A stretch of DNA of 64,000 bases, taken from Candidatus Hydrogenedentota bacterium. GTDB lineage: Bacteria > Hydrogenedentota > Hydrogenedentia > Hydrogenedentales > SLHB01. This document shows positions 1-64,000 of the stretch, piece by piece. The notes beneath the pieces were generated by a model that did not search any database, was not told the DNA's origin, and saw only the letters and a program-made list of their open reading frames with translations. The stretch spans positions 1 to 64,000 of the forward strand of contig BTVY01000024.1 of assembly GCA_045863335.1 (NCBI GenBank), written 5' to 3'. How positions within the stretch are numbered: position 1 is the first letter of the stretch; each line of letters starts with the position of its first letter. The position numbers and the translations under genes were made by a program.

Positions 1-51
1 CGTTCCCACGTTCACGTGGGGCTTCGTCCGTTCAAATTTCGCCTTGGCCAT
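1..51 (-). CDS. tuf: elongation factor Tu, 5' end only (runs off window)
   Basis: Reverse complement reads MAKAKFERTKPHVNVGT. GGAGG SD at ~64-68. Lies downstream of the canonical Thr-Tyr-Gly-Thr tRNA cluster. Confidence 0.97.
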   Translation of the reverse strand, partial: MAKAKFERTKPHVNVGT

Positions 52-166
52 GGTTGGTTCAAACCTCCCTCACGAAGTTACCGTCTTACCTGTCAACGTC
101 TCTCCCACTGGTTCGCAGACACACCGCGAATGTTTCCAGTGGGGCGAGCTTTCATATTGGAAAAAA

Positions 167-242
167 TGGAGCCCACGAACAGAATCGAACTGTTGACCCC
201 CTCCTTACCATGGAGGTGCTCTACCGACTGAGCTACGCGGGC
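167..242 (-). tRNA. tRNA-Thr(GGT)
   Basis: 76-nt cloverleaf GCCCGCGTAGCTCAGTCGGTAGAGC..., anticodon arm CCTCC-ATGGTAA-GGAGG, GTTCGATTC T-loop, encoded CCA. Confidence 0.97.
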
Positions 243-262
243 CCCGAAAAGCAACATTTTAT

Positions 263-339
263 TGGAGCGGGAAACGGGATTCGAACCCGCGACCCTCAGC
301 TTGGAAGGCTGATGCTCTAGCCAACTGAGCTATTCCCGC
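263..339 (-). tRNA. tRNA-Gly(TCC)
   Basis: GCGGGAATAGCTCAG..., anticodon arm TCAGC-CTTCCAA-GCTGA, GGTTCGAATCC, encoded CCA. Confidence 0.97.
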
Positions 340-401
340 CCAATGAATCTCAACTGTTTGCGGTAGGCAATTCTACGAGCCGCAGTCCTTCTACCGCGAA
401 C

Positions 402-605
402 AAACTCGAAATTCTAAATCCGAAATCCGAAACGAGCGCGAATGTTCAAAATCCAAATGACTGAAACACGTCTCCGTAGATTATGTACCCGAACGAGAAC
501 CCAGTTACGGTGTCTTGACCCTTTTGGATTTGGGTCATTCGGATTTGTTTCGGATTTCGTGCTTCGTGCTTCGAATTTTCATCCGGTGCTTGGTATTTCG
601 AATTT
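402..605. repeat. heptamer-repeat inverted-repeat (hairpin) element in the tRNA spacer
   Basis: Left arm (402-468) built of ATCCGAA-like 7-mers; right arm (511-578) built of the complementary TTCGGAT/TTCGTGC units. A second right-arm copy is at 58292-58357. Confidence 0.75.
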
Positions 606-629
606 CCTTACGTATTCAAATTGAAAATA

Positions 630-712
630 TGGTGGGAGTAGGATTCGAACCTACGTAGGCGCTAGCCAGCGGGTTTACAGCCCGCCCCCTTTAGCCACTC
701 GGGCATCCCACC
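630..712 (-). tRNA. tRNA-Tyr(GTA)
   Basis: GGTGGGATGCCCGAGTGGCTAAAGGGG..., anticodon arm GCGGG-CTGTAAA-CCCGC, long variable arm, acceptor GGTGGGA/TCCCACC plus discriminator A. CCA not encoded. Confidence 0.96.
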
Positions 713-760
713 ACAATAAAAACGCTTAACGTTCGGCTTCGCTAAACCAGTTTGGTAAAG

Positions 761-836
761 TGGAGCTGGCGAAGGGAGTCGAACCCCCGACCCACGGATT
801 ACAAATCCGTTGCTCTACCAACTGAGCTACGCCAGC
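761..836 (-). tRNA. tRNA-Thr(TGT)
   Basis: GCTGGCGTAGCTCAGTTGGTAGAGC..., anticodon arm ACGGA-TTTGTAA-TCCGT, encoded CCA. Confidence 0.97.
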
Positions 837-883
837 GGCGCCCAAGAACAAATCAACCGCCCCAGAAGGGCGGTGTTTGCAAA

Positions 884-913
884 AATATAGCAAAGGCTAA
901 GCGCCTGTGTCAA
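884..913 (-). promoter_or_regulatory. sigma70-type promoter of the tRNA-tuf operon
   Basis: Minus strand reads TTGACA-N18-TATATT with an extended -10 TG, ~50 nt upstream of tRNA-Thr(TGT). Confidence 0.7.
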
Positions 914-1226
914 GCAATCTTACCGATCAAATTCCGCCTGTCCATGAGGCCGGGCCGGTGATGCGCATTGGTACTTCCCATCTTGTTGCACCGTCCATAC
1001 TTCCGTTGATAACTCGGGAGTCCTCTGCTAGAATCGCGCACATGTTTCAGCGGCTCGCTCATGCAGAACGGGGTTCATCCGCGGGCGCTACTCGCGCCTG
1101 CGGCGGTTACCCTGCGGCCTGACGCACTCCCTGATCGACGTCATTCCACCTATCCCGACCGCGGCCGACATGCATGCTGCGGGTCCGGGAGCGAGAGATA
1201 AACCGTACTAGTATTGAGGATATTCA

Positions 1227-2501
1227 ATGAGCCTGTTTACTGAACTGAGTTGGCGCGGATTGGTCAATCAAGTGACGCATCCCGATCTGGACGAGCGCCT
1301 GCAGAAGGACCGGTTCGTCGTTTATGCGGGATTCGATCCGACGGCGGACAGCCTGCATATCGGGCACCTGATGGGTGTCATCGGGCTGATGCACTTCCAG
1401 CGAGCGGGGCACCGGCCCGTGGCTCTGGTGGGCGGCGCAACGGGCATGGTCGGCGACCCCAGCGGCAAATCGGAAGAGCGAAAGCTGCAGACCGTGGAAG
1501 ATTTGGCCCGATTCGCCGAGGCGATTCGGAAGCAGTTGGGACAGTTTCTGGACTTCAGTGGCACGGACGGCGCCGTTCTTGCCAACAACGCGGAATGGTT
1601 GGGAAAGCTGAACCTGATCGATTTCCTGCGCGATATCGGCAAGCACTTTTCCGTGAACGCGATGGTGGCGCGGGAATCGGTGCGGGCGCGCCTGGAAGAC
1701 CGGGATCACGGGATCAGCTTCACCGAGTTTTCGTACATGTTGCTTCAGGCGTACGACTACCTCCATCTCTACGACGCGTACGGATGCAAGTTGCAAGTGG
1801 GCGGCAGCGATCAGTGGGGCAATATCCTCTCGGGAATGGACCTGATTCGCCGGCTGCGGAATGACGAGGCCTTTGGCTTGACGTGGCCGCTGGTCACGAA
1901 GTCCGACGGCACAAAGTTTGGCAAGACGGAGTCCGGCGCGGTGTGGCTGGATCCCAAACGCACCTCGCCGTACAAGTTCTATCAGTTCTGGATCAACCAG
2001 ACTGATGCGGAAACGCCCAAGTGGCTACGGACATTTACGTTCCTGTCGCAGGAAGAGATTGTGTCGCTGGAGCAAAGCATCAGCGATGCGCCGGAGAAGC
2101 GGGAAGCGCAGCGGAAACTCGCGGAGGAGGTCACGCGCATGGTGCACGGGCCGGAAGCGCTCGCCAATGCGAGCAACGCTACACAAGCCATGTTCGGCGG
2201 TTCGTTGACGGGGTTGGATGACGCGACACTCGAGGATGTATTCAGCGAGGTGCCAACCGCGGAATTGCAGCGAAGCGTGTTGAACGGGGACAGACTCCTC
2301 GTGGATGTCCTCGTCGAGTGCGGCGTGTTCAAGAGCAAGGGTGAAGGACGCCGGTTGATCCAGAACGGCGGACTCTACTTGAACAACGAGAAGGTCGCGG
2401 GAGACGACGCGAAGCTGACGGAACATTCGCTGTGCGGCAAGCGGATTGCGGTGGTGCGGACGGGCAAACGGAATTATCACTTGCTGAAATTCACCAATTG
2501 A
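1227..2501 (+). CDS. tyrS: tyrosine--tRNA ligase
   Basis: YAGFDPTADSLHIGH (HIGH), GGSDQWGN, KFGKT (KMSKS-type), C-terminal S4-like domain. Confidence 0.98.
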   Translation: MSLFTELSWRGLVNQVTHPDLDERLQKDRFVVYAGFDPTADSLHIGHLMGVIGLMHFQRAGHRPVALVGGATGMVGDPSGKSEERKLQTVEDLARFAEAIRKQLGQFLDFSGTDGAVLANNAEWLGKLNLIDFLRDIGKHFSVNAMVARESVRARLEDRDHGISFTEFSYMLLQAYDYLHLYDAYGCKLQVGGSDQWGNILSGMDLIRRLRNDEAFGLTWPLVTKSDGTKFGKTESGAVWLDPKRTSPYKFYQFWINQTDAETPKWLRTFTFLSQEEIVSLEQSISDAPEKREAQRKLAEEVTRMVHGPEALANASNATQAMFGGSLTGLDDATLEDVFSEVPTAELQRSVLNGDRLLVDVLVECGVFKSKGEGRRLIQNGGLYLNNEKVAGDDAKLTEHSLCGKRIAVVRTGKRNYHLLKFTN

Positions 2502-2623
2502 CCTCCGCATCATGCATGTTAGTTTATCGTGAAAACCGCGTCCGCTACTTGATTATTTGAAAACATCTGATACACTTCCATTGTCTTCACTGCAAAACTT
2601 CTAACGTAAACCGAGGTATCCTC

Positions 2624-4426
2624 ATGCGCCGAATACTTTTTTCAATTCTATTGCTGATGCTAACAATGCCCGTCGCATTGGCCCATGTCGGCCAACATCC
2701 CTCCGTACACGATACGGTCGCCGGCATCATCGAGCGACTGAAGGAAACGAAATCTCACGAGGAACTACAGAGCCTGACTCTGGAGCAGGTTGAAGCGGTT
2801 CTTACCGAGGAGGAGCGTCACGTTCTTGCGACGGAGCATCTCTCCTTTGATGTGAATGTACCGGTTACGGTGTACGTCGTCCGGGACGTGGAACTCGACC
2901 GGGAGCCATTCTGGCTGGAGGAATACGAGTTCACCAAGACCGATCTCCGTCTTGTAGTTGACAGTGACGAAGTATTTGACGTGTGGAAGAAGGATTTTGA
3001 TGCGGGCCGCGTTGGGCTTGGCACAAACAGCTTAACCGGGCGGGGCGACCACTATTTCGTCGTCTTGAAACCGCAGCAGGATGGCACCCCCATCGAAGTA
3101 ACCAACATGTATCCGGGTCAGCATGAGGTCATGGTGCTTGAAGAGAACCTGAGCGCGTATCGCGGGTGGAACGACAAGCCAATCACGGAAATCCCGGCCG
3201 AGTTGAAGGGGCACGTGCTGATCCGCGACGACAACAGCCGGCGTCGCGAAACGCGGCTGGTGGACGTGTTTCGAGTTACCCCCTACCCCGCGACTCAAAC
3301 GCCCGACCATGTTGTCTTGACGTGGAGCGACGATCCGAAAACGACCCAGACGATTCAATGGCGCACGAGCACGGATGTCGATGAAGGCTTTGTACAGTAC
3401 CAGAAGAAGTCGGCGTTTCATCAGTTCGATCCCGAAGACCCGGAGCGGGTTCAGGCGGAGACCAAGCCGTTGGAGAATCCGACGCTGGTAAACGATCCGG
3501 TGATTCACCGCCACACCGCCACGATTACGGGGTTGGAGCCGGAGACGACGTACGTGTATTCCGTGGGCGATGGTTCCGAAGATGGGTGGACGGAACTTGC
3601 GGAGTTCACGACGGCGCCGGACGGCGTCAAGCCGTTTTCGTTTATCTATATGGGCGACGCGCAGAACGGGCTCGACCGTTGGGGATCGCTGATCCATCAT
3701 GCGTTCCGCGAGCGGCCTGATGCGGCGTTCTACGTGATGGCGGGGGATCTCGTGAATCGCGGAAGCGAGCGGGACGACTGGGACAGCTACTTCGAGAATG
3801 CGGAGGGGATTTTCGACCGCCGACAGGTCGTGCCGTGTTTGGGAAATCACGAGTATCAGAATAACGATCCCAGTTTGTACCTCGAGCAGTTTGCGTTGCC
3901 GCTGAACGGGCCGGATACGATCGGACCGGAGCGGGCGTATTCTTTCGAGTATAGCAACGCGATCTTCGTGGTACTCGACTCGAACCAACCGGCCGATACG
4001 CAGACTGCGTGGCTGGAAGAACAACTCGCCAACACGGACGCCACGTGGAAGTTTGTCGTCTATCATCATCCCGCATACTCTTCGTCGGCGCGCCGCGACA
4101 ACCCGGAAGTTCGCAAGATTTGGGGCGCCATTTTCGACAAGTATCACGTGGATCTTGCGCTGCAGGGCCACGACCACGCGTACTTGCGGACGTATCCGAT
4201 GAAGAACGAACAGCGCGTCGATTCGCCCGCAGAGGGAACGGTCTACGTGTTGTCCGTATCGGGTACGAAGTTTTACGATCAGGGAGACCTGGATTACATC
4301 GAGTTTGGCATGACGAATGTCGCGACCTATCAAGTTCTCGACATTCAGATCAGCGGCGACCGGCTCGTCTATCGCGCGTACGACATCGATGGGAGCAAAC
4401 GGGACGAGTTGATCATCGAGAAATAG
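2624..4426 (+). CDS. secreted metallophosphoesterase (purple-acid-phosphatase-like, FN3 N-domain)
   Basis: Signal peptide. FN3-type PAP_N segment (PDHVVLTW...LEPETTYVYSVG). Calcineurin-like motifs GDAQ, AGDLV, GNHE, HHP, GHDH. Confidence 0.85.
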   Translation: MRRILFSILLLMLTMPVALAHVGQHPSVHDTVAGIIERLKETKSHEELQSLTLEQVEAVLTEEERHVLATEHLSFDVNVPVTVYVVRDVELDREPFWLEEYEFTKTDLRLVVDSDEVFDVWKKDFDAGRVGLGTNSLTGRGDHYFVVLKPQQDGTPIEVTNMYPGQHEVMVLEENLSAYRGWNDKPITEIPAELKGHVLIRDDNSRRRETRLVDVFRVTPYPATQTPDHVVLTWSDDPKTTQTIQWRTSTDVDEGFVQYQKKSAFHQFDPEDPERVQAETKPLENPTLVNDPVIHRHTATITGLEPETTYVYSVGDGSEDGWTELAEFTTAPDGVKPFSFIYMGDAQNGLDRWGSLIHHAFRERPDAAFYVMAGDLVNRGSERDDWDSYFENAEGIFDRRQVVPCLGNHEYQNNDPSLYLEQFALPLNGPDTIGPERAYSFEYSNAIFVVLDSNQPADTQTAWLEEQLANTDATWKFVVYHHPAYSSSARRDNPEVRKIWGAIFDKYHVDLALQGHDHAYLRTYPMKNEQRVDSPAEGTVYVLSVSGTKFYDQGDLDYIEFGMTNVATYQVLDIQISGDRLVYRAYDIDGSKRDELIIEK

Positions 4427-4439
4427 GGGGACCGATATC

Positions 4440-5363
4440 ATGGGCCGACGCGGTTCGTGGATGGCGACGGCAGTCGCCGCATGCATCGGCGCGATTGCGC
4501 TGAACGGGTTCGCGCAGGAGGGCTCTGCTTCTCGCGCAGGGGTCGAACACGTCGTGGTCGTTGGCGTGGACGGAATGAGTCCTGCCGGGATCGCTGCCGC
4601 CAAGACGCCGCATCTGGACGCGCTGATGGCGCGCGGCGCATTCACGATGAAGGCGCGGGCCGTGATGCCGACGATCAGCAGTTCGAACTGGGCTTCCATG
4701 ATTATGGGCGCGGGGCCCGAGCAGCACGGCATCACGTCGAATGATTGGCAGCCGGACCAGTTTGAGATCGCGCCAACCGCAAAAGGCCCGGGCGGTATAT
4801 TCCCGACGATCTTCGCGGTATTGCGCGAGGCGAGGCCGGAATCGCACCTTGCGGTGTTCTACGACTGGAGCGGGTTCGGCCGCTTGTTCGAGCATGACGT
4901 GGTGGATTGGAGCGCCGACACGAAGGGCCCTGCGGTCACCACGCAACGCGCGGTGGAGTACCTCGTCGAAAATCAGCCCACGCTGACCTTCATCCACTTG
5001 GACCATGTCGACCACGCGGGGCACGGTCACGGATGGGGATCCCCCGAGTATGTGAAAGCCGTCGAAGAGGCGGACGGGTATATCGGGCAGGTCGTTCAGG
5101 GCGTCGAGCAAGCGGGCATCACTGGCAGTACGCTGGTAATCGTTACCTCCGACCACGGCGGTAAGGGCACGAGCCACGGTGGGTCCACGATGGAGGAGAT
5201 CGAGATCCCGTGGATCGTTGCGGGACCGGGGGTCGCCGAAGGCCTGGAGATCACGGATCCCGTCGACGTGTACCAGACGGCAGCCACGATAGCCTATGTT
5301 CTGAATGTAACGCCGCCGACGTGCTGGATCGCCAGGCCCGTCGCGCAGGCCTTCTCCGGCTAG
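4440..5363 (+). CDS. alkaline phosphatase superfamily / type I phosphodiesterase
   Basis: Signal peptide; motifs VVVGVDG, PTISSSNW, DHVDHAGH, VTSDHGG. Confidence 0.85.
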   Translation: MGRRGSWMATAVAACIGAIALNGFAQEGSASRAGVEHVVVVGVDGMSPAGIAAAKTPHLDALMARGAFTMKARAVMPTISSSNWASMIMGAGPEQHGITSNDWQPDQFEIAPTAKGPGGIFPTIFAVLREARPESHLAVFYDWSGFGRLFEHDVVDWSADTKGPAVTTQRAVEYLVENQPTLTFIHLDHVDHAGHGHGWGSPEYVKAVEEADGYIGQVVQGVEQAGITGSTLVIVTSDHGGKGTSHGGSTMEEIEIPWIVAGPGVAEGLEITDPVDVYQTAATIAYVLNVTPPTCWIARPVAQAFSG

Positions 5364-5395
5364 TGTAGTGGGTTCGGTGTTCTTGCGGTAATCAA

Positions 5396-5435
5396 AGGGA
5401 ACATCCCCCTAAATCCCCCTTCGAAGGGGGACTTT
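5396..5435. repeat. REP-like palindrome family A, copy 1
   Basis: AGGGAACATCCCCCTAAATCCCCCTTCGAAGGGGGACTTT. Differs by one base from 10241-10280. Lies between convergent genes. Confidence 0.8.
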
Positions 5436-5499
5436 GAACGACGGCTTGCGCAGAGTCAATGAGAAGGTTATTTGTGTTCAGGACATTTGGCAGGCGGTT

Positions 5500-6132
5500 T
5501 CAGTCCGCAGTGGGCGATTTCGGCAGGCATTCCAGAATACGAAGTGCCGATTGCTCGGGGGGATCGGCGCCGTCGAGAATAATCGTTGCATACTGGCGCG
5601 TGGGCAAGATGTGCAGATCGTGCATGGGCAATACGTGGGACTGATATTGGCCGGACACGGACAGAAAGTCGCGGCCGCGCTCGCGGGAGTCGCGAATAAC
5701 CCGCCGCTCGAACGCCATCTTTTCGGTCGTGTCCACGAACGCGCATACGGTGCACCGGCTGCGAATACTTTGATCCCGCAGGGCGAACAACCCCTCCAGA
5801 ACGAGGTAGGGCCGCGCTTCCAGGCGGGTACAGCGGCCGGTTCGAGCATGATGAGTGAAATCGTACTCGGGAACCTCCACGGCACGGCCATTGGTCAACG
5901 ACATGAGGTGACTTCGGAGCAGGGGCCATTCCCAGGCGTCGGGATGATCGAAATTCACCTTGGCCCGGTCCGGCTCTGGAAGGTTCGATAGATCGCGGTA
6001 GTAGGAATCCATCGCCAACACCGAGCATGAATCCGTTGGCAAGGCCGCCGCGAGGGCTGCCGCGATGGATGTCTTTCCGGCACACGACGCGCCGGCGATG
6101 GCTACCAGACATGGAAATCGGTCCACGTTCAT
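5500..6132 (-). CDS. udk: uridine kinase
   Basis: P-loop AGASCAGKT, MDSYYRD, NFDHPDA, VLEGLFAL, RRVIRD..ERGR. Start at ATG 6132 after GGAGG. Confidence 0.85.
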   Translation of the reverse strand: MNVDRFPCLVAIAGASCAGKTSIAAALAAALPTDSCSVLAMDSYYRDLSNLPEPDRAKVNFDHPDAWEWPLLRSHLMSLTNGRAVEVPEYDFTHHARTGRCTRLEARPYLVLEGLFALRDQSIRSRCTVCAFVDTTEKMAFERRVIRDSRERGRDFLSVSGQYQSHVLPMHDLHILPTRQYATIILDGADPPEQSALRILECLPKSPTAD

Positions 6133-6226
6133 CTTCCTCCGCCGAGTTGCTGTAACCCGGGACATTTTCCTCGAGTGTCGCGTGGATCGCAACATAGCGT
6201 GTTGATTCCCGTTCCATCCCCTTCAC

Positions 6227-6235
6227 TGGTATAAT
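6227..6235 (+). promoter_or_regulatory. extended -10 promoter element for the kinase gene
   Basis: TGgTATAAT ~80 nt upstream of the probable ATG at 6318. No clear -35. Confidence 0.45.
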
Positions 6236-6317
6236 CGGCTCTACGCCGTATGTCGTTCGTGTTAGCCGACCTGTGCTGAACCGACTGCGGCCACGAATCG
6301 ATACACCCGAGGAATCT

Positions 6318-9300
6318 ATGTCGCCACGCCTCTACGTGCTCACCTGCAAGTGCGGAAAGCACCTGACGGTCGATGAGACGCAAGTCGGCCAGTCCGGTCA
6401 ATGCCCACGATGCGGCCGGGATGTCGTTGCGGATGCCAATACCGTTGTCCCCATGACCGACGAGCATTCCGCCGAGGCCGAGCAGTTGATGGAGGCGCGC
6501 GTGGGGGACGACGGCGTGCCGGTGGATTGGAAGCCGGGCGACGTGGTCCTGAATCTTTACGAAGTGCTCGAGGTCCTCGGCGAGGGCGGAATGGGCAAGG
6601 TTTTCAAGGTCTACCACCGTGGGTGGGACATGCCGCTCGCGGTAAAGAGCCCGAAGGCCCGGACGCTCCTGAAGCGTGAGGGCGCGATGAATTTCGAGCG
6701 GGAGTGCGAGACATGGGTGAGTCTCGGGCTCCACCCCAATATTGTGAGCTGCTACTACGTGCGCCGGTTGGGAGGCATCCCTCGGGTGTTTGCGGAATTT
6801 GTCGATGGGGGATCTCTTTGGGACTTCATTGACGAGGGGCGCATTTATAAAGGCGGCCCCAAGAAAGCTCTGGAGCGTATTTGCGACATCGGGATTCAGA
6901 TGGCCTGGGGGTTGCAGCACGCGCACGATAGGGGGCTTGTCCACCAAGACGTCAAACCCGCGAACGTCCTGATGACGACGGATGAGACCGCGAAGGTCAC
7001 GGACTTTGGTCTGGCGAGGGCGCGAGTGCTGGCCACGGGAACGCCGGAAGACGTTGCGGTCGGCGACGGCGTGACGAATGTGGGCATGACCCGGATTTAC
7101 TGTTCGCCCGAACAGGCTAACCGCGACAAACTGACGGTCAAAACCGACATCTGGAGTTGGGCCTTGTGCATTCTCCAGGCCTTCACCGTGAAAGTCATTT
7201 GGAGACGCGGCACGGACGGTCCGGACACGCTGGCCCGGTTCCTGGAGCAGTCACGAGCGAATAAGCGGCTGTTACCCATGCCGGCGATCATCGCAGAGCT
7301 GCTGGGACGATGTTTTCAATTCGACCCGGAACTGCGTCCGAAGGATATGAACGAAGTCGCGGCGACCATGGAGGAAGCGTACCGTCAGGTACTCGGGGCC
7401 TCGTATCCACGGCAGCGTCCGAAGCCCGCCATGGCCCTGGCCGACAGCTTGAACAACCGGGCGGTGTCGCTATTGGACCTGAGCAAAACGGCTCACGCAG
7501 AACACGCGTGGGAACGGGCGTTGATGACGGATCCTCATCACCCCGAATCGACGTACAACCTCTGCATGGAACGGTGGCGCGCGGGCCGGATGACCGATGA
7601 GGCGGTTTTGTCCCGGTTGCAGGAGATCGTTAAGTTCCATCCCGGCGAGTGGCTGCCGCAATACACGTTGGCGCTGGCGCAAATCGAACACGGGAATTAT
7701 GCCGCAGCAACGAAGGCACTCCAGTCCGTCGATCCGGCGGCACAGGGCCGCAAAGACGTGGCGGCGATGGTGTCCGTGGCGCAGAAGTGCGTTCCGTTCA
7801 CGCGCACTTCGGTTCGCTGGTTGAAAGGACACCAAGACTCGTTGAGCGCCATCGCGTTCAGCCGGGACGGCAAGTACATCGTGACCGGCAGCGCGGACAA
7901 CACTTTGAAGCTATGGGACGCCGGCACAGGCGCCTGTGTGCGGACATTTGAAGGCCACCAGAACTCCGTCATCTGCGTCGATATCAGCCCGGACGGCACC
8001 CGCGCGATTTCGGGCAGCCGGGATCGCACAATTCGGCTGTGGGACATCGCGACCGGCGAACAACTTCGCGTATTCGAAGGCCATCGGGACACGGTGGAAG
8101 GCGTCGCACTGGTCGCGGACGACCGCCGGGCGATTTCCGCGAGTTCCGACGGTACGATTCGCATCTGGGACGTAGACGGCGCGGCGTGCGTGGACGTGTT
8201 CGAGGAACACCGGGGGCCCGTCACGGCGCTGGCGGCCGATAGCGCGGGACTTCTTGCCGTCTCCGGAGGGCAGGATGGCGCGATTCGCGTCTGGGACGTT
8301 GCAGGTCACCGGTGCACACACGTCGTCAACGGACACGCTGGGGCGGTCACTTCGCTCGCGCTCAATGAGGATGGACGGTTCGCATGTTCCGGTGGTCGAG
8401 ATGGACTTGCGAAGATCTGGCATCCAGCCTCGGGCGAATGTATCGCAACGTGCTCCGGCCATCAGGGTCCGGTGTTGTCTGTTGCACTGTCTGGAAACGG
8501 GAGGTTCGCGGTAACAGGAAGCCGGGACCGGACCATTCGACTGTGGGACACGGCGAAAGGCCGGTGCCTGAATACCTTCCCAGGTCATGCCAGCGCGGTC
8601 ACTTCGGTGGCGATCAGCCGGAACGGACAGCATGCCGCCTCGGGTGGCGAGGATAGTGCCGCGGGCGTCTGGTTTACAGGCGTTGCGCCGAATCCAGTCA
8701 CCGCTCCGACGCTAATCTGCCAAGCCGTGGCGAGCGAAGTGGCCATATCGACCAGCAAGGCGTTCGACGATGCGCTACGCCTCGGCCAATCGGCGATGCG
8801 GCACGGACAGTTCATCGAAGCGGCCAGACACTTGCGTACCGCGCGCGCCCAGCCGGGACACCGCCGCACGCCGGACGCCATGCATGAGTGGCGGTCGTTG
8901 TACACGCGGCTGCCGCGGGTTCACTTTCAAGGCGCTTGGGAAGAGCAAGGGCTGGCCCAACAAGCCGGGACGATCAAGATTGCCTGCATTACGCCCAATG
9001 CGCGGCATGCCCTGGTCGTGGACGAGGAAAACGCGCTGAAGTTGTACGATCTGGGAAAGGCGGAGATCCTTTGCGAGTTCGACCGTGAAGCCGGAGACGT
9101 CATGAGCGCGTGCATCAGCGGCGATGGGACACGCGCGCTCACCGGCGGCTGGGACATCAAGCTTTGGGACGCTCAGAATGGCCGCCTCATGCAGACCTTT
9201 GAGCGGCAGCCGGAGATGGTTAACTCCGTGGACCTCACCAAGGATGCCCGATACGCGGCGACGGCGAGCGGCCGGGTCGTACGCATCTGGGACGTGGCGA

Positions 9301-10190
9301 CTGGGCGTTGCATGGGTACATTCCAGGGGCATACGGCGGATGTTAACGTGGTGCAATGGAGCCCCGACGAGCGGTTGCTGCTATCAGCAGGCGAGGACAA
9401 AACGCTTCACGTATGGGAGCTGTGTACCGGCAAATGCCTCGCGACGCTGACCGGACACACGCAGCCCATTCGTTGCGCGACGTTCAGCCTGGATGGCCTG
9501 TACGCATGTTCGGGCAGCGGCACCATTTGGGGCCGCTCCGGAGAAGTGAAGCTCTGGGATCTTTCTTCGGGAACGTTGGTCCGGTCTTTCGACGGGCATA
9601 CCGATACGGTGCAGTCCGTGTCTATCAGCGCGGACAGCCGGTTTATCCTGTCCGGAGGTCGCGACACAACGCCTCGTCTCTGGAACCTGGAAACCGGCGA
9701 GCCGGTTCACTCCTTTGAAGGGCACAACGAAAGCATCGAGGTCGTCTGCCTCAGTCTCGATGGTCGCTTCGCGGCGTCCATCTGCCGGGATGGCGCGATT
9801 CGACTGTGGTCCCTGGACTGGGAACTCGAGGACCGCAGCCCGGTCGAATGGGACGCTGGCGCTTCACCTTATCTCGAGCAGTTCCTTCAACTCCATACCC
9901 CTTATGGCGCGTCCGCCCCGGAAGACGGGTCGGACAACCAGCGCCGCATCCGGCGCGCGCTTACCCGCCGCGGCGCACCCAAGTGGGAGGAGGCGGAGTT
10001 TGGCCGGTTGCTTCATCTGCTCGGATGCGGAGGGTACGGCTGGCTCGACCAGGCGGGCGTTCGGAATCAGCTCAGTCGGGTTGCGTCGAGTTGGCACGTT
10101 CCGTCGGGGCCGCCTCGGCGCCCTCGTGGGGGGTCCCTGACCAAGACCTTGTTCGGGCGGGTGCTCGGTGGTCTTGGCGGATCGAAGTAA
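6318..10190 (+). CDS. Ser/Thr protein kinase with N-terminal Zn ribbon, TPR-like region and two WD40 propellers
   Basis: CKCG...CPRCG; GEGGMGKV, LAVKS, HQDVKPAN, DFG, SPE; TPR-like DSLNNRAVSL...ALMTDPHH; two blocks of ~7 GH...WD repeats. Start inferred from GAGGA SD. Confidence 0.9.
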   Translation: MSPRLYVLTCKCGKHLTVDETQVGQSGQCPRCGRDVVADANTVVPMTDEHSAEAEQLMEARVGDDGVPVDWKPGDVVLNLYEVLEVLGEGGMGKVFKVYHRGWDMPLAVKSPKARTLLKREGAMNFERECETWVSLGLHPNIVSCYYVRRLGGIPRVFAEFVDGGSLWDFIDEGRIYKGGPKKALERICDIGIQMAWGLQHAHDRGLVHQDVKPANVLMTTDETAKVTDFGLARARVLATGTPEDVAVGDGVTNVGMTRIYCSPEQANRDKLTVKTDIWSWALCILQAFTVKVIWRRGTDGPDTLARFLEQSRANKRLLPMPAIIAELLGRCFQFDPELRPKDMNEVAATMEEAYRQVLGASYPRQRPKPAMALADSLNNRAVSLLDLSKTAHAEHAWERALMTDPHHPESTYNLCMERWRAGRMTDEAVLSRLQEIVKFHPGEWLPQYTLALAQIEHGNYAAATKALQSVDPAAQGRKDVAAMVSVAQKCVPFTRTSVRWLKGHQDSLSAIAFSRDGKYIVTGSADNTLKLWDAGTGACVRTFEGHQNSVICVDISPDGTRAISGSRDRTIRLWDIATGEQLRVFEGHRDTVEGVALVADDRRAISASSDGTIRIWDVDGAACVDVFEEHRGPVTALAADSAGLLAVSGGQDGAIRVWDVAGHRCTHVVNGHAGAVTSLALNEDGRFACSGGRDGLAKIWHPASGECIATCSGHQGPVLSVALSGNGRFAVTGSRDRTIRLWDTAKGRCLNTFPGHASAVTSVAISRNGQHAASGGEDSAAGVWFTGVAPNPVTAPTLICQAVASEVAISTSKAFDDALRLGQSAMRHGQFIEAARHLRTARAQPGHRRTPDAMHEWRSLYTRLPRVHFQGAWEEQGLAQQAGTIKIACITPNARHALVVDEENALKLYDLGKAEILCEFDREAGDVMSACISGDGTRALTGGWDIKLWDAQNGRLMQTFERQPEMVNSVDLTKDARYAATASGRVVRIWDVATGRCMGTFQGHTADVNVVQWSPDERLLLSAGEDKTLHVWELCTGKCLATLTGHTQPIRCATFSLDGLYACSGSGTIWGRSGEVKLWDLSSGTLVRSFDGHTDTVQSVSISADSRFILSGGRDTTPRLWNLETGEPVHSFEGHNESIEVVCLSLDGRFAASICRDGAIRLWSLDWELEDRSPVEWDAGASPYLEQFLQLHTPYGASAPEDGSDNQRRIRRALTRRGAPKWEEAEFGRLLHLLGCGGYGWLDQAGVRNQLSRVASSWHVPSGPPRRPRGGSLTKTLFGRVLGGLGGSK

Positions 10191-10240
10191 GGTCCAGGTG
10201 CTGAGTTTGAAATTCGTTCAATACATTCCAGGTCAAATTG

Positions 10241-10280
10241 AGGGAACATCCCCCTGAATCCCCCTTCGAAGGGGGACTTT
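10241..10280. repeat. REP-like palindrome family A, copy 2
   Basis: AGGGAACATCCCCCTGAATCCCCCTTCGAAGGGGGACTTT. Confidence 0.8.
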
Positions 10281-10381
10281 TCGCGGTACGACCGGGAACA
10301 TAGGTAACACGCTGCACAAGATCTTAAAACCCTTAAAGAGGGGGCTTGGGATTCGGGAAAGTTGATTGTGGAAGCGACCGC

Positions 10382-11524
10382 GTGAATATCCTCGTTCTGA
10401 ATTATGAGTATCCCCCGCTCGGCGGCGGCGCGGGTCCGGTATGCCGCCAACTCAGCGAAGCGTATGTTTGCCGAGGGCACACTGTCGAGGTCGTCACCAT
10501 GGCCTACGGCAATTTGCCACGCCAGGAAACTCTGAACGGAGTTCACATTTCGCGAGTTCCCGCGCTGCGAAAGCGAATGGAAACCTGCGAAACCCCTGAG
10601 ATGCTGAGTTATGTATTCTCTGCGTTTCCGCGCGTCGTTGGGCGGCTGCGGCGCGGGGATATCGATGTGATCCATTGCCACTTCCTGATCCCCACAGGAC
10701 TCTTGGCCTGGGCCGCGACGCGAATCGTCCGGGTTCCGTATATCGTCACGGCCCACGGTTCGGACGTGCCGGGGTTCAATCCCGACCGCTTCAAGTCCGA
10801 GCATCGCGTCACCGGTCCCTTACTCCGAACGATCGCGGGCGAAGCTCATGCGGTCGTAACGCCATCGCTCTATCTTCAGGATCTCGCGCGCCAATCGATC
10901 CGGACAGGCCGGTACCGCCACATTCCGAACGGAATTGGCGCGGAAAGCTTGAATGATGGGCCAAAGCGCAAACGCCTGCTGATGGCGGGACGACTGCTGC
11001 CGCGAAAAGGATTTCAGCATGTCCTGCGTGCCCTGGAAGACGTGGAGTCGGATTTCGAGATTCATATCGCAGGCGATGGCCCGCTGCGAAGCGAGATGGA
11101 GGAAGCGGCGAAGCGTCTGCGGATGAAGGTGGTCTTTCACGGCTGGGTCGATCATGGTTCCGCTGCGCTTCGAGAACTTTATGAAAGCGCATCGATTTTC
11201 TGCCTGCCTTCGGAACGCGAGAATGCTTCCATCGCTTTGCTCGAGGCGATGCTGGCCGGCGCCGCGGTGGTCACCTCAAACGACACCGGATGTGCGGAGA
11301 CCATCGGCGACGCGGGGTTCACAGTAACGCCCGGAGACCTGGCCGGACTGCGGGAGGCGCTCGTGCCGTTGCTTCAATCGGAATCCCTGTGCGCCGAGTG
11401 GGGAACGCGGGCGCGGCAACGCGTTCTGGACCGGTATACCTGGACCGCAATAACGGCGTCGTACCTGGACCTCTTGAATGAAGCCGCTACGACGAGGAGG
11501 GGTGCAAAGCGCGGTGACAATTGA
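10382..11524 (+). CDS. glycosyltransferase family 4
   Basis: NILVLNYEYPPLGGG, TAHGSDV, GRLLPRKG, PSERENASIALLEAM. GTG start inferred. Confidence 0.9.
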   Translation: MNILVLNYEYPPLGGGAGPVCRQLSEAYVCRGHTVEVVTMAYGNLPRQETLNGVHISRVPALRKRMETCETPEMLSYVFSAFPRVVGRLRRGDIDVIHCHFLIPTGLLAWAATRIVRVPYIVTAHGSDVPGFNPDRFKSEHRVTGPLLRTIAGEAHAVVTPSLYLQDLARQSIRTGRYRHIPNGIGAESLNDGPKRKRLLMAGRLLPRKGFQHVLRALEDVESDFEIHIAGDGPLRSEMEEAAKRLRMKVVFHGWVDHGSAALRELYESASIFCLPSERENASIALLEAMLAGAAVVTSNDTGCAETIGDAGFTVTPGDLAGLREALVPLLQSESLCAEWGTRARQRVLDRYTWTAITASYLDLLNEAATTRRGAKRGDN

Positions 11525-12218
11525 TTCCGAAGAATTGGTTGCGTTCGTCCAACGCGAGTTTCGAGGCCTCGCCGACCCGGCGAAGGCGGGACCCATGGCC
11601 GCGTACATGAAGACGACGATGCCCTTCTACGGCATCCAGAAGAACGATCGCGTCCCCGTGTACCTCGAAATCAAGAAACGATTCGCGCCGTCGAACCGTG
11701 CCGGCTATGAGCGGGGAATTCTCGCGCTTTGGACGCTCCCCCGCCGGGAAGAGAAATACGCCGCCATCGGGTATGCGATGATGTGGCCACGCTTCATCGG
11801 ATCAAAGTCCCATCGCGTTTACGAACAGATGATTCGCGAAGGGGCGTGGTGGGATCTGGTCGATGGAATCGCTGCGCACCTCGTCGGTGGCGCGTTGCAG
11901 CAGGAACGGGACATCGTTGGTCCGATTATGGATCGATGGATCGAGGACGCTAACCTTTGGATGCGGCGGTCGGCGATTCTATCTCACCTGCGTCACAAGC
12001 GCGACACCGACTGGGCCCAACTCTCCCGGCACTGCCTTCAGTGCGCCGGAGAAACGGAGTTCTTCATCCGAAAGGCGATTGGCTGGGCCTTGCGCGAATA
12101 CAGCAAGTCAAACCCTGCGGCCGTCGAGACGTTCCTGAGGAAACACAAGGATCGTCTCTCCGGCCTGAGCGTCCGTGAAGCATCCAAGCATCTGACCCGA
12201 AGCGGTATCCGGGGCTGA
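11514..12218 (+). CDS. DNA alkylation repair protein (AlkD-like HEAT-repeat family)
   Basis: MAAYMK..MPFYGI, WWDLVD, WMRRSAI, EFFIRKAIGWALREYSK. GTG start overlaps the GT4 stop. Confidence 0.85.
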   Translation: MTIDSEELVAFVQREFRGLADPAKAGPMAAYMKTTMPFYGIQKNDRVPVYLEIKKRFAPSNRAGYERGILALWTLPRREEKYAAIGYAMMWPRFIGSKSHRVYEQMIREGAWWDLVDGIAAHLVGGALQQERDIVGPIMDRWIEDANLWMRRSAILSHLRHKRDTDWAQLSRHCLQCAGETEFFIRKAIGWALREYSKSNPAAVETFLRKHKDRLSGLSVREASKHLTRSGIRG

Positions 12219-12239
12219 CCACCACCAGCGGCGATTCTG

Positions 12240-12668
12240 CTATGCGATCTCGACCAACTCGATCTCGAACAGGAGGTCCTTGCCGGCGAGCATGTGGTTA
12301 CCGTCCAGCGTGACCGTATCGTCGGTGACGTTTGTAACGGTTACCACGAGCGGTTCACCGCCGGGTTGCGAGACCTGGAGCCGTTGGCCTTCTTCGACGG
12401 CGATCTCCGCGGGGATCGCGGTGCGCTCGATGGTCTGAATCATCTCGTCATGACGCGGACCATAGGCCTGTTCGCACGGGATCTTTTCCGTCTTCGTTTC
12501 GCCCGGGTTCATTCCGATGACGGCATTCTCGAAGCCTGGAATGACATTGCCGGACCCGATGGTGAATTCCAGCGGATCGCGTTCCGCAGAGGTGTCGAAA
12601 ACGGTACCGTCTTCCAGTTTTCCGGTGTAGTGGACTTTGACGGTGTCGCCTGATTTTGCATCTGCCAT
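12240..12668 (-). CDS. FKBP-type peptidyl-prolyl isomerase (SlyD/SlpA-like, no His-rich tail)
   Basis: GDTVKVHYTGKLEDGTVFD, IPGFE, AYG, LDGNHMLAGKDLLFEIEL. Confidence 0.92.
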   Translation of the reverse strand: MADAKSGDTVKVHYTGKLEDGTVFDTSAERDPLEFTIGSGNVIPGFENAVIGMNPGETKTEKIPCEQAYGPRHDEMIQTIERTAIPAEIAVEEGQRLQVSQPGGEPLVVTVTNVTDDTVTLDGNHMLAGKDLLFEIELVEIA

Positions 12669-12814
12669 GGAGATCTCCTTCTAAAGCATGGGGCTGCAAA
12701 TGATTACCGGAACCGAGTGGGAACCGAAGGGAAGCAGCCGTAGTGCGATTGGGCCCGAAATTGGCAAGAACTGCGAAGCAGTCAATGGCGGGCCGAGCCT
12801 GTTTGTTATGAGTG

Positions 12815-12843
12815 AGTTTAGGGAGATTTCGGCGCGGTGTCAA
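12815..12843 (-). promoter_or_regulatory. sigma70-type promoter of the FKBP gene
   Basis: Minus strand reads TTGACA-N17-TAAACT. Confidence 0.7.
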
Positions 12844-12903
12844 TTTTTGCGGAAGAACCGGCAGCGCGTGGATGGAGCGAAGTTGCGTCTCCCTCAAGCG
12901 AAC

Positions 12904-12987
12904 TTAGTACGCCAGGGAATGCACGGCCATGAGGCAGGCGAACAAGGCCGCGAAGAAGAGAAGGTGACTGGGTCGAATCCATTCCAT
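12904..12987 (-). CDS. putative 27-aa hydrophobic small protein
   Basis: MEWIRPSHLLFFAALFACLMAVHSLAY*. SD-like GGAAAGGA. Resembles the adjacent peptide. Below the ORF-track size cutoff. Confidence 0.55.
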   Translation of the reverse strand: MEWIRPSHLLFFAALFACLMAVHSLAY

Positions 12988-13013
12988 GACAAGTCCGTCC
13001 TTTCCGCGTTGAA

Positions 13014-13100
13014 TCAGGAATGCAATACCGCGTACCAGAGCGCCAAACCTACCAACAGTACAACGAAGAAGAAAATATGTTTCAGGCTGACGGGTTCCAT
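13014..13100 (-). CDS. putative 28-aa hydrophobic small protein
   Basis: MEPVSLKHIFFFVVLLVGLALWYAVLHS*. SD-like AAGGTAGGGA. Single TM-length helix. Confidence 0.55.
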   Translation of the reverse strand: MEPVSLKHIFFFVVLLVGLALWYAVLHS

Positions 13101-13275
13101 AAGTCCCTACCTTCGTTGCGGGCCTGGGTTCGCCATCGTTCGCTGGATACGGACGACGTCTGCCACATGGTATTCACGGCGCCGCATGCAGTTGTGGATA
13201 GAATCCCCGGTAAGGGGAAAAGGTTGCGGAGGAATCGTGCGGGGGAAAGAGGGGGACAGTCCCCTTTTTCGTTCG

Positions 13276-14376
13276 CTATGCGGGTACGGTTTGTACGGAT
13301 CCAGGATTAATGGCTTGCCCTGATTCGGCGGATTCGATGGCCGCGAAACAGAGGGCGAGACTGCGAAGATTGTTCCGCGCGCTGTTGTGCGGCTCGCGAT
13401 CTTCCTCGATGGCGCAGAGTAATTCCGCCATGGTTCCGTGGAATCCGTTGGTAAACCAATCCCCTTCGAGGACGGGAGAGCCCGTCCCTTCCGGCAACGA
13501 GATGGTCACGGTTTGAGTATTGAGATCGGGGCCGGAGCAGCGCAAGGTACCTTGGGTCCCAATCACGACGGTTTCATCATATGCTCCGTAGCGAGTATCC
13601 GCGTCGAAGACGAGCGATGCCTGAGCATCATCGTATTCGATATGCACTTGCGCCAGGAGTGCCGGCATGGCCCGCTGCTGTGACGATCGTCTCGCCGATG
13701 CGTACACGCGGCGCGGCTCTTTCCCCTGCATGAAACACGAAACGATATCGAACCAATGAACCGCAAAGTCATACAGGATCAGGTGCTTCATCTCGTTAAA
13801 GGGAGTGTCAGCGGTCCAATTGTGGTCCCAATGAACCGCGAGATGCGCGGCGGTCACGTACCCGAGGAGTCCACGATCAACGGCCTGGCGGGCGTAACTG
13901 AAGTGAGGGGCCCAGCGGCCGTTCTGGTTCACGGCCAGTTTCAGCCCTTGCGCATCGGCGAGGTCGGCGAGCATGTGACCGTGGTCCAGGTTGGTCACGA
14001 AGGGTTTCTGACTCAACACGTGTTTACCCGCGATCAGAGCCCCCTCGACGATGGGGCCGCGAATCGAGGTGTGGGTTGCGATGTCGATGACCTGAAGGTC
14101 GTCCCGGCCCAACACGTCTTCGTAATTTCGGACCACCTGGGCCTTGGGATAGAAGGCATCGCGGCGTTCCTCGGCGCGCGCAGTTTCAATATCACACATC
14201 ACAACAACCCGGTAACCAGCCTTCTTGTACGCGGCGAGATGGTACGGCGTGATGCCGCCACATCCGATTAGAGCGATTCCAGGATCGTAGCTCCGCGGAT
14301 TGCAGGGGAGATACGGCAGTTCCGGCGCTTTGATGGCAGGCGCCTCTTCCGTGCGGCATTCGCGATTGTCGGACAT
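13276..14376 (-). CDS. Gfo/Idh/MocA family oxidoreductase
   Basis: IALIGCGGI, GKHVLSQKPF, VNQNGRW, YDFAVHWFD. Confidence 0.9.
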   Translation of the reverse strand: MSDNRECRTEEAPAIKAPELPYLPCNPRSYDPGIALIGCGGITPYHLAAYKKAGYRVVVMCDIETARAEERRDAFYPKAQVVRNYEDVLGRDDLQVIDIATHTSIRGPIVEGALIAGKHVLSQKPFVTNLDHGHMLADLADAQGLKLAVNQNGRWAPHFSYARQAVDRGLLGYVTAAHLAVHWDHNWTADTPFNEMKHLILYDFAVHWFDIVSCFMQGKEPRRVYASARRSSQQRAMPALLAQVHIEYDDAQASLVFDADTRYGAYDETVVIGTQGTLRCSGPDLNTQTVTISLPEGTGSPVLEGDWFTNGFHGTMAELLCAIEEDREPHNSARNNLRSLALCFAAIESAESGQAINPGSVQTVPA

Positions 14377-14394
14377 GGGGGAATCTCCGATTGG

Positions 14395-15474
14395 TCAGCC
14401 TTCGATCAGGGGCAGGGTCCGTTTCTCTTCCGCGCTCCGGACCGCCGTATCGACAATTTGTTGTCCAATGCGGGCGATCCCGGTCGACAAGGGGCCTTCG
14501 ATGGGCAGGTCATTTTCGATGCAGTGAATCATGTATTGGACCGGATTCTGGAACGGGGCCTCGACGGTGTCGACGGGCACGTCCCGGCCCTGCGGGCACT
14601 CGAAGGTCTGCACACGTACCGTTGATTCGAAGTCGTAGCTGCTAATCGTGCCCGTCGTGCCCTTCACCACGAATCCGCATTTGGGTTGCGGCTGATGGGT
14701 CCATGGGTCGGTGAAGGTGCCCCAGCGCGTTTCGAACTTGGAGAGTCCGTGCGCATACCGGGCAATCGTAATGCTGTGCTCGTCCACTTCGAGGCCTTGA
14801 GGTTCGTCGACGACGGCGGTCACTTCGAGGGGTTTGCGCCCTCCCTGGAACCAGGTTCCGAGGGTGGTCCCGTAACCGAGGTAATCCAGCAGCGAACCGC
14901 CGCCGTGGTCCTTCTTGTAGAACCAGCTTCGCGACTTCTCCGCATCGACCTCCTCCTGGGTGGTTTCAACTTTGTCGGCCACATGCCAGAGCGGGCCCCG
15001 GTTGCCGTCGTAGTAATGGACTTCCAGCACGTCGCCGATATGGCCTTCGTTAATCAGCCGTTTTGTGGTGCGATGGGGTGGATACCAGGCCAGCGGCCAG
15101 TTGATGGCGAGCCGCTTGCCAGTGGGTTGCATCGCGGCGATCATGCGGTCGGCCTCGGGCAGAGATGCGGCGAAGGGTTTCTCCATGATGATGTGCACAC
15201 CGAAGGGCGCGATCTTCTCGGTCCACTGGCCATGGTGCGCGGTCGCGGGACAGAGCAGCACGATGTCGGGCCGGGTCGCTTCGATGCAGGCTTGGTAATC
15301 CGTGAAGACGCGAGCGGAGGGAATCTGGAAGTTCTCGATGGCGGAGAGCATTCGAGCGGGGTCTTCGTGGCAGATGCCGACGATGTCCACCTGTGGATGT
15401 TCATAGGCCATCCGAAGGTTGTCGCCCATGTGGAGGTGGTCGAAGTTGATGCCCGCGATCTTCCAGGTCTTCAT
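14395..15474 (-). CDS. Gfo/Idh/MocA family oxidoreductase
   Basis: GVHIIMEKPFA, INWP, GGGSLLDYLGYG. Confidence 0.9.
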   Translation of the reverse strand: MKTWKIAGINFDHLHMGDNLRMAYEHPQVDIVGICHEDPARMLSAIENFQIPSARVFTDYQACIEATRPDIVLLCPATAHHGQWTEKIAPFGVHIIMEKPFAASLPEADRMIAAMQPTGKRLAINWPLAWYPPHRTTKRLINEGHIGDVLEVHYYDGNRGPLWHVADKVETTQEEVDAEKSRSWFYKKDHGGGSLLDYLGYGTTLGTWFQGGRKPLEVTAVVDEPQGLEVDEHSITIARYAHGLSKFETRWGTFTDPWTHQPQPKCGFVVKGTTGTISSYDFESTVRVQTFECPQGRDVPVDTVEAPFQNPVQYMIHCIENDLPIEGPLSTGIARIGQQIVDTAVRSAEEKRTLPLIEG

Positions 15475-15565
15475 GCATCCTTCCCCTGCTGACCGGCTCC
15501 AGAAATCCTTGCGAAGGGCATTCTACCGCGTAGGATGCAACGTGATCTACGGCATGAAGAATCGA

Positions 15566-17473
15566 TCAGGGTGAAGCTACAGGACCCGCCACTTCACGGG
15601 ACTCGGAGCTACCGGGCTTCGTGGACTCGCGAAGTGAAGGCGCAAGCGCGACCTCGTCGTGAGCCAGAATTCCGCGTTCGAGCCAGGTATGTTCGCCCGC
15701 GAGCGTTTGCAGCGCGATCTGACGTTTGGTGGCGTCGTCGTTGCGCCACAATTCGCGAAACAGCCGTTTCACCTTTCGCCGCGAGGTGCGGCAGAACAGG
15801 TCCGCGAGGTCCAAAGCCTTTGCGGAATCGGGATGTCCCTGGCGCTCTCGCGTATTCGCGCGGGAAATAGTCGAGGCCATGGCGAAGAGTTCGATGCCGA
15901 TGTCGACGAGCCGGAACAGGAAGGCCTGCCGTTCGGGCAGTTTGCCGCGATGAACGAGCATTCCGTAGAACACCTGCCGTGCAAGACGCCGGCTCGCCCG
16001 CCGGATAAACCGAAGATGCTTCGCGAGCCTCCCGTACTCGTCGTACTGAGGCCAGAGCGACCAGTCCAACCAGAGCGCGCCGTTCCAGCGGACGTAGAAG
16101 GCAGCGATCCCCGGGAGGGCGCGGATCTTCTCGCCCCAAGTCTTTTGCGCATCGAGGAGAATTCCGGACACATCGAGATGCTTGTCGACTGCTTCGCGCG
16201 CCATCATGAGATGGAGAATTTCGGTGGTTCCTTCAAAGACTCGCGTGATTCGGGCGTCGCGCATCATGCGCTCGACGGGTACGGGCTCCTCCCCACGCTC
16301 GGCGAGCGAGCGCTCGGTCTCGTACCCCCTACCGCCGCGAATCTGCAGCGTGTCGTCGACGATATCCCAGCCCTGGCAGGTGCACCAGAGTTTTGCGGCC
16401 GCAGATTCGAGCCGGATGTCGTAATCGCCGCGGGTACACATTTCGGCGACGGTGTAGAGCATGGCCTCCATGCCGTAGACGGTGGACGCCATATCGGCGA
16501 TCACGTGGGAGATGGCTTCGTGTTTGCCGATGGGTCTCCCCCACTGCACCCGTTCGCTGCCCCATCTGCGGCTGATCTCGAGACATTTCTTCGCGGCGCC
16601 GACTGCTCCCGCGGGGACGGACAGGCGTCCGACGTTGAGGACGGTGAGCGCTACGCGAAGCCCGTGTCCTTCGCCGCCGATGATGTTTTCTTTGGGCACG
16701 CGGACGTTTTTAAAGCGAACGACGCCGTTCGCCAGCGCGCGCAGCCCCATGAAGCGGCAGCGGTGCTCCACCGTGACGCCTTCGCTGTCGCCCTCGACGA
16801 TGAAGGCGCTGATCTTCTTGGTGTCGGAATGGCGCGCCATGACGATGAAGAGCTTCGCGATGGTGCCATTGGTACACCAGAGTTTGGTGCCATTCAGGAC
16901 GTACGCGTCGTCTTCCTTCGTGAGCCGGGCGATGGTCTCCAGGCGCGCGGGGTCGGATCCCACGCCGGGCTCGGTTAGCGCGAATGCCGACACCTCTCCC
17001 TTGGCGCAACGGGGCAGATACTCGGCTTTCTGCTCCGGCGTGCCAAATTGCTGGACTGTCTCGGGTACGCCCACGGACTGATGCGGCGAGAGCAACCCGA
17101 CGAGGTTGCCGTCGTAGCTGCCGACGAGTTCCATGAGGTGGCACCACTCGATCTTGCTGATGCCGTGTCCGCCGTGTTCCTTCGGCACGAGAAGGCCGAA
17201 GGCGCCGAACTTTTTCAATGCCGCAAGCGTTTTCTCCGAGTACTCGCCGGTCTCGTCGGTCGCAACGGGATCGACGCTCTCCGTGAGGAGCGCGCGCATG
17301 TCTTTGTACAGCTTGGCAAAGGCCGGGCGGAACTCGCCGCTGGGATAGCCGGGCAGGCGGTCGAGGCGGAACTGCCCCATGAAGAGGTCGCGCAGAAAAC
17401 TGGGATGGATCCAGTCCTTCTGCCGGGACTCTTCGGCGAGTTTGATGGAATCCGCTTCGGTCGGGGCGCGCAT
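15566..17473 (-). CDS. acyl-CoA dehydrogenase family protein (long C-terminal extension)
   Basis: AFALTEPGVGSD, LNGTKLWCTNG, RVQWGRPI, QIRGGRGY, RITRVFEGTTEI. Confidence 0.92.
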   Translation of the reverse strand: MRAPTEADSIKLAEESRQKDWIHPSFLRDLFMGQFRLDRLPGYPSGEFRPAFAKLYKDMRALLTESVDPVATDETGEYSEKTLAALKKFGAFGLLVPKEHGGHGISKIEWCHLMELVGSYDGNLVGLLSPHQSVGVPETVQQFGTPEQKAEYLPRCAKGEVSAFALTEPGVGSDPARLETIARLTKEDDAYVLNGTKLWCTNGTIAKLFIVMARHSDTKKISAFIVEGDSEGVTVEHRCRFMGLRALANGVVRFKNVRVPKENIIGGEGHGLRVALTVLNVGRLSVPAGAVGAAKKCLEISRRWGSERVQWGRPIGKHEAISHVIADMASTVYGMEAMLYTVAEMCTRGDYDIRLESAAAKLWCTCQGWDIVDDTLQIRGGRGYETERSLAERGEEPVPVERMMRDARITRVFEGTTEILHLMMAREAVDKHLDVSGILLDAQKTWGEKIRALPGIAAFYVRWNGALWLDWSLWPQYDEYGRLAKHLRFIRRASRRLARQVFYGMLVHRGKLPERQAFLFRLVDIGIELFAMASTISRANTRERQGHPDSAKALDLADLFCRTSRRKVKRLFRELWRNDDATKRQIALQTLAGEHTWLERGILAHDEVALAPSLRESTKPGSSESREVAGPVASP

Positions 17474-17625
17474 GGCTCGGTCGGGCTCCTGCCGGTAGTT
17501 TTCGTGAAACAGCCTGATAGTATTATCGAAGGAAACGCGCCGAAAAACAAGATATAGCTACCCTTCGGTAAAGTCTGCGTAGGCGGCGCGGCAAATCGCA
17601 TATGGGTTGACGAGCGAGACTGCGG

Positions 17626-17976
17626 CTATTCGGTGGGGAAATCTATTAGCCGTTCGCGTACGGCCTGCAACAGGTCAGGAACATTTCGCTGGACTGTGTC
17701 CCAAATAACCTCTAAGTCGACGGTATCGTATCCATGGATCAATCTGTCGCGCATTCGCGCAACGGCGGACCATGGAATACAGTCCAACTCGTTCCTTGAA
17801 TCTGGCGAGAGTCGTTTCGCGGCCTCGCCTATGACCATCATTTGGTGTTGTACGGCAAGGTGAGTTCGTGAATCCTCTACAAAGGTGCTCTCATCCATTC
17901 CGTCTGTAAACGACAAAATGCGCTGAGCCGCATTGGCGATGTCCATGAGGAGAGCGATGTCACGAGGATTGGACAT
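17626..17976 (-). CDS. HEPN/DUF86 ribonuclease toxin (HepT-like)
   Basis: IGEAAKRL, IPW..RMRDRLIHGY (RX4HXY). Overlaps the upstream MNT gene. Confidence 0.9.
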   Translation of the reverse strand: MSNPRDIALLMDIANAAQRILSFTDGMDESTFVEDSRTHLAVQHQMMVIGEAAKRLSPDSRNELDCIPWSAVARMRDRLIHGYDTVDLEVIWDTVQRNVPDLLQAVRERLIDFPTE

Positions 17977-18280
17977 AGACTGGCGTTGCGCTCTCGAGGA
18001 TTGCCTTGCGCCGGATTGGGTTGGTCGAGCGTTCCACCGATCGTTTCGTCATGAAGTGGACCGGCCGGCCGAAAAGAGCTTCCAATTCCCCCTGCATCTG
18101 GCCTTCATCGAATAGCGTTGGGTGGGATTCATGGTCATAGACAACGAGGATGTCAATGTCGCTTTCGGGAGCAAAATCCGGTCGGATCGCCGAGCCGAAG
18201 AGATGCAGTTCGATGATGTTCCACCTTCGGCAGAAGTCTTTGATAGCGTTATCGCTCACGCCCAAGTTTGCTGGAATCAT
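17960..18280 (-). CDS. minimal nucleotidyltransferase antitoxin (MntA-like)
   Basis: LFGSAIRPDFAPESDIDILV (GS-X10-DXD). ATG at 18280 inferred. Confidence 0.9.
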   Translation of the reverse strand: MIPANLGVSDNAIKDFCRRWNIIELHLFGSAIRPDFAPESDIDILVVYDHESHPTLFDEGQMQGELEALFGRPVHFMTKRSVERSTNPIRRKAILESATPVYVQSS

Positions 18281-18568
18281 ATTGCATCTCCAATCTCGCG
18301 TATCGCAAGTCTGGACCATGACGCGGCTTGCACGGGTAATTATATCCGAAAGCTCGCTGAAGATTCATGACTCGTTCAAGTAACACGGATTCGTCGAAGT
18401 GACAGAATTCGCGAAAACCCGGTTCTACGGCGACGAACGGCTTGCAAGCGCGCGGCTGGTTCGATATTCAGAGAAAGGGAAAGCCGTCTCTCCCGCGAAC
18501 TTGACCGCTCGGTGCGTTCGTGGCTTAATGCAGGTTCTTGTCTGGCAACATTGCGAAAGGGGAGTCAC

Positions 18569-20128
18569 ATGAGGAATTTCATTATTGCCCTGTGCTTGGT
18601 GGCGTGCGGGTGCGCCACGACCGGCATGGGCGGCGCCCAGCCGGAGATTACGCTGGCATCCGTCATCGGCGACCATATGGTCCTGCAGCAGGACATGGCT
18701 GCGCCGGTTTGGGGCAAGACGGCCCCGGACACGAAAGTGAAAGTGATGCTGGGAAACCAGACGGTCACAACCCGATCCGATGAACAGGGCAACTGGAAAG
18801 CTGACCTGGGTCCGCTCAAGGCGGGCGGCCCGTACGACATCAGAGTGAAGGCCGGCAAGACCGAGAAGGTGATCGCCGACGTATTGGTCGGCGAAGTGTG
18901 GGTGTGCTCGGGCCAGTCCAACATGCAGTGGACCGTGAGCAATTCAAACGATGCTGAGAACGAAATCAAGAACGCCAACCACCCTGAGATACGCCTGTTC
19001 ACGGTGGCCCGCAAGACTTCAGAGGAACCGCTGTCCGAATGCGAAGGTTCCTGGACGGTATGTTCGCCGGAATCGATTCCGGAATTCTCGGCCGTCGGTT
19101 ATTTCTTCGGACGCCGCGTGCATCAGACCCTTGGCGTGCCGGTCGGCTTGATCAACACCTCCTGGGGCGGGACGCCTGCGGAAGCGTGGACGAGTATGCC
19201 GAAGCTGCAGTCCAACCCCGATTTCCAGCCGATCATCGACCGCTGGGACGACATCGTGAAGAACTACCCGCAGACGAAGGCGGACTACGACAAGGCCCTT
19301 GCCGAGTGGCAGAAGAAGGCCGACGAAGCCAAAGCGAACAACCAACCGGAGCCGGGTGACAAACCGCGCGCGCCGATGGGGCCGGATAGTCCGCACCGGG
19401 TGGCCTCCTTGTACAACGGCATGATCCAGCCGTTGATCCCCTATGGCATCCGCGGCGCGATCTGGTACCAGGGCGAATCGAACGCGGGCCGCGCGTACCA
19501 GTACCGCTCGCTGTTCCCGGCGATGATCGAGGATTGGCGCGCGAACTGGGGACAGGACGAGTTCCCCTTTCTCTTCGTACAGCTTGCCAACTTCATGAAG
19601 CGGAATCCGGATGCGAATGCGAGTTCGGCGTGGGCGGAATTGCGTGAGGCGCAGAGCATGACGCTGGGTCTCGAAAACACGGGGCAGGCCGTTATCATCG
19701 ATATCGGCGAGGCTGACGACATCCACCCGCGCAACAAGCAGGACGTAGGTTCGCGTCTGGCGCAGTCGGCCTGGCACGTGGCCTACGACATGGACGGCGC
19801 GATTTGGTCGGGGCCGGTCATGAGTACCATGAAGGTCGAGGGCAACGCGGTCCGCATCACGTTCGATCACGCGAATCAAGGGCTCATGGCGAATGGCGAC
19901 GCGTTGAGAGGCTTTGCGGTCGCGGGCGAGGACAAGGTCTTCCACTGGGCCGACGCCACGATTGACGGGAACGCGGTGGTCGTGTCATCGCCGGACGTGG
20001 CCAACCCGGTCGCGGTCCGCTACGGTTGGGGCGACAACCCGCTGTGCAACCTGTACAACGGTGCCGGCCTCCCCGCCTCGCCCTTCCGGACCGACGACTG
20101 GCCGGGAGTGACGGCGGAGAGCAAGTAG
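18569..20128 (+). CDS. sialate O-acetylesterase (SGNH/SASA), exported
   Basis: GEVWVCSGQSNM, WGGTPAEAW, WYQGESN, DIHPRNK. N-terminal signal with a possible lipobox Cys. Confidence 0.92.
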   Translation: MRNFIIALCLVACGCATTGMGGAQPEITLASVIGDHMVLQQDMAAPVWGKTAPDTKVKVMLGNQTVTTRSDEQGNWKADLGPLKAGGPYDIRVKAGKTEKVIADVLVGEVWVCSGQSNMQWTVSNSNDAENEIKNANHPEIRLFTVARKTSEEPLSECEGSWTVCSPESIPEFSAVGYFFGRRVHQTLGVPVGLINTSWGGTPAEAWTSMPKLQSNPDFQPIIDRWDDIVKNYPQTKADYDKALAEWQKKADEAKANNQPEPGDKPRAPMGPDSPHRVASLYNGMIQPLIPYGIRGAIWYQGESNAGRAYQYRSLFPAMIEDWRANWGQDEFPFLFVQLANFMKRNPDANASSAWAELREAQSMTLGLENTGQAVIIDIGEADDIHPRNKQDVGSRLAQSAWHVAYDMDGAIWSGPVMSTMKVEGNAVRITFDHANQGLMANGDALRGFAVAGEDKVFHWADATIDGNAVVVSSPDVANPVAVRYGWGDNPLCNLYNGAGLPASPFRTDDWPGVTAESK

Positions 20129-20141
20129 TAAACCAATCAAT

Positions 20142-20177
20142 TCCGGACGCCCGAAGCAGTATCCTCGGGCGTCCGGA
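20142..20177. terminator. strong hairpin after the esterase (terminator or REP)
   Basis: TCCGGACGCCCGA...TCGGGCGTCCGGA, perfect 13-bp stem with only a weak U-tract. Confidence 0.55.
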
Positions 20178-20216
20178 TTCGTTCACATGCGCTAACTCCG
20201 GCCGGACCAACTCATA

Positions 20217-21092
20217 ATGAAAGTGCTTCGGGAACCACTCCTCCACTTCGTCCTGGTTGGGACGATGCTTTTCCTCGTCTACGCATGGCGGGGCGAACGC
20301 AACACCGCAACTCCATTCGAAATCGCCATCCCGGCCGAACAAGTCCAACATGCCTATTGGGGATTTGAACAGCAGTGGGGCCGGCCTCCGACCGAAATGG
20401 AGGAGGAACAGATCATCGATGAGCTGGTCCGCAATGAGGTGTATTACCGGGAAGCCCTGGCCATGGGGCTGGATAAGGACGATGACGCCATTCGCGCGCG
20501 GTTGCGGGCCAAGCTCGAGTTCATATCGCAGGACGTGAGCGCGCTCAGCGAACCGAGCGACGAGACGCTGCGGGAGTTTGTCCGGGAGCGTCCGGAGGAG
20601 TTTCCCGCACCCCCGCGCATTGCCTTCCGGCAGGTGTATGTGAGTCAGGACCGGACCAGCGAAGAAGCAAACCAGCGGATCGCTACGATTCGCGAGCAAC
20701 TGAATTCCGCAACGGCGGAATCCCCTGAGTCGCTGAGCGATGCATCTGACTTGCCCTATGAGTATCCGTTGACCCTGATGCGCGAGATTGCGGAGATCTA
20801 TGGGAAACGATTTGCCGATCGGGTTGCGCGCCAGGAACCCGGCCGATGGAACGGGCCTATCGAATCGCAGGTAGGGCTCCATTTCGTCTACGTCACGGAA
20901 CGCGCGGAAGGCGGCGCGGCGGAACTGGAGGACGTGTACAACTACGCAAAGATCGTCTGGCTGGACGCGCGGCGAACGGAACTCCAGGAGCAGGCGTACG
21001 CGGACATGCGGGAGAAGTACATGGTTCAGGTGGAGCGGCCGACCGAAAGCGAAACGGTCGAGGAGACCGTTGCCGAACAGCCAGCGCCATGA
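20217..21092 (+). CDS. PpiC-type peptidylprolyl isomerase-like membrane protein
   Basis: REPLLHF N-terminal anchor, EVYYREALAMGLDKDD, W.GPIESQVGLHFV. Confidence 0.8.
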   Translation: MKVLREPLLHFVLVGTMLFLVYAWRGERNTATPFEIAIPAEQVQHAYWGFEQQWGRPPTEMEEEQIIDELVRNEVYYREALAMGLDKDDDAIRARLRAKLEFISQDVSALSEPSDETLREFVRERPEEFPAPPRIAFRQVYVSQDRTSEEANQRIATIREQLNSATAESPESLSDASDLPYEYPLTLMREIAEIYGKRFADRVARQEPGRWNGPIESQVGLHFVYVTERAEGGAAELEDVYNYAKIVWLDARRTELQEQAYADMREKYMVQVERPTESETVEETVAEQPAP

Positions 21093-22093
21093 AACGTCTG
21101 CACCGATACACCGCCGTCTTCGCGTGCGCCGTCGTTGCGTGCGGCGCGTTCGCACATGAGATGCTCCCGTGCCGGCTCGATCTCGTGGAACTGCCGGACA
21201 ATCGCTACGAACTGACGTGGCGAACGCCCTACAGTCTGAGCTACGCGGAACTCATCGGCGTGCAGATCCCCGACGATTGGGAAGTCGTGGAGGAAATGAC
21301 GCAATGGACGTTTTCGGACGCGGTCGTAGTTCGAGGGATCGTTCAGCCGCAGCAGGACAGCATCGACGGAAGTGTCATTCGATTCCCCGGCTTGCGGGAC
21401 GCCATGTCGCAGGTGGTGGTTCACGTCGCGCGGCTGGACGGCTCGGCATTCACGGCCTTCGTATCGCCGGTAACCGCCGAGGTCACGATACGCGGCGTAC
21501 GGCCGTGGACGGAGTCGGCGTGGCAATACACGACGCTCGGTTTTCATCACATCCTCCTCGGAGTAGACCACCTGCTCTTTGTCCTGGGCCTGATGCTGAT
21601 CGTTGACAGCCGGTGGATGCTGCTGAAAACCATCACCGCTTTTACGGTGGCGCACAGCATCACGCTGGCGATCGCGACGCTGGGATATGCCAGCGCGCCG
21701 ATGCCGCCGTTGAATGCGGCTATCGCGCTTAGCATACTGTTCCTCGGACCCGAGGTGGTGCGCCGTTGGCGGGGCGAAACGAGCTTCACGATTCGGCATC
21801 CCTGGGTTGTCGCATTCGCCTTCGGACTCCTGCATGGGTTCGGCTTCGCCAGCGGATTGACGACCGCCGGTATGCCGGTCGCAGAGATTCCGCTGGCGCT
21901 GTTGACGTTTAACGTGGGCGTGGAACTGGGCCAACTCGCCTTCGTGGCGCTGTTGTTGTTGCTGGTTCGCTCGTTTGAGACGCTGGAGATTCGCTGGCCC
22001 CGCTGGGTGGAGTTGAGTCCCGGCTATCTGGTGGGGTGTTTGGGCGCGTTCTGGGTAATTCAACGCACAGCGTTGTTGTTTGGAGGGAACTGA
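21089..22093 (+). CDS. HupE/UreJ-like protein with periplasmic N-domain
   Basis: ATGA overlap with the PPIase. Signal peptide ending AHE. GFHHILLGVDHLLF, TAFTVAHSITL, FGLLHGFGFA, FNVGVELGQ. Confidence 0.85.
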   Translation: MKRLHRYTAVFACAVVACGAFAHEMLPCRLDLVELPDNRYELTWRTPYSLSYAELIGVQIPDDWEVVEEMTQWTFSDAVVVRGIVQPQQDSIDGSVIRFPGLRDAMSQVVVHVARLDGSAFTAFVSPVTAEVTIRGVRPWTESAWQYTTLGFHHILLGVDHLLFVLGLMLIVDSRWMLLKTITAFTVAHSITLAIATLGYASAPMPPLNAAIALSILFLGPEVVRRWRGETSFTIRHPWVVAFAFGLLHGFGFASGLTTAGMPVAEIPLALLTFNVGVELGQLAFVALLLLLVRSFETLEIRWPRWVELSPGYLVGCLGAFWVIQRTALLFGGN

Positions 22094-22096
22094 CAA

Positions 22097-22705
22097 ATGC
22101 TATCCCGTTCCGGTCCTTTCCGGTGCAATAGTGTTGGCATTGCCATCATGACGGCGCTTGCTTCCCGTGTTGCGTGGGCGCACATCGGCGATGGGAGCGT
22201 CGGCGGATTCGTAAGCGGCCTACATCATCCCGTGTCGGGTCTTGACCATATGCTCGCTATGGTGGCGGTGGGGCTCTGGGGCGCTCAACTGGGCATGCCC
22301 GCGATATGGGTGTTGCCGGTGGCATTTCCCATGATGATGGCGATTGGCGGTTTCCTCGGGCTGGTTGGCCTTCCCCTTCCGGGCACGGAGGTAGGAATCG
22401 CCCTGTCCGCCGTCGTCCTCGGCATTATGGTGCTCGGCGAGGTGCGTGCGAAACTGGCCGTAGCGATGATCGTGGTGGCCGTCTTCGCGGTGTTTCACGG
22501 TCACGCCCACGGCACGGAACTCCCTGAAGGCCAGAGCGCGTTGCTGTACAGCATTGGTTTCGTTATCGCGACGGGTCTGCTTCACGCGGTGGGAATTGGT
22601 ATTGGGTCCATCCACCGCTGGAAATCGGGGCAGATGGTCTTGCGCGCTTCGGGCGCGGTCGTGCTGGTTGGAGGCTGCTTCTTCTTATGGAAAGCCATCA
22701 CCTGA
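22097..22705 (+). CDS. HupE/UreJ family metal (Ni/Co) transporter-like protein
   Basis: AH...GLHHPVSGLDHMLAMVAVGLW, FHGHAHGTE, TGLLH. Confidence 0.9.
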   Translation: MLSRSGPFRCNSVGIAIMTALASRVAWAHIGDGSVGGFVSGLHHPVSGLDHMLAMVAVGLWGAQLGMPAIWVLPVAFPMMMAIGGFLGLVGLPLPGTEVGIALSAVVLGIMVLGEVRAKLAVAMIVVAVFAVFHGHAHGTELPEGQSALLYSIGFVIATGLLHAVGIGIGSIHRWKSGQMVLRASGAVVLVGGCFFLWKAIT

Positions 22706-23325
22706 GCGCCCGTATCACGCGATCCGGACTGGCGTTCTTCGCGTTACTGGCGTGGCCCGCCGCGGCGCATGCGCATCTGGCCTCGACCGGTTTCGGACCC
22801 TTCTACGACGGCCTGACCCATCTCATTCTGTCGCCCGATGACCTCCTCGGCATCGCGGCCATGGCGCTCCTGGCAGGCTCTTTGAGTGCCCGGCATGGCC
22901 GCTGGGTTCTATTCGTGCTCCCAGTCACGTGGCTGCTTGGAGGCGGGTTCGGCCTGGCCCTGCGTCAGGAAATACATCTGGACGCCTGGAACGCGGCGAG
23001 CATCCTTATCATTGGCGCTCTTGTCGCGGCAAATTGGCGATTGCCGCTGCCGCTTGTCGCGGGCCTGGCGCTCGCGCTGGGGGGTCTTCACGGCTTCCTC
23101 AATGGCTCCGGGCTGGGTACAAGCACAAACGCGCTGCTCGCGCTTGCAGGGATCGCCTGCGGATGTTTCGTGCTGGTGGCACTCGTCGCGGCCTGCGCGG
23201 TGAAGCTGCATGCCACGCGCGCCCGGATCGTCGTCCGCGTCACCGGAAGCTGGATCGCCGCGATCGGGCTCCTGATGCTTGGGTGGGCGTTTCGGGCAGG
23301 CGTCGCCCCTGATGGTTTGCCGTAA
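22687..23325 (+). CDS. divergent HupE/UreJ family protein
   Basis: AHAH, FYDGLTHLILSPDDLL, GLHGFLNG. Multiple TM helices. Exact start uncertain. Confidence 0.75.
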   Translation: MESHHLSARITRSGLAFFALLAWPAAAHAHLASTGFGPFYDGLTHLILSPDDLLGIAAMALLAGSLSARHGRWVLFVLPVTWLLGGGFGLALRQEIHLDAWNAASILIIGALVAANWRLPLPLVAGLALALGGLHGFLNGSGLGTSTNALLALAGIACGCFVLVALVAACAVKLHATRARIVVRVTGSWIAAIGLLMLGWAFRAGVAPDGLP

Positions 23326-23419
23326 GCGTGCTCGACGATTCGCGGTTGAAACTGGGTCTTACACGGGCGGGACGCCCGTGCTCCTTGGGCGACCGGCGAC
23401 GCCGTTAGCAGTTTAAGCG

Positions 23420-25603
23420 CTACTTCAGCCGCTGGAGCGGGTGATCGCCGGAGTAGAGCAGGTCATCCTGGATGGTGAACTGGTGGTTCTGGCCGGCGAC
23501 GTGGAAGTCGACGGTGTTGCCTTCGATGGTGTAGGTGCCTTCCACGGTGTCGTTCACGTACATGACGCCGTCGGCCGCGAATCGCATGCGGTACTTTCCG
23601 CCGGTCCACTCCGAGCCGATGATGGTCTCCGCGTCGATGGGGATGCCGGTGCGGACGATCTCTTCATCGCGATTGCGGCCGCGATCGCGACCACCGTTTC
23701 GCTCGCGGCGGACGACGGGGGCATCGGGATCGTAGGAGTAGTTTACGTAGCCGACGAACATCTCCTGGAACGATTGTTCTCCGAAAACAACCGCCTGGCT
23801 GGGGTCGGGGTTCATGGGATTCCGGGCGGAGTTGTCCCACGCGCCGGTGGCGATGATCCGCGATCCGCCGGGCACCTGGATTGGCTTGTCGAAAACGTAT
23901 TCGGTCTGCCAATTGAAGTTGTAGAAGGGTACGGACAGGATGGGCGTACGCTCGCCGTCGGGGTATTCGATCTCGTAGGCAAACCGCTTTCCGCGATAGT
24001 GCATGTGCGGCGCGACGCTGAAGAGGAGCGAATCGCGGGCCACATAGTGCGAAGCGGCGGCGGGGGCTTCGGGATCGTTCGGGGGGATCAGGAAATCGAC
24101 GGTCGTCGCGGCGCGGGTGCCGAGTTCGCGCTCGGGCTTCTCGTCGTAGAAATAGAGCGCCATGCTCGTGCGGTCTTCTTCTTCCTTGCCTGTCGCGGTG
24201 TAGTGCAGTTGGAACTGGAACGTCGATCCCGCGGGGATGAATTTACCCGTGTTCTCCGGCAATGGCTCCGGAACGGTTCCTGGCAGGTAGTCGGCGAAGT
24301 AGCCATCGAGTCCGCCGTCGTAGTCGGGCTGCTGGTCCTGCAGCTCCGGCGGGTAGATCAGGAACACCAGCACGTGATGCGCCACTTCCAGGTTGGTCGG
24401 GCGCACGTCCGCCGCGCGCAGCCACTTGTCTTCCGTGAGTCCGGACGGCACGTCGATGTAGCGGTAATCGATGACGCCGGAGGCGGGCAGTTGCTGCACT
24501 TCGGGGAGTTCCACCACGAGATCGGGTTCGCCCAGGCGCCATTTGCCGTCGTAGGACTCGGCGGCCACCGATTCCAAGGGGTCCTCCTCTCCATCCTTTT
24601 CGGCGCCGGCGTCGATCCACGCCAACAGCGTGCGGGTCTCATCGATGGAAAGGGAGCGGTCGTTGGCGAACTCGTTGACGTGGGGGTCGGCGTGCCACGG
24701 CGGCATGCGCTTCGACAGGATCACTTCGCGGATCATTCTGCTGCGGCCGGATACGTCCCGGTGATCTTCAAACGCGAAGGGGGCGATGTTGCCTTCCGTG
24801 TGGCAAGCGACACAGCGTTCGGCAATGATGGGCGCGACATCCATCGCATAGGAAACGTCTTGCGGAAGGGGCTTGTAGTCGATCAGGCAACCCTTGGTCG
24901 CTGTGTACGCGACAGGAACGGATTCACCCGCCAGGAATGCGGTCAAGGCATCGCGCAGGTAGTCCTGGCCGCCTTCCGGGCGTTGCGTCGTGTAGTCAAT
25001 GCGGTCGTCCAGGGCACCGCGATAAACGATGTCGTACGTCGCCGGATCGATCAGTAGCGCCTCGCAGGTGCGCTCCACGTCGAGTCCGCCCAGGACAAGC
25101 TGGGTTTCATCCATGAGGACGGGAACGTCCTGTCCGAACTCCTGCAACTCCTCCGTGACGCTTTCGCGGTCATCGTACGGGCTGGCGTTAATGAGGAGGA
25201 ACTCGACGCCCCGGGGCTCGAATTCGGCCATCAACGCTTCCAGGGTGGGGATGCTCTGCCGGGCGATGGGGCACCCCGTTGCCGTGGAATACAGCACGAT
25301 GGCGCTGGCGCCGAGGGCGTACCGGCGCAATTCGTGTGCGCGGCCCTGGTGGTCCAGCAATAGGAAATCCTCCGCCTTCGTCGCCAACTCGCGAGGAGCT
25401 TCCGGCTCATCAACGACCTGGGCAACGTTTGTATCGCGCGGTGCATCAGCATCTGGCGCGTTGGCGGTCGCGACGGAATCGCTCGTCGCAGGGGCGCTGT
25501 TCGTCACGGGCACGCGCGTGCCGTCCACATAGCTGGCGACACCGACAACGATGGAGAACAGGATCAGTGTGGGGAGAACAAATAATACGAGGCGTTTGAC
25601 CAT
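23420..25603 (-). CDS. redoxin + cytochrome c + copper type II monooxygenase-like fusion protein
   Basis: N-terminal TM. Thioredoxin-like GCPIAR...YRGALDD. CVACH heme site with RMPPW. PHM-type VAHH, LHY, PHMH, EM. Confidence 0.8.
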   Translation of the reverse strand: MVKRLVLFVLPTLILFSIVVGVASYVDGTRVPVTNSAPATSDSVATANAPDADAPRDTNVAQVVDEPEAPRELATKAEDFLLLDHQGRAHELRRYALGASAIVLYSTATGCPIARQSIPTLEALMAEFEPRGVEFLLINASPYDDRESVTEELQEFGQDVPVLMDETQLVLGGLDVERTCEALLIDPATYDIVYRGALDDRIDYTTQRPEGGQDYLRDALTAFLAGESVPVAYTATKGCLIDYKPLPQDVSYAMDVAPIIAERCVACHTEGNIAPFAFEDHRDVSGRSRMIREVILSKRMPPWHADPHVNEFANDRSLSIDETRTLLAWIDAGAEKDGEEDPLESVAAESYDGKWRLGEPDLVVELPEVQQLPASGVIDYRYIDVPSGLTEDKWLRAADVRPTNLEVAHHVLVFLIYPPELQDQQPDYDGGLDGYFADYLPGTVPEPLPENTGKFIPAGSTFQFQLHYTATGKEEEDRTSMALYFYDEKPERELGTRAATTVDFLIPPNDPEAPAAASHYVARDSLLFSVAPHMHYRGKRFAYEIEYPDGERTPILSVPFYNFNWQTEYVFDKPIQVPGGSRIIATGAWDNSARNPMNPDPSQAVVFGEQSFQEMFVGYVNYSYDPDAPVVRRERNGGRDRGRNRDEEIVRTGIPIDAETIIGSEWTGGKYRMRFAADGVMYVNDTVEGTYTIEGNTVDFHVAGQNHQFTIQDDLLYSGDHPLQRLK

Positions 25604-25771
25604 GCTTCGCAAGACTCCTCGGATGCGGTCCGGCTGGCCAGACCCGGCGGGATTGTGATGTGATTCCAGAACTGCGTCCCTGCAAGCGTACGCAGGGATT
25701 TAGACGCGGATCAAGGACGACAGGTTACACGGAATATTCAACCCGCCTCGTGAAAGGACGCGCTGAGGCTG

Positions 25772-26074
25772 TCACCAGGGGATCGCGGGAGTTAGCCACT
25801 CTCGCGAGATATAGTCTGGCATGATGAGGAAAAACATGATGAGGAGCCAGAAAAATCCGCAAGCGACGAAAATCATGGTGAGTTTGCTACTGTATTTCAC
25901 GTTCATAAAGAACAGCACGATGAGCAGGGCCTTCAGAATGGCGATGGTGAGCGCAACGACGGGGTTGAGCACCCCGAGATTGAAGAAGGCCATCACGACC
26001 GTCAGTATCATGAGTATCGTCAATCCACCGAATACTTTAACGTAGGTGCTCGGCGGTACTACGTGCTGTGCCAT
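25772..26074 (-). CDS. coxD: cytochrome c oxidase subunit IV
   Basis: Three TM helices, IAILKALLIVLFFMNVKY. Last gene of the cox cluster. Confidence 0.88.
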   Translation of the reverse strand: MAQHVVPPSTYVKVFGGLTILMILTVVMAFFNLGVLNPVVALTIAILKALLIVLFFMNVKYSSKLTMIFVACGFFWLLIMFFLIMPDYISREWLTPAIPW

Positions 26075-26121
26075 GACTCAGATTCTCTCCATGAGCGCGT
26101 TGGAGCGCCCGCTTCCGTGCC

Positions 26122-26787
26122 CTAGTGGTGGCGGTTAATCAGATACAAGAGTGGGAACAGGAATACCCACACGATATCGACGAAGTGCCAATAGAACCCC
26201 GTCAGCTCGACTTTCATGAAGTTGTGGGGGCCAAACTTGCCTTTCCACGCCAACACGATGAGCCAGATCAGCAGGCCCGCGCCGATGACCATATGCAGCG
26301 CGTGCATGCCGGTCATGATGAAATACAGGGTGTAGAAGAGTTGTACGTTGCTTTCCGCCGCGTTGGGAAAGTGTTCGCTCTGAAAACTGAAGCTCGGACC
26401 CGGCACGTGATGGTAGTCCCATTTGTGCTTGTATTCGAAGAACTTCACCACCAGGAAGGTGGAACCCAGCACGAGCGTGGCGAGCAGATAGCGGATCAGG
26501 CTCTTCTGCCGGCCCGTTTGCGCGCTCCACACGCCCATGGCCATGGTCAGACTACTGACCAGCAGAACCACGGTATTGAAGGTACCGAGCGTGATATCGA
26601 GGTCGGTGCTACCCGCAGCCCAAGCGTCCGGATACTTGAACCGGTACACGAGGTAGACAGCGAACAAGCCGCCGAAGAACATAATCTCCTGGCCCAGGAA
26701 CAGCCACATGCCAAGGACGGCAGACTCGTTCTGCTGTTCGATGTCCTCGAAGTGATGGGCTACCAGAGAATCACTGCTATGAGACAC
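26122..26787 (-). CDS. coxC: cytochrome c oxidase subunit III
   Basis: [34 protein letters not shown]. Confidence 0.95.
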
Positions 26788-28417
26788 TTTCGGATCCCCC
26801 TATGGAATAGGCGTAGGCTTCTTCGACCACGATGGGCTGGCCTTCGTCAAAGTTGAAGGTTGTGGGCGGCGACTGGGTTTGCCACTCGAGACCCTTCGCG
26901 CCCCAGGGGTTTGGTCCCGCGGCCGGGCCGAAGAACAGGGACCACATGAAGTAGAATCCCGGGATGGCGTATCCGACGCCGAGGATCGACGCACCGGCCG
27001 TGGACATGACGTTCAGCACCTGGAATTCAGCCGCATACTCATGGTACCGGCGCGGCATTCCGAGGTATCCCAGAATGAACTGGGGAAAGAAAGTCAGGTT
27101 GAACCCGATGAACACGATAATCGCCGCGATGGAAGCGATCGTCGCGGGGTACATGCGGCCGGTCATCTTGGGCCACCAGAAATGCAGGCCGCACATGAAG
27201 CCCATGACCATGCCACCCACCATGACGTAGTGGAAGTGAGCAACGACGAAATACGTGTCATGGAAATGGATGTCGGTCGCCATGGCGCCGAGGAAGAGGC
27301 CCGTCAGGCCGCCGATGGTGAACAGACCGATGAAGCCGAAGGCGTACAGCATGGGCGCTTCGAAGGTAATCTCGCCCTTGTACAAGGTCGCTGTCCAGTT
27401 GAACACCTTAATGGCCGAGGGAACCGCAACCAGGAAGGTCAGGAACGAAAAGACCATGCCGGCGTAGGTGGACTGGGTGCTCACGAACATGTGGTGGCCC
27501 CAGACGAGGAACCCGACGATCGCGATGGCCAGGCTCGAAAAGGCGATGAATTCATAGCCGAAGATGCGCTTCCGCGAGAAGCAGGTGATAACTTCGCTGA
27601 TGACGCCCATGCCCGGCAGAATCATGATGTACACGGCCGGATGCGAGTAGAACCAGAACAGGTGCTGGAACAGCACCGGGTCGCCGCCCAGGCTGGGATC
27701 GAAAATCCCCTTGCCCCAGATGCGCTCCACACCGACCAGCACGAGCGTGATCGCGACGACCGGCGTACCGAGGATTTGAATCAGGCTTGTTGCGTAATGG
27801 GCCCACACGAAGAGCGGCAGCCGGAACCAGGTCAAGCCCGGCGCGCGCATCTTGTGAATGGTCACGATGAAGTTCAGTCCCGTGAGGATGGACGAGAACC
27901 CGGCGATGAACGCGGCGCTGACCGCGAGAAACACTTCGGTCTTGGCGTAGGTGCTGCTGTAGGGCGTGTAGAAGGTCCAGCCGGTGTCCACACCGCCCTT
28001 GACCAGCGCCCAGACCGCGAGCAACCCGCCGATGATATAGAGGTACCAGCTCAAGAGGTTAATCTTCGGAAACGCAAGGTCTTTCGCGCCGACCATGAGG
28101 GGAATCAGAAAGTTTCCCAAGACCGCCGGGATGGACGGGATCAGGAAGAAGAAGATCATGATGATCCCGTGAAGCGTAAACATCTTGTTGTAGGTGTCGC
28201 CGTCGAACAGGTCGCCCTTTGGGGTCAGCAATTCGAGGCGAATCATGGACGCGAAGAATCCGCCCACGGCGAAGAACACCGTGATGGAGATCAGATAGAG
28301 GATCGCGATCCGCTTATGGTCCGTCGTGAGCAGCCAGGAAGCCACGCTGTGCTTGACGTTGGCATAGTGGCGCTTTGGCATCAATGCGGATTCGGGACGG
28401 GCGGCTATAGTACTCAT
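26777..28417 (-). CDS. coxA: cytochrome c oxidase subunit I (A2-type heme-copper oxidase)
   Basis: [24 protein letters not shown] (YS motif), [20 protein letters not shown]. Confidence 0.97.
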
Positions 28418-29364
28418 GATTGGCTACCACTCTCTTGGTCGTCCTTCATCGACTTGATGTAGTTAATCAAGGTGAAGATATCCTGCTCTTTAATCTGGTT
28501 CTGGAAGGTGGGCATCAACGGCGGATAACCGGCGACCAACTTCGCCTGGGGATTCAGAATGGACTCGCGAATGTAGTCCTCATCCGCCAGCACGATTTCA
28601 CCGGTCTGAAGCTGCACTTCCTTGCCGAAGACGTCTTTCAACGCCGGACCGCGGGGGCTGGTGCCCTCGTGGCAGGTCACGCAACCGAGCTTCGCAAAGA
28701 GCTGCTCGCCGGCCGATGCCGCGGGGACCGCAGTGAACTCACCGGCAAGCCATCGCTGGTAGTCTTCCGGTTCCATCACGACGACCTGGCCGACCATGCG
28801 AGAGTGGTCGGTGCCGCAGTATTCGGCGCAGAACAGGTGGTAGGTTCCGGTCTTCGTCGGTTCGAACCACAAGTTGCTGTACCGGCCCGGCAACACGTCG
28901 CGCTTGACCCGGAAGGCCGGGACGAAGAAGCTGTGAATCACGTCTTCCGACGTCATCGTTAGTTTCACGGGCACGCCAACGGGAACGTGCAGCTCGTTAA
29001 TCTCACGCTTGCCGTTTGGATGCTGTATTTTCCACATCCACTGTTTGCCGGTGACCAACACCTCCATGGCGTCGTCGGGAATCCGGGAGTACTGGAAGAA
29101 CACGATGGTCGCCCAGAAGAACATGGCGATGGCCATGATCGTCGGGATGATAGTCCACGTCAGCTCGAGGGCCGTGCCCGCGTGGGGATCGACGATCGTG
29201 CGATTGACCTTGGTGCCCTTCCGGTACCGTATGGCGAGGAACACGAGTACCGCGCACACGGCGAAGAAGAAGAACACACTGAGGCCGGTGAGTACATACA
29301 GGACCAAGTCAATCTGCGGAGCGATTGTCGAGGCCTGCTCTGGCGCTATCTGTACGTTTGGCAT
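28414..29364 (-). CDS. coxB: cytochrome c oxidase subunit II with fused cytochrome c (caa3-type)
   Basis: LELTWT, QWMW, CuA DVIHSF...[13 protein letters not shown]-terminal CVTCH. Confidence 0.96.
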
Positions 29365-29460
29365 AAAGCTTTACAACACTTTGCTGTTCATCACCCAAAT
29401 CACGCAGTTCGAATCTATTTCAACACGCCGTCCGCTTCCCGAGGGGACGGTGAAGTTCCG

Positions 29461-30330
29461 CTATCGGGTTGGCGCCGGCGTTCCCAGGGTCCCATCCTGC
29501 GCCTCGCGCCGGCGCTTCCGGCGTTCTTGTACTGCCAGTCCGCCCACAAGAGCCGCAATGGCCAATACCGTGACGGCACCCGCAAGACGAAGCGTCCGCA
29601 TAATGACAAGTCCGTAGGCGCCCGTCGTGGGATCGTAGTGATAACAAAGCAGCAGCAGCTCATCGGCCAACGTGCCGATGCGTTCCTGAGCCGCCTCGAT
29701 CAATCCGAACCGGAGATCCCGCTGGGGATATTCGATTCCGTAGAAGTACCGCGAGACCTTGCCTTCCGGAGTCAGCACCATGATTCCGCTGCCGTGGGCA
29801 AACTCGTCGATGCTGGGCATGTACTGGTAGCGAAAGCCCACCGCGCCTGCGATGGCGTCGATGTTTTCCTGAGTGCCGGTCAGGAAATGCCAACCGTCTC
29901 CCGCTTCCGGGACCCGGTAGGCTTCCATCATGTTCTTCTTCTTCATGGCGGCCAGTTCGGCGGTCTCGTCGGGGTCAAAGCTCACCGTGATAACCTGGTA
30001 CTCGTCGCCAATCGTGAATTCGAGTTCATTGAAAGCCGCCAGCATCCCTTGCAGCACCTCGCCGCACAGCATGGGGCATTCGTAATATACGAGCGCGAGC
30101 ACGGCCGGCTTGCCGTCCATCAGATCGCCGAGTTGAACCGCCTTCCCGGCTTCATCATTGAAGGTGAGGTCCAACGGCACCTGGCTGTCGAGCTTCTGAT
30201 CGATGCCCACTTCCGGAGGCGGCGGCGCGTTCAGCACCTGCGCCTGCGCAGTTGAAAGCAGCACTCCGAAGCAGCAGGCCAGCGCGCCTATCCAACGGAA
30301 AACGTTGCTATGTTGCGCGGATGATTTCAT
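29461..30330 (-). CDS. SCO family copper chaperone
   Basis: YYECPMLC (CxxxC), distal His in FAHGSG, C-terminal TM. Confidence 0.92.
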   Translation of the reverse strand: MKSSAQHSNVFRWIGALACCFGVLLSTAQAQVLNAPPPPEVGIDQKLDSQVPLDLTFNDEAGKAVQLGDLMDGKPAVLALVYYECPMLCGEVLQGMLAAFNELEFTIGDEYQVITVSFDPDETAELAAMKKKNMMEAYRVPEAGDGWHFLTGTQENIDAIAGAVGFRYQYMPSIDEFAHGSGIMVLTPEGKVSRYFYGIEYPQRDLRFGLIEAAQERIGTLADELLLLCYHYDPTTGAYGLVIMRTLRLAGAVTVLAIAALVGGLAVQERRKRRREAQDGTLGTPAPTR

Positions 30331-30803
30331 TGCTGCGCCGTTTCGTCTGCCGCCGGCTGTTGCGCTTCCGGTTGCTCACCGGTGGGTGCGGCAGCAGGAA
30401 GCGGTTGCGATACGTGATTCTCTTCGCCGTGCGGCAGCCCGCGTTCTGCGACGATCTCGAGCGCCGTGTCCACCGGAATATGCGCGACGCCCTTGGACTT
30501 GTCCACCCAGCCGTAGGTGTTACGCGCCGTATCCATCTTCTCGTTGTACTCTTTGAGATCCAGCGGCGGATTCGCCTGCAACCGGGGCGTCGGGGGCAGC
30601 ATGCGGTCACTGGCAAACGGCGAGGGCGTTGGCGTCACTTTGTCCGGCAAGGCTCGCAGGTATACAAAAAAACCGAATACGAAGATTGCCGAAATTACGG
30701 TCACAATGGCGAGTCCGGTAAGAGACCAGAACACGAGCGACCCCGGAACGTCCCGGGTTTCATAGCCGGGATCACCGTCGGTGTGTTTATGCTCGTCATG
30801 CAT
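30327..30803 (-). CDS. ActG-like small membrane protein of the alternative complex III cluster
   Basis: GYETRDV, single TM, PRLQ..P, YGWVDK..GVAHIPV. Sits between actF and SCO. Confidence 0.65.
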   Translation of the reverse strand: MHDEHKHTDGDPGYETRDVPGSLVFWSLTGLAIVTVISAIFVFGFFVYLRALPDKVTPTPSPFASDRMLPPTPRLQANPPLDLKEYNEKMDTARNTYGWVDKSKGVAHIPVDTALEIVAERGLPHGEENHVSQPLPAAAPTGEQPEAQQPAADETAQQ

Positions 30804-32007
30804 GTTCGAGTGCCTCCTGATGGCCGTGTTGGACCGTCTTGGCAAGGGCGGCCTCCATTCGCTGATCGTTCAGCGGGAGCAGTGGATACTTCCTCAATTG
30901 AGATGCGAAGAAGTACACCCAGATGCCGCCCATGGCCACTTGGGCCGCGATGTCGAGGAAATGCAGTCCCACCTCTTTCGGGTGGAACGCCGGCGTGATG
31001 ATCCAGTACACGTCGACGAAGCGCATGGCGAAGATCCAGAAGGCCATGATGATCAGGCCCCGGGTCCGTTTTACGCGGCGCTGCATGAGAATGAACATGG
31101 GCAGCGCGAAGTGGAACAGAATCAATATCACCGCGATGAGATTCAGACCGGGACTCTGCCGATTCAAATACCAAGGAATCTCCTCCGGCAGATTTCCTGA
31201 CCAGGTAATCAGGAACTGCGAGAAGGACATGTACGACCAGAGCACGACGAAGCCGCACATCAAACTGCCCAGGTGATGGAAATAGTCGGTGGACATCACC
31301 TTCGAGTGCGGTTCATCCTTCGCGACCTTGGAAAGGATGAGCGTCGCAAACGCCAGGCACGCCAGCCCATTTCCCACGATGAACAGGGGCGCATATATCG
31401 TGCTGAACCATTCCGGCTCGAGAGACATTCCCCAGTCGGTCATCGCAAAGGTCATGGTTATGACGTATAGGACAAGACCGGGACCGCTGACCCAGCGCAT
31501 TTTCAGACACAAGCGCTGGTTGCCGCTTTGATCGAGCTTTCGCGAATAGTTGGTCAACACGAACATGAGACCCAGCCAGATGGCGTAGTAGACAAAGGCG
31601 CGCAGCGTGAAGAACGGCGTGTTCAGGTACTGCAATTTCTCGTGTACGATCTCGCTGTCCGCCAGGCGGCCGCCGGGCATCCACGGGAAAAGCGAAGGCC
31701 CTGCCAGGAAAAGAATCGGGAGAAACAACAACGCTGTAACGGGCAGGGTGCGCGCCCCGGCTTCCAGCATGCGCTGGATCATGTAGCCCCAACGTCCCTG
31801 GACCATGTGGTGGAGCATAAGGGCGGACAAGCAGCCCAGGCCCAAGCCGTTCCAGAAAATGAAGGCGTACAGATACGACTCGAAAAACTGCGCCTTCCCG
31901 GCGAGGAACGCTCCAATGACACAGACGATTGCGCCCGCGATACCCACAATCAGGGCTCGACTCTGCAATTGGGCCAATTTCGGATTGTCGTTCTTAGTGT
32001 GCTGCAT
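30796..32007 (-). CDS. actF: alternative complex III membrane subunit F
   Basis: Polytopic NrfD-like paralog: DWGMSLEPEWFSTIY, FSQFLITWSGNLPEEIPWY. Confidence 0.88.
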   Translation of the reverse strand: MQHTKNDNPKLAQLQSRALIVGIAGAIVCVIGAFLAGKAQFFESYLYAFIFWNGLGLGCLSALMLHHMVQGRWGYMIQRMLEAGARTLPVTALLFLPILFLAGPSLFPWMPGGRLADSEIVHEKLQYLNTPFFTLRAFVYYAIWLGLMFVLTNYSRKLDQSGNQRLCLKMRWVSGPGLVLYVITMTFAMTDWGMSLEPEWFSTIYAPLFIVGNGLACLAFATLILSKVAKDEPHSKVMSTDYFHHLGSLMCGFVVLWSYMSFSQFLITWSGNLPEEIPWYLNRQSPGLNLIAVILILFHFALPMFILMQRRVKRTRGLIIMAFWIFAMRFVDVYWIITPAFHPKEVGLHFLDIAAQVAMGGIWVYFFASQLRKYPLLPLNDQRMEAALAKTVQHGHQEALEHA

Positions 32008-32680
32008 GGTTCGCTTCGTTACTCGTTGCGGTTGGTTCCGGTTGCGGATCTTCCAATTCCTTCCGCACATCCGGTGGGAGTTCGTTTACATTCGCATGCT
32101 GACTCAGTTGCAGTACACGGATATACGCCGCGATAGCCCATCGATCTTCCGGTTCGATGCGCGACGCGTAGCTGTACATCACGCCGAATCCGTTGGTGAT
32201 CACGTCGAAGAAGTATCCCGGAGGCGATTCCTGCAGGCGGGGAATGTGGTAGTTGCCCGCCTGCTTCATTTCCCGCTGCACGATCATGCCGTTTCCGTCG
32301 CCGATGGGGCTGTGGCACGGCGCGCAGAAGATCGCGTAGCGTTCTTTGCCACGTTCCAGGACCTCGCGCGTCACTTCGAACGGGAAGACGCTGGCGTATT
32401 CGCCGTTGATCTTGCCCGTATACATAAAGTCGCCGATATTGGCCGACGCGCCGTAGGGCACGACGTTATCCGGCAAAGACAGCGCGGTCCGGCCATCGTC
32501 CATAAACGGCGCGAACGCTTCCTTCTCCAACGGTTTGATGCGGCCGCGGTCCCACATGCCCTGGTGACACCCAGACGCAGCGATTGCCGCGATTACGGCA
32601 ACAATCGCGACGAATACGCGAACCGAATGGGCGCGTTTGGGGCACTGGAACAATGCCTCTGATAATCTGTTCGTCATCAC
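31994..32680 (-). CDS. actE: alternative complex III monoheme cytochrome c lipoprotein
   Basis: Lipobox ASGC, CAPCH, ITNGFGVMYSY, DRWAIAAYIRVLQ. Confidence 0.9.
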   Translation of the reverse strand: MMTNRLSEALFQCPKRAHSVRVFVAIVAVIAAIAASGCHQGMWDRGRIKPLEKEAFAPFMDDGRTALSLPDNVVPYGASANIGDFMYTGKINGEYASVFPFEVTREVLERGKERYAIFCAPCHSPIGDGNGMIVQREMKQAGNYHIPRLQESPPGYFFDVITNGFGVMYSYASRIEPEDRWAIAAYIRVLQLSQHANVNELPPDVRKELEDPQPEPTATSNEANHAAH

Positions 32681-33237
32681 TGCTCTACCACCGAGACCGC
32701 TTTCGCGCCCAGCCCTTCCAGGAACACGCGGGTCTCGCCTTCGTCGTACTTGTCGTCATTCGCTTCGATACACAAGAAGAACGCATCGCGCGATGCCAGG
32801 TCGAACCGGGGCGCGTTGAACATGGGGTGATACGGCATCGGCAGGCCGTTCATGGCAAACATGCCAAACACTGCCGAGAAGGCCGCGAACAAGATGCCCA
32901 TCTCGAACGTGATCGGTATGTACATGGGCCAACTCATCAAGGGGCGGCCGCCAATCAGATACGGGTAATGCAACACCATGGCGATGTATTGCATCAGGAA
33001 TCCCGACGCCGCGCCGGTCAAGCCCCCCGCCAAAACCAGCGGAGCGACCATGTTCTTCTTGAAACCGACCGCCTCATCCAGCCCGTGAATCGGGAACGGC
33101 GTGTAGGCTTCGAACTGCCGGTAGCCTTCCTTGTAGGTCCGCTGCGCGGCCGACAAGATGACGTCGGGGTCGTCGAATTCCGCGACCAGGCCGTACACCT
33201 TCGGGCCGTCGGAATCTATCTCGTGTTCAGCGTGCAT
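32677..33237 (-). CDS. actD: alternative complex III subunit D (DUF3341-like)
   Basis: YTPFPIHGLDEA, YPYLIGGRP, PITFE. Confidence 0.9.
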   Translation of the reverse strand: MHAEHEIDSDGPKVYGLVAEFDDPDVILSAAQRTYKEGYRQFEAYTPFPIHGLDEAVGFKKNMVAPLVLAGGLTGAASGFLMQYIAMVLHYPYLIGGRPLMSWPMYIPITFEMGILFAAFSAVFGMFAMNGLPMPYHPMFNAPRFDLASRDAFFLCIEANDDKYDEGETRVFLEGLGAKAVSVVEQ

Positions 33238-33240
33238 CCC

Positions 33241-34659
33241 TTAGTGGTCCTCGACTTGCTTATGGGATTCCCGTTGCTTTTGCTGATGCAACAGGGCTTT
33301 CAATTCGAATACGGAAATCATGGGCAGGAACCGCACGAACAACAGGAACAGGAACAGGAACAGTCCAATCGTGCCCAGGTAGGTCGCCCAATCCCAGAAC
33401 GTCCCGTGGTAATTACCCCAGGACGAGGGCAGGAAGTCGCGGGCCAGACTCGTCACGACGATGACGTAGCGTTCGAGCCACATGCCCACACTGACGACCA
33501 TGCAGATGGCGAACAGGATGTACAGGTTGTAACGCACCCGCTTGAACCAGAGGAACTGCGGAACCAGGCCGTTGCAGAAGATGAGCGCCCAGTAGGACCA
33601 TGCGTAGTGGCTCGCGCCGCCGGTGACGCCCATGCGGTTGGTAAACATCATGTATTTCTCGTAGATGTTGCCGCTGTACCAGGCGTAAAAGGCTTCCGAC
33701 GCGTATCCGTACAAGACGATCAGCCCGGTGACCAACATGACTTTCGCCATGTTGTCGATGTGCTTCATCGTAATGAGGTCTTCAATGTGGTAGAGCTTGC
33801 GCACGGGAATCGCGAGGGTCAGCACCATCGCAAATCCGGCGTACACGGCGCCCGCGACGAAGTACGGCGGGAAGATCGTCGTATGCCACCCGGGAATGAT
33901 GCCCACGGCGAAGTCGAAACTCACGACGCTGTGCACCGACACCACGAGGGGCGTCGAGATGCCCGCAAGCAGCAGATAGGCCATTTCATAACGCGACCAG
34001 TGGCGGGCCGAGCCGCGCCATCCGAGGGCGCCCATACCGAAGGCGATCTTGGCGAAGCGGTTTTTCGCGCGGTCGCGCAGCCCCGCCAAGTCAGGCACAA
34101 GGCCGACGTACCAGAATAGCGCGGACACGGTGCCGTACGTGGAGATGGCGAACACGTCCCACACGAGCGGGCTGCGGAACTGCGGCCACAGCGCCATCGT
34201 ATTCGGATACGGCAAGATGAAGTAGAACAGCCACGGGCGGCCCATGTGGAGCAGCGGGAACAAACCCGCGCACGCCACGGCGAACAGCGTCATGGCCTCG
34301 GCGAACCGGTTGATGGACGTGCGCCAATCCTGCATAAGCAGAAGAAGAATGGCTGAAATGAGCGTTCCCGCGTGGCCGATACCAATCCACCACACGAAGT
34401 TGATGATGGCCCAGCCCCAGGCGACGGGAATCTGGATGCCCCAGATTCCAACGCCTTTGGCAAACAGATAGCCCACCGCGTTGAGGAGAAGCAGGAGCAA
34501 CAGGGATGCAACCCCCATCGTGATGAACCACGATTTGGGGTGCGGCTTCCGATCGACGATGTCGTTGACCTTGTCGGTCAACGTACCGTAGTCGTGTCCC
34601 GGCTCCAATAAGGGCGGCTGGGGATCAATGTCCGTGAGTTTGTTCTGTACCACTGCCAT
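33241..34659 (-). CDS. actC: alternative complex III quinol-binding NrfD-type subunit
   Basis: NFVWWIGIGHAGTLISAIL, WRTSINRFAEAMT, HMGRPW, SVHSVVSFDFA. Confidence 0.95.
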   Translation of the reverse strand: MAVVQNKLTDIDPQPPLLEPGHDYGTLTDKVNDIVDRKPHPKSWFITMGVASLLLLLLLNAVGYLFAKGVGIWGIQIPVAWGWAIINFVWWIGIGHAGTLISAILLLLMQDWRTSINRFAEAMTLFAVACAGLFPLLHMGRPWLFYFILPYPNTMALWPQFRSPLVWDVFAISTYGTVSALFWYVGLVPDLAGLRDRAKNRFAKIAFGMGALGWRGSARHWSRYEMAYLLLAGISTPLVVSVHSVVSFDFAVGIIPGWHTTIFPPYFVAGAVYAGFAMVLTLAIPVRKLYHIEDLITMKHIDNMAKVMLVTGLIVLYGYASEAFYAWYSGNIYEKYMMFTNRMGVTGGASHYAWSYWALIFCNGLVPQFLWFKRVRYNLYILFAICMVVSVGMWLERYVIVVTSLARDFLPSSWGNYHGTFWDWATYLGTIGLFLFLFLLFVRFLPMISVFELKALLHQQKQRESHKQVEDH

Positions 34660-37600
34660 GTGTCGTAGGCGCCTCAAGCTCGGGGTTCGGGTTGCGAAGT
34701 TTTGCCAAATAGGTCGTCCGGGGACGGGTATTCAGGTCGGCGAGCAGGCCGTAGTTGCGCGGGCTCGCCTTCCATTTCGATACGGTGCTGTCCGGATCGC
34801 TGATATCGCCAAAGACGATCGCGCCGGCGGGGCAGGCGGTCTGGCACGCGGTAACGATCTCGCCGTCGCGCACCTTGCGTCCTTCCTTCTTGGCCTCGAT
34901 ACGGGCCAGATTGATGCGCTGCACGCAGTAGGTGCATTTCTCCATGACGCCGCGGGTTCGGACGGTTACGTCGGGGTTGTATGCCATCTGCCGCACCGGA
35001 GTGCTGCGGTCGGAGTATTCCAGGAAGTTGAAGCGGCGCACTTTGTAAGGACAGTTGTTCGAGCAATACCGGGTCCCGACGCAACGGTTGTACACCATGT
35101 CGTTGAGGCCCTCTGCACTGTGAACGGTTGCCGCCACCGGGCAAACGACTTCACAGGGGGCATTCTCGCACTGCATGCACGGCACGGGCTGATGAACCAC
35201 TTCGGGATCGCCCGCGGGATCGCCTTTGTAATAGCGGTCGACGCGAATCCAGTGCATCTCGCGCTGGGCGATGACCTGGTCCCGGCCCACGACGGGGATG
35301 TTGTTTTCCGCCTGACACGCGATGGTGCAAACGCCGCATCCGGTGCAGGCGTTGAGGTCGATGGCCATCCCCCACTTGTATCCGTCGTACTCGTGTTCGG
35401 GGAACAGGGTCATGTCCTGCGCGGGGACGTGGCCCATGTGCTGGGCAAATTCGGGGTGTTCCTCAAACTCGTGGAGCGTGCCGACGCGCGCCAGGGGGCG
35501 GCCTTCCTGCGTCAGCACTTGATGCAACTCGGTGCGCGCCAACTGAGCGCCCGTGCTGATTCGGCGCAGCACGGCGCCGACGGCAAACTGCATCGTGTCG
35601 GCGGTACGCAAAAGATAGGCGTTGAACCCGGCACCGTTGCCAACCTTGCCCGCGCGGTCGCGACCATACCCCAGGTGCAACGTCACGGTGTTGTCCGGAT
35701 GACCGGGCTGCACCCAGATTTGCCCCTTCGCCGTCCGCTCGCCCGCCTTGACCTCGACCACGTCGAAGACGTTGAGGCCCAGCTGTCGAGCGGTTTCAAA
35801 ACTGACGATTACGGCATTGTCCCACGTCAGCTTGGTGAGCGGTTTGGGCAATTCCTGCAACCAACCATTGTTGGCCCAACGGCCATCCCCGATCGTGGGG
35901 TCCGGCCGGAAGACAACTTCCAACTCGCCTTCGCCGGAAATCGTCGCGGCCTGTGTGGCGGCATTCGCGCTGAGCGCTACGGACTTCGGCTGAAACGCCG
36001 TGTTTTCAATGAATCCTTTGCTCAACGCGGTTCGCCACGCCACATCGAAGCCCGTTTGCCCAAGCTGGCTTTGCCAATACTGGCGAACCACGTCGTAGGC
36101 GGAAGCGGGCTGTCCGGCAATCGCCGACACCATTTCTTGCGCGGTCTTACCACCGTACAGCGGGACGATGAGCGGCTGAATGATGCTGACCGTTCCGTCG
36201 ATGGAACGAACGTCGTCCCAAGACTCCAGATAGTGAGCCTGGGGGATGTGCCAATGACAGAGCACGCCGGTCTCATCCACATAGAGGCCGAGGTGGATGC
36301 GATGACTTACCTTGTCCAGGGCGGCCGCGAAATTGAGGTCGGCGGGGGCGTTGTACACCGGGTTCCCGCCGAGGATAACCAGCGTGTGGACCTTGCCGGC
36401 TTCCATATCGCGAACGAGTTCGCGCAAAGACTCGATTTGATTGACCGGCTCGGCTTCGACCGGGTCCGTGTAGACGACGGATTTGCCGGCGTTGCCGAGG
36501 GCATCATTCATTGCGTGCGCCAACGCGTGGAGCGACGCGGGTTGACCGTCGCCCGGCACCACGACGCAGGCGCCCGGGTGCCCTTTAAGATCCGCGGCCA
36601 CGGCGGCGACCCATTCCTGCAAGGACCCGTCGGGATCCGCGCCCGGGGCGGCAACGCCGATGGCGCGCGCGATGGCGCGCGCGATGATTTCGACCTGGCT
36701 CGGCGCCACATGCTTGACGTGGTCGGCGGAGGCGCCCGTCAACGTGGGGGTGCTTTCCAGAGCGTAGAGGCGATTCATGTTGGGGTGCGCCCCTTCCACG
36801 GACCGTCGCTTCGCAAAATCATTTGCGTATCGGACACATCCCGGCGCACCGCCAAGCAGGTCCGCATCGAGCGTCAAGATGACATCGGCCTTCGAGAGGT
36901 CATACCGCGTTTCGACGTACTGACCGAAGGCCGTCTGGGCGCCGGCGCGGGCGGAATCGCGGTTCACCGGCTCGTACTGGTGCCAGCGCGCCGACGGCAT
37001 GGCTTCGAGAAGCGCGCGAATGCCCGCCGCCAGAGAAGGCGAACCGACGGTTTCCGTCAGAATGCGAAGCCCTTCACCGGCGCTGTCGCGAAGACCCTCG
37101 CCGATCTTTGCCCCGGCGGAGTCTTTGGGTCCGTTCACCAGAACGTCCATTTCGCTCGTGAAGATGTCCCACGTGGAGATCCGCCCGAGTTTGAGCGGTG
37201 CCGTCGACCGATCCGGATCGTAGAGACTCAATACGGAAGCCTGCGCGAAGATATCGGTCGCGCCATTGGCGGTGCTTGCGGGATGAAGGGGATTCCCCTC
37301 GATCTTCGTCGGGCGGCCGGTGTGGCTCTCGGCCAGCAGACCGATGCCGTATCCGGACAAGGGCATGGCCGTCGCAAAGTACATAGGCGCGCCGGGAACC
37401 ATCTCCTTCGGCGGTGTCACGTAGGGGATGATGTGTTCGGTTGGCTGGCGCGAGCATGCCGAGGTCAAACCGGCAAGCGCCAGCGACGCCCCCATGACCT
37501 TGAGGAACTTGCGGCGCTCCACGCCGCTTTCCATCACCGACGCTTCGCGTGGAAACTCGCGGTAGAGGAAATCGCGGAACTCTTCCGTGTCCGCCAGTTG

Positions 37601-37741
37601 CTCCAGCCCCTGCCAGTACTCCGGACCGCTCCGTTCCTGCAAGCGTTCCCGGATCGTGTCGAGGTTAATGGGTTCCCGTGTTTTTTCTTCGGTATTCACG
37701 ATTGAATTTGCACCTGGCTTCACACTGCTCATCGGTGGCAC
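34625..37741 (-). CDS. actB: alternative complex III molybdopterin-oxidoreductase-like / Fe-S subunit
   Basis: Tat-variant leader (YWQGLEQL...REFP...RRKFLK). C-terminal ferredoxin Cys clusters CTGCGVC, CMQC..PC..VCP, CVGTRYC, CTYC...CQTACP. Confidence 0.95.
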   Translation of the reverse strand: MPPMSSVKPGANSIVNTEEKTREPINLDTIRERLQERSGPEYWQGLEQLADTEEFRDFLYREFPREASVMESGVERRKFLKVMGASLALAGLTSACSRQPTEHIIPYVTPPKEMVPGAPMYFATAMPLSGYGIGLLAESHTGRPTKIEGNPLHPASTANGATDIFAQASVLSLYDPDRSTAPLKLGRISTWDIFTSEMDVLVNGPKDSAGAKIGEGLRDSAGEGLRILTETVGSPSLAAGIRALLEAMPSARWHQYEPVNRDSARAGAQTAFGQYVETRYDLSKADVILTLDADLLGGAPGCVRYANDFAKRRSVEGAHPNMNRLYALESTPTLTGASADHVKHVAPSQVEIIARAIARAIGVAAPGADPDGSLQEWVAAVAADLKGHPGACVVVPGDGQPASLHALAHAMNDALGNAGKSVVYTDPVEAEPVNQIESLRELVRDMEAGKVHTLVILGGNPVYNAPADLNFAAALDKVSHRIHLGLYVDETGVLCHWHIPQAHYLESWDDVRSIDGTVSIIQPLIVPLYGGKTAQEMVSAIAGQPASAYDVVRQYWQSQLGQTGFDVAWRTALSKGFIENTAFQPKSVALSANAATQAATISGEGELEVVFRPDPTIGDGRWANNGWLQELPKPLTKLTWDNAVIVSFETARQLGLNVFDVVEVKAGERTAKGQIWVQPGHPDNTVTLHLGYGRDRAGKVGNGAGFNAYLLRTADTMQFAVGAVLRRISTGAQLARTELHQVLTQEGRPLARVGTLHEFEEHPEFAQHMGHVPAQDMTLFPEHEYDGYKWGMAIDLNACTGCGVCTIACQAENNIPVVGRDQVIAQREMHWIRVDRYYKGDPAGDPEVVHQPVPCMQCENAPCEVVCPVAATVHSAEGLNDMVYNRCVGTRYCSNNCPYKVRRFNFLEYSDRSTPVRQMAYNPDVTVRTRGVMEKCTYCVQRINLARIEAKKEGRKVRDGEIVTACQTACPAGAIVFGDISDPDSTVSKWKASPRNYGLLADLNTRPRTTYLAKLRNPNPELEAPTTHGSGTEQTHGH

Positions 37742-38391
37742 ACCGAACAGTTGGTCAACTGCTGTTTGTTGATGTCGTACTCTTCAACGAGGCGCTTGCC
37801 CATCTCGAGCTGGGATTCCTCTCCCGAAGGCCTCCAGTTCATGTTGAACACTTCTTCCTTGGGCCGGATGAACTTTTCCGGCGCCTTATGGCATTCGAGA
37901 CACCACTGCATGTGAAGCGTCTGCCCCTTCGACATGAGTGGCATCTGATTCACCTGGCCGTGACACGTGACGCAGCCAATGCCCTTGTTCACATGGATGC
38001 TATGATTGAAATAGACGAAGTCAGGAAGATCGTTGACGCGAACCCACTCCAGCGGCTCTCCTGTGGCCCAGCTCTGACGCACCGGCTCCAACATGGGCGC
38101 TTCGGTCCAAACCTGTGAGTGGCAGGTCATGCACGTTTCGGTCGGAGGGATTCCCGCGAAGGCATTGTCCTCCACGGAGGTATGGCAGAACCGGCAATCG
38201 ATGCCGAGGGCGTCCACATGGTGCTTATGGCTGAATGGCACGGTTTGTTCGCGAGCCATACCTACGCGGGTCACGAATGGAGAACGATAGAAGATGCCCG
38301 CACCTGCGCAAATGACCCCTAAGAGAAGGACCCCCCCAATGATGCTTCCACGGGCGACCGTGTTCATGCTGGACGGGAAAATCTGTGCCAC
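37729..38391 (-). CDS. actA: alternative complex III pentaheme cytochrome c
   Basis: Five CxxCH motifs (CRFCH, CMTCH, CVTCH, CLECH, CSVCH), QTVPFSHKHH, N-terminal TM, GTG start. Confidence 0.95.
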   Translation of the reverse strand: MAQIFPSSMNTVARGSIIGGVLLLGVICAGAGIFYRSPFVTRVGMAREQTVPFSHKHHVDALGIDCRFCHTSVEDNAFAGIPPTETCMTCHSQVWTEAPMLEPVRQSWATGEPLEWVRVNDLPDFVYFNHSIHVNKGIGCVTCHGQVNQMPLMSKGQTLHMQWCLECHKAPEKFIRPKEEVFNMNWRPSGEESQLEMGKRLVEEYDINKQQLTNCSVCHR

Positions 38392-38685
38392 CTGAATACC
38401 TCATCCCACGTACATCAATCCGGCGCACGGCGGGGAGGCAATACCTCTCCCCCGTTCGCAGCGCGACAGAACTTGCTCGCACGTGTCTGATACGTTCCCC
38501 GGCACCAGTACCGGGTCAGCCTTGCCTGATGTTTCCGGACAGAGTTCTCTTGAGAGCGGACTACCACTCGTGTTGGAATCTGAACCGATTGCCTGAAGCG
38601 CCGGTACGTGAACCCGCTTGTCAGCGCACTTCCCGCGACGCCCTACCAACTGCGTCTACGAGAGCCCAACGCTCAGGGAGCCGTG

Positions 38686-38714
38686 AGTGTAATGGCTCCG
38701 ATCCCGAAAGTCAA
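38686..38714 (-). promoter_or_regulatory. sigma70-type promoter of the act-cox operon
   Basis: Minus strand reads TTGACT-N17-TACACT, ~290 nt upstream of actA. Confidence 0.65.
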
Positions 38715-39046
38715 CAACTTTTTCGCGATCAATTTCGCGATTCATCGGTAACTGTATCTGCCCCATGGACTCCGGAACGGGAATATTGGACGCAGGTTGC
38801 TCAAAAAACTGGATTTAGCGAGTTTTTCAGGCGGCGTAGAAATGGATCGTTGGGCGATGCTGGGTCCTGGCACAGCGCGTTCGAACAACGGCCGCAGAAG
38901 GGATTCCATCCGTGAGATCGCGCACGATTACCGGATGCGTTGTGACGGCCAAGAACAAAGACACGCGTCAAGCCGCGCACGCTCTCGCGACCTCGTCCAC
39001 TCGCCATCCAAGTGTTTGCCAAGGGGGTGAAGTTTTTGAAGTGTTC

Positions 39047-39217
39047 ATGGGGCGTTGCCCCATGCTGGTATAGAGCGCGCCGTTGGCGCAGGTATCACGA
39101 TAGCTCGTGTCACAAAGTAATTCTCCCGAGGGCCAACGGCCCGAACCATACCAGCCTGGGCCGCAGGCCCAGGGCCAGGAAAAATCACTTGCCGAGAGGG
39201 CTGAAAGCCCGGCCTAT
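39047..39217. repeat. REP-like palindromic cluster (family C)
   Basis: Nested short hairpins TGGGGCGTTGCCCCA, GGGCCAACGGCCC, CCTGGGCCGCAGGCCCAGG, GGGCTGAAAGCCC. Related to 57830-58030. Confidence 0.65.
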
Positions 39218-39364
39218 TGCCCACGACGAGTCGGGCCAAATAATTGCAAATCTATTGCGGTTCGTGGGGCCGTGCGGGTTGAAATGTCAGCACCGCACCC
39301 TTTGTAAGGATATATTTCAAAAGCGCATACAACCGACCGGGGAGCGGGAACAACGAATGCGTCA

Positions 39365-39393
39365 TTGCGATCAGGTGGTTTATGTTCTAGACT
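39365..39393 (+). promoter_or_regulatory. sigma70-type promoter of the XRE regulator-ahcY unit
   Basis: TTGCGA-N17-TAGACT, 33 nt upstream of ATG 39427, which has a GAGGTG SD. Confidence 0.6.
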
Positions 39394-39426
39394 TTGAACG
39401 GGTATTGGCAGTCCGAGGTGATATAC

Positions 39427-40182
39427 ATGCTGCTTTCAGATTTGGCGAAGCGGATTCGTTCGAAACGCGAGAAGCGCGGTCTGAAACAGCAGGACATCGC
39501 CAACGCATTGAATGTCAGTCCCCAAGCCGTCTCCAAGTGGGAGCGCGGCGAGAACGCGCCGGATATCGCGGTGCTCGGGCCTTTGGCCAAGCTGCTGGAT
39601 GTTTCCGTGGATTGGCTGCTGGGGACGCGCGAGGAAGGCGTCGACGTGTTCCAGGCGAGCGTACTCGTCAGCAGCATCTCCGGCGCCTATGAGAAGTCGT
39701 TGCATATGCAGGCCCGGGATTTCGCCATCTGGGCGAATGGCCTGTTCTACCAGTTGACAGAGATTACGCTGCGGCACGACGGCATTCCCGTGAAGTACAT
39801 GGGCGACCGGTATCTCGCCTTCTTTTCGGGCACGAGCCATCCGGAGCGCGCGCTTCAGACCGCCGCCGAGGGCCGCGTGCTGATCGGCGACGACCTCCGG
39901 ATCGGCCTGAGCACGGGCGAGATTTACCTCGGTTCCGTCGGCCACCCGGATTACGCGCGGCCCGACATCATGGGGTCGACGGTGAATCTGGCGTTTCTGA
40001 CCCTTGACTGGGCCGAGAAGAACGCGGAGAGCGGCTTGGCCGCACCGAAGGCGATGGTCGACGGTCAGACGTTGGAGGTCGACGTCGGACGGCGGGCCAA
40101 GGTGAATTTCCTGGACATCGACCGTGCCGTGGAAGTTTGTGAATTGTGCATCACCGGTTCCCTGGCGAACCGCGAAAAATAA
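39427..40182 (+). CDS. XRE-family HTH regulator fused to a degenerate class III nucleotide cyclase domain
   Basis: HTH: LKQQDIANALNVSPQAVSKWERGENAPD. Cyclase-like: VKYMGDRYLAFF, LRIGLSTGEIYLG, DIMGSTVNLA. Confidence 0.85.
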   Translation: MLLSDLAKRIRSKREKRGLKQQDIANALNVSPQAVSKWERGENAPDIAVLGPLAKLLDVSVDWLLGTREEGVDVFQASVLVSSISGAYEKSLHMQARDFAIWANGLFYQLTEITLRHDGIPVKYMGDRYLAFFSGTSHPERALQTAAEGRVLIGDDLRIGLSTGEIYLGSVGHPDYARPDIMGSTVNLAFLTLDWAEKNAESGLAAPKAMVDGQTLEVDVGRRAKVNFLDIDRAVEVCELCITGSLANREK

Positions 40183-40242
40183 GGAATGGCAACGGACGGG
40201 CCGGCGCGATGCGTCCCGTACATCCAAGGAGGTTTGAAGACG

Positions 40243-41694
40243 ATGAGTCCTGCGACACTCGAAAAACAGGCCGACTACAAGGTCGCCGACCTGGGTCTGG
40301 CCGATTGGGGCCGCAAAGAAATCGACATGGCCGAAAAGGAAATGCCCGGTCTCATGGCGATTCGCGAGCGTTACGCCGCCCAGCAGCCGTTGAAAGGCTA
40401 CCGGGTCATGGGTTCGCTCCACATGACGATTCAGACGGCAGTCCTGATCGAAACGCTTGGCGCATTGGGCGCCGACGTACGCTGGGCGAGCTGCAATATC
40501 TTTTCCACGCAGGATCATGCTGCCGCCGCGATCGCGAAAGCAGGGTACCCCGTGTTCGCGTGGAAGGGCGAGACCCTCGAAGAGTACTGGTGGTGCACGC
40601 TCCAGGCCTTGACGTGGCCGGATGGCAGCGGCCCGCACCTCATCGTCGACGACGGCGGCGACGCGACGTTGCTGATCCATCGCGGGTACGAGTTTGAAGA
40701 AGTGTTCTCGAAAACCGGGAAGCTCCCGGAAGTCAGCACGGAGAATCAGGAAGTCGAGATCGTGGACCGGCTGTTGCACAGCGTCCATGCCGAGCTGCCG
40801 AACAAGTGGCACGGATACGTGAACGACTGGATCGGCGTTTCGGAAGAGACCACGACCGGCGTGCATCGTCTGTATCACATGATGAAGGCGGGCACCCTGC
40901 TGACCCGCGCCATCAACGTGAACGACTCGGTGACGAAGTCGAAGTTCGACAACCTCTACGGCTGCCGCGAGTCGCTGGCCGACGGTATCAAGCGCGCCAC
41001 GGACGTGATGGTCGCGGGCAAGGTCGTCGTGATCGCGGGTTATGGCGACGTGGGCAAAGGCTGCGCGGACGCCATGAAGGGTTTGGGCGCGCGCGTGCTG
41101 ATTACGGAAATCGACCCCATCTGCGCGTTGCAGGCCTGCATGGAAGGCTATGAAGTGTTGACCATGGAAGACGCGGCCCCGAAGGGCGATATCTTCGTCA
41201 CGACGACCGGCTGCTGCGACGTGATCCGTCGCGAGCATCTCCAGAAGATGAAGGACGAAGCCATCGTCTGCAACATCGGCCATTTCGATTCCGAGATCGA
41301 AGTCGCGTGGCTGGAATCGGAAGTCGCCAAGGGCAACGTGACCGAACTGAACATCAAGCCGCAGGTGGACAAGTACATCTTCCCGAACGGCAACTCGGTG
41401 ATTCTGTTAGCGAAGGGCCGCCTCGTGAACCTCGGTTGCGCGACGGGCCACCCCTCCTTCGTCATGTCCAACTCCTTCGCGAACCAGACACTCGCCCAGA
41501 TCTCGCTGGCGACGGAAACGAAGTTGTACGAGTCCGGCAAGGTCTACACCCTGCCGAAGGTCCTCGACGAAGAAGTCGCGCGGCTGCACCTGGAAAAACT
41601 CGGCGCACGCCTCGAACGCCTGTCCGACAAGCAGGCAAACTATCTCGGCGTCCCGGTCGAAGGACCGTACAAGCCGGACCACTACCGCTACTAA
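40243..41694 (+). CDS. ahcY: adenosylhomocysteinase (SAH hydrolase)
   Basis: [77 protein letters not shown]. Confidence 0.98.
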
Positions 41695-41720
41695 TCGCAA
41701 TGGACTGACGAAGAGCCAAT

Positions 41721-41759
41721 CGCCGCGTCCGGTGCCAACCGCCGGACGCGGCGTTTTTT
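41721..41759 (+). terminator. rho-independent terminator of ahcY
   Basis: CGCCGCGTCCGG-loop-CCGGACGCGGCG followed by TTTTTT. Confidence 0.85.
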
Positions 41760-42269
41760 GTTGTCCCCAGCCACCATGAGGCAAAGGCCCGACGGAAGGC
41801 CGCACGGCGATCGCCAATCATTGTCGGTAGCTTGGCAGTCCCCGCCTGCCCAACCCGAACCGGCCACCTCAACGGTAATGATTCGTTTCTTGCCAACGCG
41901 GAGACGTACATAGGTCGCCACGTGCGAATCATCTACGTGCCTCCCCGATCAGCAGTAAGGAAAGGGGCCGTCGCCGCGAAAACGGATTGAAGATTCTGGG
42001 CCCCATTAGTACGCGTTGCGGAATGTTCAACAGCGAGCCCTCTCTTCAGCCCCAATCCTCAGAAGTCCCACTGTTGCATTACGACTTGGGCCCCAGAGCC
42101 AAGCCCGATTGCTCGAGTGATACTTGCACGACGGGTACCCTTATAATGCACTTGAATTGGTATGGCATCGAACGCATTCTGCGCCGGTCCCGAACTTCCG
42201 GTCCCAGCTGAATCAGAGTGAAGCTCTCGTCATCAAGACACAACCTGTCACAGGTCCCGCCGCCGTGGC

Positions 42270-42674
42270 TTACGGCTGGCTCCACGGAACGTCCATCTCG
42301 GACAAGCCCTGCTTCAAGTCTTCCATCTGAAACGCTCGTGCCTTTTCGCCCCGGATTATCACGGGAGGTGACTCCTCGCCGTAGTTCGCCTTAACGTAAT
42401 CCTTGACTTGAGATAGCTCCTTTACTTCGCCGTCTATCAGGTACTGCGTTTCTCTAACAACGATCTCGATGGAGGGTTTGCCTTCCGCAGCTTCGCCCTC
42501 CGAGGGCGGCCCCAATGAATCCCCACCTAAGCCGGGTCCTCCACAACCCCGAAATAGCACGATGACGGCAATAGCCGCCACAAGCAAGACAATCAAGAGA
42601 AGAACGAGCCGGACAAATCCCGCCCTCGGATCCGAAACAATCACGCGACGTGCCTTTGATTTCTCGTCTATCAC
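42270..42674 (-). CDS. single-TM protein with an ExbD/TolR-like periplasmic domain
   Basis: TM helix, Gly/Pro linker, then IEIVVRETQYLIDGE...PVIIRGEKA, resembling the ExbD C-domain pattern. GTGA overlap with the upstream gene. Confidence 0.6.
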   Translation of the reverse strand: MIDEKSKARRVIVSDPRAGFVRLVLLLIVLLVAAIAVIVLFRGCGGPGLGGDSLGPPSEGEAAEGKPSIEIVVRETQYLIDGEVKELSQVKDYVKANYGEESPPVIIRGEKARAFQMEDLKQGLSEMDVPWSQP

Positions 42675-43444
42675 GATTCGATTGCCCCCATCTCCACGTA
42701 GTACATGCGCGCATTCGATCCAACACCGAATTGCGTTGCCAGAGTCCGCAATGCGTCCTGCGTAATCGTCAACACTTCATCATACGCGTTGCCCCAGTAA
42801 TGAAGAACGATAACATTCGGCTTAACAACGCCACCCGTGTGTCTGTCCACAGCCTGACTCAACCTGCGCTTTGCTTCTTCAATACTCGAAGGAACAAACT
42901 TTGCGAGAACGACTGTGTCTTCAACCTTCAGACTAAGCGTGTTGTCGGTCCCCGTAGTTGCTTCCCAAAAATCACAGCGCTTGTTGAACTCGTTAATCTT
43001 GCGAAGCTCGCGTACGACGTCTTCGGCATTCGCATCCCGCAAGGATGCCAGTGTTCGCTTAACCTGGTCGATTTCTACCGGGCTTGCTCCGGACATAGCC
43101 GTTTCAACGAAATCGTCCGGAAGGTCAAACATTTCTTTAAACAAAGCTCCAAGCTCTTTAACACTTGCCTCTTGCCGCTGAACCTGCTCCTCTAAAAACT
43201 TGCTTTCATTGACCTTTGCCTGCAATTGCTCCTTTTCGGCTGTAAGTTCAGCAACTCGAACCCCCGCCTTAGTCAGTTTCTCTTCAAGGCCGGAAATATA
43301 GGTAAGCCCCTCCTCGCGAGCATTCGACTCGTCCTCAAGCTTGCCCTGAATCATGAAAGCTTGTGCAAACACCAGGAGAATGAGCAGGTCGAAGAGCGGC
43401 GTCAAATTCGGTCCGCGAGATCGATAACTTCCCCTCCGGTTCAT
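42671..43444 (-). CDS. ExbD/MotB-type TM protein with a coiled-coil periplasmic region
   Basis: N-terminal NLTPLFDLLILLVF carries the conserved channel Asp, followed by a heptad-rich segment. ATGA overlap. Confidence 0.7.
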   Translation of the reverse strand: MNRRGSYRSRGPNLTPLFDLLILLVFAQAFMIQGKLEDESNAREEGLTYISGLEEKLTKAGVRVAELTAEKEQLQAKVNESKFLEEQVQRQEASVKELGALFKEMFDLPDDFVETAMSGASPVEIDQVKRTLASLRDANAEDVVRELRKINEFNKRCDFWEATTGTDNTLSLKVEDTVVLAKFVPSSIEEAKRRLSQAVDRHTGGVVKPNVIVLHYWGNAYDEVLTITQDALRTLATQFGVGSNARMYYVEMGAIES

Positions 43445-44064
43445 GAAACCTCCTCTGCATTTCTTCCCAATACCTCTACACTTGCACGGTGCACAGTTTC
43501 CCCCACGAGTTTGCGAAGTTCAGAGAATGATTCAAAACCGGGAAAAGTCCAGTAGGTCACTATTGCGGCAACCAGCCAAAGAATGAGTCCCACCCACGTT
43601 GTGTTGACCGCGGTAGCGAATCCGTCTACCAACCGTTCGCCCATCTCCGCATTGTCAAAAACGTCTCCACCCAAGGCGGTACGAATTCCAACTACGGTGC
43701 CCAAGATCCCGATTATGGGGTAGGTGTCGGTCAGGCCGACAAACAATGAAACCACACTTTCATACCACGTGGAACGTAAGTAGGTTCGGCCCTCCTCCTT
43801 AATGCTGATGCGCTTCGCCAAATCCATGCGCTCCTCCTTGCGGGACTCACTGGCCAAGATACCCCGAATGTCCAATACAAAGCTCTCGACGGCCTCATAA
43901 GGGTCCGATGAATTGCGCGTTCTGCCTTCTCGAATTGGAATGACACTGTCCAAGAAGCTAGCCATACTTCTTGCGTTTTTCCGTCGCCACCAGACTAAGA
44001 ACAGCAAGATCATCACGTGAACCAGAGCAAGTCCCGCAAACACCGCATAAAAGACTGCATTCAT
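43441..44064 (-). CDS. MotA/TolQ/ExbB proton channel family protein
   Basis: Three-TM layout. YPIIGILGTVVGI and FATAVNTTWVGL with the conserved Thr residues. AGAGGAAGG SD. Confidence 0.8.
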   Translation of the reverse strand: MNAVFYAVFAGLALVHVMILLFLVWWRRKNARSMASFLDSVIPIREGRTRNSSDPYEAVESFVLDIRGILASESRKEERMDLAKRISIKEEGRTYLRSTWYESVVSLFVGLTDTYPIIGILGTVVGIRTALGGDVFDNAEMGERLVDGFATAVNTTWVGLILWLVAAIVTYWTFPGFESFSELRKLVGETVHRASVEVLGRNAEEVS

Positions 44065-44380
44065 ATCGATACCTTCCTCTCCCATTAGAACTCGAAGTCG
44101 GGGCGCGCGTGCCTGCTTCGTTAACCCCAATCATGGTACCTCAAGGTACCTCAGCTCCTTATAATACGGGCACATCCAGAACTTCAATAACAACAGTCGG
44201 ATGACTTGTCTCGTTCTTGATGCTATCGCGCAGAACATGTCGACGTCCCAGCGCACGTATCAGCATCAATCGGCAAACTGCTCGCCGAAGAATGTGCCGA
44301 ATTCCGTCAACGCCAGTTCCATGGTTCCCTACCTGGCGCGAGACCCAATGTCTTGGGAAATTAAGGGACATGATAGGTAT

Positions 44381-44841
44381 CTTGAGAGTACCGTATTCGG
44401 GGTGGGTATCTGATAAAGGGGCAGTCATGCGGCGAGCCTCTGGGCTTGGGTTTTGGATAGATCGAGTCGTTGTTGGATGAATTTCGCGAGGTCAGGGGCT
44501 GGAAAGGTATCGGCGAGAAAATGGGGTAGGATGTTGCGCAGGGCACAGGCGACGACGGCCTCGGAGGGGACGATGCCGGGCCGTATGGTGCGTAACCAGG
44601 AACCGAATTAGGCCCAGACGAATTGGGGGCAGTGGTGGCGAGAGCCTGCATGATGCCTGTCGGAAAAGGCCGCACGGAATACGTGCCCCCGGCACGCGCC
44701 AAAGAAGTGAAACGCCAGCTCGACAACGACCGCAAGTTCAAAGAGCTCACCCAGGAATGGGTGACCCTCGCCATCGAACTGTGTAAACTCAAGCAGACGC
44801 TCGAGCAGAAGAAATGGGGGCAAGAACACGGTACTCTCAAG
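44381..44841. mobile_element. 461-bp non-autonomous IS derivative (MITE) with TIRs and a 7-bp target duplication
   Basis: Ends CTTGAGAGTACCGTATTC / GAACACGGTACTCTCAAG (18-bp IR, 1 mismatch). TAGGTAT is duplicated at 44374-44380 and 44842-44848. Confidence 0.85.
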
Positions 44842-44844
44842 TAG
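44650..44844 (+). pseudogene. fragment resembling the C-terminus of small transposase-accessory proteins (DUF6788-like)
   Basis: GKGRTEYVPPARAKEVKRQLDNDRKFKELTQEWVTLAIELCKLK inside the MITE. No intact N-terminus. Family assignment is from recall only. Confidence 0.45.
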
Positions 44845-44961
44845 GTATAAGTCAAGAGGCAAACCGCCCGCTTTGCCTCTTGACTTATACCTATCATGGA
44901 TGTCCCTTTATTCCGATCCCTTCATTTTCGAAAATGGATTACTACCCGCGCACGATTCCTA

Positions 44962-44990
44962 TTGCGTAATTCAGCCTGACGAAGTACTAT
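44962..44990 (+). promoter_or_regulatory. sigma70-type promoter for the acidic protein-NERD pair
   Basis: TTGCGT-N17-TACTAT. Confidence 0.55.
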
Positions 44991-45038
44991 CGAGTTTATG
45001 AACGAATGTCGCCAACCATTAGTACGAGGGTGATTCCA

Positions 45039-45314
45039 ATGGCAACAAAATCTTCAGGTTCGGAGCGTGGTCCCAAATCTGGAAACGACGAAGATGATGA
45101 TAGGGATCGTTACGATTTTCGCGGCGTCGAGCTTACCGAAGACCAAAAAGAGGAGATTGAAGAGATGCGCGATCTTGGGGACTACGACGGAGCGAACGAA
45201 ACGGAAAACTTCTATAAGGGTTGGAATGCCGCAAGCGACGACGATTACGGTGCGGAACAATTTTCAAACAGTCCAATAGCCGCAGAAGAACAGGGCAACA
45301 CCATTGGAGCTTGA
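45039..45314 (+). CDS. small highly acidic hypothetical protein (91 aa)
   Basis: GAGGGTG SD. 26 D/E versus 9 K/R. Stops 13 nt before the NERD gene. Confidence 0.6.
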   Translation: MATKSSGSERGPKSGNDEDDDRDRYDFRGVELTEDQKEEIEEMRDLGDYDGANETENFYKGWNAASDDDYGAEQFSNSPIAAEEQGNTIGA

Positions 45315-45327
45315 GGACTCAACTAAG

Positions 45328-46308
45328 ATGACTGACGCCAAGCATAAGTGGCAGGACTGGCGAGCACTGGCCAAGGTCGTGCCGGAACCTGAAGATCCAG
45401 AAGTAATCGGAGGTAGAAACGCTGAATTGTTTTTGCAGCGAATGGTCAAGAACAACTTACGGTTCAAGTCAGCCTATTTTTTCCATTCAAAGCGAGTTCC
45501 TTCTCCTGCAGAAAGACGGCGCTACGAAATCGATTTAATAGTACTTACTAAGAAGCAGATTCACATCATTGAGGTAAAGAACTTATCTGGAGCGATAACA
45601 GCCAACGCTGACAAGTGGATTCAAACTAAACGCAACGGAATGCAAGTATTGATGGAGAGCCCCATCGTCCGCAATGATCGAAAGATGAGGGTTCTAGAGA
45701 CCCACCTACAGAAGTGCGGAGTAGACTTGGATTCCTCGTATTTCTCGCAGCGGGTTGTATTAATGAATCCCAATGTCAATCTTTGCCGTGTAGTTGCCCA
45801 TAGTCCCCGTGTCATCCAAAGGCACCAACTAGATAAGTATCTGAAACGGAGCGGAGGTATTGGATTTGGCGAGCAGCTGATTCATTCTGTCATCGAATAC
45901 TGCCTCGATACCGAAGCAAGTGATGCGGTTTTAGATGGGATGTTTCAGTCGATGACTTCATCTATGCAGAGTCGCATTAGACACTCGCTAGGTTGTCTGG
46001 AAACGTTTGACAAGGTGCTCCTGTATGGCGGGAAAGTGCTTCCAGGTGACATACTTGATTTTCGGTTAAGTCGTGGTCCGATTAGTCTTGCGGAAATTCA
46101 ATCCGGTGAGGTGCTTTCACTCAGGTGGAGTAGGAACCGACTCCTTGGAATTGCAAACGTTGTGCTCGATCGTCCGCTAGGCATCCTCAAGCGGGGCAAG
46201 ACTAGCCAAGTAGTTGCACCCGGCGATTCCGTGTACTTTCATAAGGTGGGGGAAAAGAGCCCGATGCACATCGATCTAGCGAGAGTGGATGCTTTGATCA
46301 AAGGTTAG
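45328..46308 (+). CDS. NERD (nuclease-related domain) protein
   Basis: GGRNAE...RYEIDLIVLTKKQIHIIEVKNLSG, a PD-(D/E)xK-like signature. GAGGA SD. Confidence 0.85.
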   Translation: MTDAKHKWQDWRALAKVVPEPEDPEVIGGRNAELFLQRMVKNNLRFKSAYFFHSKRVPSPAERRRYEIDLIVLTKKQIHIIEVKNLSGAITANADKWIQTKRNGMQVLMESPIVRNDRKMRVLETHLQKCGVDLDSSYFSQRVVLMNPNVNLCRVVAHSPRVIQRHQLDKYLKRSGGIGFGEQLIHSVIEYCLDTEASDAVLDGMFQSMTSSMQSRIRHSLGCLETFDKVLLYGGKVLPGDILDFRLSRGPISLAEIQSGEVLSLRWSRNRLLGIANVVLDRPLGILKRGKTSQVVAPGDSVYFHKVGEKSPMHIDLARVDALIKG

Positions 46309-46396
46309 GTGCGCTCAGTCGATCAAGTGATTACATTCCACCGGAATCCTATTCTTCTCCCAACAAGCTACACGCACTTGCGACGGAATCAGGCGA

Positions 46397-47182
46397 TCAC
46401 AATTCTTCCGCGGCGGGTTCTTCCGTTCGTTCCGCGCGTTCTTCGCTGGTTTCTTGTTCTTGTTCGACGGCGCCTCGGCGTTGGAGCAGGAGGGTAAGGG
46501 TCCAGCAGAGGATGGCCCAGGCGAAGCCGCCGGACCAGCCGGCGAGCACGTCGGTCGGCCAGTGGACGCCGAGGTAGACGCGGCTCACGCCGACGGCGAC
46601 GGTCAGCGCGATGGCAACGGCGATGAAGTACATTTTGAGGCCTTTGCCGGGGACGAGCCGGCTGAGCAGGGCGCCGAGGGTGAGGTAGGTTACGGCGGAC
46701 ATCATGGAATGGCCGCTGGGGAAACTCGAGGTGTAGACGTAGCTGCCGTGGGGCACGAGATCGGGCCGTGGCCGTTCGAAGATCTCTTTCAACCCCATGC
46801 TAATCGCGAGGCCCCCCAAGACCGCGACGAGCACCAGGATCGCGGCGTTGCGTTTGCGGGCGATTGCCAACGCGCCGATCACCACGGCGGTCAATACCAT
46901 CTGCAATCCGACGCCGCCGAGGGCCGTGAAATCCCGGCCCATCTCTTCGACCCAGTGCGGTCCGATTGGGTCCGCCGGATCCTGGGGGTTACGCATCATC
47001 AGGACCAGCGCGCGGTCGATGTCCTGGGTGCTTCCCTCGAGGACCTCGTCCGACAATTCCGCAAAGGCCCAGATGCCCGCGGCCACCATCCCGCAGAGAA
47101 GTAGTAGGAAGAATTCTTTGCGCACCAGCCAGATACCGGATTGGATGGGCCGGGCCAGTGCCGCTCGTTTGTAGTTGGGCAT
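46397..47182 (-). CDS. PAP2 family membrane phosphatase
   Basis: K.IFERPRP, SFPSGHS, SRVYLGVHWPTDV. Confidence 0.93.
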   Translation of the reverse strand: MPNYKRAALARPIQSGIWLVRKEFFLLLLCGMVAAGIWAFAELSDEVLEGSTQDIDRALVLMMRNPQDPADPIGPHWVEEMGRDFTALGGVGLQMVLTAVVIGALAIARKRNAAILVLVAVLGGLAISMGLKEIFERPRPDLVPHGSYVYTSSFPSGHSMMSAVTYLTLGALLSRLVPGKGLKMYFIAVAIALTVAVGVSRVYLGVHWPTDVLAGWSGGFAWAILCWTLTLLLQRRGAVEQEQETSEERAERTEEPAAEEL

Positions 47183-47508
47183 GGGTATCTTTCCGCTTTG
47201 GCGCCGGATTCAACATTCTCGGGCGCATCGGCCGACGCGCCCTAGGAACCAGATTACTAGGATTGAACAAGAGACACCAGCGACCGCAGGGATATCAGGA
47301 ACAGAACCGCACCTATTAAAAGGACAAGCCGAAGGGGACGCCGAACGGGGTCCGGGGCGGCCAGGTGGATTGGAGATCCCAGTAGTCGCGGCGGTCCCTG
47401 AACCACTCAAGATCGAAATCGTGAGTATCTGGCGCAATTCTCGATGGAGAGGGACCAATTCTTCCGCCCTTCTAGGGCTTGATCGCGAGGAGGAGGCCTT
47501 TGGACCCA

Positions 47509-47570
47509 GGGTTCCGCTCGTGCCTCGCTCCACCCCGGGCTACATTCGAGTCGCCCCATCCGGGGCTGGC
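47509..47570. repeat. REP-like element family B, copy 1
   Basis: 62 bp identical to 58179-58240. Confidence 0.9.
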
Positions 47571-47731
47571 TTGGGAACCTATCCTCGCGAAAATGAATGG
47601 GGACGGCAACCATTTATTGCAGCATGGAGGAGACCTTCCTCGGCTGCCGCCGTAGACGTTGGTGCTATAATCCCTTGAGCGGCATATCTTCGTTGGAGTA
47701 GGTTTTGTCGCAAGGACACGGGAGTGGTCAG

Positions 47732-47959
47732 ATGAACGGCGCAATTCGAAGCAAAGTGATCGAGCGATTGGACACGCTTCCAGAAGACCTGCAGCGGAAG
47801 GTCTTGGCATATGTACAGACGTTGCAATCCGAAGAGCGCCGGGGTGTTTCCGGGGATCTATTGCTCATGTTTGCCGGGACGATTCCGCAAGACGATTTGC
47901 TCCTGATGAAGCAAGCGATCGAGGACGGGTGCGAACAGGTCGACGAGAATGAATGGTAA
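47732..47959 (+). CDS. putative antitoxin (DUF2281-like, normally paired with a PIN/VapC toxin)
   Basis: LDTLPEDLQRKVLAYVQTL...GVSG..LL.FAGTI...AIEDGCEQVDENEW. Overlaps a PIN start. Confidence 0.7.
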   Translation: MNGAIRSKVIERLDTLPEDLQRKVLAYVQTLQSEERRGVSGDLLLMFAGTIPQDDLLLMKQAIEDGCEQVDENEW

Positions 47960-48023
47960 CTACCTGCTGGACACCAATATCGTTATCGCGCGGAAGATGC
48001 GCAGCGGGCGTGAGGGTGAATAA
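47949..48023 (+). pseudogene. truncated PIN/VapC toxin
   Basis: MNGNYLLDTNIVIA (PIN strand 1 with the first catalytic Asp), then unrelated sequence and a stop after 24 aa. Confidence 0.75.
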
Positions 48024-48174
48024 AGGGGTCGGTCCTGACTCCGGTTCGTAGCGGAGTCGGCGGAGGCTACCGTTGATGCGGTGCCCTTCGTGACACCGCG
48101 TTCCGCTCCGCACTACCACGGGAAATTTGGCCCCTCGTCGCCTTGATCGACGGCCATCGCGACGTTATCGCTAG

Positions 48175-49056
48175 TTACGGAGATAAGGTCTGCGACAACA
48201 ACCAGTCGATGATGTCGGCGCGCCGGTAGACGCGGTCCCAGATCTCGTGGGTCGACCCGGGAAGTTCCGTGGTGATGATATTGGCGCCCGCGTCGGCGAG
48301 ATCCTCCGTGAACTGCCGCCAGTCCTCGGTGTTGGAAAGCTCATCATTCGCGTTGGCGAAGGTCCAGATGGGGACGGTCAGGAGTTTCGGGATGTCCACG
48401 TCGCGGCCCGCGCCGGCGATGGGCAGGATTGCGGAAAGTTCCCCCTCGTGTTCGGCCGCGTAGCGCCAGGTCCCCGAAGCGCCGTAAGAAATGCCGGTCA
48501 TGGAGATTCGGTTCGGATCGACGTTGTAGCGCGCGGTCACGTCGGCCAACACGGCCGCGTAGATGGCGTCGATCTCCTCATAGGTGGCGTTCCACGGCAA
48601 TTGGGGCATGGCGACCAGGCAGGGGAACTGCTCAGGCCGGTCGCGCAAGTTCGGCGCGATGCCTACCGTCAGGTGCGCGAACCCATCGTCTCCGGACTCG
48701 ACTATGCCGTGCCAGAAGAGCACCAGTGGCCACGCCTGTTCCGGCGTATATTCGTCGGTGACGTAGAGTTCGTAGCACCGCTCCCCCTCGCCCAGCGCTG
48801 CCGAATAATGATACATCCGCGGCTCGAACTCGCCCTCGACGCACTCGTGGGGTTCGCAACCTCGTACGGCCGGCAGGGCGAGCGCGAGCAGCCCGTACAG
48901 GAACTGACTCAAGGCCGGGTGCCGGCGCAGTATCGATTGGAGGTCAGTCCCGGGCGCCTCCTCCCCCTTCGGCTCAACGTCCACAAATTCCTGGATTGGG
49001 TCCATTTGCGAAACCCCTGCCTTCGCCAGCCTCATGCGTTGATCGGCGGTATTCAC
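48175..49056 (-). CDS. alpha/beta hydrolase (predicted peptidase/esterase)
   Basis: WPLVLFWHG..ESGDDG, VDPNRISMTGISYGA (GxSxG), C-terminal His in STHEIW. Start uncertain (alternative ATG at 49005). Confidence 0.8.
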   Translation of the reverse strand: MNTADQRMRLAKAGVSQMDPIQEFVDVEPKGEEAPGTDLQSILRRHPALSQFLYGLLALALPAVRGCEPHECVEGEFEPRMYHYSAALGEGERCYELYVTDEYTPEQAWPLVLFWHGIVESGDDGFAHLTVGIAPNLRDRPEQFPCLVAMPQLPWNATYEEIDAIYAAVLADVTARYNVDPNRISMTGISYGASGTWRYAAEHEGELSAILPIAGAGRDVDIPKLLTVPIWTFANANDELSNTEDWRQFTEDLADAGANIITTELPGSTHEIWDRVYRRADIIDWLLSQTLSP

Positions 49057-49217
49057 CTGAGTTGATGGTTTAAGAAAGAAAAGTGCAGCCTTCTTGCTTA
49101 GGATAGCGCATCTTTCTCATTTTTGAAAGGGAGTTGACGTACCGGGCAAGTCTGTCGGCTGCTGAATACGGATTGACATATTGAGGGGTGCATTTGTGGT
49201 ATGCCTTGCCACGAGTC

Positions 49218-49374
49218 AACATCCCCCTTGATCCCCCTTTAAGGGAATTGGGATCAACTGCGTTATCGGTAAACGCACCGTATGTCACCTCATACTCGGT
49301 CTCGTGTTAGCCCACAACACAACGCGAAGCGTTGTGCGCGTTTCCCCCTTTGAAGGGGGTGCAGGGGGATGTTC
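49218..49374. repeat. inverted pair of family A REP-like elements
   Basis: AACATCCCCCTTGATCCCCCTTTAAGGG (49218-) and the reverse copy TCCCCCTTTGAAGGGGGTGCAGGGGGATGTTC (49343-49374). Confidence 0.7.
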
Positions 49375-49474
49375 TTCAGGAGAGTTCAGCGGGGAGCTGA
49401 AACTGTATCCCGAATTGTGGGGCGTTGTACCAAGAACATGGTCCGAGGTCTTTATGTAGCAATAGCCGCGGTAT

Positions 49475-49553
49475 ATCGGGATCGGTATCGAGGTCGGGGT
49501 GGGAAGCGCGATGTGCTTTCGATACCGATACCGATACCGATAGCGATACCGAC
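49475..49553. repeat. hexamer-repeat hairpin element
   Basis: Left arm of ATCGG(G/T) units; right arm (CGATAC)n/CGATAG, complementary to it. Confidence 0.7.
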
Positions 49554-49719
49554 AATGGAGGGTGGCGCTGCCGCACGTGAACGTTCACTCTCGTTTCGCC
49601 ACGCTTGTGGCGTGGTTTGTCGCTCCGGATGATCGGGCGTCCGCAACCGAGGTATACTTCTTTGATCGTCCCGTCAGTCGCTCGGGGCGTGAAATGCGAC
49701 GATTGAGCTTGGGGGTGAT

Positions 49720-50814
49720 ATGGCAACGATTTTCGGTTTCGACAAGCTGGTCAAACCGGACTGGGAAGCGCTGGCGCGCTGCATCGCGCGGGAAGGCACG
49801 CCGGACCGGGTGCACAACATCGAGTTGTTCCTGGACGCGGAAGTGCAGGAAGCAGTCTGCGAGCGCTTCGGTTTGGCGCGGGATTTGGACTCTAGCGACC
49901 CTTACTTCCCCCAGAAACGCCAAATCGCGATTCAGCGATTTCTGGGGTACGACTACGTCCGGATGGGCGTCGAAGATCACGTCATGCCCCTCCGCTACGA
50001 CAAAGCCGAAGATACGGCCGGATTGCGCCGCGAGACGGGCCGGGACTACGTCAACGAGCACCAGGGGCCAATCACCAATTGGGATGAATTCGAACAATAC
50101 CCTTGGCCGGACCCGCATAACGCCTCGACCCGGTCGCTGGAATGGTACGAGAAGAATCTGCCGGACGACATGTGCGTCGTGGGCAGCGGCGGGTTCGCCC
50201 ACTTCGCCGAGTACCTGACGTGGCTTATGGGATACGAGACCCTGTGCATCGCCCTGTACGAACAACGCGACCTGGTGGCGGCCATCGCGCAACGGCTCGT
50301 GGACATGTACGACGTCCTCATCGACCGGATCCTGGAGTTCGACCGCGTCAAGATCATCTGGGGCAGCGACGACATGGGATTTCGGACGGGACTGCTGATC
50401 AGCCCGGACGACCTGCGGGAGTTCGTCCTCCCCGGGCACAAGCTCATGGCCGACCGCTCCCACGCGGCGGGGCGGCCCTACCTGTTGCACTGCTGCGGCA
50501 AGGTCGACCTCATCATGGAGGATTTTATCGAGGGGATCGGCATCGACGCCAAGCACTCCTTCGAGGACACCATCGAGAGCGTGATCGATGCGAAACGGCT
50601 TTATGGCGACCGCATCGCCTTGTTGGGGGGCATCGACATCGACTTTCTCTGCCGGGCCACGGAGACAGAGATTCGGGAGCGGGTCCGGTCCACGCTGGAG
50701 CAGTGTATGCCGGGCGGCGGATACTGCCTGGGCACCGGAAACAGCGTGGCCAACTACATCCCGCTCGACAACTACTTGATAATGCTGGACGAAGGCCGCC
50801 GGTTCGCGACCTGA
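49720..50814 (+). CDS. uroporphyrinogen decarboxylase / MtaA-like superfamily protein
   Basis: W.EFEQYPWPD, WLMGYE, GSDDMG, LLHCCG, LLGGIDID, GGGYCLGTGNS. Confidence 0.85.
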   Translation: MATIFGFDKLVKPDWEALARCIAREGTPDRVHNIELFLDAEVQEAVCERFGLARDLDSSDPYFPQKRQIAIQRFLGYDYVRMGVEDHVMPLRYDKAEDTAGLRRETGRDYVNEHQGPITNWDEFEQYPWPDPHNASTRSLEWYEKNLPDDMCVVGSGGFAHFAEYLTWLMGYETLCIALYEQRDLVAAIAQRLVDMYDVLIDRILEFDRVKIIWGSDDMGFRTGLLISPDDLREFVLPGHKLMADRSHAAGRPYLLHCCGKVDLIMEDFIEGIGIDAKHSFEDTIESVIDAKRLYGDRIALLGGIDIDFLCRATETEIRERVRSTLEQCMPGGGYCLGTGNSVANYIPLDNYLIMLDEGRRFAT

Positions 50815-51138
50815 TGTCTGCATAGTAACGTGACGCGGCGCCGAGAGGGTCCCGAACCGAACGTACTTGGGAATATAGGGTTACCCCCCGATGTTGCAAC
50901 CTCAGAACGGGACTGGATTTGGCGTCGCTATTCCGAGACGGTTGGGGACCTCCTTTTTTCGAGGGTAGCGCATCCCGCCCTGGGGTCATTGGGTTATAAA
51001 TTCCGGGATTTCGCCGCCGCCCCTTGGGAACTTTCGTGATGCTCCGAAACATTGGGCGGCTTCCGTGTTGTTATTGGATAGAGAACGAAATTTGTCGCCT
51101 CCGCGCGGCATGGGTAACGCATACGAAGAGGTGCAGTA

Positions 51139-52659
51139 ATGAGCACGCCTGAAGTAGACGCGCAGCGCACACCGGAAACGGCGGAAGAAAAGCAGTATAC
51201 CGGCACGCGTGTCGAACAGAGCAATCGTGAAATCGCCGAACTCGCCAATCAGAGCTACAAGTTCGGATGGACGACCAATATCGAGTCGGAAACCATCGCG
51301 AAGGGCTTGAACGAGGACGTGATTCGCGTCATTTCGGCGAAAAAAGAAGAGCCGGAGTGGCTCCTGGAATGGCGCTTGAAGGCGTACCGGCACTGGCTGA
51401 CCATGACCGAGCCGAACTGGGCGAACGTCACCTATCCGCCGATCGATTATCAGGACCACTATTACTATTCGGCGCCGAAGCGCGACAAGAAGCCCTTGAG
51501 CAGCCTTGACGAGGTAGACAAGGAACTCCTCGAAACCTTCGAGAAACTCGGCATCCCGCTGGACGAACAGAAGCGGCTGGCCGGCGTTGCGGTCGATGCC
51601 GTGTTCGACAGCGTATCCGTAGCCACGACGCACAAGGAGATTCTCGCGAAGAAGGGAATCATCTTCTGCTCGTTCTCCGAGGCAGTGAAGGACCACCCGG
51701 ACCTGGTCAAGCAGTATCTCGGATCCGTGGTTCCGGCGAACGATAATTTCTTCGCGGCGTTGAACTCGGCCGTGTTTTCGGACGGGTCCTTCTGTTTCAT
51801 CCCGAAGGGTGTGCGATGCCCGATGGACCTGTCGACCTATTTCCGCATCAACGCGGCGGGCACGGGCCAGTTCGAGCGGACGCTTATCGTCGCCGAGGAA
51901 GGCGCGTACGTGAACTACCTCGAAGGCTGCACGGCGCCCATGCGCGATGAGAACCAGTTGCACGCGGCGGTGGTGGAACTCGTGGCCCTCGACGATGCGA
52001 CGATCAACTATTCAACCGTGCAGAACTGGTACTCGGGCGACAAGGAAGGCAAAGGCGGCATCTACAACTTTGTCACCAAGCGCGGCAAATGCCTGGGCCG
52101 GAACTCGCGCATTTCGTGGACGCAGGTGGAAACCGGGTCCGCGATTACCTGGAAGTATCCAAGCTGCTTGCTCATGGGCGACAACTCGGTCGGCGAGTTT
52201 TACTCGGTCGCGGTGAGCAACAACCGGCAGCAGGCCGACACGGGCACGAAGATGGTGCACATGGGCAAGAACACCAAGAGCACCATCATCTCGAAGACCA
52301 TCTCCGCAGGCGAGGGCAACAACAGCTATCGCGGGCAGGTGCTGGTCATGCCGAAGGCGTCGGACGCGCGGAACTACACGCAGTGTGATTCGCTGCTCAT
52401 CGGCGACAAGTGCGGGGCGCACACGTTCCCCTATATCGAAGTGCGGAACAACACCTCCGACGTGGAGCACGAAGCGTCCACGTCAAAGATCAGCGAAGCG
52501 CAGTTGTTCTATTGCAAACAGCGCGGCATCGGAACGGAAGACGCCATCTCGATGGTCATCAACGGATTCTGCAAAGAAGTATTCGATCATCTGCCCATGG
52601 AATTCGCCGTGGAGGCGACGAAGTTGCTGGGCGTGAGCCTGGAAGGGAGTGTTGGATAA
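51139..52659 (+). CDS. sufB: Fe-S cluster assembly scaffold SufB
   Basis: [53 protein letters not shown]. Confidence 0.98.
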
Positions 52660-53415
52660 ATGCTGGAGATTACGAATCTGCACGCGAACGTGGAAGGCGT
52701 GGAGATCCTGAAGGGCGTGAGCCTGAAGATCAACGACGGCGAAGTGCACGCGATCATGGGCCCGAACGGGTCGGGCAAAAGCACGCTGGCCCAGATCCTC
52801 GCGGGCAACGAAGAATATGAAGTCACCGAGGGCGAGGTTACCTTCCTCGGCCAGGATCTCCTGGAGATGCCCGCGGAAGAACGGGCGCGCCTGGGCGTGT
52901 TCATGGCGTTTCAGTATCCGGTGGAGATTCCCGGGATTTCGAACGCCTATTTCCTGCAGGCGGGACTGAACGAGATCCGGAAGAGCCATGGCCTGGAAGA
53001 GTTGGACACGCTCGACTTTCAGGAACTCCTGAAAGAGAAGATGGAGATGGTGGCTATCGATCCCAAGTTCGCGGACCGGCCCGTCAACGAAGGCTTCTCC
53101 GGCGGCGAGAAGAAGCGGAACGAGATCCTGCAGATGGCGGTGCTCGAACCGAAGCTGGCGATTCTGGACGAAACGGATTCGGGACTCGACATCGACGCGT
53201 TGCGCATCGTGGCCGACGGCGTGAATAAGTTGCGGGGCCCGAAGCGCTCCATGATTGTGGTTACGCACTACCAGCGTCTGCTCAACTACATCGTGCCCGA
53301 TTTTGTGCACGTGTTGTACGGCGGGCGCATCGTAAAATCCGGCGGGAAGGAACTGGCCCTGGAACTCGAAGAAAAGGGCTACGATTGGGTGAAATCGGAA
53401 TTTGCCGCGGTCTAG
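52660..53415 (+). CDS. sufC: Fe-S cluster assembly ATPase SufC
   Basis: [41 protein letters not shown]. Confidence 0.98.
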
Positions 53416-53449
53416 GGACTGCGTTGATTCGGGAGTATAACGGCGCATC

Positions 53450-54772
53450 ATGGCTGAGATAGCGGAACGCGTGGAAAACAAAACGCACTACCTGGCTGAT
53501 CTGGAGCGGCTACAGCCCGTACCCCAGGACTGGGTGAACGAACTGCGGCGCAAGGCGGTGGACGAGTTCACGGAGACCGAGTTTCCGACTCGGAAAATGG
53601 AGCCGTGGCGTTTCACCAACGTCGCGCCCATCGTTCGGACGGCCTTCCGCTCGCCGGTCGAAGCGGGTTCGCATGGACTTTCCGCGGCGGATGTGGCTCC
53701 GCTTCGGTACGGCGAGGCCGATTGGACGGAATTGGTATTCGTCGACGGTTTCTATGCGCCGGAATTGTCGAGTCCTACGGAAGGTGTTCGGGCCGGCAGT
53801 CTGTCCGAGGCGTTCACGAGTGACGCGGGCCTGGTGCAAAAGCATTTGAATCGATACCTGAACGGATCGGGCAACGCATTTACCGCGTTGAACACGGCGT
53901 TCCTGTTGGATGGCGCGTACATCCACGTTGCGAAAGAGCAGGTCCTTCCCTCCCCCATTCACATTTTGCACATTTCCACGGGGGGCGAGGGCGATACGGC
54001 AAGCTACCCGCGCAACCTCATCGTGGCGGATCGTCATGCGGAAGCGACGTTTGTCGAGAGTCACGTGAGCCTGGCGGGTGACAAGACGTACTTCAAGAAT
54101 ACCGTCACCGAAATCAGCGTCGGCGAAGGCGCGAGAGTGCATTGGTACAAACTGTTGCACGAAGGGCCGAACGGGTATCACCTGTCCTCGACGCGGGTGC
54201 ATCAGGAACGGGACAGCGCCTTCAAGTCGTTTTCGATTTTCCAGGGCGCGAAGATTGCCCGGAACGATTTGAGCGTGGTGCTGGATGGCGAAGGCGCGGA
54301 TGCGTCGCTGAATGGCCTCTACATGACCGACGGCGATCAGCTCGTGGATAACGCGACGTCGGTGGATCACGCGAAGCCCCATTGCACGAGTTGGATCGGC
54401 TACAAGGGCGTGTTGCAGGAGAAGAGCCACGGCGTGTTCAGCGGCAAGGTGATGGTTCGCCGGGACGCGCAGAAGACGGATTCGAACCAGTTGAACCAGA
54501 ACATGGTGTTGTCCGACAAGGCCACCATTGACACGAAACCGCTCCTGGAGATTTTCGCGGACGACGTGAAGTGCACGCACGGCGCGACCGTGGGCCGTCC
54601 GCCCAAGGAGTTGGTGTTCTATTTCCAGACACGAGGCATGAGCGAAGCCATGGCGTTGGGCATGCTGACCTATGGTTTTGCGGACGAAGTGGTTAACCAG
54701 ATCGAAGTGGACGCGGTGCGTGCACGGCTCGAGAAATTCGTTTACAATAAGTACAGTCCGATCCCTGGCTGA
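53450..54772 (+). CDS. sufD: Fe-S cluster assembly protein SufD
   Basis: FPTRKMEPWRFT, AQKTDSNQ, TKPLLEIFADDVKCTHGATVG. Confidence 0.96.
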   Translation: MAEIAERVENKTHYLADLERLQPVPQDWVNELRRKAVDEFTETEFPTRKMEPWRFTNVAPIVRTAFRSPVEAGSHGLSAADVAPLRYGEADWTELVFVDGFYAPELSSPTEGVRAGSLSEAFTSDAGLVQKHLNRYLNGSGNAFTALNTAFLLDGAYIHVAKEQVLPSPIHILHISTGGEGDTASYPRNLIVADRHAEATFVESHVSLAGDKTYFKNTVTEISVGEGARVHWYKLLHEGPNGYHLSSTRVHQERDSAFKSFSIFQGAKIARNDLSVVLDGEGADASLNGLYMTDGDQLVDNATSVDHAKPHCTSWIGYKGVLQEKSHGVFSGKVMVRRDAQKTDSNQLNQNMVLSDKATIDTKPLLEIFADDVKCTHGATVGRPPKELVFYFQTRGMSEAMALGMLTYGFADEVVNQIEVDAVRARLEKFVYNKYSPIPG

Positions 54773-54792
54773 CCGCAGTTTGACGAGGTATC

Positions 54793-56079
54793 TTGGCTAC
54801 CAGCATGGCTACAGCGGGCCAACAGACGCAGTCCGCAGTCGATAAAACGGCTCCACTTACCGCGCTCGACGTCGAGCGGATAAGGCGGGAGTTCCCTGCC
54901 CTACACGTGGAACGCGATGGCGTTACGCAGGTGTATCTGGACAACGCGGCGACGAGCCAGAAGCCGAAGTCCGTCATCGAGCGCATCGACCGGTACTACC
55001 GGAGCGAGAACGCGAACGTCCACCGCGGCATGCACTACCTGAGCGAAGTCGCGACCCAGGCCTACGAGGAATCCCGCAAGAAGGTGCAGCGGTTCCTCGG
55101 TGTGCCCTTGAGCTGCGAGGTCATCTTCACGCGCGGGACCACCGAAAGCATCAATCTCGTGGCCCAGACCTACGGGCGCCAGAACGTGGGCAAGGATGAC
55201 GAGGTCATCATCAGCGCCATGGAGCACCATTCCAATATCGTGCCCTGGCAGATGCTGTGCGAAGAAAAAGGCGCGAAATTGCGCGTCATTCCGATGACCG
55301 ATCGGGGCGAGTTGATCCTGGAGGAGTACGAGAAGCTCCTGTCCAGCCGCACCAAGCTGGTTTCCGTAAACCATGTGTCCAACGCGCTTGGCACGATCAA
55401 CCCGGTGCGCCACATTATCGAGAAGGCGCACGAGCATGGCGTACCGGTATTGGTGGACGGCGCACAGGGGGCTGCACATCTCCCCATCGACGTGAAAGAA
55501 CTGGACTGCGATTTCTATGCCTGCTCGGCCCACAAGATGGTTGGACCGACGGGAATCGGCGTGCTGTACGGCAAGGCCGAACTGCTGAACAAGATGCCCC
55601 CCTTCATGGGCGGCGGCGACATGATCCTTTCGGTGACGTTCGAGAAGACCACGTACAGCAGCCTGCCGTACAAGTTCGAGGCGGGAACCCCGAACATCGC
55701 GGGGACCATTGGCCTGGGCGCGGCGGTGGACTACCTGGAATCGATTGGCATGGAGCGAATCGCGGCGTACGAGCATGAACTGACGCAATACGCGACGTCG
55801 CTGCTCGAATCGATTGACGGCGTTCATCTGGTTGGCACCGCGCGCGAAAAGGCGGGCGTGCTGTCGTTCACCATGGAAAACGCCCACCCCCACGACATCG
55901 GCCAGATCTTCAGCGACTGTGGCGTGGCCATTCGCGCGGGTCATCACTGCGCCCAGCCGGTCATGCAACGTTTTGGCATTCCGGCCACCGCGCGGGCGTC
56001 GCTGGCTTTCTACAATAACAAGGAAGACCTGGACGCGATGGCGGACGCAATCAAGAAGGTCAAAGAGGTTTTTGACTGA
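54793..56079 (+). CDS. sufS: cysteine desulfurase SufS
   Basis: YLDNAATSQKP, EHHSNIVPWQ, SAHK (PLP Lys), RAGHHCAQP. Start is TTG 54793 or ATG 54805. Confidence 0.97.
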   Translation: MATSMATAGQQTQSAVDKTAPLTALDVERIRREFPALHVERDGVTQVYLDNAATSQKPKSVIERIDRYYRSENANVHRGMHYLSEVATQAYEESRKKVQRFLGVPLSCEVIFTRGTTESINLVAQTYGRQNVGKDDEVIISAMEHHSNIVPWQMLCEEKGAKLRVIPMTDRGELILEEYEKLLSSRTKLVSVNHVSNALGTINPVRHIIEKAHEHGVPVLVDGAQGAAHLPIDVKELDCDFYACSAHKMVGPTGIGVLYGKAELLNKMPPFMGGGDMILSVTFEKTTYSSLPYKFEAGTPNIAGTIGLGAAVDYLESIGMERIAAYEHELTQYATSLLESIDGVHLVGTAREKAGVLSFTMENAHPHDIGQIFSDCGVAIRAGHHCAQPVMQRFGIPATARASLAFYNNKEDLDAMADAIKKVKEVFD

Positions 56080-56531
56080 TGTCCAGCAATCGCGCGTTGT
56101 ACGAGCAGGTCATCCTGGAGCACAACAAGAAACCCCGGAACTTCCACGAAATGGAAGATGCTGATCGCAAGGTGGAGGGTTATAACCCCTTGTGTGGTGA
56201 TCACTTCACCGTCTATGTGAAACTAAATGGCGACGTGATCGAGGATGTAAGCTTCAGCGGGGCGGGCTGCGCGATCTCCAAGTCGTCGGCCTCGGTCATG
56301 ACGATGCTGCTCAAGGGTAAAACGAAGAAGGAAGCTGAGGGGCTGTTCCTGAAGTTTCACACCATGGTCACGTCAAGCCCCGACTCCCCGGTGGATGAAG
56401 ACGATCTCGGCAAACTGCGCGTCTTCGCGGGGGTGCGCGAGTTTCCGGTTCGGATCAAGTGCGCGACATTGGCCTGGCACTCCATGTTGTCTGCCCTGGA
56501 CGGAAAAGACGAATCCGTCACGACCGAGTGA
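56079..56531 (+). CDS. sufU: SUF system NifU-family protein SufU
   Basis: LYEQVILEH..KPRN, NPLCGD, GCAIS, RIKCATLAWH. Confidence 0.96.
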   Translation: MSSNRALYEQVILEHNKKPRNFHEMEDADRKVEGYNPLCGDHFTVYVKLNGDVIEDVSFSGAGCAISKSSASVMTMLLKGKTKKEAEGLFLKFHTMVTSSPDSPVDEDDLGKLRVFAGVREFPVRIKCATLAWHSMLSALDGKDESVTTE

Positions 56532-56702
56532 TGCCCTTCCATTGAATCCCGCTCCGGCGAGGTGCTAGTCTGATTGGGTATACTTATTGTGGCGGTTTGC
56601 ATTTGAAATGCCTCTTTTGCCCGCTCGGTTGATGATGGCGAGAGGCCCGCTTCGAGGTCAGCAGGCGCGGAAGTTGAGACGCGCCAGAGGAATAGGGACG
56701 AG

Positions 56703-57767
56703 ATGAGCAACACACTGGCTGTACAGGAAGCCCCTAGCCGGGATGAAACCCTGGAACGCATGCGCGCGAAGCTTACGGGCATCGTGCCGGATGTGGAACT
56801 CCAACTGAAGGCGGACCTCGCCTATCGCATCAACGTGCTGAAGCGGGAGCTGAACGCCGTGATTCTGGGCCACAACTACATGGAACCGGCCCTGTTTCAT
56901 TCCGTGCCGGATTATGTGGGTGATTCCCTTGAACTGTCGCGGATTTCGGCGGAAACCGAAGCGGACATCATCGTGTTCTGCGGCGTGCAGTTCATGGCGG
57001 AAACCGCCAAGATCCTGAACCCGGAAAAGACCGTGCTAATCCCTTCCGCGAAGGCAGGCTGCTCCCTGGCCGCGGGCGTGACGGCGGATGACGTGCGCGC
57101 GCTCAAACGCTTGTACCCCGGTGTGCCGGTCGTCAGCTACGTGAACACGTATGCCGACGTCAAGGCGGAATCGGATTACTGCTGCACGTCCGGAAACGCA
57201 GGCAACGTGGTTCGCCATATCCTCGGCAAGGGCCACGATTACGTGATCTTCCTGCCGGACCAGTATCTCGCGCACAATACGGCGAAGGAAGTCGGCATCC
57301 CCTTCGTAACCGCGAATCGGGAAGAGGCGTTGCCCCTTCCGGACCGAGCGGTGATTGGTTGGAGTGCCCGCTGCGAAGTCCACGAACTCTTCACGACGAA
57401 CGACGTGACCACGGTGCGGCAGCAGTTCCCGGATGTGGCCATTGTCGCCCATCCGGAAGTCAGCCCGGAAGTGCTCGAGTTGTGCGACGCGGCCGGCAGC
57501 ACGAAACAGATGATCGAATACGTGCGCAAGACCGAAGCCGACCGCTATCTTCTGCTCACCGAATGCAGCATGGGCGACAACATCGCCGCGGAGAATCCGG
57601 AGAAGGAAATGCTCCGTCTCTGCAGCCACCGCTGCCCCCACATGGGCCAGATCACGCTGGAAGACACGCTGGCCGCGCTGGAAAAGATCCAGTACAAGGT
57701 CGAGCTGTCCGACGATCTCATCCGCGACGCGCGGTTGCCCATCGACCGCATGCTGGAGATTCGGTAA
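56703..57767 (+). CDS. nadA: quinolinate synthase
   Basis: GHNYM, GDSLELS, FCGVQFMAETAK, GCSLA, YVNT, CTSGNA, CEVH, CPHM. Confidence 0.96.
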   Translation: MSNTLAVQEAPSRDETLERMRAKLTGIVPDVELQLKADLAYRINVLKRELNAVILGHNYMEPALFHSVPDYVGDSLELSRISAETEADIIVFCGVQFMAETAKILNPEKTVLIPSAKAGCSLAAGVTADDVRALKRLYPGVPVVSYVNTYADVKAESDYCCTSGNAGNVVRHILGKGHDYVIFLPDQYLAHNTAKEVGIPFVTANREEALPLPDRAVIGWSARCEVHELFTTNDVTTVRQQFPDVAIVAHPEVSPEVLELCDAAGSTKQMIEYVRKTEADRYLLLTECSMGDNIAAENPEKEMLRLCSHRCPHMGQITLEDTLAALEKIQYKVELSDDLIRDARLPIDRMLEIR

Positions 57768-57829
57768 TCCCAGGAGGGCGGATTTTCCAGCCAGCCTCTG
57801 GAGTTTCTACATTTGCCGCGTGGTGGCCC

Positions 57830-58030
57830 GCCCCGAAGGGGCAAGAACATGAAAGCCCAGGGCAGAGCGAAGCGGCGCCCTGGGACGAATTGTATTGTTT
57901 AAGCCGGAGCCCTGAAAGGGCGAAACAATGGTCCTGCCAGCATCTCCTGCGGCCCGTGTTTCGCCCTTTCAGGGCTTTCGTTATTTCATGTCCTCCTGAT
58001 CCCAGGGCGTCGCTTCGCTTTGCCTGGGTC
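57830..58030. repeat. large REP-like composite hairpin (family C)
   Basis: Perfect 20-bp IR AGCCCTGAAAGGGCGAAACA (57908-57927) / 57957-57976, enclosed by a CCCAGGGC...CCCTGGG IR pair (57856-57885 / 58000-58028). Confidence 0.85.
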
Positions 58031-58178
58031 CCTAACCGCAAACATCGTGAAGAACTTTCGCATTTGGCTGGCGACGACTCCGTAACTTGTTCGACCATCC
58101 AATGATAGGTGTCGACAGAGAGACTCATTCTTCCGCCCCCGTTCGGGGGCTGTGCGGTGGTGGTGGACATCTGACCCG

Positions 58179-58240
58179 GGGTTCCGCTCGTGCCTCGCTC
58201 CACCCCGGGCTACATTCGAGTCGCCCCATCCGGGGCTGGC
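58179..58240. repeat. REP-like element family B, copy 2
   Basis: Identical to 47509-47570. Confidence 0.9.
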
Positions 58241-58291
58241 GTGGGTAGATATCGTTGTATGAGGAGTTATGGTCTTGGCCCGGCTTGACGT

Positions 58292-58357
58292 GTTTTGGTC
58301 ATTCGGATTTTGGTCATTAGAATCTGTTTCGGATTTCGTACTTCGGATTTCGGATTT
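58292..58357. repeat. heptamer-repeat element, right arm only
   Basis: GTTTTGGTCATTCGGATTTTGGTCATT...TGTTTCGGATTTCGTACTTCGGATTTCGGATTT closely matches 512-578. Confidence 0.75.
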
Positions 58358-58554
58358 GGTTGCGGCTATGCCGCGATGGGCTTTCCTGTCTCGGCCCTTC
58401 GGGCGAAAACGCAGCTACGAAGTTCACGGGTGAATTCTGCGACGTACCTAACCAGTAGGGACCACCCACAAAAACCATATCGCAGTGAATCGCTCATTGG
58501 CAGTTATTGGCCGCGGCGGGTTGGAAAACCCGCCCTCCTTAACAGCACAGAGAT

Positions 58555-61500
58555 CTATCGTGTCGGGCTGCCGGATTCTCCGGCGAGGGTTTCGAGATCG
58601 AGGCCGGGATCGATGGCGATGCCCGGTTGCAGTTGGATTTCCCGTTCGACGCGGTAACTTGCCTGTTCCCGCACTCCCCATGAAATGCTGAGCGTCGCAG
58701 ATCCGGCCGGCAGGTTGGGGATGTCGACGCGTTGGTGCGAGTTCGTCCCATTTTCTGAAATGAAAAAATACCGTTGCTTACCATACGCGCGAGGGATCTC
58801 CAGGTCGACGTTGAAGAAGTCCGCGTATCCGACAATCGCACCGGATACAGACGCAGTGCCCGTCTCGAACGGGATGTCAATATGGAGGCTCTCCCCTTCC
58901 CTTAACTCCAGATCGGTTGCGACGCTAATCAGGAGCGGCAATGCTTGCCCCGACGGCGATCCCGAGACTGAGTAGACTCCGGGTGCAAGCCCGCGGAACC
59001 GGCATACACCATCCTGCCCTGTCACTTGATGGTTTCGTTGCGCTTGTTTTTCCTCCCCATCGCGAGTTAAAGAAACCGATGCACCGGTGGCGGGAACGCC
59101 ATCCACGAGGAATGCGCATTCGAGTTGGACCGAATCCGCGATTCGAATACCCATGGGTTGTCCGGCACGATGCGCGGGATCAACGGTTACTTCGGTTTCG
59201 GGATAGTCAGGGTGGTACACGATCAGCGTGTCGCCGAGTAATTTGCTTGCGGGAAGGATGAAGCTGCCGTCGGAACCGGTGCGGGCGGATGCAAAATCGT
59301 CCGCATCCGAGACCTGGACCTTGCCGGAGAAGATCAACGCGCCGCTGACCCGCGCCCCTTCACTGTCTACCACGCTTCCTTTGAGATCCCCCTGCGGCTC
59401 GAGCCGGATCTCGATTCCCGTAAGCGGCTCCTGTCCGAGCGCGAGCTGCACGTCGGTAAACCCCAGCAGGTATCCTTTGGCACGGGCGGCGATGCGCACC
59501 TCGCCCGTCTGTACGACGGACAGATCGAAGGCGCCATCGGGGTTGCGCACGGGCTCGTACCGCTGGTCGTGAATGATGAGCCCGGGATCGTAACAGTCTT
59601 TAATCTCAAAGTTGGCAATGGGCGCGTCGGACTTTGCATCGACGACCCGGCCCGAAACTGAAATCGGGTCATGAAGAACGAGCCGGACGGTGCTTTCGCC
59701 GGTCTTGGCCTCGACGGCTTCGCCGAAGATGTGCCGGCCCCAGTCAAAGGCGGTGAGCCGGTGCGTGCCGGCAGGCAGTCCCTCCAGAACGAACATGCCC
59801 GCTCCGTTCGCGCGGGTACGCGCATCGGAACCGTCGGGGCTCGAGCTACGGACTTCGGCGGTCAAAGGGTTCCCCCGGTCGTCGACGACGACGCCCGCGA
59901 TGTACCCGGTACCGACGCTGCATTCGAGAATGACATCTTCCACCAACTCGCCCGCCGTTAGTGTGAATTGCGGACAGGGACTGTTGACGATCTCTACGTC
60001 ACGGCATACGCGCAGGCTGGACGTGCCTGGCGGCATGCCTTTCAGTTCGAACGCTCCGTTCGCGTCGCTGACCGCCTCGATCTCCCGGCCTGAAACGTGG
60101 GAGGCGAATTGGGGCAGGACACGAAGCCCTTCAACCGGGGCGCCAGCAAGATCCACAACGACGCCGCGGATGATGGCTTCGGGCCAGAGCGTAATCTCGG
60201 GTGCCGTGTCCGCCGGCTGCGGCAAGGCGAAGGGACCGTATGACTCGCTCACGGCGTCGTCAATCTCAGCCCACAGGTTTAGACTCACCGTCTCAGGGAA
60301 ACCCGACACCATGAAGCTGCCGTCGGCGGCGGTCATCGCGGTGTTGGTGAGCCAGAAGTTGTTGATCTCGGTGTGACCAGTCACCGTCGCTCCCGCGACA
60401 GGCGAACCGTCCGGATCGACGACGCGGCCGGTGATTGCGAGACCTCTTTCGAGCGCGAAATCGATTCCGTCATAGTGCCGCCCCGGGGTCAGATTCAGGG
60501 TCCGGAGGTAAGGAGATGGCAAGCCCTCGTGGCGTTCACGGGCGAGGTAGTATCCGTTGGCGTTGCGACAAAGCATGGAGAACTCGCCGGCTTCGACCGA
60601 TTCGAAGACGTACCTCCCTTGCGGATCCGACATGGCTTTGTATCTTTGCTCGCCGACGCGGCTCGATATCTCCGCGCTGGGGACCGGGTCGCCGGTTGCC
60701 TTGTCGTAGACTCGTCCGGACACGGTCGCGGTTGTACCACTGCTTGGAGTCGCAAGGGCGGCACTAACCGCCTCGACAAGTTCTTGTGGCGAACGGCCGG
60801 TTCTTTGGTCTTCGAATTCCGTTGACTCGTTTGCGGCGAGTACTTCCACGTTTGGAACCGCGCCAGCGGTGGGCCGTGGGGTTGAATACAGTTTGGAGAA
60901 TGCGATCACGCCCGCCACAACGGCAAGTAGCGACACCAAACCGACCGCTGCCTTCGGGAACGTGCTGACTCCGGCGACCACGCCCGCCTTTCCCACCACC
61001 GGCCCGGAGAGGGCGATGCGGCCCAGCTTTTCGGTGAGCGACACGGGGAGCACGGCGGCCTCTGCGAGGCGGGTTCCGAGGGTTCCGGCGAGAACCGAAA
61101 CTGTGGACACGGCGACGCCCTTGCGCTGGAGTTTCGTGCGCATCTGGCCGAGGGCGCGGTTGATGCGTTGTGTGATCGCGGCGCGCGAGACGGATTCGCG
61201 TTGCGCGATTTGCTCGTGGGTGAGGCCTTCAAGGAAGTGGGCCACGACGGCGCGACGGAGCTTGTCGGGGAGTTGGTCGATGGCGTCATCGACCAAGGGA
61301 TAGATGTCGTCCCACGACAGTTCGGCCGCCGATGGCAGGGCGTCTTGATATGCGGTTTCCCGCCGTTTGCGGGCGGCGTCGCTGCGCACCCGGTCCAGGG
61401 CGCGATTGACGGCCATACGGTGGAGCCAGGGCCCGAGATACCCGCGCGGCGCTTTGCTTGTCCGGGCGAGTTTCTCGAAGCAGTCCTGCGCGACGTCCTC

Positions 61501-61632
61501 CGCATCGGCGGGGTTTCCCAGGATGCGGAGTGCCGTCGCGTACACCATGCGGCCATACCGTTGGATGATCGTTCGGAAGGCTTCGGCGTCGCCGCGCCGG
61601 TGCCATCGAATCATGAGAGCTTCGTCGTGCAT
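58555..61632 (-). CDS. ECF sigma-70 factor fused to a TM helix and carboxypeptidase-regulatory-like repeats
   Basis: Sigma2 DAEDVAQDCF...WLHRMAVNRALD; sigma4 LPDKLR...GLTHEQIA...; TM AAVGLVSLLAVVAGVIAF; repeated xGRVVD..G.PV.GA beta-sandwich units. Confidence 0.9.
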   Translation of the reverse strand: MHDEALMIRWHRRGDAEAFRTIIQRYGRMVYATALRILGNPADAEDVAQDCFEKLARTSKAPRGYLGPWLHRMAVNRALDRVRSDAARKRRETAYQDALPSAAELSWDDIYPLVDDAIDQLPDKLRRAVVAHFLEGLTHEQIAQRESVSRAAITQRINRALGQMRTKLQRKGVAVSTVSVLAGTLGTRLAEAAVLPVSLTEKLGRIALSGPVVGKAGVVAGVSTFPKAAVGLVSLLAVVAGVIAFSKLYSTPRPTAGAVPNVEVLAANESTEFEDQRTGRSPQELVEAVSAALATPSSGTTATVSGRVYDKATGDPVPSAEISSRVGEQRYKAMSDPQGRYVFESVEAGEFSMLCRNANGYYLARERHEGLPSPYLRTLNLTPGRHYDGIDFALERGLAITGRVVDPDGSPVAGATVTGHTEINNFWLTNTAMTAADGSFMVSGFPETVSLNLWAEIDDAVSESYGPFALPQPADTAPEITLWPEAIIRGVVVDLAGAPVEGLRVLPQFASHVSGREIEAVSDANGAFELKGMPPGTSSLRVCRDVEIVNSPCPQFTLTAGELVEDVILECSVGTGYIAGVVVDDRGNPLTAEVRSSSPDGSDARTRANGAGMFVLEGLPAGTHRLTAFDWGRHIFGEAVEAKTGESTVRLVLHDPISVSGRVVDAKSDAPIANFEIKDCYDPGLIIHDQRYEPVRNPDGAFDLSVVQTGEVRIAARAKGYLLGFTDVQLALGQEPLTGIEIRLEPQGDLKGSVVDSEGARVSGALIFSGKVQVSDADDFASARTGSDGSFILPASKLLGDTLIVYHPDYPETEVTVDPAHRAGQPMGIRIADSVQLECAFLVDGVPATGASVSLTRDGEEKQAQRNHQVTGQDGVCRFRGLAPGVYSVSGSPSGQALPLLISVATDLELREGESLHIDIPFETGTASVSGAIVGYADFFNVDLEIPRAYGKQRYFFISENGTNSHQRVDIPNLPAGSATLSISWGVREQASYRVEREIQLQPGIAIDPGLDLETLAGESGSPTR

Positions 61633-61733
61633 GGTCGCGCCTTTCCGGTATCAGCTTACCCTATCGCGGGGTGTTGTGTGACTTCGTAGCTATAACGTTT
61701 CCGGTAGGCGGATGGTAAGAAAGCGTTTTGAGG

Positions 61734-61928
61734 GACGGGCTGGAAGCCCGTGTTGGGGAGGGTGCGCGACCGGTAAACCGATAGATTGAGGTGACCGAGA
61801 AGTTCGCAATTTCCGGACACGGGCTGGAAGCCCGTGGCACCTCGGGGAACCCGCCAGTTGCTTATTGAGATCAGGTGCTGGAGTAATTCTGAGGTTCCGG
61901 GCACGGGCTGGAAGCCCGTGGCACCTCG
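61734..61928. repeat. three ACGGGCTGGAAGCCCGT palindromes at an 84-bp period
   Basis: Units begin at 61734, 61818 and 61902. A related palindrome CACGGGCGGGACGCCCGTG is at ~23362. Confidence 0.85.
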
Positions 61929-62034
61929 AACGCACCTCGTTGCGAGCCGGTAGTTGCATTGGTAATGGGGCGCGTTCATACTTTTTGCGGCTGTAGTTTT
62001 GTTCGTTTTTCGTTTCCTCACGGAGGCAATCTTC

Positions 62035-64000
62035 ATGAAACGTTTCAATTGCACGGGTCTCATCGTACTGGTCCTATTCGTTATATATGTCCCATCCGCT
62101 CTGGCGGAGAAGCTCTTCGACTTCCACGAGTCCACGCTGGACAACGGTATGCGCGTGGTGACGCTGGAGGATTTCTCGACCCCTATCGTCGCGGTGCAGG
62201 TGTGGTACGACGTAGGGTCGAAGGATGAGGATCCGGAGCGGCAGGGCTTTGCGCACATGTTCGAACACATGATGTTCGCGGGGACGGAGCGTATCGGCTC
62301 GGAGCAGCATGGCGCGCTGTTGCGGGAGATTGGCGGCGACTGCAACGCCTTCACCAGTTTCGATTTCACGGCCTATGTGAACACAGTGCCCGCGAATCAA
62401 CTGGAACTGGTGTTGTGGCTGGAAGCGGAACGCCTCATGTATCTGGACGTGTCACAAGAGTCCTTCGACACGGAGCGGCAGGTGGTCGAGGAAGAACGGC
62501 GGATGGGAATCAACCGGCCCTACGGCACCATCGCGGAGCAGGTGTTGCCGACGATCTTCACGGAGCATCCCTACCGATGGATGCCCATCGGCAACATCCC
62601 CGATCTGCGCGCGGCGCACCTGAGCGAGTTGCAGCGATTCTGGGACCGGTTTTACCTGCCGTCCAACGCCACGCTGGTTATCGTCGGCGCGGTGAAGCAC
62701 AAGGACGCGCAGGAACTGGCGAAGAAGTACTTCGGCTGGATGCCGGGCGGCGATGTTCAGGATCGCGGCGATGCGAAAGAGCCGCCGCAGAACGAATCGC
62801 GGTCGGTTGCATTGGAAGAGCCCTTTGGGCCCGTCCCGCTGGCGGGGTATATCTACCGCGGGGTGCCCGAGAGTCACGAGGATGCGATTCCGCTGCAGCT
62901 CCTCATGATGGTGCTTGGGGAGGGCGAGAGCAGCCGCCTGTACACGGACTTGGTTAGAGACCGAAAGCTGTGTGTGCAGGTCATGGCGGACGCGTATCTC
63001 ATGGACGATGACGGCGTGTTTGGCGCGGGTGCCGCGCTGAATCCCATGGCTGATATGGATAAGGCCCTTGAAGCAATCGACACGCATCTCCAGGCCGTCA
63101 TCGATACGCCGGTTGACGAGCGCGAACTGACCAAGGCAAAGAACCAGATGTTGCGGACGGCTGTGACGGATGCGTTGACTGTCGAAAGCAAGGCGCAGGA
63201 GACGGGCTATGCGTCGGTCATCTACAGCGATCCGGAGTGGTTGAACAAGAAGCTGGACAAGATTGGGGCGGTTACGCTGGACGATCTCCAGCGCGTCGCG
63301 AAGACGTACATCACGCCGGAGCGACGGACTGTCCTTCGTGTGACACCGAATCCGGAGAAGAAGATCGACGAAGATGAAACGGCTCCGGTCGCGCCGCCGG
63401 AGACGGAGAAGGTAGAGCGAAAAGGCCCGAAAGTGGGCATGGAACATCCGGAGTGGTTCCCAATGAAGCCTCCGGTGGCGTCGATGATTGACGAGTTGCC
63501 TGAGATCGCGAAGGCGAGCCGCACGTTGGAAAACGGGCTCAAGGTGGTGGTCGTTCCCAATCACGAGGTGCCGTTCGTGACGGTTACGCTGGGTTCCACT
63601 TACGGCGCGTGGGCGGAGGATCCGGCGACACCGGGCGTCGCCGCGATGACCTATAGCATGCTGACACAGGGCACGGAGAATTACACGGCCGCGGAGTTGG
63701 CGGAGACTATCGAGTTTAATGCCATCACGCTTAGCGGCGTGGCGTCTCTCGACGAAGCGCAAGTCAGCGCGACGGGTCTGACGGACAAGCTACCCTTGGC
63801 GGTGGAACTGCTGGCCGAGGTGGTACGCCGCCCCACGTTTCCCGGAGACCAACTGGATCTCAAGAAGGAACAACTGGCGCTGGGAAAGTCGGTCGATGAA
63901 GAGGACGCCCAGTACATTGCATCGCGCGGGTTGCGCCAGGCCATCTTCGGTGAGCACCCCTATTCGCGCGCGCCGGAGGGCGAGCTTGCCGACGTGCCGA
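62035..64000 (+). CDS. M16 family (pitrilysin/insulinase) zinc peptidase, exported; 3' end outside window
   Basis: MKRFNCTGLIVLVLF signal, LDNGMRVV, GFAHMFEHMMF (HxxEH), NAFTS.D, second half LENGLKVVV. GGAGG SD. Absent from the ORF track because it has no stop in the window. Confidence 0.93.
   Translation, partial: MKRFNCTGLIVLVLFVIYVPSALAEKLFDFHESTLDNGMRVVTLEDFSTPIVAVQVWYDVGSKDEDPERQGFAHMFEHMMFAGTERIGSEQHGALLREIGGDCNAFTSFDFTAYVNTVPANQLELVLWLEAERLMYLDVSQESFDTERQVVEEERRMGINRPYGTIAEQVLPTIFTEHPYRWMPIGNIPDLRAAHLSELQRFWDRFYLPSNATLVIVGAVKHKDAQELAKKYFGWMPGGDVQDRGDAKEPPQNESRSVALEEPFGPVPLAGYIYRGVPESHEDAIPLQLLMMVLGEGESSRLYTDLVRDRKLCVQVMADAYLMDDDGVFGAGAALNPMADMDKALEAIDTHLQAVIDTPVDERELTKAKNQMLRTAVTDALTVESKAQETGYASVIYSDPEWLNKKLDKIGAVTLDDLQRVAKTYITPERRTVLRVTPNPEKKIDEDETAPVAPPETEKVERKGPKVGMEHPEWFPMKPPVASMIDELPEIAKASRTLENGLKVVVVPNHEVPFVTVTLGSTYGAWAEDPATPGVAAMTYSMLTQGTENYTAAELAETIEFNAITLSGVASLDEAQVSATGLTDKLPLAVELLAEVVRRPTFPGDQLDLKKEQLALGKSVDEEDAQYIASRGLRQAIFGEHPYSRAPEGELADVP

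Follow-up and report, generated by a model that had tools for sequence, protein, structure and literature searches.

How transcription of ahcY is controlled in bacteria far from the usual model organisms is the question raised by this locus. For the activated methyl cycle, means of control are known in a few model phyla (MetJ, MetR, SahR, and SAM and SAH riboswitches); to our knowledge, nothing has been described for Hydrogenedentota, Latescibacterota and their neighbours. In a 64,000-nt stretch of contig BTVY01000024.1 from a Hydrogenedentota genome (the window), the gene immediately before ahcY was predicted from sequence to join an XRE-type helix-turn-helix (HTH) to a nucleotide-cyclase domain that had lost catalytic residues. 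We asked what kind of protein this gene encodes, whether its position before ahcY is conserved, and how it might act. The features of the locus are listed in Table 1.

Table 1. Features of the regulator-ahcY locus, numbered from the first base of the window.
Feature	Position	Strand	Basis
Distal, weaker candidate operator, CAACCGACCGGGGAGCG	39330-39346	+	Distal and proximal CAAC exactly 21 bp apart
Proximal candidate operator, 17-bp imperfect palindrome CAACGAATGCGTCATTG (CAAyGA-N5-TCrTTG; CAAC-N9-ATTG)	39351-39367	+	Motif conservation, PWM
-35-like hexamer TTGCGA	39365-39370	+	TTG shared with the 3' end of the proximal operator
-10-like hexamer TAGACT	39388-39393	+	17 nt after the -35-like hexamer
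Regulator gene, encoding an XRE-type HTH and a degenerate cyclase-fold domain of class III	39427-40182	+	Translation, Pfam, AlphaFold, Foldseek
HTH_3 domain, residues 10-64	39454-39618	+	Pfam
Cyclase-fold putative sensor domain, residues about 74-242	39646-40152	+	Profile alignment, AlphaFold, Foldseek
Spacer of 60 nt with ahcY ribosome-binding site AAGGAGG (40226-40232)	40183-40242	+	Sequence, terminator scan
ahcY, S-adenosyl-L-homocysteine hydrolase, 483 aa	40243-41694	+	Pfam
Intrinsic terminator closing the two-gene operon: 14-bp stem, 12 G-C pairs, T-run	41721-41763	+	Scan

Translation of the regulator gene gives a protein of 251 amino acids, whose start codon is backed by N-terminal alignment of 30 orthologues and by a GAGGTG at positions 39415-39420. 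Pfam confirmed the predicted fusion: the protein matches HTH_3 (PF01381) with 61.9 bits against a cut-off of 23, and residues 78-189 match Guanylate_cyc (PF00211) with 24.5 bits against a cut-off of 21.9. All of the motifs named in the original prediction are present, and no ArsR or methyltransferase family appears among Pfam matches up to E=1. The nearest solved relatives of the HTH are the ICEBs1 Xre-family regulator, P22 C2 and 434 repressor (29-32 bits), the best NCBIfam matches are RstR and DicA (both sub-threshold), and the recognition-helix residues Q33, S36, K37 and W38 are nearly invariant across the regulator family. An AlphaFold model of the regulator (pLDDT 94.3, pTM 0.80) was matched by Foldseek to the class III cyclases Cya2 (2W01), CyaC (1WC1), CyaB (3R5G) and Rv1625c (4P2F), with an E-value of 9.5e-13 and TM-scores (target) of 0.71-0.75; a profile of the family matched solved class III cyclases with E-values from 7.6e-15 to 1e-12. 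The same combination of XRE and cyclase domains occurs in 930 database proteins at E<=1e-3, and hence the fusion extends beyond chance. A family-specific motif, GHPDYA, is invariant in the XRE-cyclase proteins.

Catalysis by class III cyclases requires two metal-binding Asp residues and a transition-state Arg; in adenylyl cyclases a Lys/Asp pair specifies adenine, and an Asn contacts the ribose. We mapped these residues by HMM alignment of the family profile with solved class III cyclases. The relevant motifs of the regulator are VLVSSISG (residues 79-86), VKYMGD (122-127), RIGLSTG (158-164) and GHPDYARPDIMGSTVNLAFL (172-191). In this alignment S83 sits at the position of the first metal-binding Asp, K123 and D127 fall at K..GD, and N187 and L191 fall at VN.A.R, with L191 standing for the transition-state Arg. 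Thus, one of the two metal-binding Asp residues is missing (D127, the second, is present) and the transition-state pair is reduced to its Asn, as the original prediction had claimed from the motifs, while the adenine-specifying pair is intact (K123 and D180). In 34 of 34 genome-derived orthologues the first Asp is replaced by S, T or G and the Arg by L or I, while K123 (or R), D127, D180 and N187 are invariant, and the same pattern extends across the 44 unique regulator sequences of the main ahcY clade. Taking all ahcY-linked members together, the first Asp position is S, T, G or A and the Arg position is L or I; the substitution of R for K123 is found in Latescibacterota. Catalytic degeneracy is therefore a fixed, clade-wide pattern, and would fit a pseudo-enzyme turned sensor. 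Conservation of the Lys, the Asn, and the two remaining Asp residues could partly reflect a structural constraint instead of a ligand.

The regulator stop codon (40180-40182) is separated from the ahcY start codon by the 60-nt spacer, in which a terminator scan found no terminator-like hairpin; this arrangement, together with the strong terminator after ahcY, is as originally described. The identity of the downstream gene is clear, its product scoring 483 bits for AdoHcyase and 278 bits for AdoHcyase_NAD in Pfam. Logan contigs from RNA libraries bridge the regulator and ahcY in two runs from two studies (X1 record 3 spans 39383-40325; X4 record 18 spans 40163-40978), which is weak evidence of co-transcription: such contigs cannot prove a single transcript, its start or its level, and the libraries may contain DNA. 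Runs with small word shares are uninformative on habitat. Upstream of the regulator, the window carries a multihaem/oxidoreductase-like operon, and no phage or toxin gene was seen beside the regulator in the window.

We determined how often homologues of the regulator adjoin ahcY. Among 135 Hydrogenedentota genomes, 35 carry a regulator (36 copies in all), and ahcY lies directly downstream of 32 of the 36 copies. It is the next gene on the same strand in 29 of 30 inspected loci, the remaining one being cut by a contig end, and is adjacent by coordinates in three further loci. Sampling 151 Latescibacterota genomes gave 24 loci, 18 of them with ahcY directly downstream; in metagenomes the figure is 17 of 80. 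Our first search of genome contigs used an HTH-derived pattern and gave only four full-length loci among 80, all four adjoining ahcY; the metagenome search was for this reason based on an alignment of the C-terminal part. Many of the metagenome loci are near-duplicates of genome loci, and related genomes likewise yield counts that are not independent. The regulator is missing from 100 of the 135 Hydrogenedentota genomes and ahcY is present in 124, so that ahcY can do without the regulator.

In a tree of the family (FastTree, LG+gamma, midpoint root, such that the order of clades and the direction of catalysis loss are provisional), all judgeable members of the main ahcY clade are ahcY-linked. 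Sister clades that share the degenerate signature lie before metE (9 downstream, 1 directly adjacent), thyX (8), thrC (3 loci) and a gene resembling a methyl-THF:corrinoid methyltransferase (1). The original prediction was to be refuted if homologues lacked such linkage; this test came out in its favour, linkage being strong for ahcY and extending, through the sister clades, to these other genes. Of 48 positions conserved at 85% or more in both clades, 44 carry the same residue. One further clade is catalytically complete, with both Asp residues, the Lys/Asp pair, the Asn, the Arg and a further Lys present (for example L152, L153, L155, P0136 and P0139). Other contexts also occur. In one genus (genomes G072 and G073) a homologue with 55-56% identity lies beside an AcrB-type gene, away from ahcY, and that of G072 is flanked by the AcrB-type gene and a PagL-like gene; other neighbours across the family encode a TAXI-TRAP binding protein (4), a DEAD helicase (3), PagL (2), PPK2 (1) and a CN-hydrolase (1). 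Occurrences of the XRE-cyclase family in Planctomycetota and Verrucomicrobiota are leads only.

We considered other means by which ahcY might be controlled. Rfam searches at the gathering threshold detected no SAH or SAM-SAH riboswitch in the whole window, and none appeared at E<=10 in positions 38300-40400; nor was a riboswitch found in 37 ahcY-upstream stretches of relatives or at three regulator loci. We therefore rejected an SAH riboswitch as the control element. The 37 stretches come from genomes that lack the regulator (out of roughly 90 such genomes), and none of them contains a regulator homologue. In such genomes no conserved set of genes surrounds ahcY: 10 neighbouring ORFs that we tested were heterogeneous, encoding UvrA, an ADP-ribosylglycohydrolase, a PfkB kinase, sigma-70/ankyrin proteins (2), HepT, FtsX and products of no family (3). 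Among these, no alternative conserved regulator before ahcY was found.

The region upstream of the regulator contains a tandem CAAC..ATTG motif. A strict form of the operator pattern is found upstream of the regulator in 32 of 34 genome-derived loci. Of the 37 unique ahcY-linked promoters whose proximal site is strong, 36 have xAAC 21-22 bp upstream of that site; TTGnnn occurs in the same register in all strong promoters listed, and TAnnnT follows at a spacing of 17-18 nt in 36 of 37. Thus, the tandem motif keeps a fixed register to the -35 and -10 elements in 36 of 37 promoters. The -10-like hexamer of the window was missed by a generic promoter scan that needs 9 of 12 matches. Within the conserved motif, TTG amounts to no more than the -35 element. 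The 5' end of the transcript is predicted to lie near 39400. Conservation of operator and promoter supports the predicted DNA binding and autoregulation.

We then scanned the 6.75-Mb genome with a position weight matrix (PWM) trained on 29 instances, one of which (L033) is spurious and weakens, rather than inflates, the matrix. The regulator's own promoter scored 31.4 bits against 22.2 for the next best match, and no comparable site was found elsewhere in the genome. The 11 next-best matches all overlap mechanical ORFs of at least 120 aa, a weak criterion since the true operator also overlaps such an ORF. Nothing resembling the operator lies ahead of metK, metH or metF in this genome (best scores -0.3 to 7.8 bits). 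A wide methyl-cycle regulon is therefore unsupported here, and the regulon looks local, confined to the regulator and ahcY. The original prediction of a methyl-cycle regulator thus stands in part: linkage of the family to ahcY and, in sister clades, to metE, thyX and related genes speaks for it, as do the fixed degeneracy and the conserved operator and promoter. Unrelated neighbours elsewhere in the family speak against it, and with no sites before metK, metH and metF the name is too wide for this genome.

Class III cyclase domains are obligate dimers. We propose, with a probability of roughly 0.6, that the protein is a one-component, autoregulated regulator of its own operon with ahcY, in which the pseudo-cyclase domain senses an adenosyl metabolite, SAH being our favoured guess. 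The N-terminal Cro/C1-type HTH would bind the two tandem CAAC...ATTG operators of its own operon, centred at about -41 and -62, the proximal one overlapping the -35 hexamer, and the C-terminal class III nucleotidyl-cyclase fold would presumably dimerise as such domains do. Without the first metal-binding Asp and the transition-state Arg, the protein is most likely not a cyclase; the Lys, Asp and Asn that hold adenine and ribose are kept, so the cleft most likely accepts an adenosine-containing metabolite that lacks a triphosphate. With ahcY as the target, and sister clades before metE and thyX, SAH is the favoured ligand and SAM the second. Binding of the ligand would close the dimer and present the HTH pair differently, thereby tuning transcription of the regulator and ahcY; in this genome, the protein would act as a local autoregulated switch. 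The odds are about even between a repressor that the ligand releases and a class II-type activator. More tentatively, and at less than even odds, these proteins may form an undescribed family of XRE-HTH and cyclase-homology regulators in which an ATP site became an SAH or SAM sensor, recruited repeatedly to ahcY, metE, thyX and related one-carbon genes in Hydrogenedentota and Latescibacterota, with a surviving clade of catalytically intact, DNA-bound cyclases marking its origin.

Two other readings share a transcriptional role for the protein, and we consider both unlikely. The cyclase fold could serve purely as a dimerisation scaffold that binds no ligand, the operon being buffered by negative autoregulation. 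The confirmed fold (AlphaFold and Foldseek) and the obligate dimerisation of such domains suit this explanation, but the cleft-lining K123, D127, D180 and N187 are unneeded for dimerisation and yet are invariant over clades that are 45-55% identical, and the recurrent position before ahcY, metE and thyX suggests a metabolic signal. To a similar degree, the sensed ligand might be non-adenosyl, such as homocysteine, methionine, folate, or bicarbonate as in sAC-type cyclases. Neighbouring thyX, a pterin-binding gene and thrC would suit a signal from folate or the homoserine branch equally to SAH, the best PDB sequence matches include the bicarbonate-responsive sAC and CyaC, and the invariant, family-specific GHPDYA has no known role. 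Against this, the adenine-specifying Lys/Asp pair and the ribose-contacting Asn, with roles as established for cyclases, are the best-kept residues of the pocket.

Far less probable is that the protein is a still-active, if unusual, adenylyl cyclase tethered to DNA, acting both as enzyme and as transcription factor. One clade of the family does have all catalytic residues, and the window protein retains D127, K123, D180 and N187; however, the first Asp and the Arg, both required for class III catalysis, are replaced in every ahcY-linked member, and the partner chain of a homodimer cannot provide them. We give marginally less credence still to conservation of the gene pair for non-transcriptional reasons, with the regulator being an Xre protein of the phage or antitoxin type, or a protein that binds AhcY. 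Such an origin would agree with an HTH whose nearest relatives are phage repressors and an ICE regulator, and with RstR and DicA as the best, sub-threshold NCBIfam matches, but the protein occurs as a single copy per genome, its neighbours in the window are the multihaem/oxidoreductase-like operon and ahcY with no phage or toxin gene seen, and a conserved operator whose spacing to the promoter is fixed is what would be expected of a transcription factor.

We compared the predicted regulator with known systems. It shares with class III cyclases (2W01, 1WC1, 3R5G, 4P2F and soluble AC 4CM2) the fold, the family, K..GD, the Asp of the adenine pair and the Asn, but the ahcY-linked regulators lack the first Asp and the Arg and carry an N-terminal XRE HTH and GHPDYA. 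Cyclase folds with a partial catalytic set are known from mammalian AC C2 and the sGC subunits, which complement a partner domain into one active site. The regulator resembles them in its partial set, and sGC and AC chains are among its fold and profile matches; it differs in that a homodimer would lack the first Asp and the Arg in both sites, and its output is presumably DNA binding. It resembles the Cro/C1 repressors (434 repressor, P22 C2) in its HTH and in its predicted operators, tandem palindromes that lie next to or across the -35 element. Another comparison is with SahR, an ArsR-type winged HTH joined to a methyltransferase-like effector domain. Leyn et al. (2014; PMC4239095) describe SahR as an SAH-responsive repressor of the SAM cycle in Proteobacteria, with a 20 bp palindrome and with SamR as a distant relative, and give its core regulon as sahR, ahcY, metH, metF, metK and sometimes metE. 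On that description, SahR is an autoregulated one-component regulator tied to ahcY, as the window regulator is predicted to be, with sister clades of the latter before metE. The two are not homologous: the window protein consists of an XRE HTH and a class III cyclase fold, its candidate operator is a tandem 17-bp CAAC..ATTG, and its apparent regulon is its own operon only.

Fusions of HTH and cyclase-homology domains have been described elsewhere. Actinobacterial cyclase-ATPase-LuxR proteins carry both in one chain (PMC2447327, PMC3466318), but there the HTH is a C-terminal LuxR domain accompanied by ATPase/TPR modules, whereas the XRE HTH of the window protein is N-terminal. One ESM Atlas cluster, a lead only, has MerR_1 on 41% of its members and Guanylate_cyc likewise on 41%. 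These other fusions have a different HTH class, and among the descriptions found none reports a link to ahcY. XRE-cupin regulators (PMC7901475) also combine an XRE HTH with a C-terminal sensor; in contrast to these and to Cro/C1 repressors, the C-terminal domain of the regulator is a cyclase fold, not a cupin, peptidase or cI-type domain. Our literature search turned up no publication that deals with an XRE-cyclase regulator, or with control of ahcY outside SahR and riboswitches.

Found before ahcY in several bacterial phyla, the protein appears to regulate methionine and one-carbon metabolism in a way that has not been described. Operator, promoter and ligand class are all predicted for it, which makes the family a concrete regulator that can be tested. 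Should the more tentative, family-wide reading be true, bacteria would have a third way of exerting this control, homologous neither to SahR-type proteins nor to SAH/SAM riboswitches. The family would also show clearly, in bacteria, a nucleotide-cyclase domain converted into a metabolite receptor, with a bearing on the origins of pseudo-enzymes; because intact and degenerate clades coexist, this transition is open to study. With SAH or SAM as its ligand, the domain could provide a new protein scaffold for biosensors of methylation potential.

The regulator gene, which encodes an XRE-type helix-turn-helix (HTH) fused to a degenerate class III cyclase domain, is followed by ahcY, with 60 nt between its stop codon and the ahcY ATG and a good ribosome-binding site within this spacer. 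The original prediction placed a terminator after ahcY and none between the genes; the sequence and a terminator scan confirmed this spacing and arrangement, with no terminator-like hairpin found in the 60-nt gap, and all of the sequence motifs it quoted are present in the regulator translation. RNA-library contigs from two studies span the regulator-ahcY junction, a weak indication that is compatible with co-transcription. No S-adenosylhomocysteine (SAH) or SAM-SAH riboswitch was found in the window. Elsewhere in the window are four clustered tRNA genes and, upstream of and divergent from the regulator, two ORFs, the shorter having five CxxCH haem-binding motifs in its translation; judged by sequence, this region looks like a multihaem/oxidoreductase operon.

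Features of the regulator-ahcY locus and its surroundings (window coordinates unless marked as residues)
Feature	Position	Strand	Detail
tRNA cluster	170-836	-	four genes
Divergent ORFs	34625-38391	-	1038 aa and 220 aa
Dispersed repeat	39041-39260		~180-220 nt
Inverted repeat within it	39048-39087 / 39132-39171
Distal predicted operator site	39330-39346
Proximal predicted operator	39351-39367		CAACGAATGCGTCATTG
-35-like hexamer	39365-39370		TTGCGA
-10-like hexamer	39388-39393		TAGACT
Regulator gene	39427-40182	+	translation 251 aa
HTH_3 (XRE/Cro-C1 HTH)	residues 10-64		Pfam, 61.9 bits
Guanylate_cyc	residues 78-189		Pfam, 24.5 bits (cut-off 21.9; weak, yet over threshold)
ahcY	40243-41694	+	Pfam AdoHcyase, 483 bits
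Terminator 3' of ahcY	41721-41753		14-bp stem

Among NCBIfam families, the regulator matched HTH families alone, every score being sub-threshold. We ran a profile built from the C-terminal domains found in 12 members of the family against solved structures. It matched class III cyclases (soluble AC, Cya2, CyaB and photoactivated cyclases) with E ~1e-14, aligning the Asp of ..VDISGFT.. with S83 of the regulator, K..GD with K123 and D127, and VNLAAR with N187 and L191. For a confident AlphaFold2 model based on a 30-sequence alignment (pLDDT 94.3, pTM 0.80), the top Foldseek ranks were Cya2, CyaC, CyaB and Rv1625c (E 9.5e-13 to 1e-9, target TM 0.71-0.75). All 34 genome-derived orthologues carry S, T or G where the first metal-binding Asp would be and L or I where the transition-state Arg would be, with no change at K(R)123, D127, D180 or N187. 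Thus, as originally proposed, the domain belongs to the cyclase fold and sequence family and lacks two of the catalytic residues, the Asp and the Arg. The window's genome has a second cyclase-homology match (G000:C3:66620-67012; 32% identity over residues 77-190, E 6.7e-5), inside a 691-aa frame that could encode a true cyclase.

A word-indexed search gave 930 homologous proteins at E<=1e-3, with source names mostly Candidatus Hydrogenedentes, and an exhaustive search of 50%-identity representatives gave 48 at E<=1e-30. The regulator gene is present in 35 of 135 Hydrogenedentota genomes (36 copies) and in 23 of 151 sampled Latescibacterota genomes; ahcY is present in 124 of the 135. Linkage of homologues to ahcY, a check that the original prediction called for, was borne out, in counts that come from relatives and are not independent of one another: a same-strand ahcY is immediately 3' of the regulator in 29 of 30 Hydrogenedentota loci fetched (the other is cut off by a contig edge), and ahcY is downstream in 18 of 24 Latescibacterota loci (otherwise threonine synthase in 3, a Trm112-like ORF in 1 and cut in 2) and 17 of 80 metagenome loci. 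Three more Hydrogenedentota copies adjoin ahcY, judged by coordinates. A further three, all from one genus, lie away from it; in two genomes of that genus (G072, G073) the regulator comes after an AcrB-type gene, with a PagL-like gene next in G072. A genome-contig scan gave four full-length loci (Hydrogenedentales, two Latescibacterota and one unclassified), all with ahcY downstream. In 37 ahcY-upstream stretches from genomes without a regulator near ahcY, we found no regulator homologue, riboswitch or conserved neighbour; the regulator-ahcY pair is therefore retained while its surroundings rearrange. Assignment of family members to Planctomycetota and Verrucomicrobiota comes from ESM Atlas cluster labels only.

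An unclassified genome (G136) has two paralogues, L035 and L232, one preceding ahcY; the second (53% identity), which has no operator-like site, lies ahead of a class II aldolase-family gene. G107 has two pairs (C107, C299), whose regulators share 99% and 83% identity with that of the window, so this bin may be a strain mixture. On G132:C10, ahcY matched as two abutting pieces that overlap by 2 bases of the contig, and the frame of the regulator extends to 333 aa, which suggests a frameshift or assembly error.

Alignment of upstream regions identified a 17-bp imperfect palindrome, CAAyGA-N5-TCrTTG, upstream of the regulator, with the strict pattern in 32 of 34 genome-derived loci. A weight matrix (PWM) built from regulator promoters scores >=17 bits in 37 of 41 unique ahcY-linked promoter regions. 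In 36 of these 37, a TAnnnT -10-like hexamer lies 17-18 nt 3' of a TTGnnn hexamer, the TTG of which is the operator's end; in 36 of the 37, a second xAAC lies exactly 21-22 bp upstream. From the hexamer and site positions in the window, the predicted sites are centred near -41 and -62. Among metagenome loci outside PWM training, 10 of 11 score 17.7-30.0, several being near-duplicates of training loci; Latescibacterota loci score 14.8-24.2. In a scan of all 6.75 Mb of the genome, the promoter of the regulator itself scored 31.4 bits and the runner-up 22.2, and no comparable match was found upstream of metK, metH or metF; in this genome the predicted regulon looks local, narrower than the methyl cycle.

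The dispersed repeat is placed 90 nt ahead of the operator. Elsewhere in the genome, nine more copies (77-84% identity) are spread over eight other contigs, and contig C9 has in addition a cluster of five short pieces. It scored sub-threshold against Acido-Lenti-1 RNA (32.4 and 25.9 bits, cut-off 37), and may represent either a MITE- or REP-like element or a family of small RNAs.

The 80 metagenome loci came from a scan seeded with the C-terminal domain; loci outside the neighbour classes named here were uninformative or cut. In 27, the neighbour encodes a membrane protein of ~125 aa that has two CxxC pairs, followed by metE in 9, followed by thyX in 8, and with metE upstream instead in 2; its N-terminal half is hydrophobic (L164:3566-3934, L190:3516-3896 and 25 other loci). 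This protein lies directly 3' of metE/thyX-clade regulators, has no match in Pfam or NCBIfam, and is, by its sequence and position, a conserved unknown partner gene of these regulators. At one locus metE is directly downstream of the regulator; other neighbours are a methyl-THF:corrinoid methyltransferase-like pterin-binding gene (1), a TAXI-TRAP binding protein (4), a DEAD helicase (3), PPK2 (1), a PagL-like gene (2) and a CN-hydrolase (1). In one metE-clade locus, a cobalamin riboswitch (L216:4190-4391, 68.9 bits) between the small gene and metE adds a second layer of metE control there; L179 has another, on the minus strand.

In a FastTree phylogeny of 93 unique sequences (midpoint root, clade supports not inspected), one clade holds all ahcY-linked members but two (L226, L163), each of its leaves being ahcY-linked or ended by a contig edge, and the metE/thyX group is a separate clade. 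The degenerate signature is common to both, and 44 of 48 positions conserved at >=85% in each are identical between them (including K123, Y124, D127, H173, P174, Y176, D180, N187, F190 and W195), which argues that both read the same signal. For the metE/thyX clade a related operator is predicted, likewise in tandem, TCAAC-N5-GTTGA then GAAC-N9-GTTGA, again overlapping the -35 (TTGCAA) ahead of a TATAAT-like -10; the related operators fit the near invariance of Q33, S36, K37 and W38 of the recognition helix across the family. A small clade (L152, L153, L155; also representatives P0136 and P0139) has the full canonical set D-K-D-D-N-R-K and is not beside ahcY; its members could be DNA-tethered active cyclases. 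Neighbouring it, L156 and L158 depart solely by Val at the Asn position and precede a DEAD-box helicase.

What the analysis shows, namely the architecture, fold, residue pattern, synteny and cis-element, is consistent with a one-component switch that regulates itself. By analogy with established cyclase biochemistry, the cyclase-fold domain would dimerise head to tail with a cleft at the interface, loss of the first metal-binding Asp and the Arg would abolish catalysis, and the kept Lys, Asp and Asn would hold an adenine nucleoside. Positions that hold the triphosphate in cyclases (Arg191, Lys229, Arg158) are lost or variable in the orthologue alignment; hence, our best guess is that the ligand is probably an adenosyl metabolite without a triphosphate, with SAH the first candidate given ahcY as the target. 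SahR provides a precedent, with ahcY and the genes for methionine synthase induced by SAH (PMC4239095). A repressor would block the -35, which the predicted sites overlap; an activator, cI-like or class II-type, would be equally compatible with these positions.

In its predicted role the regulator is like SahR but has neither domain in common with it. Class III cyclases are its structural kin by homology domain, although it lacks residues that their catalysis needs, and the closest relatives of its HTH are phage and ICE repressors. LuxR-type HTH-cyclase fusions of Actinobacteria and, as a lead only, an ESM Atlas cluster of the MerR+cyclase type also combine an HTH with a cyclase, but in a different layout. 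Our literature search for an XRE-cyclase regulator family found no description of one. We regard it as a one-component regulator in which both the sensor module and the regulatory link are new.
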